Part shown: in pieces, positions 1 to 30,058 of the stretch
How the letters are laid out: the number at the start of each line of letters is the position of its first letter
Numbering within the stretch: the first letter of the stretch is position 1
Assembly: GCA_964648705.1 (NCBI GenBank)
Contig: CAZYOI010000002.1
Span: 1 to 30,058, forward strand
Source: an uncultured Candidatus Saccharibacteria bacterium
GTDB lineage: Bacteria > Patescibacteriota > Minisyncoccia > Minisyncoccales > GWA2-38-27
Direction: 5' to 3'
Length of the DNA stretch: 30,058 nucleotides
The notes under the pieces: generated by a model
The model's input: the letters and a program-made list of their open reading frames with translations, nothing else
Told to the model about the DNA's origin: nothing
Databases searched by the model: none
Program-made: the position numbers and the translations under genes

Positions 1-3
1 AAT

Positions 4-1041
4 ATGACCTACAAAACACCGCTCCTCATAATATTAACAGTCCTCTTAATAGGTTCTGCTGCTCAGGCTGCAGAAGAAACAATAGACGAAGTCATTCAGG
101 ATATTGAGGTTAAAGCAGAAGACCTAGAGATAAAAGAGCCCTCTATTCTCCCCGACAGCCCTTTTTATTTCCTCAAAGAGTGGGGGCGGGGCGTGCGCTC
201 TTTTTTCACTTTCAATTCTGCAAAAAAATTAGAGCTGAAGAATAAATACGCAAGCGAAAAACTTCTTGAATTAGAGAAACTAATAGAAGACAACAAGGGA
301 GAAAATATTATTGAAGAAACAGCTCAAAAATACAAAGAAAGAATAAGGGAGGTCGAGCAGGCAGCAGAAAAGATAAAGGAAAAAGCCGAAGAGAACGAGA
401 GGATCAACACCTTTCTGGACAAATACACTCAGCATCAGATTTTACACCAGAAATTACTGGAAAAGCTGGAAGAACAAGTCTCAGAAAATGCTTTTCAGGA
501 AATTCGAAAATCCCGGGAAGAACATCTAGAGAGATTCAAAAACGTAATGTTAAAGCTTGAAGAAAAAGAACTAATACCAGAAAGAATCGGAAATATAATT
601 GAAAAACAGGCAGGAAGCAATTTCAAAGAGCTCAAAAACCTGGAGATAATGGAAAAGATAAGAGAAAAAATGCCAGAAGAGATTCAAGAGAAACTTCAAG
701 AAAAACAGTATGAGATTCTGGATAGTTTTAAGAACAAACTGGAAAATATTTCAGAACAGGAGCAAAACAGGTTCCAAAAGTACATTGAACAGATTCCCGG
801 AAACAAAGAAAAGCAAATGGAAATAATGGAAAAAGTAAGAAACAGGCTTCCGGAAAACAATCAGCTTAAAAAGAGGCTCCAGGAAATAAAAGACAGGGTT
901 TTAAAGCCCGGAGAACCCTCAGGGAAAATATGCCCAGCTTTCTGGGATCCTGTCTGCGGAGAAGACGGCAAAACCTACTCCAACAGCTGTTATGCTGAGA
1001 GCGCCGGAGTGGATATAGCTTACGAGGGAGAATGCAAATAG
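4..1041 (+). CDS. Secreted/surface coiled-coil protein with N-terminal DUF5667-like domain and C-terminal Kazal-type domain
   Basis: Signal peptide (MTYKTPLLIILTVLLIGSAAQA); ILPDSPFYFLKEW...FFTF motif typical of DUF5667; long E/K/Q helical region; C-terminal CPAFWDPVCGEDGKTYSNSC...GEC Kazal signature. Confidence 0.75.
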   Translation: MTYKTPLLIILTVLLIGSAAQAAEETIDEVIQDIEVKAEDLEIKEPSILPDSPFYFLKEWGRGVRSFFTFNSAKKLELKNKYASEKLLELEKLIEDNKGENIIEETAQKYKERIREVEQAAEKIKEKAEENERINTFLDKYTQHQILHQKLLEKLEEQVSENAFQEIRKSREEHLERFKNVMLKLEEKELIPERIGNIIEKQAGSNFKELKNLEIMEKIREKMPEEIQEKLQEKQYEILDSFKNKLENISEQEQNRFQKYIEQIPGNKEKQMEIMEKVRNRLPENNQLKKRLQEIKDRVLKPGEPSGKICPAFWDPVCGEDGKTYSNSCYAESAGVDIAYEGECK

Positions 1042-1050
1042 GCATCCCAT

Positions 1051-1079
1051 AAAACAGCCCTTGAGGGGGCTGTTTTTTT
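1051..1079 (+). terminator. Intrinsic terminator after the Kazal-domain gene
   Basis: AAAACAGCCC (1051-1060) pairs with GGGCTGTTTT (1067-1076), followed by further Ts. Confidence 0.85.
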
Positions 1080-1089
1080 ATTATAAAAT
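1061..1089 (+). promoter_or_regulatory. Putative sigma70 promoter of miaB (near-leaderless)
   Basis: TTGAGG (1061-1066), 17 bp, TAAAAT (1084-1089); ATG 8 nt downstream; no SD. Confidence 0.45.
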
Positions 1090-1097
1090 AAAGCCCT

Positions 1098-2342
1098 ATG
1101 AAGTACTGGATCAAAACCTTTGGCTGCCAAATGAACAAGTCAGATTCAGAAAGAATCTCAGCCATACTCCAAAAGACAAACCACAGTCCTGTTCAAAATA
1201 TCAAAGAGGCTGATTTGGCTATAATCAATATGTGCTCTGTGAGGCAGTCCGCCGTAGACAGAGTTTACGGTTTAATACCTAAACTGAAAAACAAGAGGTC
1301 TGTTCTCGCAGGATGCATTCTAAAAAAAGACAAAATAAAACTCTCAAAAAGCTTTGATTTTATTCTGGATATCAAAAGCTTGTCTAAATGGCCCGAGATT
1401 ATAGAAGGGAAAAAGACGGCCCCAAGAAAAAACAAAGCATCAAACTATCTGGATATAAAGCCCTGCTACAGCAATAAGTTTTCAGCAAATATCCCTATAA
1501 TGACAGGATGCAACAACTTCTGCTCTTTCTGCGTTGTCCCTTACACCAGAGGAAGAGAAATATCAAGACCTGTCAAAGACATTATCTCTGAAATAAAAAA
1601 GCTGGCTCAAAAAGGATACAAAGAAATATGGCTTTTGGGCCAGAATGTAAACTCATACGACAAAATACCTTTTCCTGATCTTTTAAGAAAAACAAACGAG
1701 ATACAAGGCGACTTCTGGATAAGATTTACCTCTTCAAACCCAAAGGACTTTTCAGACGATACAATAAAAGCCATTAAAGAGTCAGAGAAAGTTACAGAAT
1801 ACCTTAATCTTCCGGCCCAATCGGGAGACAATGAAATACTGAAAAAAATGAACAGGCCTTATACCATAAAAAGGTACAAAGAGATAATTAAAAAAACAAG
1901 AAAAGAAATACCTGATATAACTCTTTCTACAGACATCATCGTAGGCTTTCCGGGAGAAACAAAAGAGCAATTCAATAACACAGCAAAGCTTCTCAAAGAA
2001 ATAGAGTATGACATGGCCTATATCGCTAAATACTCGCCCAGACCCCAGACTGAAGCCTCGAAAATGGAGGACAGCGTCCCTCAAAAAGAAAAAAATAGAA
2101 GAGAAAAGGTTTTAACAGATATTCTTAAAGAAACAGCCCTTAAAAAGAATAAAGAATACATAAGAAAAGAAATAGATGTTTTGTTTAACGCTAGAACAAA
2201 AGGCGGCTGGACAGGAAAAAGCAGAAAGTATAAAACAGTAAAGGTATTCTCTAATAAAAACCTTTTAGGAAAGTTCGCAAAGATAAAAATTACAGACGCT
2301 CTTCCTTGGGGGTTGAAAGGAGAAATAAAAAGCCATTCATAA
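1098..2342 (+). CDS. miaB: tRNA-2-methylthio-N6-dimethylallyladenosine synthase MiaB
   Basis: KTFGCQMN UPF0004 N-terminus, CNNFCSFC radical SAM motif, TDIIVGFPGET, C-terminal TRAM domain; adjacent to miaA. Confidence 0.92.
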   Translation: MKYWIKTFGCQMNKSDSERISAILQKTNHSPVQNIKEADLAIINMCSVRQSAVDRVYGLIPKLKNKRSVLAGCILKKDKIKLSKSFDFILDIKSLSKWPEIIEGKKTAPRKNKASNYLDIKPCYSNKFSANIPIMTGCNNFCSFCVVPYTRGREISRPVKDIISEIKKLAQKGYKEIWLLGQNVNSYDKIPFPDLLRKTNEIQGDFWIRFTSSNPKDFSDDTIKAIKESEKVTEYLNLPAQSGDNEILKKMNRPYTIKRYKEIIKKTRKEIPDITLSTDIIVGFPGETKEQFNNTAKLLKEIEYDMAYIAKYSPRPQTEASKMEDSVPQKEKNRREKVLTDILKETALKKNKEYIRKEIDVLFNARTKGGWTGKSRKYKTVKVFSNKNLLGKFAKIKITDALPWGLKGEIKSHS

Positions 2343-2351
2343 AAGAATGGC

Positions 2352-2462
2352 CTAGAAAAGAGAGTTTCTTCGGTCTCTTTCAAGAAGAGCCGAAACTAAA
2401 AGAACAAGAAACAAGAAAGGAAGGCAAATTATCGCCAATACAGCCCCAAAAGCTTTTCCCAT
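2352..2462 (-). CDS. Unannotated 36-aa single-pass membrane peptide MGKAFGAVLAIICLPFLFLVLLVSALLERDRRNSLF
   Basis: Hand-translated ATG(2462) to TAG(2352); AAGGAG SD 6 nt upstream; promoter-like TTGCTT-17-TAAAAT upstream; hydrophobic stretch then charged tail. Confidence 0.55.
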   Translation of the reverse strand: MGKAFGAVLAIICLPFLFLVLLVSALLERDRRNSLF

Positions 2463-2502
2463 AGCTTTCTCCTTTATCTAGTTTTCAAAAAGCTATTAAT
2501 TC

Positions 2503-2531
2503 ATTTTAAAAAATGATAACTAAAAAAGCAA
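2503..2531 (-). promoter_or_regulatory. Putative sigma70 promoter for the 36-aa peptide, overlapping the miaA start
   Basis: Minus strand TTGCTT (2531-2526), 17 bp, TAAAAT (2508-2503). Confidence 0.45.
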
Positions 2532-3406
2532 TAGCAATAGTAGGCCCTACCGCTTCAGGCAAAACAGAACTCTCTGTAAAACTGGCTAAAAAGTTTAAAG
2601 GAGAGATAATCTCGGCTGATTCAAGACAGGTATACAGAGGAATGGATATAGGGACGGGAAAAATCACCAAAAAAGAAATGAAGGGCATTCCCCACTATCT
2701 TCTTGACGTAGCTTCCCCAAAAAGAAAGTTTACAGTAGTCCAATACAAAAAGAAAGCTTTAAAAACCATAAAAGATATTCAAAAAAGAGGAAAAGTCCCT
2801 TTTTTGGTCGGGGGAACAGCTTTCTATATCTATTCAATAATAGACAATATATCAATACCCAGAGTAAAACCCGACTGGAAGTTAAGAAAAGAACTCCAAA
2901 AGAAAACAAAAGAAGAGCTTTACAATCAATTAAAAAATCTGGATCCAAGAAGAGCTGAAACCATAGACAAAAACAACAAGAGAAGGTTAATAAGGGCTTT
3001 GGAAATAGTTTTAAAAACAGAAAAGCCCGTTCCCCTGCCAAAAAAACAAAAGCTGGATTTTGATTTCCTTATTTTAGGAATTAAAAAACCAAAAGAGGAA
3101 TTAAAGAAAAGAATAGAAAAAAGATTAAAAAAAAGATTAAAGCAGGGAATGATAGCTGAAGTAAAGAGATTGAGAAAATCAGGCGTTTCCTGGAAAAGAC
3201 TGGAAAGCTTCGGCTTAGAATACAGATATATTGCTAAATACCTTGAGAATAAAATATCAGAAAAGGAAATGACAGAAAAGCTGCAAAAAGAAATAGAGCA
3301 TTTTGCTAAAAGACAAATGACTTGGTTTAAAAAAGACAAGAGAATTTACTGGATAAAGAACCGAGAGGAAGCTGAAAAACTAGTCAGAGGTTTTCTCAAC
3401 TATTGA
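2513..3406 (+). CDS. miaA: tRNA dimethylallyltransferase MiaA
   Basis: GPTASGKT P-loop, ISADSRQVYRGMDIGTGK, PHYLLD, RRLIRALE, AKRQMTWF. Confidence 0.97.
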   Translation: MITKKAIAIVGPTASGKTELSVKLAKKFKGEIISADSRQVYRGMDIGTGKITKKEMKGIPHYLLDVASPKRKFTVVQYKKKALKTIKDIQKRGKVPFLVGGTAFYIYSIIDNISIPRVKPDWKLRKELQKKTKEELYNQLKNLDPRRAETIDKNNKRRLIRALEIVLKTEKPVPLPKKQKLDFDFLILGIKKPKEELKKRIEKRLKKRLKQGMIAEVKRLRKSGVSWKRLESFGLEYRYIAKYLENKISEKEMTEKLQKEIEHFAKRQMTWFKKDKRIYWIKNREEAEKLVRGFLNY

Positions 3407-3422
3407 CAGATATGCTTTTAAA

Positions 3423-4877
3423 CTATAAAAGCTTTTTTAAAATCTCAATAACGGTTTCAGGCTTAGCTCTTCCCTTTGTAGCTGCCATTACCTGACCTGT
3501 TAGAAACTGCAGGGCGTTTTCTTTTCCTTTTTTATAATCTTCTGCGGCTTTTTCATTCTTGGAAATAACATCTTTCACAATCTTTTCTATCTCCTGCATA
3601 TCCTCAATCTGAGACAGCTCTCCTTCTTTAATAATATGAGAGGGATCCTTTCCTGCAGAAAACATCTCTTTTAATACTTTCTTTGCTATTTTGCTTGATA
3701 TTTTTCCTTCATAAATCAAAGTAACAAATTCAGCAAAGTTTTCCGGGGTAATAAGGAAATCATCATCTTCCAGAGAACCTCCTTTCAAAAGCCCCTGAAG
3801 GTCTGTGAGGATGTAGTTTGAAGCGAGTTTAATCAAATCCTTGTTCTCTTTCTCTGAAATATCTCTTTCTATTGCTTTGATCCAGTTTTTAAGTTCAGAT
3901 ATTACCTGTTCAAAATACTCACCTAGATCTTTATTAAAAACAAATATCTCAATTTCCTTCTCTCCCAATCCGTACTCTTTTTTGAATCTTTCTCTCTTCT
4001 GATAAGGAAGCTCCGGAATCTCAGCTTTTATCTTGTTCAAAAACTCTTCTGAAAACTTCAAAGTAGGAAGATCGGGCTCTGGAAAATATCTGTAGTCATG
4101 AGCCTCTTCTTTGCTTCTTTGAGAAACCGTAACTTGCTTATTATCATCCCACCCCCTTGTCTCTTGAACAACCTCCTTTCCTGAATCCAATAGCTCTTTC
4201 TGCCTTTCTACCTCATACTCAACAGCTTTTTCTACAGCTTTAAAAGAATTCAGGTTCTTTATCTCCACTTTAGTCCCCTGTTTTTTTCCCGATCTTAAAG
4301 AAATATTGGCTTCAACCCTCATCTGGCCTTTTTCCATATCAGCAGAAGAAACATCCAGATATCTTGCTATCAAACGAAGCTCTTCTGCAAACTTTCTTGT
4401 TTCTTGAGCTGAAGTCAGATCAGGCTCTGTTACTAACTCCATTAAAGGAACTCCTGCCCTGTTAAAATCAACAAAAGAATCCCCTCCAGAATGAACCAAT
4501 CTTCCCGTATCTTCTTCTAAATGTATTCTGGTAATATCAATCTTTCTTCCGTCTATTTCCAAAAAGCCCCCTTTACACAAAGGAATATCGTACTGAGAGA
4601 TCTGGTATCCCTTTGGAAGGTCGGGGTAAAAATAGTTCTTTCTGTCAAACTTTGACAGAGAGGCAATACCGCAGTTTAAAGCATATCCTGTCTTAATAAC
4701 CTTTCTGACTGCCTCCCTGTTTATAACAGGCAAGCTTCCTGGCTGAGCCGTGCAGACAGGACAGATATTGACATTCGGCTCTTTCTCTTCAGGATCGTTC
4801 CTGCAAGAGCAGAACATTTTACTTTGAGTCTTTAATTCTACATGTATCTCCAGCCCTATAACCGTAGCGTATTTCAT
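3423..4877 (-). CDS. gatB: Asp-tRNA(Asn)/Glu-tRNA(Gln) amidotransferase subunit B
   Basis: IGLEIHVEL, KMFCSC, FDRKNYFYPDLPKGYQISQ, RIHLEEDTG, DYRYFPEPDLP, GQVMAATKGRA. Confidence 0.98.
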   Translation of the reverse strand: MKYATVIGLEIHVELKTQSKMFCSCRNDPEEKEPNVNICPVCTAQPGSLPVINREAVRKVIKTGYALNCGIASLSKFDRKNYFYPDLPKGYQISQYDIPLCKGGFLEIDGRKIDITRIHLEEDTGRLVHSGGDSFVDFNRAGVPLMELVTEPDLTSAQETRKFAEELRLIARYLDVSSADMEKGQMRVEANISLRSGKKQGTKVEIKNLNSFKAVEKAVEYEVERQKELLDSGKEVVQETRGWDDNKQVTVSQRSKEEAHDYRYFPEPDLPTLKFSEEFLNKIKAEIPELPYQKRERFKKEYGLGEKEIEIFVFNKDLGEYFEQVISELKNWIKAIERDISEKENKDLIKLASNYILTDLQGLLKGGSLEDDDFLITPENFAEFVTLIYEGKISSKIAKKVLKEMFSAGKDPSHIIKEGELSQIEDMQEIEKIVKDVISKNEKAAEDYKKGKENALQFLTGQVMAATKGRAKPETVIEILKKLL

Positions 4878-4901
4878 AAAGAGAAGATTAATTTCAATTT
4901 A

Positions 4902-4910
4902 ATTATAGCA
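4902..4910 (-). promoter_or_regulatory. Extended -10 promoter of gatB
   Basis: Minus strand TGCTATAAT, 24 nt before the gatB ATG. Confidence 0.55.
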
Positions 4911-4939
4911 AATAAAAGCTCTCGGTTCTAGCCGAGAGC
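4910..4939 (-). terminator. Intrinsic terminator of the secE...thyX operon
   Basis: GCTCTCGG/CCGAGAGC 8-bp stem (4918-4925/4932-4939) followed by TTTTATTT on the minus strand. Confidence 0.85.
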
Positions 4940-4956
4940 CTGTCTTCTTCCAGATT

Positions 4957-5646
4957 CTAAACCTTTTTAGCGCTCAGGCCTTCCTCTGAAATCTCAAAAT
5001 CGTCAAAGATGACAGGAACCCTCTTTTGAACGTCCCTTAAAAGATTAACCATTACTCTTCTAATCTCCCAGTGAGCAGCCGGTCCGCACCTTAAAGCGAA
5101 GATGTGGCGCCATTCCCTGAAGTTTGCCGTAATGACAATCTGGGCCTTAATGCCTATAGGAAGAACCTGCCTTGCATCCTGGGGAACCCATCCTTTTTCT
5201 CTTAATCCTCTGTACATCTGTTCGTTCAAGTCAGCCCATTCCTGGAAAGAAAGAGGAAGGCTGCTGCCGTCTGGAAACTTTAAATCAACAAGCTTTTCGT
5301 CCTTATCTTTGTCTGGAGGGATTACAACCCTGAACTTGCTCTCATCGACGTATCTGGTGGATTCTTGGGTATATGAGGCAAGCCGGTGGCGGACACACTC
5401 ATGAGTGAAACCACGGGAAACATCGTCGAATTCAACTGACATGCAAGAGTGCTCCAAAACCGATTCATGCCCTCTTTTTCTAAGCATCTCTACAAATTTA
5501 GCAGCCGATTCATCTGTAATCTTATCTCTGCTCTGGTAAGCTGTCCTCCCTGCCGCTTCAATCAGCTGAAGAGGATTTTCCCCTTCAATCCCGGCCATAA
5601 TGGAAAGAATCTTATGAGAACCCCGGTTTTTCAGAATTTCTGCCAT
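4957..5646 (-). CDS. thyX: FAD-dependent thymidylate synthase ThyX
   Basis: GHESVLEH, SRGFTHECVRHRLASYTQESTRY (RHRx7S motif), QDARQVLP, NFREWRHIFALR, AHWEIR; AAGGAG SD. Confidence 0.96.
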   Translation of the reverse strand: MAEILKNRGSHKILSIMAGIEGENPLQLIEAAGRTAYQSRDKITDESAAKFVEMLRKRGHESVLEHSCMSVEFDDVSRGFTHECVRHRLASYTQESTRYVDESKFRVVIPPDKDKDEKLVDLKFPDGSSLPLSFQEWADLNEQMYRGLREKGWVPQDARQVLPIGIKAQIVITANFREWRHIFALRCGPAAHWEIRRVMVNLLRDVQKRVPVIFDDFEISEEGLSAKKV

Positions 5647-5647
5647 T

Positions 5648-6283
5648 TTACTTCTCCTTTCTGTTTAGAACCTGTGAAAGAACGACCTTTTTTGTCTCTT
5701 CAAAAACATCTTCAATAGATCCTTCTCCGTCAATAAGAAAAACATTGTCAAACAAAGAAGGAAACTTTTTGTAATAATCCAAAACCTTTGAAAGCTGTTT
5801 TTCTTTCTCAAAGAGAGTTTTTTCCATGCCTCTCTTTTCTATTCTTAAAATACAGGTTTTAGCCGAAACATCAAAAATCAAAGTAAGATCCGGCAGGATA
5901 AATTCCCTGTTTTTCTCAATTAATTCCTCCAGACTCAGCCCCTCAGCTGCTCCGTAAGCCAAGGTAGAAAAAAAATACCTGTCCAAAAGAACATATTTTC
6001 CCTCTTTCAGAGCAGGAAGAACCACTTTCTCTGTATTTTCTCTTCTGTCTTCAATAAAAAGATCCTGAAGCTCTTCAGGATCGGCCTTCATCTCCTTGTC
6101 TAGAACTTTTTTTATCTTTTTTCCTGCTTCAGAATAAACAGTAGGCTCTTTGGAGGATAAAACATCAATTCCTTTTCCTACTAAAAAATCGCGCACAAGC
6201 TTCAGCTGGGTGCTGTGGCCAGAGCCGTCCAGACCCTCAAAAACTATAAGTTTTCCAGGATAAGAATTTTTATTGATTGTCAT
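5648..6283 (-). CDS. tmk: Thymidylate kinase with atypical P-loop (GLDGSGHST); start reassigned to ATG 6283
   Basis: LIVFEGLDGSGxSTQ, KEP, LLDRYFFSTLAYG, PDLTLIFDV, IDGEGSIEDV; lies between dCMP deaminase and thyX. Confidence 0.9.
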   Translation of the reverse strand: MTINKNSYPGKLIVFEGLDGSGHSTQLKLVRDFLVGKGIDVLSSKEPTVYSEAGKKIKKVLDKEMKADPEELQDLFIEDRRENTEKVVLPALKEGKYVLLDRYFFSTLAYGAAEGLSLEELIEKNREFILPDLTLIFDVSAKTCILRIEKRGMEKTLFEKEKQLSKVLDYYKKFPSLFDNVFLIDGEGSIEDVFEETKKVVLSQVLNRKEK

Positions 6284-6764
6284 ATTCTTCCACCGTGTTA
6301 TCCATAACATCCAGCTTTACTCCGGCGCTTTTGAACAAATCCAGAGACATTTTATCTGCGTGATATCTTTTTTGGGCTACTACTCTCTTTATGCCCACTC
6401 TGACTATCCTCATAGCGCAGTTATAGCAGGGAACTAATTTAGTATAGATTGTCGCCCCTTTTACCCTTATTCCTTCCTGGGCGCACTGCAAAATAGCGTT
6501 TTCTTCGGCATGCAGAGTTCTTACGCAGTGCCGGGACTCGTTCCCCTGTTCGTCAATTACCGTCTTCATCATATGCCCGACATCGTCGCAATGAGGCTGG
6601 CCCGGCGGAGCTCCCACATAGCCCGTTGCCAAAATAGTGTTTCCCGGACTTACAATAACAGCTGAATTCCGGCCTCGATCGCAAGTGGCCCTCTTGCTGA
6701 GAGGCTCCAGCAGATTTAGAAAATATTCGTCCCAATTAGGACGGTTATGTTTGGATTCTTTCAT
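6270..6764 (-). CDS. dCMP deaminase (ComEB-like zinc-dependent deaminase)
   Basis: [25 protein letters not shown] and PCYNC zinc motifs. Confidence 0.9.
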
Positions 6765-7186
6765 GATTCTATTTCAATACCCATGTTTTTAGCTGTTCCT
6801 TCAATTATTTTAACTGCCCGCTCCAAGTCCTTTGTATTAAGATCCGGCATTTTCTTTTTGGCAATCTCCTCAAGCTGAGACCTGGAAACCTTAGCCACCT
6901 TTTCTTTGTTGGGAACGCCAGAACCCTTCTCAATCCCCAAGGCCTTTTTCAAAAGCTCTGAAGCAGGAGGCTGCTTTAACTCAAAATTATAGCTTCTGTC
7001 CTCGTAAACTGTAATCTCAACAGGAATAATAAAGCCTGACTGCTCTTTTGTAGCGTCATTGAACTTCTGGCAAAACTCTGAGATATTAATTCCGTGAGGA
7101 GCTAGGGCGGGCCCCACCGGAGGAGCAGGAGTGGCTTTAGCGGCTTCTATTTGAAGTTTTACTACAGACTTTACTTTCTTTGGCAT
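6761..7186 (-). CDS. rplK: 50S ribosomal protein L11
   Basis: [50 protein letters not shown]. Confidence 0.98.
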
Positions 7187-7187
7187 A

Positions 7188-7733
7188 TTAAAGCTTTTTA
7201 ATTTGTAAAGAATCCAGCTCTACCGGAGTGTCTCTGCCGAACATATTGACCAAAACCTTAACCTTTCCTTTTTCCTCGTCAATTTCAGAGACCTTTCCGT
7301 CAAAATCCTTAAAAGGCCCGTCAATAATTTTAACAGAGTCCCCTACTTTGAATTCAATTTTATGCTGGGGCTCTTCTACCCCCATTCTCTTTTTAAGATT
7401 GTCTATCTCCTTTTTGGATATGGGAACCGGAGTGGTGCCTACGCCGACAAAACCCGTTACATTGGGAGTATTCCTGACCACATACCAGGAGTCGTCTGTA
7501 ACTATCATTTCAACCAAAACATATCCGGGGTATATCTTCTCTTCAACCACTTTCCTTTTACCGTTTTTTATCTTTATCTTTTTCTCTTTTGGGACTATAA
7601 CATCGAATATCTTATCCTCCACGCCTAAGGATTCAACCCTCTGTTTCAGATTTTTGGTCACAGCGTCTTCGTATCCAGAATAAGTGTGGATGACATACCA
7701 GTTTCTTTTTTGAGGTAATCTTTGTTTTGGCAT
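7188..7733 (-). CDS. nusG: Transcription termination/antitermination factor NusG
   Basis: [51 protein letters not shown]. Confidence 0.98.
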
Positions 7734-7927
7734 TATATCACAAAATACTTCAAAACTCTCGCGAAGATAAAGTCAAGCCCTCCTAAAAAAACAGCCACAG
7801 CCAGAGAAGACCCGATAACAACCAAGGTGTATTTTATAGTCTCCTCCCTGCTCGGCCAGTTTACTTTCTTAACTTCCAATTTAACCTCCTTTAAAAAAGG
7901 AGCTATTTTCTGAAAAATGTTTTTCAT
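7733..7927 (-). CDS. secE: Preprotein translocase subunit SecE
   Basis: FLKEVKLEVKKVNWPSREE followed by one TM helix; directly upstream of nusG. Confidence 0.95.
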   Translation of the reverse strand: MKNIFQKIAPFLKEVKLEVKKVNWPSREETIKYTLVVIGSSLAVAVFLGGLDFIFARVLKYFVI

Positions 7928-7963
7928 AGTTTTTAAAAAGGCCTTTCTGGGCCCCTCAGTTAG

Positions 7964-7992
7964 ATATTAACTGAAGAGAAGCGAAAAGTCAA
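7964..7992 (-). promoter_or_regulatory. Sigma70 promoter of the secE-nusG-rplK operon
   Basis: Minus strand TTGACT (7992-7987), 17 bp, TAATAT (7969-7964). Confidence 0.65.
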
Positions 7993-10900
7993 CTAGATAT
8001 CAAGGTTCTCCACCTTTTTAGCGTAGTTCTGGATAAACTTCTTTCTGGGAGCCACCTCTCCCCCCATCAGAGTATCAAATATCTTATCTTCTGCCTTAAC
8101 GTCTTCAATAGTAACCTGAAGCAGAATTCTGTTCTCGGGATCCATAGTCGTCTCCCAAAGCTGAGAGGGATTCATTTCTCCCAGACCTTTGTATCTCTGG
8201 ATTGAGAGCTTGACGTTCTTATTCTCCTTCTTAAGCTTTTCTACAAGCTTCTTTCTGCCTTCTTCTGTATAGGCGTATTCTCTCTTTTTCCCTGCCTGGA
8301 TTTTGTAAAGAGGAGGCTGGGCGATATAGAGGTAGCCTTTCTCAATAATAGGCTTAAAGTACCTGTAAAACAAGGTTAAAAGCAGGGTTCTAATGTGGGA
8401 TCCGTCAACGTCAGCGTCCAAGGTCAGAATAATCCTGTGATATCTTGCCCTTTCAATGTCAAACTCCTCCCCTATGGCAGTACCTAAAGCTATAATCAAA
8501 GATTTAATCTCTTTTGAAGAGAGCATTCTGTCTATCCTTGCCTTCTCTACATTCAAAATCTTGCCTCTCAGAGGCAGAACAGCCTGAAACCTTCTATCTC
8601 TGGCGCTTTTGCAACTATTGTGAACAAAAACCCCTGAAGCTAAAGCGAAATTATGAGTATCTTTAACTTCCAAGTCATAAACATCTATTTTTTGCGGCAA
8701 TTTAATTATCTTTTTAATCTTGTGGTTATAATTTAATACAGTCTCTTTTAATCTTTGCTCAACATAGCGCTTGTCACATCCCTCTGTTCTGTTATAAACT
8801 CCATTCTTCAAATTATAGTCATCAGCTAAAAGATGAGTAAAGATCCACTTTTCTTTCTTAGAATCAAAGACCATCTCATATCCATCAATTGTTATTCTGC
8901 CGCCTTTCTTGGAATACTTCTTGTAGAGAGGCATTAGAGAATCTTCTGAAATTAAATCTTTTGCTTTTTTATAACTTCCATCTTTCAACATAAATTTATG
9001 ATCAAGAGTACATCTAATCTCCTCTCCATTATCCAAAATAACCTTTACTACTTCTGTATTAATTTTTGTCTTTCTCGGATACTCTATAAGACCAGCTCCT
9101 ATACTGCCGTCTTTTTTGATTGTATAACAATAATTCTTTTTCCCTTTTCTGTCCTCCTTAACTAACCGTTTAAAGGAAACATTTCTACCATCTAAAAGGG
9201 CGACCTCGGTATCTCCAGAAAAACAACCGCCCGCTGACGAGCCTTCAACAATAAACAATTCTGACTCCTCTGGCTTTTTAGAGGAACAGTCAGCAAGCTT
9301 CCCGGGCAGAGCCAGGCCTTCCAGAGCCCCTTTTCTCAATACTGTTTCTTTGGCTGTCTTAGCTGCTCTCCTTGCTCTGGAGGATAAAATACATTTTTCA
9401 ATAATAGCTTTGGCATCTCTCGGATTCCTCTCAAAAAAGTCAGTAAGGGCTTCGGAAACTACCTGGTCCACAGCAGATTTTACCTCTATGTTTCCCAGTT
9501 TCGCTTTGGTCTGGCCCTCAAACTGAGGCTCTTTTATCTTAACGGAAACCACCCCGGTAAAGCCCTCTCTTACATCCTGACCCGAGAGATTGTCGTCTGA
9601 TTCTTTAAGAAGGTCGTTCTTTCTGGCATAGTCGTTCAATCCCCTGGTAAGAGCCGAACGAAAACCGGTCAGATGGGTTCCTCCTTCCGCTGTAAAGATA
9701 TTATTGGCAAAGCTCTCCTCGTAGGTCTCATACTCTTCTGTATACTGAAAAGAGGCTTCTACCAATATGTCTTCTTTTTCTCCAGAAGCATAAAAGATAT
9801 TGTCATGCAGGGGCTTTACCCCATGAGTCAGATATTTGATATATGAAGCTATCCCTCCTTCGAAATAGAAAGTATAGCTTTTACCTCTCTTCTCTCTCCG
9901 GTCTTCAAAAGTTATCCTTACTCCGCTTGTTAGATAGGCCTGCTGGCGAAGATGGTTTAGAATCCTCTTGGAATTGAACTTTATCTCGCCGAATATCTCA
10001 GGATCCGGTTCAAAAACAACATTAGTTCCCGTACCCTTGCAGCTTCCCTCTTTCTTAAGCTTTGTTTTTGTTTTCCCTTTGGCATACTCTTGAGAATACT
10101 TCTTGCCTTCTCTGCAAACCTCCGCCCTTAAAAACTTAGAAAGGGCGCAAACTACAGAAACGCCTACTCCGTGAAGGCCGCCTGCTACCTGATAGGCCTT
10201 GCCTCCGAACTTTCCTCCGGCATGCAATGTAGTCATAACGGTCTCCAAAGCTGATTTCTTAGTTCCAGGGTGCCTGTCTACAGGAATGCCTCTTCCGTCG
10301 TCTTCTGTCCTGACCCTATTATCCGGCAGCAAAGCAATCTCTATATTCTTAGCATAGCCTCCAATCGCTTCGTCGAGAGAATTGTGAGCCAGAATAGGAG
10401 AAAAGCCCGCCACAAAATTCTCGCCTTCCGGAACCGAAATATCATAAACCCAGGGGTGATTATACTTTATCTTCTCTATTTTCTTTACTCTTAAAATACC
10501 CAAATCCGAATTCAAAAACTTAAAGGCCTCTCTTTTCAGCTCTATCTTATTTTCCTCCAAAAGGCCCAGAGCTTTATTGCAAGAAATTCCTCCTTTCATA
10601 TTAACACCGAAAGAATAAGGCCTTTTATGACTTACATTCGAAATAATCTGATTTGCCGGAATGTAATTGATATAGGAAGAACGACTATTCCAGTAAAAAT
10701 CTAAAGAATAAGAAAGAGATCCCTTTTTTATTCTCAGGGTTCTCTTTCTGCCTTTGTAATTCAGCCCAATAGATCTTTCTTTCTTAAGTCTTTGTTTTCT
10801 AAAAGAGTATGTTTTCTCAAGAGAAGAAAGAAGATAAGAAAAACCAGCTATTAGGTCCCGGCTCCCGCTTACCATAGTAAATTTTCTCCTTTCTTCTTTT

Positions 10901-12195
10901 GAAGGCGAAGTTCCTCCGAGCAGATGGCCGGCAAAAAGTTCACTAGGATAACCGTCTCCCGCCATATAGCCGATTAAATATCTTTCTCTCAGTTCTTTTT
11001 CAAGATTGAAAACAAATCCCGGTATCCTTTTGCTGGCGCTTCCTTTCCCTGTTTTTAATATATCTTTGAAAATAAGGGAGATTAGATAGGAATCTATAGC
11101 TACCGTCCTAGCTGTCTCATGAACATAATGCGGCTTTGACTCAACCCCGAAGCTTTTTTCTATTAACTTGCAAAGATAGCCTATCAATCTTTTCTCATGA
11201 GATCCTAGGCCGAAAACTACCCTGTTAAAAGTATCGCAGGAGCTTTTAACAATACATCCTTCGGCCGCAAAAAGACCTAACAGCTCAACCAAGTCTTTAT
11301 TGACTTCAATAAAGGGCTTTAAGCTAACTTTACTGTTGTTTCTATTGCCGATTAAACAAGATTCCTTGGCCTTCTTAATGCTTTCTTTCCCTAAGATTCT
11401 TAAAAAATTAAAAGGCAGGTAATCGTATCTTTTATAGTCCTGGAAGATATTGGAATAGTGCTGGCTGGAAGCTTTAGCGGCTTTCTTTCGAAGAAGAGGC
11501 TTCAGTTTTTCTCTATTCTCATAAGTGAGTAAATTTCCAACATTTCTAAGAATAAGACTTTCCGTTTTATGCTCGGACAAAGACAAAAACTCTTCTATAA
11601 GGTCTATTTTGTCTATTTTCTCCCGGGGTTCCGGCCACTTTTTGGGTACTACGACAGGCGTTCCTTTTTCAATATCAGATCCCTTTATAGAAACCACCTT
11701 TCCGTCTTTTAAACTAAAAAGAGAATGATAAGGGGTAATCTCAATCGTCCGATTGTTTTGAAGAGTCAAGCGATAAAGAGAACTGTTAACTTTATGCCTG
11801 ATTAAAGAAAAGGCCGGCTTGAACTTAAGCTTTAATGTTTTTGGATCAAAAGAAAGGGTTTGAATATCAAGATTCTTTCTCAAAATTTCAGCTTCGCCCT
11901 TTTTAGCCTTTTCAACAAAGGAGGCGTTCTCTTTAAAAGCCTTGTCAACCAATTCTCCTATCTTTTTTAATTCTGTTATCCCTTTTTCTTTTACAAAAAC
12001 AGGAGTGCTAAAACTGAGAGAATTATCAACCGTCTCCCAAATTAAATGATGAAGCCCGTCAGGCCCCGTAGACCCTATATACATAGCCGGCCTCTTTCTG
12101 ACAGGATCAAGCCCCTCTAAAACATAAATATCCTTTGCCCCGTATTCTGTATTCTTTTTTGAAGAAATTTTCTTCTTGGTTTTCTTTTTAGCCAT
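7993..12195 (-). CDS. gyrB: DNA gyrase subunit B precursor (1400 aa) with two inteins; ~650 aa mature; start reassigned to ATG 12195
   Basis: VLEGLDPVRKRPAMYIGS, ETVDN/SLDEA, GLHGVGVSVV, PQFEGQTK, LPGKLADC, PLRGKILN, DADVDGSHI, QRYKGLGEM, C-terminal ENLDI; 1400-547-203=650 aa. Confidence 0.96.
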   Translation of the reverse strand: MAKKKTKKKISSKKNTEYGAKDIYVLEGLDPVRKRPAMYIGSTGPDGLHHLIWETVDNSLSFSTPVFVKEKGITELKKIGELVDKAFKENASFVEKAKKGEAEILRKNLDIQTLSFDPKTLKLKFKPAFSLIRHKVNSSLYRLTLQNNRTIEITPYHSLFSLKDGKVVSIKGSDIEKGTPVVVPKKWPEPREKIDKIDLIEEFLSLSEHKTESLILRNVGNLLTYENREKLKPLLRKKAAKASSQHYSNIFQDYKRYDYLPFNFLRILGKESIKKAKESCLIGNRNNSKVSLKPFIEVNKDLVELLGLFAAEGCIVKSSCDTFNRVVFGLGSHEKRLIGYLCKLIEKSFGVESKPHYVHETARTVAIDSYLISLIFKDILKTGKGSASKRIPGFVFNLEKELRERYLIGYMAGDGYPSELFAGHLLGGTSPSKEERRKFTMVSGSRDLIAGFSYLLSSLEKTYSFRKQRLKKERSIGLNYKGRKRTLRIKKGSLSYSLDFYWNSRSSYINYIPANQIISNVSHKRPYSFGVNMKGGISCNKALGLLEENKIELKREAFKFLNSDLGILRVKKIEKIKYNHPWVYDISVPEGENFVAGFSPILAHNSLDEAIGGYAKNIEIALLPDNRVRTEDDGRGIPVDRHPGTKKSALETVMTTLHAGGKFGGKAYQVAGGLHGVGVSVVCALSKFLRAEVCREGKKYSQEYAKGKTKTKLKKEGSCKGTGTNVVFEPDPEIFGEIKFNSKRILNHLRQQAYLTSGVRITFEDRREKRGKSYTFYFEGGIASYIKYLTHGVKPLHDNIFYASGEKEDILVEASFQYTEEYETYEESFANNIFTAEGGTHLTGFRSALTRGLNDYARKNDLLKESDDNLSGQDVREGFTGVVSVKIKEPQFEGQTKAKLGNIEVKSAVDQVVSEALTDFFERNPRDAKAIIEKCILSSRARRAAKTAKETVLRKGALEGLALPGKLADCSSKKPEESELFIVEGSSAGGCFSGDTEVALLDGRNVSFKRLVKEDRKGKKNYCYTIKKDGSIGAGLIEYPRKTKINTEVVKVILDNGEEIRCTLDHKFMLKDGSYKKAKDLISEDSLMPLYKKYSKKGGRITIDGYEMVFDSKKEKWIFTHLLADDYNLKNGVYNRTEGCDKRYVEQRLKETVLNYNHKIKKIIKLPQKIDVYDLEVKDTHNFALASGVFVHNSCKSARDRRFQAVLPLRGKILNVEKARIDRMLSSKEIKSLIIALGTAIGEEFDIERARYHRIILTLDADVDGSHIRTLLLTLFYRYFKPIIEKGYLYIAQPPLYKIQAGKKREYAYTEEGRKKLVEKLKKENKNVKLSIQRYKGLGEMNPSQLWETTMDPENRILLQVTIEDVKAEDKIFDTLMGGEVAPRKKFIQNYAKKVENLDI
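8617..9225 (-). mobile_element. GyrB intein 2 (203 aa, Cys1...His-Asn, +1 Ser) in the Toprim motif; no complete endonuclease
   Basis: SAGG|CFSGDTEV start, CTLDHKF block B, VYDLEVKDTHNFALASGVFVHN|S end. Confidence 0.95.
10381..12021 (-). mobile_element. GyrB intein 1 (547 aa, Ser1...His-Asn, +1 Ser) with LAGLIDADG homing endonuclease, in the ATPase N-box
   Basis: VDN|SLSFSTPV start, ITPYHSLF block B, LLGLFAAEG and LIGYMAGDG LAGLIDADG motifs, VYDISVPEGENFVAGFSPILAHN|SLDEA end. Confidence 0.95.
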
Positions 12196-12197
12196 AG

Positions 12198-14189
12198 TTA
12201 TTTTCTTACCTGCCATTCGACTTTAGAATCTAAAGCCTTAATGATTTTATCTTGTAATTTGCTTATCTCTTTGTTATCCAGGGTCCTGTCTTCCGCCTGA
12301 TAGATAATATGGAAAGCGAGGTTCTTTTTGCCCTCTGGCATGCCTTCTCCTTCATAAATATCAAAGAGGTCTATATCCCTAATCAAAGAGCCGCCGGCAG
12401 AATTAATCCTGTTCATCACTTCCTCCGCCTTAACCCCTAAAGGAACCAAAACAGCGATATCTCTCACAGCTGAAGGATAGCGGGATATCGGCTGGTATTC
12501 CTGATCTTCTGAAGCTTTTTTCTGAAGCTTTTCAAAGTTAATCTCAAAAGCTGTTACTTTTTTGTCTATCTTCACTTTTTTAAGAATATTAGAAGATATC
12601 TCCCCCAAAAAGCCGATCTCTTCAGAATCCGCCTTAATTTCAGCGCGCCTCCCCTTTTCCCAAAAGCTCTTTTTGCTTTCTTCGGGCGTTGCTTTAAAGT
12701 CATCATACCAGATTTCGCTGATTCCCATCTTCTCTAAAAGATCGTCAACAATTCCTTTTAGCCTGTAAAAATCCTTGCTGTCGGAAAAAACAGAAAGCAT
12801 TCTTTCTTCTTTCCCCCTGAAAAAAACCTTTCCCAGCTCAAAGATGTCTATTTCATCGAAGTTTCTGCTGTTTTCCTTTATTGTTTTTAAAAGGTTGGGA
12901 ATCAAGCTTGGCCTCAAATACCCCTGATCTGAGCTTAAGGGGTTTTCAATCTTTGCCAGATCTTTCTTGTATCCAAAATCTTCTGCCTGCTTTTTAGAGA
13001 TAAAGGAGTAATTGTATACTTCAGAAAAGTTTTCTTTTAAAACATCTTTAACAAAATTCTCCCAAAAGACAGAGGAGTTCTTCTCGGGAGGAATCAAAGA
13101 AGAAAAGGGAAACTCTGAAGGAATGTTTTCAAAACCGTAAACCCTTCCAACCTCTTCTATTAAATCCTCCTCTATTGAAAGATCAAGGCGGTAGATAGGG
13201 ACTTTAACCCCCTTCTTTGAAACCTCAAAGCCCAATCTCTTTAAAATGTCTTTTATCTCTTTATCTTTAATCTCAATTCCAAGCAGCTTTCTTAAATAAT
13301 TGTTATCAAGCTTTATGGTTTTAGGAGTTCTTTTTTCCGGATAATAATCTATCATTCCTGAAATATCCCTGCCTCCGGCTTCTTTTTCTATGAGGTAGGC
13401 TGCCCTCTTTATAGCTTCTTCTGTAAGATTGGGGTCAAGCTCGTTTTCAAACCTCCAGGAAGCATCGGTCTTTAAATCAAGCTTTCTGGAAGACTTCCTT
13501 ATCAAAGAATAATTGAAATTGGCAGACTCCAAGATTATAGTTTTAGTCCCTTTCCCTATTTCAGCCTTCTTTCCTCCTTTTATGCCAGCCACGGCCAAGG
13601 GACCTTCTTTGTCTGATATCACCAGAATGCTGCTGTCCAGCTTGTACCTGTTATTGTCCAAGCTTACAATCTCTTCTCCCTTTTCAGCTCTCCTGACAAA
13701 AATACCCCCTGAAACCTTGTCATAGTCAAAGGCATGAAGGGGCTGCCCCGTTTCAAGCATAACGTAGTTGGCAATGTCTACAATGTTGTTTACAGGCTGA
13801 AGGCCACAGGCCTCGATTCTTTCTTTAATCCATTTGGGAGAAGGGCCTACTTTAACTTCTTTCATCACTAAAGCTGTATAACGGGAACAGTCCTTTTTGC
13901 TTTTAACTTGAATCTTTAAAAGGGAGCTATCTTTTCTGCCCCCGGTTTTCTCCTTCAAGGCCTCTATTCTCTTTCCTGTAAGGGCGGATATCTCTCTGGC
14001 CACCCCCAAATGAGAGAGACAGTCGGAAGACCTGTTGGGAAGAACGTCAATATCAAGAAGAAAATCCCCTTTCTTTTTCTCAATATCCTCCACTTCAAAG
14101 CTGTGCATAGTCAAAAGCTCTCCTAATTTTCCAGGTTTAGGAAGTTTTTTCTTGAAAAAAGATTGTAGCCAGTTATAGGAAAAAATCAT
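12198..14189 (-). CDS. pheT: Phenylalanyl-tRNA synthetase beta subunit (short form, apparently lacking the B2 OB-fold)
   Basis: MIFSYNWL, PNRSSDCLSHLGVAREI, NNIVDIANYVMLETGQPLHAFD, RLDLSIEEDLIEEVGRVYG, C-terminal RYPSAVRDIA anticodon-binding domain. Confidence 0.95.
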   Translation of the reverse strand: MIFSYNWLQSFFKKKLPKPGKLGELLTMHSFEVEDIEKKKGDFLLDIDVLPNRSSDCLSHLGVAREISALTGKRIEALKEKTGGRKDSSLLKIQVKSKKDCSRYTALVMKEVKVGPSPKWIKERIEACGLQPVNNIVDIANYVMLETGQPLHAFDYDKVSGGIFVRRAEKGEEIVSLDNNRYKLDSSILVISDKEGPLAVAGIKGGKKAEIGKGTKTIILESANFNYSLIRKSSRKLDLKTDASWRFENELDPNLTEEAIKRAAYLIEKEAGGRDISGMIDYYPEKRTPKTIKLDNNYLRKLLGIEIKDKEIKDILKRLGFEVSKKGVKVPIYRLDLSIEEDLIEEVGRVYGFENIPSEFPFSSLIPPEKNSSVFWENFVKDVLKENFSEVYNYSFISKKQAEDFGYKKDLAKIENPLSSDQGYLRPSLIPNLLKTIKENSRNFDEIDIFELGKVFFRGKEERMLSVFSDSKDFYRLKGIVDDLLEKMGISEIWYDDFKATPEESKKSFWEKGRRAEIKADSEEIGFLGEISSNILKKVKIDKKVTAFEINFEKLQKKASEDQEYQPISRYPSAVRDIAVLVPLGVKAEEVMNRINSAGGSLIRDIDLFDIYEGEGMPEGKKNLAFHIIYQAEDRTLDNKEISKLQDKIIKALDSKVEWQVRK

Positions 14190-14803
14190 ATTTTTATTTT
14201 CTTTACTTCTTTTTCAAAAAAGTCTTGAATCTCTTTTTTTGTAACTTCCTTTTCCAAAAAATGAATTCCTATATCTTCAATATCTTTAAGATAAACTATT
14301 TGCTCCAAAAAAAGGCGCTTGTTAAACTCATTCTTGTACTTTTTCTCTGCCACATCTATCATCCTTTCCAAAGAAAGATGTTTCCCCTTTAGAATAAAAT
14401 ATAGATCGACATAGTCTTTTAGAATTGGTCTCCTTCCTATGGAATAAGCTTTCATTGCCGAAATATCTTCAATTTTTAAGATTTTGATTCCTTGCAATTC
14501 TAGAAAGCCTGAAATTAAAGGGAAAGGATATTTTACAAAATCTATGGTTGTTCCACCAACTTTTACAGTCAGCCGCTCCGGGTTATTAATCTCAACTTCA
14601 ACTCTGAAATCCTTAAAAACTTTCTTAACTTTGCTTAAAAGGTCTCGAGAAATTTCTTTTTCTGAAAACAAATCGAAGTCAACTGAAACACGATGGCCCA
14701 TCTGCAAAGCTAAAGCTGTTCCTCCGACTAAATAAAAATTAGGAAAATTCTTAAGCTTTCGAAAAATCTTTCTCCGCTTCAGTTCTATCGCTTCTAGATG
14801 CAT
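14186..14803 (-). CDS. AbiEii/DUF1814-family nucleotidyltransferase (type IV TA toxin-like)
   Basis: FYLVGGTALALQMGHRVSVDFDLFS and MKAYSIGRRPILKDYVDLY motifs. Confidence 0.85.
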   Translation of the reverse strand: MHLEAIELKRRKIFRKLKNFPNFYLVGGTALALQMGHRVSVDFDLFSEKEISRDLLSKVKKVFKDFRVEVEINNPERLTVKVGGTTIDFVKYPFPLISGFLELQGIKILKIEDISAMKAYSIGRRPILKDYVDLYFILKGKHLSLERMIDVAEKKYKNEFNKRLFLEQIVYLKDIEDIGIHFLEKEVTKKEIQDFFEKEVKKIKI

Positions 14804-15083
14804 ATTTCATCTTTTTAATTTTTAAAAGCAGAAAAATTAAATTTAAAGCCCTTTTTCGAAAAGCGCTTGCTGGAATATTTCTGATTATTTCTCGAGATTC
14901 TCCCAGCCCGTAATATCTAAAAAGCCATTGCCAGTGCTCCCAGTCTCCGTAATTTACAGTTTGTATCATTATCTCCTCTTTATTTTCTTTCAAATCAAGA
15001 CTTGAAAAATCACAATACCAAAAAAGAGATTTAAAAAAACTTGGTAGTTTTGTTTTAGAATCTGGCTTGTTTAACTTTTTCAT
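14751..15083 (-). CDS. DUF6922-like small protein (putative antitoxin partner)
   Basis: LFWYCDFSSLDLKEN...IIQTVNYGDWEHWQWLFRYYG-type pattern; directly upstream of and overlapping the NTase gene. Confidence 0.7.
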   Translation of the reverse strand: MKKLNKPDSKTKLPSFFKSLFWYCDFSSLDLKENKEEIMIQTVNYGDWEHWQWLFRYYGLGESREIIRNIPASAFRKRALNLIFLLLKIKKMKYASRSDRTEAEKDFSKA

Positions 15084-15085
15084 AA

Positions 15086-16084
15086 TTAAAACTGCCCTAT
15101 AAATCTTAAGTCAGAACTTCTGAACAGCCTGACATCGTCAATCCTGTATTTCATCATAGCCAGCCTGTCCATGCCGATTCCAAAGGCAAATCCCTGCCAG
15201 CTCTCAGGATTTATGCCAGAAGCTGACAACACGTTAGGATGAACCATACCGGCTCCCAGCAGCTCCACCCATCCTGTCTGAGAACAAACGCTGCACCCCT
15301 TTCCTCCGCAGACCAGACAATTAATATCCACTTCAAAAGAGGGCTCTGTAAAGGGAAAGAAGCTGGGCCTCAGCCGGACTTTAACCTCTTTTTCAAAAAA
15401 CCTGCCTAAAAACTCTTTAATAACAGCCCTAAAATTGGCAGCTGAAACATCCTTCCCCACCATCAAGCCTTCTACCTGATAAAACTGAAAGTCATGAGAA
15501 GCATCAGTGGCTTCGTGTCTGTATATTCTTCCCGGAACCACAATTCTGAAAGGAGGGCTATTCTTTTCCATATACCTTATCTGAACAGGAGAAGTATGGG
15601 TCCTTAAAACCTTTCCGTTTTCCAGATAAAAAGTATCCCAGGCATCTCTAGCCGGATGGTCCTTTGGAATATTTAAAGCGTCAAAGTTGTAAAACTCTGT
15701 TTCAGCTTCAGGACCCTCTATAACGCTAAAGCCCATGCCCTGGAATAACTCCTCTATTTTCCTCTTAACTAAAGTCAAAGGATGTAAACGGCCTGTTGCG
15801 GGCTTCCGGCCCGGAATGCTGATATCCAGGCCCCCTTTTTCTTTTTTCCTTCTTGACAAAAGAATGTTCTTTTTTGACTCAATCTTTTCCTCTAAAATCT
15901 TCTTAACTTCATTCGCTTCTCTGCCGATCTTTTTTTTGTCAGAAGAACCCTTTAAAGAACGAAAAACCTTGGCAAGCTCTCCTTTTTTGCCCAAATACTC
16001 TTTATACACCCCGTTCAGCTCCTTTAAATCAGAGGAGTTTTTTATCCTTTCCAGGGCTTTTTTCTTAATATCTATTAACTCCAT
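15086..16084 (-). CDS. pheS: Phenylalanyl-tRNA synthetase alpha subunit
   Basis: GRLHPL, YNFDALNIPKDHPARDAWDTFY, LRTHTSPVQIR, FQFYQVEG, RPSFFPFTEPS, GFAFGIGMDRLAM. Confidence 0.98.
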   Translation of the reverse strand: MELIDIKKKALERIKNSSDLKELNGVYKEYLGKKGELAKVFRSLKGSSDKKKIGREANEVKKILEEKIESKKNILLSRRKKEKGGLDISIPGRKPATGRLHPLTLVKRKIEELFQGMGFSVIEGPEAETEFYNFDALNIPKDHPARDAWDTFYLENGKVLRTHTSPVQIRYMEKNSPPFRIVVPGRIYRHEATDASHDFQFYQVEGLMVGKDVSAANFRAVIKEFLGRFFEKEVKVRLRPSFFPFTEPSFEVDINCLVCGGKGCSVCSQTGWVELLGAGMVHPNVLSASGINPESWQGFAFGIGMDRLAMMKYRIDDVRLFRSSDLRFIGQF

Positions 16085-16093
16085 ATTATACCT

Positions 16094-16122
16094 ATTTTAC
16101 CTTAAAAAAGGCTCAAAATCAA
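16094..16122 (-). promoter_or_regulatory. Sigma70 promoter of pheS (near-leaderless)
   Basis: Minus strand TTGATT (16122-16117), 17 bp, TAAAAT (16099-16094); ATG 9 nt downstream; no SD. Confidence 0.6.
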
Positions 16123-16144
16123 CTCTGCATCTGGGGATAATTTT

Positions 16145-16179
16145 AAAATAAAAAGCCACCGTTTTTCAGACCGGTGGCT
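16145..16179 (-). terminator. Intrinsic terminator of the pyrD-pyrF-pyrE operon
   Basis: AGCCACCG/CGGTGGCT stem (16154-16161/16172-16179) followed by TTTTATTTT on the minus strand. Confidence 0.8.
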
Positions 16180-16187
16180 GCTGCTTT

Positions 16188-16895
16188 TTAGGCGGTTAAT
16201 TCCGCCCAGTGGCTTTTAGGCTTTAACCTCTTAGAGCCCTTAGCGCAAAGCGGACACTCTGAAGGCTCAACTGCCCAAACCTGCTTTTCAATCAAAGAAA
16301 CAATCCTTAAACCAGCGTAATCAGCTGAAAATTCGGGCGGCCTGTGAACAAGAGTTCCGATAACAGGCATAAACTTAATTTCTTCTTTGTTTCCTTTTTC
16401 TGCCGCTTCCCGAACACTCATCGCCGTTTTCAAGGTTGTAATAAGCTCCTCTATTTGAAGAACCTCGCTGCCCTTCGGAATCTGCCAACGCTTCCAAAGC
16501 ATCTTTTTGGGGTCCTTAGGATCTTTCTCTGTAAAGCCGTGGGCCGCTCCCAGCAGCTTCGCTGCTTCGTAAGAGAAAGTAATCCCGGCATAAGGCGAAC
16601 CGATTACCCAGCCAGCCCTCCGGGTTATGTATTTTCCGAGCTTTTGAACAAGATGGCGGGCAAACAATTCGGCTATCGCGGGATAGCAGAGAACCTTGGA
16701 GCAATTAAAATATCCGTTGCTGCATTTTCCCGATGTCAATTCTGCATGGGGTTTTGCGGAATTGCCGTCATGAAGCCAGACGGCATCATATTCTTCAAAA
16801 ATCCCAATGATTTCCTCCTGGGTTAAGGGATTAGAAGAAATTGAAGCGGGATTGGCCTTCAAAAACAACAGTTTTCTCCACAGTTCCGGTCTCAT
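16188..16895 (-). CDS. pyrE: Orotate phosphoribosyltransferase (divergent); start reassigned to ATG 16895
   Basis: AGGAGG SD before ATG 16895; HAELTSGKCSNGYFN, PRPP-loop-like VLQIEELITT, C-terminal ECPLC; follows pyrF. Confidence 0.8.
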   Translation of the reverse strand: MRPELWRKLLFLKANPASISSNPLTQEEIIGIFEEYDAVWLHDGNSAKPHAELTSGKCSNGYFNCSKVLCYPAIAELFARHLVQKLGKYITRRAGWVIGSPYAGITFSYEAAKLLGAAHGFTEKDPKDPKKMLWKRWQIPKGSEVLQIEELITTLKTAMSVREAAEKGNKEEIKFMPVIGTLVHRPPEFSADYAGLRIVSLIEKQVWAVEPSECPLCAKGSKRLKPKSHWAELTA

Positions 16896-16911
16896 TTCAT
16901 CCTCCTTTCTT

Positions 16912-17676
16912 TCACGATACGCTGGCAATTTCCTCGGCAATCCTCCTGGCTGCCTCTGCCGGACTGCCGATTTGCTCTGGCGGTTCGCGGATAGGACGGC
17001 CGATAACCAAATAATCGGCTCCCGCCTTAATGGCATCAGCAGGAGTCATAATCCTGCTCTGGTCCCCTTTCACCGCCCACGCAGGACGAATACCGGGAGT
17101 AACCATTAAAAGATCGTCGAATTTTGGGTTTTCCCTAAGCACTTCCAGCTCCTGAGGAGAGCAGATGATTCCATCTACCCCTTTATCTTTCAGCATTTCA
17201 GCAAAAGCAATTACTTTGGCCTTAGGAGTATCGCCGAAAATTGACCTACACTCGCTTTCCCCGATAGAAGTCAGAACTGTTACCCCTAGAACAAGAGATT
17301 TTCCCTTGTTCTCAACTGCTTTTGCAATAGCCTCTGAACCGGCTGAAGCATGAAGGTTGAACATTTCTACCCCTATATCAGAAAGAGTTATTGAAGCGCC
17401 TTTCAATGTATTAGGAATATCGTCTAATTTAACATCCCAAAAGTCCTTGCAGGCAAGAATTACAAAAAGGCTTCGGATCCTCGAAAGGTTTTCAACAGCT
17501 TCTTCATACTCTGGATTAATCAAGGATCTCAACGCTGAATAGATAAACTGCAGACCGATTTTAAAACAACCAACAAAAGGAGTTAGTTCGTCAACCAAGG
17601 CAAGTGCTTTTTCAGGACTGTCAACATCCAAAGCGACAATAATTCTGTCTTTGGGCTCCAACTCAGCGGTTTTCAT
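16912..17676 (-). CDS. pyrF: Orotidine-5'-phosphate decarboxylase
   Basis: RIIVALD, FKIG, DVKLDDIPNT (DxKxxD), VTPGIRP, ADYLVIGRPI; AAGGAG SD. Confidence 0.95.
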   Translation of the reverse strand: MKTAELEPKDRIIVALDVDSPEKALALVDELTPFVGCFKIGLQFIYSALRSLINPEYEEAVENLSRIRSLFVILACKDFWDVKLDDIPNTLKGASITLSDIGVEMFNLHASAGSEAIAKAVENKGKSLVLGVTVLTSIGESECRSIFGDTPKAKVIAFAEMLKDKGVDGIICSPQELEVLRENPKFDDLLMVTPGIRPAWAVKGDQSRIMTPADAIKAGADYLVIGRPIREPPEQIGSPAEAARRIAEEIASVS

Positions 17677-17705
17677 CTTTATTCTCCTTTCTTTAGCTCT
17701 AGAGC

Positions 17706-18563
17706 TCAGTTCTCTTTCATATCCCGACGCGCAAAAAGCGTAGGACGCCAGGGATAAGGGATAAAGACAGAACCGAAGCTTATAGCTTCAGCTCCAAGCT
17801 CCCTCAACTCCTGAATATCCTCAAAGTCCCAGACACTGGGACCTATTACCGGGATAGAAAACTTTGAAGCCAATATCTCAGCAAAATCCCACGTAAAAGG
17901 AGAGGCCGCTTTTCCGGAGACTCCTCCTCCGCCAAGATGGGCCAAGGGACTTTCTTTGTTAGGAAAGACGATATCCCAAGGCACGCTGTTAATGGAAAAA
18001 GCCTCAATTATCCCCTTAACTTCGGGAATAATCTTTTCTACGTCATGAATTACGGAAAGCTTGAGAATGAGAGGAAATCTGGAAGCGTCTTCTGCGGATT
18101 TACAGCAATCGATGATTTTCCCTGCGCTCTCCAAAACTCCTTTCTCCGTATTGGGACAGGAGGCATTCAGCTCCATCCCTACAAGATTAAAACGGTTCAA
18201 AGCCATGCACATTTTAAAGACTTCATCCGGCTCCTCGCAGAAAACAGACCCTACCAGAGGTATTTTCCCGGAAATCTTGGGGGCTACCTTTCTGCACCAC
18301 CATTTATATCCTTTGTTGGTCAGCCCGACAGAGTTGACTGTTCCTCCTTCGATAAGACGGATACATCCGAAAGGGTTGTACCATCTTAAGTTTCCTTTTC
18401 TCGGCTCATAAGTAAGCGTTTTTATAACAACCGTGAACAAACTGGGGTCCAGCAGGCCCATCCATCTCAAGGGCTTCTCCCAAAACCATCCTTTTCCGTC
18501 AAAAGCAAGAGCTCCGGAAGCTACCATGTACTCGAACCTGTGCCCGTTTGACAGCTTTATCAT
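17706..18563 (-). CDS. pyrD: Dihydroorotate dehydrogenase, family 1-like (divergent)
   Basis: ASG, IKT, PRKGN, NSVGLTNKG, ELNASCPN (catalytic Cys), LKLS, GGVSG; operon with pyrF and pyrE. Confidence 0.85.
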   Translation of the reverse strand: MIKLSNGHRFEYMVASGALAFDGKGWFWEKPLRWMGLLDPSLFTVVIKTLTYEPRKGNLRWYNPFGCIRLIEGGTVNSVGLTNKGYKWWCRKVAPKISGKIPLVGSVFCEEPDEVFKMCMALNRFNLVGMELNASCPNTEKGVLESAGKIIDCCKSAEDASRFPLILKLSVIHDVEKIIPEVKGIIEAFSINSVPWDIVFPNKESPLAHLGGGGVSGKAASPFTWDFAEILASKFSIPVIGPSVWDFEDIQELRELGAEAISFGSVFIPYPWRPTLFARRDMKEN

Positions 18564-18600
18564 TATTCTTCTCCTTTTTTCAATGAACCAAAGATATTTT

Positions 18601-18628
18601 ATCCTAATACAATTTCCCCTTATGTCAA
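18601..18628 (-). promoter_or_regulatory. Putative promoter of pyrD-pyrF-pyrE
   Basis: Minus strand TTGACA (18628-18623), 16 bp, TAGGAT (18606-18601). Confidence 0.5.
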
Positions 18629-18631
18629 TAC

Positions 18632-18660
18632 TTGATTTTATACAGAAAATCAGTTAATAT
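18632..18660 (+). promoter_or_regulatory. Sigma70 promoter of the tRNA cluster, divergent from the pyr promoter
   Basis: TTGATT (18632-18637), 17 bp, TAATAT (18655-18660); tRNA 5' end at 18666. Confidence 0.65.
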
Positions 18661-18665
18661 GTTAC

Positions 18666-18981
18666 TGCGGGGTGGAGAAGTAGTATCTCGCGAGGCCCAT
18701 AAATTTTTGTGGCCTAGAGTAGCAATACTCTATGGAAAAATTCCTTAAATTGCCGGAAAACCATTATAGCTCTTTTTGCTACAACGTAATTCGCAAGAAT
18801 AGACGTGAATGCTAAGAAAAAAAGAGATTTGGTCACCAGCAGCCAAGCTGTTTTCTAAACAGAAGGTTCAGAGACTATAATAGGAATCTCCTTTAAGGAG
18901 AATGGGATAGTCCATTCCATTTAGAAATAAATGGTATCACTAAAGAACCTCGAGACGTCAGTGCAACTCTGGCCCCCGCAA
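18666..18981 (+). tRNA. Initiator-type tRNA-Met(CAU) split by an intron; exons 18666-18700 and 18946-18981
   Basis: Joined exons fold as a cloverleaf: acceptor TGCGGGG/CCCCGCA, D stem GAGA/TCTC, anticodon stem CGAGG/CCTCG with loop CC-CAT-AA, T stem GTCAG/CTGGC; fMet-like GCGGGGTGGAG...GGCCCCCGCAA ends; CCA not encoded. Confidence 0.9.
18701..18945 (+). ncRNA. Group I self-splicing intron (245 nt, no ORF) at tRNA position 36/37
   Basis: 5' exon ends in U with IGS GTGG (18709-18712); P2 TAGAGTA-GCAA-TACTCTA; P3 ATTCCT/AGGAAT; P-like AAATTGCCGGAAA; R GTTCAGAGACTATA; P7 GACTAT/ATAGTC; P8 CTCCT/AGGAG; P9 CCATTTA-GAAA-TAAATGG; terminal G at 18945. Confidence 0.93.
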
Positions 18982-19104
18982 CAAATTTATCCACATTATA
19001 TATTTACAAAAAAGAGGGGAAAGCATACGAGACATTGCAAAGAAGCTAGAAAAAGGTTTAATCGAAGGGTTATCAAAAGCCCGCCTTAAAAAAGAATAAA
19101 TTAC

Positions 19105-19175
19105 GCCGGGGAGTAGAATGGCATCTAAAGCCGTCTCATAAGCGGTTAAAGTGGGTTCGATTCCCGCCCCCGGCA
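19105..19175 (+). tRNA. tRNA(CAU), probably elongator tRNA-Met (Ile2 not excluded), with a non-canonical D region
   Basis: Acceptor GCCGGGG/CCCCGGC, A73; D stem TAGA/TCTA; anticodon stem GCCGT/GCGGT with loop CT-CAT-AA; T arm GTGGG-TTCGATT-CCCGC. Confidence 0.85.
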
Positions 19176-19179
19176 CACT

Positions 19180-19252
19180 GGGGGCGTAGATCAATTGGCA
19201 GATCGCATCCTTGTCACGGATGAGGTTGCCGGTTCAAATCCGGTCGCTCCCG
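19180..19252 (+). tRNA. tRNA-Asp(GUC), intron-less
   Basis: Acceptor GGGGGCG/CGCTCCC, G73; D stem GATC/GATC; anticodon stem CATCC/GGATG with loop TT-GTC-AC; T arm GCCGG-TTCAAAT-CCGGT. Confidence 0.97.
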
Positions 19253-19253
19253 C

Positions 19254-19286
19254 ATAAAAAAACACCTCTAAAGGAGTGTTTTTATT
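19254..19286. terminator. Probable bidirectional terminator between the tRNA cluster and the convergent gatA chain
   Basis: AAAAACAC(C)TCT-AAA-GGAGTGTTTTT hairpin flanked by A and T tracts. Confidence 0.7.
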
Positions 19287-19294
19287 AAAGAGAA

Positions 19295-19804
19295 TTAGAT
19301 AGCCTCCAGATCCCTTAAGGCCTCTTCATAAACCTTAAGCGTTTTCTCTGCCTCTTCTCTGTCTAGGCTGTAGTCTGGATCATGAACCACTTTGTTTCTA
19401 GTCCTGTGGGCTTCTTTTATCTCTTCCAGCTTGGGAACAACTCCCTCCTCCACATTATCCAAAACATCTTTTACCGTCTCCTCTTTGTAACCCATTTTCT
19501 GGAAAACCTCCCAGAGAAGGGTGTCTGCGTCAATCAAGGCCATTTTGAATTCAGATTCTTTTCCAGATTCCAAGCGCTTTAAAATCTCATCCCATCTTTT
19601 TCCCGTCTCTTTTCTTTCAAAAGGCCTGTAAGACAAAGCTTCTGTATAGTCCTCAAGATATTTGCGCTTCAGCCAGCTGTTTTTCAGCAGAAGAAAAACA
19701 ATCCAGGCAAAAAGATAAAGCCCTACGGCTATAAAGATAAATCTTGCTACTCTGTAAAGAGCGTAGACCTCCGGATTTTTAACAAACTCCAAAAAAGAAT
19801 TCAT
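19295..19804 (-). CDS. Membrane-anchored helical protein with HEPN-like Rx4H motif
   Basis: N-terminal TM helix (ARFIFIAVGLYLFAWIVFLLL); A..DAD.LL helix and HRTRNKVVHD; overlaps the gatA stop by 4 nt. Confidence 0.65.
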   Translation of the reverse strand: MNSFLEFVKNPEVYALYRVARFIFIAVGLYLFAWIVFLLLKNSWLKRKYLEDYTEALSYRPFERKETGKRWDEILKRLESGKESEFKMALIDADTLLWEVFQKMGYKEETVKDVLDNVEEGVVPKLEEIKEAHRTRNKVVHDPDYSLDREEAEKTLKVYEEALRDLEAI

Positions 19805-21201
19805 TGGGCTATTTTTAATATCTTATGCTCTTCAAAAGGCCGGCCTATTATCTGAAAGCCGACGGGAAGCTTTCCTTTAGTAAAGCCGGCCGGCGCAGAG
19901 ACCGCGGGCAGACCGACCAGAGACGCCGGAGCCGTAAAAACATCGCATAAATACATAGAAATAGGATCTCTAATCTTCTCTCCCAATTTAAAGGGAGGAG
20001 TGGGAGAGGTGGGAGAGAAAATAACGTCAACCTCTTTGAAGGCCTTGTTAAAGTCCTCTATAATCAAAGTCCTCACCCTTTCTGATTTTAGATAGAAATC
20101 GTCATAATAGCCGGCAGAAAGAGCGTAAGTGCCGAGCATGATTCTTCTCTTAACCTCAGGGCCGAAACCCTTTTCTCTGCTTCTCTTGTAAACCCCCATT
20201 AAATCATCTTCTTTTTCCGACAGGCCGTACCTTATGCCGTCATACCTCGCCAAATTAGCTGAAGCTTCAGAAGTGTTAATGAGATAATAAGTAGGTACGG
20301 CATATTTTGTATGGGGCAGACTTATCTCCTTTATCTCGGCTCCCCTGTCCTCATACTTTTTAACAGCTTCTCTTACCAGCTTCTCCACTTCTTTGTCTAA
20401 ACCCTTGACAAAGTACTCTTTGGGAATTCCTATCTTCACTTTCTTCAAATCAACCTTGCTCTCTTTCCCGGGATAATCTATGCTGGTAGAGTCCATATTG
20501 TCTTTTCCCGCAAGCTCTTTAAAAACAATCTCAGCGTCTTCGGCTGTCTTTGTTATAGGTCCTATCTGGTCCAAAGAGGAAGCGAAAGCTATCAATCCGC
20601 AACGAGAAACGGCGCCGTAAGTAGGCCTAAGTCCGACAACCCCGCAGAAGGAGGCCGGCTGCCTTATAGAGCCTCCTGTATCAGATCCTAAAGCGTAAAC
20701 AGCCATATCAGAGGCTACAGCCGCAGCAGAGCCGCCTGAAGTCCCTCCCGGCACCCTCTCTAAATCATGAGGGTTTTTAGTCGGGAAAAAGGCGGAGTTT
20801 TCAGTAGAAGCTCCCATGCCGAATTCATCCATATTGGTCTTGCCTAAAACAACAGCTCCCAGATTAAGCAATTTGTCTATAACGGTGGCGTTATAGGGAG
20901 AGACATAATCCTCTAAAATCTTAGAGCCAGCTGTAGCTTTTACACCTTCTACTAAAATATTGTCTTTTACTGCCATAGGAGTTCCGGCTAAAAGAGGAAT
21001 ATCTTTGCCAGAAGAGATAAGCTCATCTACCTTTTCAGCCTGAGAGATAGCTAAATCCTCTGTAACTGTAATAAAAGCTGAGATATCCTTATCTTTTTTC
21101 TTAATTCTATCCAAGAAAGACAAAGCAAGCTCTCTTGCGGAAAACTTTTTATCAATCAATCCTTTATGGGTTTTTTGAATAGTAAGACCTTTTAAATCCA
21201 T
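19801..21201 (-). CDS. gatA: Asp-tRNA(Asn)/Glu-tRNA(Gln) amidotransferase subunit A
   Basis: AVKDNI, GKTNMDEFGMG, PGGTSGGS, GSDTGGSIRQPASFCG, SSLDQIGP, SNLARYDG-like SANLARYDG, EVKRRIMLG. Confidence 0.97.
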   Translation of the reverse strand: MDLKGLTIQKTHKGLIDKKFSARELALSFLDRIKKKDKDISAFITVTEDLAISQAEKVDELISSGKDIPLLAGTPMAVKDNILVEGVKATAGSKILEDYVSPYNATVIDKLLNLGAVVLGKTNMDEFGMGASTENSAFFPTKNPHDLERVPGGTSGGSAAAVASDMAVYALGSDTGGSIRQPASFCGVVGLRPTYGAVSRCGLIAFASSLDQIGPITKTAEDAEIVFKELAGKDNMDSTSIDYPGKESKVDLKKVKIGIPKEYFVKGLDKEVEKLVREAVKKYEDRGAEIKEISLPHTKYAVPTYYLINTSEASANLARYDGIRYGLSEKEDDLMGVYKRSREKGFGPEVKRRIMLGTYALSAGYYDDFYLKSERVRTLIIEDFNKAFKEVDVIFSPTSPTPPFKLGEKIRDPISMYLCDVFTAPASLVGLPAVSAPAGFTKGKLPVGFQIIGRPFEEHKILKIAQ

Positions 21202-21205
21202 AAGC

Positions 21206-22051
21206 TTAATTATCTAAAACCAGTCCTCTTTTCTTTAATCCTTCTGCATAATGTTTTTTGATTTGGGCTGAAGTCAAAGACTCGCTATAAACCCTAACGT
21301 TATCAACCCTACAAGATTTTGCCCCGACATGAAGCCCTACAGGATCAACAACAGTGCCCATTTTTTCCCCATCATCAAGAACAAGTATATTATCTTCTTC
21401 CCCATTTATAAAAACTTTTGCTATCTCCTTTGATATGTCATAACTTATAACTATGTGAGCCCATTTATCTATTTCTAAACCACTACTATATTCTTTACTA
21501 TCTACATTTCCGTTGTCATACCATACACCAAAATCAATATCATTGTCTTCAATATGGAGATAAAAATTGGGATTTCTAAAAATCCCATAATAATAATCCG
21601 TCTGCTCCGGTTTCAGCCACACTTCTGTTACAACCCTATCAAAACCATTTAAGGTTTTTAAACTGGAGGATTCCAAAACCTCGAAATAATAACTGTAAGG
21701 ATGACTGCCGTTTCCGAAAATGCCAACTTTGCCCAACTCTCTTATTTCGCTTGAGTCTCTTATTATATTATGATTATTATTCTTACCATGATTATCATTA
21801 CCAGAAGTATCGCAAATATCATTATAATCAGGATCTGAAGTAGGACAGGTGTCATCTCCTGATTCTTCAAAATTCCACTCTCCAAGAATATAAGCTCCCA
21901 AGGCGTTTTTGATGCTGTGGCTAAATTGTAAAGATCTGGCTATTTCAGCCTTCTCTCTAGAACCTTTGATACCGACTAAAACAACACTTGATAAAAAACC
22001 TATTACTGAAACAACAACCAGAAGCTCTATAACAGTAAAGGATTTTCTCAT
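21206..22051 (-). CDS. Type IV pilin-like protein with C-terminal LamG/ConA-like domain
   Basis: Class III signal RKS|FTVIELLVVV with Glu5; GEWNFEE, DTSGNDNHG, WAHIVISYD, VFING, DNVRVYSESLT LamG-like motifs. Confidence 0.85.
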   Translation of the reverse strand: MRKSFTVIELLVVVSVIGFLSSVVLVGIKGSREKAEIARSLQFSHSIKNALGAYILGEWNFEESGDDTCPTSDPDYNDICDTSGNDNHGKNNNHNIIRDSSEIRELGKVGIFGNGSHPYSYYFEVLESSSLKTLNGFDRVVTEVWLKPEQTDYYYGIFRNPNFYLHIEDNDIDFGVWYDNGNVDSKEYSSGLEIDKWAHIVISYDISKEIAKVFINGEEDNILVLDDGEKMGTVVDPVGLHVGAKSCRVDNVRVYSESLTSAQIKKHYAEGLKKRGLVLDN

Positions 22052-22353
22052 TTTTTAAGTATGGACTTAACTTTAAGATAACCTTTTACTGAATCAGGAA
22101 ACAAACTCTTTATCTTCTCAACTCTTTCAATCTCCTCTGGATAAGCTTTGTCTTCTCTCATAATTTCAAGCTTTTTCTCAAAGAATCTCTCTACTGGATG
22201 AAAAGTAGGCTCTATGTCTGCTTTTACCTCGTCTAAAGCCTCAAAGTAATCTAAAATAGAAGAAAGCTCTTTCTGGAACTTCTCTATTTCCTTTTCAGAC
22301 AATCCCATTCTGGCAAGCTCTGCTATATGTTTTACTTCTTTTTTGTCTATCAT
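22048..22353 (-). CDS. gatC: Amidotransferase subunit C
   Basis: EVKHIAELARMGL, ILDYFEALDEV, MRED, YLKVKSIL. Confidence 0.93.
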   Translation of the reverse strand: MIDKKEVKHIAELARMGLSEKEIEKFQKELSSILDYFEALDEVKADIEPTFHPVERFFEKKLEIMREDKAYPEEIERVEKIKSLFPDSVKGYLKVKSILKK

Positions 22354-23402
22354 TTTGGAGCCTCCATTTGGTCTGTTTCTGTCAAAACCTCATGGAGATC
22401 GTCTAAGTTTTCCAAAACCAGGCCTGCTCCCCTCACTACGGCAGTCATAGAGTCTTCAATAAGCCTGGTGGGTATTTTCACTTCCTGCTGGATTAAAACA
22501 TCAAGCTTTTTTAAAAGGCTTCCTCCTCCGGCCAGATAAATCCCCTTGCTCATAATGTCTGCCACAAGCTCTGGCGGGGTCTCTTCAATAGTGTCTTTTA
22601 CAGAGGTTACTATCTGCTTTACGGACTTTTCCATGGCTTTCCTAATATCCTTGTCTGAAACTATAATCTCCTCCGGCAGACCGGTTACCAGATTCCTCCC
22701 CCTCAGAGGCATTTCAAAAGACTCCTCCAAAGGGAGAGCTGAACCTATGTTGATTTTAGCTTTCTCTGCTCCCCTTTCCCCTATTAAAAGCTTGTATTCC
22801 TCCTGAGCGTACCTGACAATATCCTGGTTGAACTTGTCCCCCGCTATTCTTAAGCTTTTAGCTAAAACAATTCCTCCCAGAGAAATAACTGCTACCTCGG
22901 TGGTTCCTCCCCCTATGTCCACTACAAAGTTGCCTCCGGGCTCCTGAACGTCCAAACGAGCTCCAATGGCTGCCGCCATAGGCTCTTCTATTAAAAAGAC
23001 CTGCCTTGCTCCAGCATTCCTGGCAGCGTCGCAGACAGCCTTCTTTTCAACTTCTGTTACGCCGTAAGGTATGCCCACTATCACTCTGGGCCTGGGCCCT
23101 ATGATAAACTTTCTCTTATGGACCTTCTCAATGAAATATCTAAGCATCTCTTCTGTAACTTCAAAGTCAGAAACCACCCCTTCCACCAAGGGACGGGTGG
23201 CTGTGATATACTCCGGGGTTCTCCCAACCATCCTCTGGGCTTCAGTCCCTATAGCCAGAACCTTTCCTGTTTTCTGGTTTATAGCGACAACAGAGGGCTC
23301 GTTGATAACCATGCCCCTTCCTTTAACATAAACCAAAGAAGTGGCTGTTCCCAGGTCAATAGCTATATCATGTGAAAATTTGCTTAAAACTCTGTTTATC
23401 AT
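22350..23402 (-). CDS. mreB: Rod shape-determining actin MreB (paralog 1); start reassigned to ATG 23402
   Basis: IDLGTA, NEPSVVA, RPLVEGVV, EEPMAAAIGA, VDIGGGTTEVAVISLGG, LAGGGSLL. Confidence 0.95.
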   Translation of the reverse strand: MINRVLSKFSHDIAIDLGTATSLVYVKGRGMVINEPSVVAINQKTGKVLAIGTEAQRMVGRTPEYITATRPLVEGVVSDFEVTEEMLRYFIEKVHKRKFIIGPRPRVIVGIPYGVTEVEKKAVCDAARNAGARQVFLIEEPMAAAIGARLDVQEPGGNFVVDIGGGTTEVAVISLGGIVLAKSLRIAGDKFNQDIVRYAQEEYKLLIGERGAEKAKINIGSALPLEESFEMPLRGRNLVTGLPEEIIVSDKDIRKAMEKSVKQIVTSVKDTIEETPPELVADIMSKGIYLAGGGSLLKKLDVLIQQEVKIPTRLIEDSMTAVVRGAGLVLENLDDLHEVLTETDQMEAPK

Positions 23403-23404
23403 AT

Positions 23405-24841
23405 TCAATAAGCTTGAGCGAAAAGCCACTTTTGATTAGTTCTTTTTCCGCAATAAACACATTTTCCCTCAGAAGAATCAGAAAAAAGGGCTCTGGTGGT
23501 CGCTTTTGTCTCTTTTTTAATCTTTTCCTCGCATTTAGAATCTCCGCACCAAAAGGCCTTTAAAAAGCCTTTTTCTTTTTTAATTGTTTCTTTAAACTCC
23601 CTGTAATCAGAAACTTCTCTGGTATTTTCTTTCAAATGCTCCCGGCTCTTTTCCAGCAGACCTTTCTGAATAGAATCCAGCAGTTTTTCTATTCTGGAAG
23701 GCAGAGAGCTAAAAGGAACAGATTCTTTTTCTCCGCTGTCTCTTCTAACTAGAACCGCTTTTCCCTTTTTCAGCTCCTTTTCTCCTATATCGATTCTCAA
23801 AGGAACGCCTTTCAGCTCCCAGTAGTTGTACTTCCAGCCGAGGCTGTAATTCTTCCGACAATCAACTTTAACCCTGAAACTCTTTAAACTCTTTTTTATC
23901 TTCTCAACTTCTCCGGAGAGCTTCCTGTCTATGCTCCCCTTTTTCAAAACAGGGACAATAACAATCTGAATCGGAGCCAGCCGAGGGGGAAGAACAAGGC
24001 CCGAATTATCTCCGTGAGACATAATCAAAGCTCCTATGCTTCTGGTAGAAAGCCCCCAGGAGGTCTGCCAGGGAATTCTTTTCTTCCCTTTTTTATCTGA
24101 AAACTTGATATCAAAAGCTTTAGCAAAGTTCTGGCCCAAATCATGAGAAGTGCATCCCTGAAGGGCTTTTCCGTCCGGCATAAGCATCTCGTAGGTATAG
24201 GTGGTTAAAGCGCCGGGGAACTTCTCAGAATCCGACTTTATCCCCGTATAGCCGGCAATAGCAAAATATTCCTGATAAAGCTCAACATATTTTTCCATAA
24301 TCTCTTCTGCTTTATCTACAGCTCCTTTATGCTCGGCATGAACCGTATGGCCTTCTTGCCATAAAAACTCCGTTGTCCTTAAAAACAAGCGGGATCTCAT
24401 TTCCCAGCGGACAATATTGCACCACTGATTTACCAAAAGAGGCAGGTCTCTCCAGGAATCAATCCAGTCAGCAAACATGCTGTAGATAATGGTCTCTGAA
24501 GTAGGTCTTACAACCAGCTTCTCTTTAAGCTTCTTTCCCCCTCCGATAGTAACTATAGCCAGTTCGGGCGAAAACCCTTTTATATGCTCTTTTTCCTTCT
24601 TCAAAAACCTCTCCGGGATAAAAAGAGGAAAATAGGCGTTTTCCGCTCCGGCTGTTTTAATCATTTCATCTAAAACATCTTTAATATTCTCCCAGACAGC
24701 GTATCCGTAGGGGCGAATCACCTGGCATCCCTTTACCGGAGCGTAGTCTGCCATTTCTGATTTTCTGGTAACCTCCGTATACCACTTGGAGAAATTATCT
24801 GTTTTTTTAACCAGATATTCTTTTTCAAAGTTTTTGCTCAT
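23405..24841 (-). CDS. proS: Prolyl-tRNA synthetase, archaeal/eukaryote-like type
   Basis: APVKGC..IRPYGYAVWE, VRPTSET, NQWCNIVRWE, FLRTTEFLWQEGHT, SHDLGQNFAKAF, TSWGLSTR, C-terminal Cys-rich domain; no insertion editing domain. Confidence 0.96.
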   Translation of the reverse strand: MSKNFEKEYLVKKTDNFSKWYTEVTRKSEMADYAPVKGCQVIRPYGYAVWENIKDVLDEMIKTAGAENAYFPLFIPERFLKKEKEHIKGFSPELAIVTIGGGKKLKEKLVVRPTSETIIYSMFADWIDSWRDLPLLVNQWCNIVRWEMRSRLFLRTTEFLWQEGHTVHAEHKGAVDKAEEIMEKYVELYQEYFAIAGYTGIKSDSEKFPGALTTYTYEMLMPDGKALQGCTSHDLGQNFAKAFDIKFSDKKGKKRIPWQTSWGLSTRSIGALIMSHGDNSGLVLPPRLAPIQIVIVPVLKKGSIDRKLSGEVEKIKKSLKSFRVKVDCRKNYSLGWKYNYWELKGVPLRIDIGEKELKKGKAVLVRRDSGEKESVPFSSLPSRIEKLLDSIQKGLLEKSREHLKENTREVSDYREFKETIKKEKGFLKAFWCGDSKCEEKIKKETKATTRALFSDSSEGKCVYCGKRTNQKWLFAQAY

Positions 24842-24842
24842 T

Positions 24843-25922
24843 TTAAAATATTCTTATTATGTCCATTACTGTTATAAAGATCATTAAAAGAATCAAAAGG
24901 ATAAAGAAGGCGCTGCTCACTTTTTCTACAACCTTGGCGTTCAAAGGCTTTCTCCTTATTCTTTCAATAGTCAGAAACAAAAGCCAGCCTCCGTCCAAAG
25001 CCGGAACAGGCAGAATATTGATTATGGCCAGGTGGACCGTTAAAACAGCCACAAAGTTCAAGAAATAGCTCGCCCCCAGACCGCCTACTCTGGAAAAAAG
25101 CTGGAAAATGCCGACAATGCCCGTCACCTCCATGCCGGCAGGAACACCTTCTCCTTGAAACAAACTGGCAAAAAGCATTCCCCAGCCCTCTATTATTCTC
25201 CAAGTCAAGTTTCCCGTAGCCAAAACGCCCCGCCAGACAGCCTGATACCAAGGATAGGACTCCAAGCCCGTTCTCACCAGAGCTACGCCCATAGCTCCCT
25301 CGCCTTCCGGAGGAGAAACTCTCGGAATCAGAGAAACCTTCATAATATCTCCTCCTCTCTGAATCTTAAGAGCAACTTCTCTCCCTTTATACTCTTTAAC
25401 AAGATCTTTCACCTGATCCACCTTGTCTACAGCCAGAGCTCTGCCTTCTATTTCAGCTCCCCTTATAATGTCTCCCGTCTTCAAACCCGCTCTCTCGGCC
25501 GGAGAATCTTTAGAAACCCCTATAATCTGAACTTTAGGGTCTGCCGCTCCTTCAGCTGAATCCTCGATAATGGTGGGAGAGCCAAGAGCCATAACAACGC
25601 TCAAGAGAACAGCCGCTATAATCCAGAAGGAGATAACTCCGCCTGCGATTATCAAGGCCTTCTGCCAATAGGGCTTGACACTAAAGCTTCCCGGCTCCTC
25701 TATTCTCTTCTCCTGGCCGTATATTTTAACAAAGCCCCCGAAAGGAAGAAGGTTTATAGAATAGAGGGTCTCTCCTATCTTCTTTCCCCAGATTCTGGGA
25801 GGATAGCCGAATCCGAACTCCTCCACTTTTACTCCGAACTTCTTAGCTAAGAGAAAATGGCCCAGCTCGTGGAAAAAAATCAATAATATTAAAGATAAAA
25901 CAGCTATTATTACGATAATCAT
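24843..25922 (-). CDS. rseP: RIP (site-2) metalloprotease RseP with PDZ domain
   Basis: HELGH, GVKVEEFGFG, PFGGFVKI, PDZ (SPAERAGLKTGD), NILPVPALDGG. Confidence 0.93.
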   Translation of the reverse strand: MIIVIIAVLSLILLIFFHELGHFLLAKKFGVKVEEFGFGYPPRIWGKKIGETLYSINLLPFGGFVKIYGQEKRIEEPGSFSVKPYWQKALIIAGGVISFWIIAAVLLSVVMALGSPTIIEDSAEGAADPKVQIIGVSKDSPAERAGLKTGDIIRGAEIEGRALAVDKVDQVKDLVKEYKGREVALKIQRGGDIMKVSLIPRVSPPEGEGAMGVALVRTGLESYPWYQAVWRGVLATGNLTWRIIEGWGMLFASLFQGEGVPAGMEVTGIVGIFQLFSRVGGLGASYFLNFVAVLTVHLAIINILPVPALDGGWLLFLTIERIRRKPLNAKVVEKVSSAFFILLILLMIFITVMDIIRIF

Positions 25923-26473
25923 CCTTCTTTTATAGCTTTCTTTTTATTCTCAACCAAATCCCTGACTTTATTGTTATACTCGTCAACAAGCTCCTGGAGA
26001 TCCTCTTTTGCCTTAAACTTGTCGTCTTCTCTTATTTCCCCTTTTTCCTCTTTTTTCTGAATGTCATGCCAGGCCTCTTCTCTCCATCTCCTTATCGTTT
26101 TCCTCGCCTCCTCCTGCTTTTCTGAAAGAAGGCTTATCAGCCTCTCTCTATACTCTTCGTTCATAGCAGGAAGCTTAATCCTTATTACATCCTGGTCCAC
26201 TACAGGCGAAGCCCCCAGATCCCCCTTGGCCAGACTTTTCTCTATGGGCTCTAAGTATGACTTGTCCCAGGGCTGGATTACGATCTGCTTCGGATCCGGG
26301 GTGGAAATAGCAGCCAGCTGCTTTAAGGGAAGCTTCTGGCCGAAGCAGTCAACCGCCACATCCTCGACCAAAGAAGGATTGGCTCTCCCTGTCCTTATCT
26401 TCCTTAATTCTTCTTTTAAATGATTAAGAACTTTTTCAAGCTCCGGTTTGATTTTATCTACGTCTTGATACAT
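25919..26473 (-). CDS. frr: Ribosome recycling factor
   Basis: IRTGRANPSL, LKQLAAIS, IQPWD, P.MNEEYR, EDDKF. Confidence 0.96.
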   Translation of the reverse strand: MYQDVDKIKPELEKVLNHLKEELRKIRTGRANPSLVEDVAVDCFGQKLPLKQLAAISTPDPKQIVIQPWDKSYLEPIEKSLAKGDLGASPVVDQDVIRIKLPAMNEEYRERLISLLSEKQEEARKTIRRWREEAWHDIQKKEEKGEIREDDKFKAKEDLQELVDEYNNKVRDLVENKKKAIKEG

Positions 26474-26475
26474 GG

Positions 26476-27324
26476 TTAAAGATGAATTAAAAGATTTTCA
26501 ATAGCCAGCTTGCAGCTTATATTACTAGTATAAAGCAAAAACTGGGTGCCTTGAAGCTCTTTAAGAAAGCTCAAATTATCAAAAGAGCTTTCTTTTGAAA
26601 TAATGTGTCCTCTTAGATACTCTGACCAGACAGACAAAACCTCCTCTGCTTCCTCTTTCTCCCTGCTTACTTCTTTAGCGTATTTAAAGCGCTCGGCAAA
26701 AGGAGACTCTTTCAGTTTTAAAAGGTCGGAGACAATCCTCTTTCTTTTCTCAAGCTTCCGGGGATCTTCCAGAAAATCCATAATTCTCCCCGGCCTGCCC
26801 AGAGAAATAAGAGCGAGATTCTCTGCCTTCTCTTCAGAAAACCCCCTTTTTAAAAGATGCTTTCTGATCAGATCTTTCTTGACGGGAGAGAATCTAAGAG
26901 TCTGAACTCTGGAAGTGATAGTGGAAAGAAGGGTTTCTGGATATTCTGTAATCAATATAAGGAGAGTGTTTCCTTTGGGCTCTTCCAAAAGCTTTAAAAA
27001 AGAGCTCTGGGCTTGAAAGGTCATCTTATGGGCTTTGTCTATTATCCCTATCTTCAAAGGAGCGGAATAGGGCTTTAAGGAGAGGCGGGAGATAAGCCCT
27101 CTTATCTGGAATATCTGGATTTTCTCTTTTTCCGGCTCTATCACAATCAGGTCGGGATGTTTTTCAATGTTTCCGGGGTTATCGTATAAGTATCTCGCAA
27201 ACTCCAAAGCCAAAGTCCTCTTGCCTATCTTCTCCTGGCCTGAAAAAAGAAGGGCATGGGGGATCTTTCCCAAATCTGCCGCCTTTTTCAGAAAATGCCG
27301 CTGTTTTTGATGCCCTATAATCAT
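26476..27324 (-). CDS. holB: DNA polymerase III delta' subunit; start reassigned to ATG 27324
   Basis: IIGHQ, PHALLFSG, HPDL, AQSSFLKLLEEP, LLSTITSRVQ. Confidence 0.88.
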   Translation of the reverse strand: MIIGHQKQRHFLKKAADLGKIPHALLFSGQEKIGKRTLALEFARYLYDNPGNIEKHPDLIVIEPEKEKIQIFQIRGLISRLSLKPYSAPLKIGIIDKAHKMTFQAQSSFLKLLEEPKGNTLLILITEYPETLLSTITSRVQTLRFSPVKKDLIRKHLLKRGFSEEKAENLALISLGRPGRIMDFLEDPRKLEKRKRIVSDLLKLKESPFAERFKYAKEVSREKEEAEEVLSVWSEYLRGHIISKESSFDNLSFLKELQGTQFLLYTSNISCKLAIENLLIHL

Positions 27325-28328
27325 TTTTTGGACATTATGCTCTTTTTGTAGGCCTCCAGATTTTCCAAAACCACGCCTGTCCCTTTGGCTACGCACAAAA
27401 GCGGGTCTTCTGCCACAAAGCAGGGAACGCCGGTGGACTTGGCTACCAGCTCGTCTATATTCCTAATCAAAGCCCCTCCTCCCGAGATAATCATCCCTTT
27501 GTCCATAATATCGGCAGCAAGCTCTGGAGGAGTTTCCCTTAAAACCCTTTTTACCACCTGAACAATCTCATGAAGGTTTTCCGATATCGCATCCGAAATC
27601 TCATTGGAGGATATTTTAACATTCTGAGGAAGACCGGAAGCCAAATGCCTTCCCCTGATTTCCATCTCCCGAGGTTTTTTCTCAAGAATGGCTGTTCCTA
27701 TCTTAATCTTAATATCTTCTGCTGTTTGCTCTCCTACGGCCAGATTATACTTTTCTTTAATGTAGTTTGTAATGGCGCTGTCCATTTTATCCCCCCCTAC
27801 CCTCAAAGAATCCCAAGTAACAACGCCGCCGAGGGAAATAACAGCAACTTCAGAGGTTCCCCCTCCAATATCAATTATCATATGCCCGGAACAGGAATTG
27901 ATAGGTATGCCGGCTCCAATAGCCGCCAGAACGGGCTCTTTGGCCAGATAAACCCCTTTAGCTCCTGCCCCTGTTCCAGCTTCAATAACGGCTCTTCTTT
28001 CTGTAGAGGTGATTCCGGCAGGAACCCCTATCAAGAGCTCCGGCCTCAAAAATCTGAAAGTGCCCGGAACCTTTTTGACAAAATAGCGGATAATAGCTTC
28101 TGTCACCCGGTAATCCGCTATAACGCCGTCCTTTAGGGGCCTGTAAACCCTGATAGCGTCCGGCGTTCTTCCTGTCATCTCCTTGGCTTCTTTGCCTATA
28201 GCTAAAACCTTGTTTTCAGAAAGAGCCACAGCCACCACGGAGGGCTCGTTTAAAACCGCTCCCTTGCCGGAGATAAAGACGATTGAGTTGCAGGTCCCCA
28301 AATCTATGCCTATTTTCCTGACAAACAT
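27321..28328 (-). CDS. mreB: MreB/Mbl-family actin (paralog 2)
   Basis: IGIDLGT, NEPSVVA, RPLKDGVIADY, ITSTERRAV, IDIGGGTSEVAVISLGG, DPLLCVAKG. Confidence 0.93.
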   Translation of the reverse strand: MFVRKIGIDLGTCNSIVFISGKGAVLNEPSVVAVALSENKVLAIGKEAKEMTGRTPDAIRVYRPLKDGVIADYRVTEAIIRYFVKKVPGTFRFLRPELLIGVPAGITSTERRAVIEAGTGAGAKGVYLAKEPVLAAIGAGIPINSCSGHMIIDIGGGTSEVAVISLGGVVTWDSLRVGGDKMDSAITNYIKEKYNLAVGEQTAEDIKIKIGTAILEKKPREMEIRGRHLASGLPQNVKISSNEISDAISENLHEIVQVVKRVLRETPPELAADIMDKGMIISGGGALIRNIDELVAKSTGVPCFVAEDPLLCVAKGTGVVLENLEAYKKSIMSKK

Positions 28329-29623
28329 ATTCTTTTAATATCAGCTCCTAAATTTTTTAATCTCTCTTCTATTTTCTCATAACCCCGGTCTATCTGGTAA
28401 ACATTGTTAATAACGGTTTTTCCTTCTGATATGAGGCCGGCGATTACTAAAGCGGCTCCCGCCCTCAAATCAGAACCGGGTATTTCCCTTCCGTATAATT
28501 TAGTAGGCCCGTAGACTATGCCCCGGTGGGGATCGCAGAAAATAATATCAGCTCCCATTTTATTCAATTCCTCCAAATACTTTAACCTCCCTTCGTACAA
28601 AGGATCGTGAATCAGGGTGGGACCCGGCGTCTGAGTAGCCAGAACGCCGAGCTCCGGCTGCAGATCGGAATGGATCCCCGGATAAGGCAGGCTTTGGATC
28701 TTGTCTATTTTCAAGTCAGAAGGAAATACCTCGATGGTTTCCGGATCTTTGATTTCAAACCTGGCCCCGAAGTCGGAAAGCCTTTTTAAAAAAAGGTCTA
28801 AAAAGGAAAGCTGGGCTTTTCTGACAAGAGCATGCCCTCTGGTAGCCAGAATTGCCGCAATAAAGGTGCCCGTTTCAATAGGATCTGATATTATCTTCCA
28901 TTTAAAGCCCTTCAGCTTCTTTTTCCCTTTTATCTCAAAACTATGGCATCCCCCGTCTTTTATCTCAGCTCCCATCTCTCTTAAAACCTTTACCAGTTCC
29001 TGTATCTGATAATCCTGGTCGGCCGTTTTCAGAACGGTCGTTAGAGGATTCCTGGCAGAATACAAGAGAACGTTTTCTGTAGCTGTTACGCTGAATTCTT
29101 TTAAAACAACCTCAATGGGCTTGTCTTTCCTGAATTTCAGAACCGTCTTGTAGCTGGATTTAAAATGAGAATCTTTTTTAAAAACAAAAGAGCCGTCTTC
29201 AACAGAACTATTAATCCCCATTTGGGAGAAAGCGTCCAAATGGGTGTCTATAGGCCTTGACCCTATCAAACAGCCCCCGGGAGGAGGAATTTCAACTTCT
29301 CCGAATCTGGCCAAAAGGGGGCCTGTTATTAAAATAGAACCCCTTAAAAACCTTACTATCTCCCTGGGCAGATTATCAAGATTAAGAGAAGAATTCTTAA
29401 CTTTTATCTTTCTTTCTCCAAGCCAGGTTATCTCAGATCCCAGCCCCTTTAAAATATCTATCATCTTAAAAACATCTTCTATGAGGGGAAGATTGTCTAT
29501 TTCGCAAGCTTCATCGGTTAAAAGAGTGGCAGCCAGTATGGGAAAGGCTGCATTTTTGGCGCCTCTTGTCTCTACTTCTCCCTTAAGGGGCTTTCCGCCT
29601 TTTATTTCGAATTTTCCGTTCAT
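28310..29623 (-). CDS. murA: UDP-N-acetylglucosamine 1-carboxyvinyltransferase
   Basis: GAKNAA, PGGCLIGSRPIDTH (catalytic Cys retained), SVTATEN, DPIETGT, DLRAGAALV, IDRGYE. Confidence 0.96.
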   Translation of the reverse strand: MNGKFEIKGGKPLKGEVETRGAKNAAFPILAATLLTDEACEIDNLPLIEDVFKMIDILKGLGSEITWLGERKIKVKNSSLNLDNLPREIVRFLRGSILITGPLLARFGEVEIPPPGGCLIGSRPIDTHLDAFSQMGINSSVEDGSFVFKKDSHFKSSYKTVLKFRKDKPIEVVLKEFSVTATENVLLYSARNPLTTVLKTADQDYQIQELVKVLREMGAEIKDGGCHSFEIKGKKKLKGFKWKIISDPIETGTFIAAILATRGHALVRKAQLSFLDLFLKRLSDFGARFEIKDPETIEVFPSDLKIDKIQSLPYPGIHSDLQPELGVLATQTPGPTLIHDPLYEGRLKYLEELNKMGADIIFCDPHRGIVYGPTKLYGREIPGSDLRAGAALVIAGLISEGKTVINNVYQIDRGYEKIEERLKNLGADIKRICLSGK

Positions 29624-29631
29624 ACAATTAT

Positions 29632-29660
29632 ATATTAATCTAAATCTAAACGGTTGGCAA
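29632..29660 (-). promoter_or_regulatory. Sigma70 promoter of murA (near-leaderless)
   Basis: Minus strand TTGCCA (29660-29655), 17 bp, TAATAT (29637-29632); ATG 8 nt downstream; no SD. Confidence 0.6.
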
Positions 29661-29664
29661 GCCG

Positions 29665-29692
29665 AAAAAAAGCCCGAGCTTGAGGCTCGAGC
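29665..29692 (-). terminator. Intrinsic terminator of the 66-aa gene
   Basis: Minus strand GCTCGAGC-CTCAA-GCTCGGGC stem (one U-G wobble) followed by T7. Confidence 0.85.
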
Positions 29693-29893
29693 CTATCTAA
29701 TTAATCCTTTACTCTGTAACTTCCTAACTGCCTCTGTTAAAATATTGAACTTCAAAAGAACTGGCATTTCAGAAATTTCCTTCTCCTTTTCTTCTGGCAA
29801 AGGCAGTCCTGCTATTGAAGAAAAAATGTTTCTTTCTTCTTGAATTAATCCTGCCAAATCTAGTTTTTCTTCTGTTTTTTCAAGAGAGAGCAT
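29693..29893 (-). CDS. 66-aa hypothetical protein (MLSLEKTEEK...); start reassigned to ATG 29893
   Basis: GGGAAGGGAG SD-like sequence before ATG; extended -10 TGCTATAAT at 29944-29936; its own terminator. Confidence 0.6.
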   Translation of the reverse strand: MLSLEKTEEKLDLAGLIQEERNIFSSIAGLPLPEEKEKEISEMPVLLKFNILTEAVRKLQSKGLIR

Positions 29894-30003
29894 GGCTTCT
29901 CCCTTCCCTGTTTTGTTGGAAAAAAGCTTTATATTATTATAGCAAAAAAGAAAAAAAGCAAATAAATGTTTTAAAAAAAGAAGTTTTCTGCTAAAATTAA
30001 AAT

Positions 30004-30058
30004 ATGACAAAAAGAAAAAGAATCAGCCTGATAGCGGTCCTTGCGGCTCTTTTTTTAA
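30004..30058 (+). CDS. N-terminus of a probable secreted/membrane protein, truncated by the window end
   Basis: MTKRKRISLIAVLAALFL... signal-peptide pattern, frame open to the end; extended -10 TGCTAAAAT (29989-29997) 6 nt before the ATG. Confidence 0.5.
   Translation, partial: MTKRKRISLIAVLAALFL

What the first reader, a model, noticed from the sequence alone, without database searches (positions are those of the whole stretch)
10381..12021. Archaeal-style Ser1 LAGLIDADG intein inserted directly after the Mg-ATP-binding Asn of GyrB
Seen: 547-aa intein between ETVDN and SLDEA, starting with Ser, with both LAGLIDADG motifs intact. Established: this Asn is the GHKL N-box residue (E. coli GyrB N46), so unspliced protein should lack ATPase activity. 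Inference from recalled sequences: the segments SLIRHK...IEITPYHSLF...VVVPKK and VYDISV..GENFVAGF..ILAHN resemble Thermococcales PolB inteins of the PI-TkoII/PI-PspI type, which also start with Ser and sit in an N|S context, suggesting archaea-to-CPR intein flow.
Basis: partly seen in the sequence, partly recalled or inferred. Interest (0 to 1): 0.75.

Follow-up and report, generated by a model that had tools for sequence, protein, structure and literature searches.

The report
Homing intein splitting gyrase B ATP site
The only gyrase B gene of this tiny Patescibacteria genome is interrupted, right at its ATP/Mg-binding asparagine, by an intact self-splicing mobile intein; the same intein lineage is already present in over a hundred public genomes and probably jumped once from the matching spot of archaeal topoisomerase VI-B into bacterial gyrase B.

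Summary
Window 10381..12021 (minus strand) encodes a 547-aa intein between ETVDN and SLDEA of the genome's only gyrB. It has Ser1, block B TPYH, both LAGLIDADG motifs, terminal HN and Ser+1. The flanking Asn aligns with E. coli GyrB N46.

It is not a one-off. About 95 protein clusters and 117 species genomes carry a homologous intein at this site. These hosts are GyrB of Patescibacteria, Chloroflexota, Acidobacteriota and Planctomycetota, and Top6B of DPANN and haloarchaea at the homologous GHKL N-box Asn. Earlier notes of this scan found the same allele on other DNA.

The 'archaeal-style' hunch is partly right:
- The best solved match is PI-PkoII, by sequence (E 8e-30) and by fold (TM 0.71).
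- The nearest non-GHKL relatives sit in archaeal-type host proteins.
- In rooted trees the GyrB inteins form one clade nested among Top6B inteins (98/95). Top6B monophyly is not formally rejected (AU p 0.08).

The likely route is therefore archaeal Top6B to bacterial GyrB, not Thermococcales PolB to CPR. This copy's nearest relatives are other CPR GyrB inteins.

Only 1 of the 40 nearest relatives carries it, so its distribution is sporadic rather than broadly vertical.

Verdict: an ordinary member of a known kind, with a modestly interesting cross-gene, cross-domain history.

The parts
7993..12216 (-). gyrB precursor gene (1407 aa), the only gyrB found in the 562-kb genome; carries two inteins
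   Evidence: ORF list and translation. Pfam HATPase_c, DNA_gyraseB, Toprim and DNA_gyraseB_C. One match to the extein in G000.
12022..12216 (-). N-extein (aa 1-65), ending in the GHKL N-box LIWETVDN (12022..12045); the last Asn equals E. coli GyrB N46
   Evidence: Alignment to solved GyrB chains ends at residue 46 of E. coli-numbered chains.
10381..12021 (-). Intein 1: 547-aa class-1 Ser1 intein with a LAGLIDADG homing endonuclease
   Evidence: AF2 model pLDDT 95.4. Best fold match PI-PkoII 2cw7, TM 0.71.
11983..12021 (-). Splicing block A (SLSFSTPVFVKEK) with the Ser1 nucleophile
   Evidence: Ser1 is invariant in 95/95 homologues.
11719..11748 (-). Splicing block B (TIEITPYHSL; T96 and H99)
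   Evidence: T96 and H99 are invariant columns.
11254..11286 (-). First LAGLIDADG motif (ELLGLFAAEGC; catalytic E254)
   Evidence: E254 conserved in at least 90 % of homologues.
10948..10980 (-). Second LAGLIDADG motif (YLIGYMAGDGY; catalytic D356)
   Evidence: D356 invariant.
10381..10452 (-). Splicing blocks F and G (WVYDISVPEGENFVAGFSPILAHN; D527, H546, N547)
   Evidence: D527 and N547 invariant, H546 at least 90 %.
10357..10380 (-). Start of the middle extein (SLDEAIGG) with the Ser+1 nucleophile; this is the second half of the N-box
   Evidence: +1 is Ser in 93/95 and Cys in 2/95 homologues.
8617..9225 (-). Intein 2: 203-aa Cys1 mini-intein at the Toprim SAGG|S site. It is a separate element, listed because mature GyrB needs both splices.
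   Evidence: The sister genome's copy is 421 aa with an HNH-like stretch (P0002).

Best explanation
Window 10381..12021 (-) is an intact, canonical class-1 intein (Ser1, TxxH, HN, Ser+1) that carries a two-motif LAGLIDADG homing endonuclease. It sits directly after the Mg-ATP-binding N-box Asn of the genome's only GyrB.

Inferred mechanism. The 1407-aa precursor cannot form the GHKL ATP site. The intein folds and removes itself by the standard four-step splicing reaction (N-O acyl shift at Ser1, transesterification to Ser+1, Asn547 cyclisation, O-N shift), which restores ...ETVDN-SLDEA.... The freed intein, or the precursor, cuts intein-free gyrB alleles at the rebuilt site. Recombinational repair then copies the intein in, which is homing.

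Evolution. The element belongs to one lineage of 'GHKL N-box inteins'. These occupy the same structural position in bacterial GyrB (Patescibacteria, Chloroflexota, Acidobacteriota, Planctomycetota) and in archaeal Top6B (DPANN, haloarchaea). The GyrB branch most likely arose from one jump out of an archaeal Top6B gene. The shared coding motif E-x-V-D-N|S-[LI]-D makes the two DNA targets up to 26/30 identical, which would have made such a jump possible. The intein then spread patchily within bacterial phyla. In this genome it was gained in the recent ancestor of two sister species, from another Patescibacteria source.

Shown: anatomy, site, conservation, distribution, tree topology. Inferred: splicing, endonuclease activity, direction of the jump.
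For: Anatomy and site.

Same junction in homologues: Ser1 in 95/95, HN in 93/95, +1 Ser or Cys in 95/95.

Fold: AF2 model pLDDT 95.4 and pTM 0.93. Best fold matches are PI-PkoII, then the Tli and Pho VMA inteins, PI-PfuI, PI-SceI and I-DmoI.

Selection: against the sister copy L006, dN/dS is about 0.06-0.08 in the Hint lobes, the LAGLIDADG core and the beta domain.

Distribution: about 95 clusters at 90 % identity. 117 of 185,579 species genomes carry a relative; GyrB hosts are bacterial and Top6B hosts archaeal. It was found in 1 of 400 other genomes sampled from the phylum and 1 of the 40 nearest relatives. The intein-free congeners G401 and G403 have uninterrupted N-boxes.

Trees: the GHKL N-box inteins form one clade (99-100). 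The GyrB inteins form one clade (100/100). GyrB is sister to 15 Top6B inteins, to the exclusion of the Micrarchaeota/Iainarchaeota Top6B inteins (98/95). Two more divergent Top6B N-box inteins fall outside all of these (83/61).

Outgroups: the nearest non-GHKL relatives sit in MCM, FlaI/VirB11-type ATPase, TFIIB, PriS/PriL, XPD and AMP-phosphorylase-type proteins, all with Ser1. One is named Micrarchaeota.

Target similarity: the rebuilt empty sites share GA..gT.GA.AAt|TC..T.GAcG, and the best GyrB/Top6B pair matches at 26/30 nt.

Composition: intein GC 0.371 against extein 0.442.
Against: No splicing or cleavage was measured.

dS against the sister copy is saturated (about 2), so the dN/dS values are rough.

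The nesting of GyrB inside Top6B rests on distant outgroups at about 30 % identity. Many rows have deviant amino-acid composition. The AU test does not reject a single Top6B clade (p 0.081), and the basal placement of P0171 and P0186 is only 83/61.

Outgroup organisms are mostly unnamed; 'archaeal' is inferred from the host protein families.

Intein and extein identities fall together across hosts. That also fits some vertical descent with losses.

A few GyrB hosts carry archaeal labels (P0076 Heimdallarchaeaceae, L053 Nanoarchaeota). This blurs the split between bacterial GyrB and archaeal Top6B.
Confidence: 0.8

Rival explanations
1. Reverse direction. The lineage arose in bacterial GyrB and jumped into archaeal Top6B, or the two host sets are reciprocally monophyletic and the direction cannot be known.
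For: The AU test does not reject Top6B as one clade (p 0.081). The quick tree left a trichotomy. Rooting depends on distant outgroups and on rows with skewed composition.
Against: The careful trees put GyrB sister to one Top6B subgroup (98/95). Only 2 % of bootstrap trees have Top6B as one clade. More divergent Top6B N-box inteins branch deeper still. Every characterised outgroup host is an archaeal-type protein.
Confidence: 0.15
2. Vertical inheritance. The intein is an old resident of Patescibacteria gyrB, inherited vertically and lost precisely many times.
For: CPR copies group together (support 86-92). Intein and extein identities to the window fall in parallel: 74/92, 57/73, 50/63, 40/50. 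dS is similar in intein and extein against the sister species.
Against: The intein was found in only 1 of 400 other phylum genomes and 1 of the 40 nearest relatives. Two of the three congeners lack it. That pattern would need very many independent precise deletions. Intein GC is 7 points below extein GC. CPR class labels are mixed within intein subclades, for example the Magasanikbacteria copy L030 groups with Paceibacterota while L055 lies elsewhere.
Confidence: 0.1
3. Direct transfer from a Thermococcales-type PolB intein (PI-TkoII/PI-PspI) into CPR gyrB.
For: PI-PkoII is the best solved-structure match. The PolB pol-c site also has an N|S junction (P0242).
Against: Identity is only 22 % and about 100 bits, which places the PolB inteins below roughly 100 other representative clusters. 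The Top6B inteins (33-38 %) and inteins in MCM, FlaI-type ATPases, TFIIB and AMP-phosphorylase-type proteins are all closer. PI-PkoII ranks first only because few inteins have solved structures.
Confidence: 0.03
4. Domesticated switch. The intein is kept because conditional splicing regulates gyrase ATPase activity, for example under redox, temperature or starvation stress. This is not exclusive of the best explanation.
For: The position abolishes the ATP site until splicing occurs. There is purifying selection on the splicing lobes. The published 'panic button' idea for replisome inteins comes from Novikova et al. 2016 (PMC4760082).
Against: The endonuclease core is equally conserved, and the distribution is sporadic. 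This is the signature of a selfish homing cycle. A Ser1/Ser+1 intein has no catalytic Cys on which a redox switch could act. No data on conditional splicing exist.
Confidence: 0.1

Closest known systems
PI-PkoII (PI-TkoII; Thermococcus kodakarensis Pol-2 intein, PDB 2cw7/2cw8)
   Same: Ser1 class-1 intein of similar size (537 vs 547 aa). Same multi-domain build: Hint lobes, linker region, two-motif LAGLIDADG core, extra beta domain. It is the best sequence match (E 8e-30) and the best fold match (E 1e-38, TM 0.71/0.72).
   Different: Different host gene and site: family-B DNA polymerase, with the KILAN|S junction seen in P0242. Only 22 % identity. Many unsolved archaeal inteins are closer. It is a superfamily relative, not the same allele.
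Top6B inteins of archaea (catalogued as a host in Soucy et al. 2014, PMC4071816, and Novikova et al. 2016, PMC4760082)
   Same: Same structural insertion point (after the GHKL N-box Asn), same Ser1...HN|S junction, 31-40 % identity over the full length, and one clade with the GyrB inteins.
   Different: The host is topoisomerase VI-B of DPANN and haloarchaea, not GyrB. The papers do not say which Top6B site their allele occupies. Haloarchaeal Top6B also has a second site, REQS|LTP...VKN|SRGQQG (P0096, P0114).
Published GyrB intein allele (Ssp GyrB type; cyanobacteria and Halobacteria; Soucy et al. 2014, PMC4071816)
   Same: Same host protein; also a class-1 intein.
   Different: By my recollection it sits at the Toprim EGDSAGG|C site, which is where this gene's second intein lies (8617..9225), and not at the N-box. 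It has Cys1, and the relative P0002 has an HNH-type insert there.
Mja/Mvu TFIIB mini-inteins (PDB 5o9j, 5o9i)
   Same: Second-best solved matches. The Hint lobes are 29-35 % identical (E 5e-28 and 5e-23; rmsd 1.3-1.5 A for Mvu, 5o9i). They share the Ser1 'S-x-D/S-x-x-x-P' start.
   Different: The crystallised chains are mini-inteins of 184-195 aa with no endonuclease domain. Different archaeal host protein.

Membership tests
Class-1 intein (Hint fold, Pfam PF14890) | Profile match above the curated threshold | tested here: met
   Intein_splicing 73.9 bits against a cut-off of 35.8.
Class-1 intein (Hint fold, Pfam PF14890) | N-terminal nucleophile (Cys/Ser1), block B TxxH, block F Asp, terminal His-Asn, +1 Ser/Thr/Cys | tested here: met
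   S1, T96-P-Y-H99, D527, H546-N547 and S+1 are present. They are conserved across 95 homologues.
Class-1 intein (Hint fold, Pfam PF14890) | Removal restores a colinear host protein | tested here: met
   The extein is 658 aa with all GyrB domains. The N-extein aligns to solved GyrB up to N46. Intein-free congeners read DN|ALDEA or DN|SLDEA without a break.
Class-1 intein (Hint fold, Pfam PF14890) | Protein splicing actually occurs | not testable with these tools
   Needs expression and a gel or mass spectrometry. Indirect support: it is the only gyrB in a 95 % complete genome, and dN/dS is about 0.06-0.08.
LAGLIDADG homing endonuclease (monomeric, two motifs) | Two LAGLIDADG motifs, each with a catalytic acidic residue | tested here: met
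   ELLGLFAAEGC (E254) and YLIGYMAGDGY (D356). D356 is invariant and E254 is at least 90 % conserved.
LAGLIDADG homing endonuclease (monomeric, two motifs) | Profile and fold match | tested here: met
   LAGLIDADG_3 25.4 bits against a cut-off of 22.5, which is marginal. The model matches PI-PkoII, PI-PfuI, PI-SceI and I-DmoI.
LAGLIDADG homing endonuclease (monomeric, two motifs) | Site-specific cleavage of the intein-free allele | not testable with these tools
   Needs an in vitro cleavage assay.
GHKL N-box intein lineage (GyrB/Top6B) | Insertion directly after the Mg-ATP-binding Asn of Bergerat-fold motif I | tested here: met
   ETVDN|S aligns with E. coli N46. The Top6B junction VDN|SLDA matches the S. 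shibatae ELIEN-SLDAT motif.
GHKL N-box intein lineage (GyrB/Top6B) | Phylogenetic membership of the clade | tested here: met
   The window groups with L006 (100*), inside a CPR clade, inside the GyrB clade (100/100), inside the GHKL clade (99-100).
PolB pol-c intein allele (PI-PkoII/PI-PspI type) | Same host gene and insertion site | tested here: not met
   The host is GyrB, not PolB. The PolB junction is KILAN|S...HN|SYYGYYGY.
PolB pol-c intein allele (PI-PkoII/PI-PspI type) | Allele-level sequence similarity | tested here: not met
   22 % identity to 2cw7. About 98-107 bits, against 400-880 bits for GyrB inteins at this site.
Ssp GyrB-type (Toprim-site) GyrB intein allele | Insertion at EGxSAGG|[CS] of the Toprim domain | tested here: not met
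   Intein 1 lies about 930 residues upstream in the precursor. The Toprim site is occupied by intein 2.

The most novel reading that the evidence does not exclude
One homing-endonuclease intein lineage crossed both a gene-family boundary and a domain boundary. It moved from archaeal topoisomerase VI-B into bacterial gyrase B by ectopic homing, guided only by the roughly 20-30 bp that encode the shared GHKL N-box (E-x-V-D-N|S-L-D). It then radiated in Patescibacteria and three other bacterial phyla. If so, present-day enzymes of the two branches may still cut each other's empty sites. That would give a directly testable natural example of how inteins colonise new host genes.
Probability: 0.55. 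Interest if true: 0.55.

Novelty: new member of a known kind. Interest (0 to 1): 0.38.

Why it matters
For this organism, every active gyrase molecule depends on two successive protein-splicing events. One of them rebuilds the ATP-binding motif itself.

More generally, the data connect two sets of public sequences that are annotated only as 'DNA gyrase subunit B' or 'topoisomerase VI subunit B'. They form one intein lineage sitting at the same catalytic residue of two very distantly related GHKL ATPases, in two domains of life. This is a clean natural case for studying how a homing endonuclease acquires a new host gene through a shared short motif. It also marks gene flow between archaea and bacteria that share habitats.

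I found no paper in the searchable library that describes this N-box allele or the GyrB/Top6B link. However, intein hosts GyrB and Top6B are long catalogued, and the sequences are public. The gain is incremental.

Tried and rejected
**Vectors.** tblastn of the intein against 50,697 phage records gave no match. A pattern scan of IMG/VR viral contigs gave no confirmed relative. No viral carrier was found with these queries.

**Sequencing runs.**
- Four DNA runs hold the stretch: three microbial-mat runs of one study and one aquatic run. No RNA holder is listed.
- Only Logan contigs are kept for these runs, so nothing can be said about expression or allele frequency.
- Contigs cross both intein junctions, for example X1 record 3 (9586-10795) and record 7 (11602-12475). 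No contig joins 10380 to 12022 exactly.
- One 507-nt contig in X2 matches 10187-10218 and 12073-12102 with 213 other letters between. 213 is exactly the extein length expected without the intein. It is most simply an intein-free gyrB of a diverged relative, not a polymorphism of this strain.

**Literature.** Five full-text searches and five papers were read. None names the GyrB or Top6B insertion site. The supplement of Novikova et al. is not held. InBase could not be consulted.

**Cluster names.** Names for the outgroup proteins were mostly missing.

**Selection analysis.** dN/dS for the linker region failed because dS is saturated.

**Not attempted.** The remaining 53 unlabelled representative hits were not classified. 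No formal intein/extein reconciliation was attempted.

Full report
**1. What is in the sequence**

The minus strand of window 7993..12216 holds one 1407-aa open frame with all GyrB domains: HATPase_c, DNA_gyraseB, Toprim and the GyrB C-terminal domain. They map to window 10381..12021, which is 547 aa. The junctions are ETVDN|SLSFSTPV and PILAHN|SLDEA.

A second, 203-aa Cys1 mini-intein lies at 8617..9225, in the Toprim SAGG|S site. Without both inserts the protein is a normal 658-aa GyrB.

The insert scores 73.9 bits on Pfam Intein_splicing (cut-off 35.8) and 25.4 bits on LAGLIDADG_3 (cut-off 22.5). The N-extein aligns to solved GyrB structures right up to its last residue. That residue corresponds to position 46 in E. 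coli-numbered chains such as 6rks_B and 4duh_A. This is the N-box Asn, which from established knowledge of the GHKL fold coordinates Mg-ATP. The genome (562 kb, 59 contigs, 95 % complete) has a single gyrB.

**2. Is it an intact, working-looking element?**

All residues that define a class-1 intein are present: Ser1, TPYH (T96, H99), block F Asp527, His546-Asn547 and Ser+1. Both LAGLIDADG acidic residues (E254, D356) and a conserved Lys331 are also present. These are exactly the invariant or near-invariant columns in an alignment of 95 homologues.

An AlphaFold2 model built on that alignment is very confident (pLDDT 95.4, pTM 0.93). Its best PDB matches are full-size archaeal intein endonucleases:
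- PI-PkoII 2cw7 (E 1e-38, TM 0.71/0.72 over the whole chain);
- the Tli and Pho VMA inteins;
- PI-PfuI.

PI-SceI and I-DmoI match the endonuclease part.

Against the sister-species copy (L006, 74 % identical), dN/dS is about 0.06-0.08 in the Hint lobes, the LAGLIDADG core and the extra beta domain. dS is saturated, so these values are rough. The intein is AT-richer than its host gene (GC 0.371 vs 0.442; GC3 0.356 vs 0.458). Nothing suggests decay. Splicing and cleavage themselves were not, and cannot be, tested here.

**3. How common is it, and where?**

A word-indexed search of 5.8 billion proteins found about 95 GyrB clusters with a 39-74 % identical intein. In 95 of 95 full-length cases the junction is the same:
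- ...[V]DN|S[LV][TS]... at the N-terminal end;
- ...HN|S[LI]DEA at the C-terminal end.

Ser1 occurs in all, HN in 93, and +1 is Ser in 93 and Cys in 2.

A scan of one genome per GTDB species found 117 genomes with a relative. Reading the junctions of the best 80 shows two host genes:
- **GyrB** in Patescibacteria (Nealson-, Lipton-, Wolfe- and Magasanikbacteria, Paceibacterota and others; 43-74 %), Chloroflexota, Acidobacteriota and Planctomycetota (38-42 %).
- **Topoisomerase VI subunit B** in Woesearchaeota, Nanoarchaeota, Micrarchaeota, Iainarchaeota, Nanohaloarchaea and Halobacteria (31-38 %).

In Top6B the junction is KE[AG]VDN|SLT...CHN|SLDAC/T. This is the homologous N-box Asn: the intein-free Top6B P0114 aligns there with the S. 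shibatae ELIEN-SLDAT motif.

The allele is therefore widespread, but rare within any one group. It was found in 1 of 400 other genomes sampled across the phylum. Among the 40 nearest relatives only G402, a congener, has it. The other two congeners (G401, G403) and the family and order members examined have uninterrupted N-boxes.

Earlier notes of this scan had already recorded the same allele in other GyrB genes, in Top6B genes and in a viral GHKL protein. I treated these as leads and re-derived the GyrB/Top6B link independently.

**4. Where did it come from?**

Outside the GHKL hosts, the best of 1,735 representative hits (about 30 % identity, E 1e-60 to 1e-30) sit in these hosts:
- FlaI/VirB11-type ATPases;
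- MCM;
- AMP/thymidine-phosphorylase-type proteins;
- TFIIB;
- XPD;
- TopA;
- primase PriS/PriL;
- RNR;
- CDC48.

Those whose junctions I extracted (all of these hosts except RNR and CDC48) have clean Ser1...HN|S/T junctions. These are overwhelmingly archaeal-type proteins. One is named Micrarchaeota.

Trees of the inteins gave the following results (IQ-TREE, LG+C20 PMSF):
- The GHKL N-box inteins are one clade (99-100).
- All GyrB inteins are one clade (100/100).
- The GyrB clade is sister to 15 Top6B inteins, excluding the Micrarchaeota/Iainarchaeota Top6B group (98/95). Top6B is a single clade in only 2 % of bootstrap trees.
- Two still more divergent Top6B N-box inteins (P0171, P0186) fall outside the whole group (83/61).

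The most parsimonious reading is a lineage resident in archaeal Top6B that entered bacterial GyrB once.

Caveats:
- The AU test does not reject a single Top6B clade (p 0.081).
- The outgroups are distant.
- Many rows have skewed composition.

A mechanism for the jump is visible in the DNA. The rebuilt empty sites of the two genes share GA..gT.GA.AAt|TC..T.GAcG, and the best GyrB/Top6B pair is identical at 26 of 30 positions. Both genes encode E-x-V-D-N-S-[LI]-D there.

No phage or IMG/VR copy was found that could point to a vector.

**5.

The recalled similarity to PI-TkoII/PI-PspI is genuine. PI-PkoII is the top solved hit by sequence (E 8e-30) and by fold. A PolB homologue shows the recalled N|S junction, KILAN|SILPDEW...AHN|SYYGYYGY (P0242).

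But this is superfamily-level kinship: 22 % identity and about 100 bits. It ranks first only because few inteins have structures. The nearest relatives are bacterial GyrB inteins, then archaeal Top6B inteins.

So 'archaeal-style' and 'archaeal ancestry' are supported. 'PolB-to-CPR flow' is not. CPR cannot be singled out as the entry point into bacteria, because the Planctomycetota and Chloroflexota/Acidobacteriota branches are equally deep. Within this genome's order, the pattern is a recent gain shared by two sister species.

**6. Rivals**

- **Reverse direction, GyrB to Top6B.** This stays possible at about 0.15, for the rooting reasons given above.
- **Long vertical residence with many precise losses.** The parallel fall of intein and extein identity fits it. 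The 1/400 and 1/40 occupancy and the GC offset argue against it.
- **A regulatory 'switch' role.** This is not excluded but has no support. The endonuclease is as conserved as the splicing lobes, which is the signature of a homing cycle.

**7. Verdict**

This is a real, intact LAGLIDADG intein at the N-box Asn of GyrB. It is a canonical member of a known kind and one of more than a hundred public copies of this allele. The added value is the demonstration that GyrB and Top6B N-box inteins are one lineage, with probable archaeal Top6B ancestry. I could not find that link described in the searchable literature.

Noticed in passing
window 8617..9225 (-): The second GyrB intein is a 203-aa mini-intein at the Toprim SAGG|S site. 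The sister species' copy (P0002 / L006) is 421 aa at the same site and holds an HNH-like stretch (HHIDFNKLNNNPDN...). The window's copy therefore looks like a recent deletion of the endonuclease domain.
   Followed up: partly
G000 contigs C45, C30 and C14 (L003, L004, L002): The 562-kb genome carries at least three more LAGLIDADG inteins: in DnaG primase, in FtsH, and in a 1089-aa protein with no other Pfam domain. With the two in GyrB that makes at least five inteins, a high load for so small a genome.
   Followed up: partly
L088 (G403) and L089 (G401), N-box of gyrB: The two intein-free congeners read DN|ALDEA, with Ala at +1 and 3-5 base differences in the central target. An Ala at +1 could not support splicing, so these may be homing-resistant alleles.
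   Followed up: no
P0096 and P0114 (haloarchaeal Top6B): A second Top6B intein site, REQS|LTP...VKN|SRGQQGIG. It is occupied in P0114 (which has no N-box intein) and in P0096 (which has both). It is unclear which of the two is the published halobacterial 'top6B' allele.
   Followed up: no
P0033, P0073, P0085 (GyrB of 2207-2235 aa): Many N-box-intein GyrB genes carry a second or third full-size LAGLIDADG intein further downstream, around precursor residues 1040-2060. More than half of the reading frame is then intein.
   Followed up: no
P0076 and L053: Two GyrB genes with this intein come from bins labelled as archaea (Heimdallarchaeaceae, Nanoarchaeota). L053 groups with the Planctomycetota copies. 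This could be real archaeal gyrase or mis-binning.
   Followed up: no
run X2, 507-nt contig laid at window 10187-10218 and 12073-12102: This contig has exactly 213 other letters between the two matched ends. That is the length expected for a gyrB without the intein, so it is probably a diverged intein-free relative in the same microbial mat.
   Followed up: no
P0153 and P0155: Related Ser1 inteins share one junction (LFRxPY|SVDF...LLHN|SLHxKT) in proteins that score as primase large subunit (P0153) and small subunit (P0155). These may be fused or mis-split archaeal primase genes.
   Followed up: no

Follow-up and report, generated by a model that had tools for sequence, protein, structure and literature searches.

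A compact group I intron at position 36/37 of an initiator-type tRNA gene in Patescibacteria, with an exact empty site in the same genus and a probable endonuclease-gene remnant alongside

For the group I introns of tRNA genes, Williams 2020 (bioRxiv 10.1101/2020.01.27.920355) gives four classical classes, Leu.3Ug, Arg.5Ug, fMet.2Ug, and Ile2.5Ug, together with 17 new ones, and the seed alignment includes Yba21.fMet.5Ug. The introns of Azoarcus tRNA-Ile(CAU) and Agrobacterium tRNA-Arg(CCU) (Ile2.5Ug and Arg.5Ug; IC3) are small, are inserted at position 36/37 with a U.G pair and a terminal G, possess GNRA loops on P2 and P9, and keep the anticodon stem in the precursor. The cyanobacterial tRNA-fMet intron (fMet.2Ug; Biniszkiewicz et al. 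1994) is inserted at 33/34 of the initiator tRNA and has a sporadic distribution suggesting lateral transfer; its endonuclease, where present, is encoded inside the intron, as is I-Ssp6803I in Synechocystis. Both placements, 36/37 for the Ile2 and Arg introns and 5' of the anticodon for the cyanobacterial fMet intron, were given in an initial annotation of the locus described here and agree with Williams 2020. In phages, a free-standing endonuclease is paired with an ORF-less intron in the collaborative homing of F-CphI/psbA (PMC3984707), and trans homing is described for mobE/I-TevIII (PMC2790892).

The window, the whole 30,058-nucleotide stretch that was analysed, derives from a Patescibacteria genome of 562 kb (0.56 Mb) in 59 contigs, 95% complete, designated G000 in the comparisons (G codes denote genomes, L codes loci, X1, X2, and X4 sequencing runs, and A2 the intron alignment). 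On its plus strand, the 5' exon of an initiator-type tRNA-Met(CAU) gene (18666–18700; tRNA nucleotides 1–36, ending with the anticodon CAU) is followed by a 245-nt, ORF-less group I intron (18701–18945) and the 3' exon (18946–18981; nucleotides 37–73, from A37 to the discriminator A73, with CCA not encoded). A spacer of 123 bases (18982–19104) separates the split gene from an elongator-type tRNA-Met(CAU) (19105–19176; ARAGORN, Rfam tRNA 40.1 bits) and tRNA-Asp(GUC) (19180–19253; ARAGORN and Rfam), the last member of the tRNA cluster. The locus is very probably a Patescibacteria initiator tRNA gene split at 36/37 by a compact intron of the fMet.5Ug class, a reading that draws on sequence, structure, covariation, the exact empty site, and distribution.

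Compared with the Azoarcus and Agrobacterium introns, the window intron shares the 36/37 site, the U.G pair, the terminal G, the small size, the GNRA loops on P2 and P9, and the retained anticodon stem, but it differs in the host tRNA and in a long P5 extension; furthermore, J6/7-P7 reads GGUUCAGAGACUAUAAU in the window intron and GGUGUAGAGACUAGAC in the IC3 seeds. With the cyanobacterial fMet.2Ug intron it has in common the group I fold, the initiator host, and the sporadic distribution, whereas the insertion site is 36/37 instead of 33/34, and the candidate LAGLIDADG-like genes lie outside the tRNA gene rather than within the intron. The closest likeness is to the fMet.5Ug class, which is likewise compact and ORF-less, has an initiator-type tRNA(CAU) as its host with insertion at 36/37, and has U at position -1 and a terminal G. 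By eye, Yba21.fMet.5Ug shares the core strings AAAUUGCCGGAAA, GUUCAGAGACUAUAAU, and GGGAUAGUCC with the window intron, and its 3' end is near-identical to that of L095, one of the retrieved family members; however, it lacks the 66-nt P5 extension of the window copy, and the host lineages differ. The suggestion that an fMet 36/37 intron might be a new host/site combination therefore does not hold, since Yba21.fMet.5Ug is on record in Williams 2020 and the family occurs in at least 118 stretches (below). Such an intron is already described and, by the wide scan, common in Patescibacteria, and the window holds one more member.

The Rfam model RF00028 matches 18691–18934 on the plus strand over its full length (model positions 1–253) and scores 68.9 bits against a gathering score of 50 (E 1e-15). 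This is the only group I match in the window, and the rest of the 562-kb G000 assembly gives no further RF00028 match. When the 245 bases are removed, the joined exons (18666–18700 and 18946–18981) fold as tRNA-Met(CAU) in ARAGORN. The coordinates and anatomy first proposed, a compact ORF-less intron that splits an initiator-type tRNA(CAU) at 36/37, are borne out. The sole ORF within the intron is antisense, with a GTG start and 40 aa (18714–18836).

In the proposed fold, P1 is formed between C33-C34-A35-U36 of the exon and G18712–G18709 of the guide, with U18700.G18709 at the 5' splice site. P2 (18715–18732) is capped by a GCAA loop at 18722–18725. P3 pairs 18741–18745 with 18882–18886, and P4 pairs 18750–18753 with 18839–18842; the 66-nt P5 extension occupies 18764–18829, and P6/P6a 18843–18866. 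P7, read by eye, joins 18873–18877 to 18908–18912, P8 spans 18887–18901, and P9 (18918–18933) carries a GAAA loop at 18924–18927, before the terminal G (G18945). The precursor fold has a z-score of -4.3, better than all 200 shuffles. Among 52 consensus pairs, 51 are canonical in the window copy, and the sole mismatch, an A.C, is common to the nearest relatives, because of which the window copy looks intact at the sequence level. Every core position that is invariant in the 55-intron alignment is also present in it. A P1 register with a bulged C was considered and rejected; the covariation fits the unbulged register.

Comparative support derives from a wide scan of one genome per prokaryotic species, queried with the P7 + J8/7 core pattern of the intron, followed by alignment of 55 of the retrieved introns (A2) and folding with RNAalifold. 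The anticodon stem, P1, P2, P3, P4, P5, P6/P6a, P8, and P9 are all recovered, with compensatory changes in 40 of the 55 predicted pairs. Covariation backs P1, P2, P3, P5, P6a, P8, P9, and the anticodon stem, while P4 shows one-sided changes only. P7 is invariant across the 55 introns because it is part of the search pattern, and, as a pseudoknot with P3, it is undrawable in RNAalifold. U36.G at the 5' splice site is present in 55 of 55, and the terminal intron G is invariant. Simultaneously, base 33 covaries with the guide sequence, as U-A in 37 introns and C-G in 18. The long P5 extension exists in 34 of the 55, and four loci (L028, L029, L035, and L067) carry 20–50 extra bases in the P1 loop (A2, columns 16–63); since both additions are found in some members only, the peripheral elements of the family are modular. 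A small hairpin drawn by RNAalifold at columns 310–321 was discarded as spurious.

The wide scan places the intron family in at least 118 stretches, nearly all labelled Patescibacteria. Host tRNAs were sought by brute-force exon joining with ARAGORN run on the products; among the matches listed, 105 yielded a tRNA, and 100 of these 105 are CAU tRNAs interrupted at loop position 5 (36/37). In total, more than 100 species genomes hold the family, nearly always at 36/37 of initiator-like tRNAs. The core pattern also matches group I introns in Bacillaceae, Halobacteriovoraceae, and Clostridium contigs (L094:617-876, L057:2268-2482, and L049:5677-5919), for which no tRNA-fMet host was resolved. One contig (L024:6094-6146 and 6233-6284, minus strand) has two copies of the core pattern 139 bases apart, with a split tRNA(CAU) for one of them only.

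With this fold, splicing would proceed in two steps. The tRNA-fMet, tRNA-Met, and tRNA-Asp cluster would be transcribed together, and the intron would fold into its P1–P9 core with the guide GUGG (18709–18712) pairing to exon C33-C34-A35-U36. Free guanosine would then attack after U18700, and the terminal G18945 would take the same site, so that the exons are ligated and the anticodon loop is restored; CCA would be added after ligation. Splicing activity is what we infer from the sequence of a copy in which the required elements are predicted to be in place.

The initial annotation proposed a survey of related genomes for occupied and empty alleles, and both are found. By DNA search the intron is present in 9 of 60 relatives, in one of the four species of the genus, and in 7 of the 37 genomes of the family (G000 included), where it is scattered over genera. 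In all three other species of the genus (G001–G003) the exon halves abut directly. The G003 exons are 100% identical to those of the window, with flanks of 74–75% identity, and exactly 245 bases are absent between them. Meanwhile, the nearest relatives of the intron itself, at 77–78% identity, reside in another genus (G027 and G033). A DNA contig of run X4, a third sample of the same microbial-mat study, also skips exactly 18701–18945, and further on skips 18988–19104; AAGCCGTA separates the two gaps, and the contig represents the G003-type allele. The empty-site joint in this contig (18700 to 18946) has a two-base ambiguity due to an AA repeat; 36/37 is the sole junction giving a 7-nt loop with the U/G pair, and it is this U/G rule that selects 36/37 within the ambiguity. 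The X4 joint was also considered as spliced RNA, and this was rejected, since the contig is DNA and derives from a related organism that lacks the intron. Within the genus, the intron is an optional feature. New here is that the exact empty site, flanked by identical exons, exists in a same-genus species and in a mat contig of the same study, and occupied and exactly empty alleles within one genus and one microbial-mat study form the more useful lead.

Around the initiator gene, the neighbourhood also differs between alleles. In intronless alleles, tRNA-Met follows 6–30 bases after the initiator gene. Many relatives with the intron carry a gene of about 225 codons at a distance of 16–120 bases from the tRNA, placed downstream in the same orientation or upstream in the divergent one. 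The encoded protein has an N-terminal helix-turn-helix (HTH), the only part matched in Pfam, and a motif GxALYWxEG in which E110-G111 is invariant. For residues 94–230 of its AlphaFold model (pLDDT 90), VIA-align places LAGLIDADG domains on top, with Z values of 5.2–7.0, every one below 8 (7qsu 7.0, I-DmoI 6.6, WhiA 6.6, and E-DreI 6.3). Foldseek against the PDB gives nothing below E 0.07, and a PDB sequence profile returns HTH domains only. With Z values of this middling size, the model suggests a LAGLIDADG-like putative endonuclease. The endonuclease of the cyanobacterial tRNA-fMet intron, by comparison, is of the PD-(D/E)XK type. At one locus (L007:1781-2566, genome G036), a different HTH + LAGLIDADG-like gene of 261 aa with a weak PF14528 match sits at the same downstream position, which suggests that one endonuclease gene was replaced by another.

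Full endonuclease-like genes of relatives occupy the position of the window spacer (18982–19104), which is 109–117 bases longer than the spacers of intronless alleles, and neither G003 nor the X4 contig has the extra stretch. When the family profile is scored against the window in 1353 six-frame segments, the spacer gives the top match, although a weak one (9.2 bits, E 0.047), comprising 18 HTH residues with the best match at 18998–19051 (frame 2; stop at 19097–19099). Its tail resembles the C-terminus of the family by eye, the C-terminal half being too short for profile scoring. The spacer is accordingly read, with moderate confidence, as a probable internally deleted remnant of the HTH + LAGLIDADG-like gene.

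The tRNA has an endonuclease-like gene or clear remnant as its neighbour in 6 of 10 intron-bearing versus 1 of 39 intronless genomes (Fisher p 1e-4 for co-occurrence, from 61 genomes whose lineages are not independent). At the 99 intron-bearing loci among the matches listed, the gene is present as a full copy in 30 and in part in 6, and 54 are without a gene of the family nearby. The patchy distribution of the intron, combined with the endonuclease-like neighbours in relatives, points to mobility at the DNA level. This mobility might be driven by the neighbouring nuclease gene, either through collaborative homing or through hitch-hiking of the intron on gene conversion. Tentatively, the intron and the putative HTH/LAGLIDADG-like nuclease may form a two-part mobile element of Patescibacteria tRNA genes that moves by trans or collaborative homing, of which the window would represent a late stage, with the nuclease gene decayed to a 123-base remnant that is still in frame, the intron persisting, and the empty site preserved in a sister species. 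No description of such a two-part element outside phages was found in the literature searched. In the phage systems the host is a phage protein gene, whereas here it is a cellular tRNA gene, the nuclease is putative, and only a remnant exists in the window.

A strict version of collaborative homing fits less well. In G025, a full-length endonuclease-like gene (L140, G025:C39:19300-20500) lies between an uninterrupted tRNA-fMet and tRNA-Met, and the anticodon stem-loop of this tRNA-fMet matches that of the other alleles. In collaborative homing the endonuclease would target the intron insertion site; in G025 the gene stands beside an uninterrupted site, and the link between this gene family and the intron is one of co-occurrence. 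The self-protection of the nuclease would therefore be independent of the intron, which argues against strict collaborative homing. Within G000 itself, two further HTH + LAGLIDADG-like ORFs of the same superfamily directly adjoin the intronless tRNA-Ala(GGC) (G000:C24:7929-8474, minus strand) and tRNA-Lys(UUU) (G000:C44:833-994, minus strand). Because of G025 and these tRNA-Ala and tRNA-Lys paralogues, a stand-alone, tRNA-associated selfish gene with the intron hitch-hiking is favoured. The intron may thus ride on the gene-conversion tracts of such a gene, in analogy to trans homing (PMC2790892).

Vertical inheritance within the family, with precise loss in G001–G003 and most other lineages and with the endonuclease-like genes as independent tRNA-hugging selfish genes, is rather unlikely as an account of the same pattern, though it has evidence to call on. 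G000 and the intronless G003 have identical exons between flanks of 74–75% identity, with no co-converted foreign exon apparent; genes of the family adjoin intronless tRNAs, namely those for Ala and Lys in G000 and fMet in G025; and more than half of the listed loci (54 of 99) have no such gene. However, the tRNA exons are so conserved that their identity says little, the intron is scattered (one of four species in the genus, 7 of 37 genomes in the family) with its nearest relatives in another genus, and intron and neighbour gene occur together far more often than expected. Movement of the intron with the help of the neighbouring gene is the reading kept here, its mechanism being suggested by sequence patterns. 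The relatives span intact to decayed copies of the neighbour gene, and a cycle of invasion, decay, and loss is directly testable among them. Any surprise lies more in this endonuclease story, for which the window shows only the remnant, than in the intron.

The split gene is invisible to ARAGORN in the default as well as the intron mode, and the default run sees only 19105–19176 and 19180–19253 at this locus. As anticipated in the initial annotation, standard annotation can therefore miss the tRNA, and a split gene explains why default tRNA finders can report the initiator tRNA missing in many Patescibacteria genomes. The same annotation raised the possibility that this is the only initiator tRNA gene; neither BLAST nor a stem-loop scan turned up another such gene in the assembly (562 kb, 95% complete). 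As the sole initiator-type gene found at this completeness, it makes initiation plausibly splicing-dependent. Translation initiation would most likely depend on the intron being spliced, and the split gene is probably essential. An initiator tRNA made only via ribozyme splicing, from a single copy in a 0.56-Mb genome, would be a notable dependency.

It is improbable that the split gene is instead a dead copy with a non-splicing intron, with a working initiator tRNA gene somewhere in the 5% of the genome left unassembled. The assembly does consist of 59 contigs with 34 tRNAs detected and several isoacceptors missing, and the runs holding the locus are DNA only (microbial-mat, aquatic, hot-spring, and sediment metagenomes). 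A dead copy is nevertheless hard to reconcile with exons identical to the intact G003 gene, with canonical pairing at all but one consensus pair, and with a fully kept invariant core. Moreover, the same arrangement exists in more than 100 species, and the intronless relatives have one such gene at the same locus. A gene kept functional through splicing is the preferred reading.

The identity of the interrupted tRNA rests on several partly atypical features. Canonical bacterial initiator tRNAs have an A11:U24 pair, a C1xA72 mismatch, and three G:C pairs at 29–31:39–41, and weak 1:72 pairs permit formylation. The spliced tRNA (ARAGORN, joined exons) has the anticodon CAU and a D stem GAGA/UCUC with A11:U24. 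Its 1:72 pair is U1-A72, weak but Watson-Crick, and the near-identical tRNAs of G027, G033, and G025 have the C1xA72 mismatch. Two of the three anticodon-stem pairs are G:C (A29-U41, G30-C40, and G31-C39), the same in all family members including the intronless ones. The base U33 is near-universal in tRNAs; here, C33 takes its place at 18697, as it also does in 21 of 70 distinct spliced initiator-type tRNAs and in intronless alleles of the family, and in the intron-bearing genes the guide sequence compensates C33 with G. Despite U1-A72, the two G:C pairs, and C33, the split tRNA is best read as initiator type.

That it might be an elongator tRNA-Met or a lysidine-modified tRNA-Ile2 as in Azoarcus, with 19105–19176 as the initiator, is highly improbable. 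The paired U1-A72, the two G:C pairs, and the Azoarcus-type Ile2.5Ug introns at the same position would suit such an assignment, but A11:U24 is present and the same tRNA carries C1xA72 in G027, G033, and G025. G000 has two CAU tRNAs, and the second (19105–19176) combines G1-C72 with an anticodon stem that lacks a G:C run. The two are best read as initiator and elongator because fmt (280.8 bits) and def (peptide deformylase, 166.4 bits) are present above the cut-off, TilS at 27 bits falls short of its cut-off of 93.6, and the genome encodes a tRNA-Ile(UAU). The spliced tRNA of the window, which has G55, belongs together with those of loci L003–L138 to a set of 70 distinct spliced initiator-type sequences in which the loops are coupled: D loops without GG (the AGUAGUA type, as in the window) go with T loops starting UGC in 42 cases, and D loops with GG go with T loops of UUC in 28, with zero exceptions. 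This coupling looks like covariation of the elbow pair, from G18-U55 to A18-G55.

A chimeric assembly of two populations that joined the intron into the tRNA gene, conceivable insofar as intron-bearing and intronless alleles of related organisms occur in the same study, is extremely improbable, as independent Logan contigs from two samples have the intron in place (X1, 18646–18822 and 18795–19400 at 100% identity; X2, 18543–19331) and more than 100 other assemblies show this architecture as well.

Several minor observations concern the surroundings of the gene. A simple promoter and terminator scan of the plus strand gave nothing usable; read by eye only, a TTGATT-17-TAATAT element stands upstream of the split tRNA and is kept in G003. 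Among the 34 tRNAs that ARAGORN counts in G000, those for Asn and Phe and the isoacceptors Ile(GAU), Gly(GCC/UCC), Ala(UGC), and Leu(UAA) were not found, which may stem from fragmentation of the assembly into 59 contigs or from further genes that are split or unusual. The elongator tRNA-Met at 19105–19176 is unusual in its D arm and scores low in Rfam (40 bits). This variant is kept in G003, G027, and G009, and other relatives have a standard tRNA-Met there.
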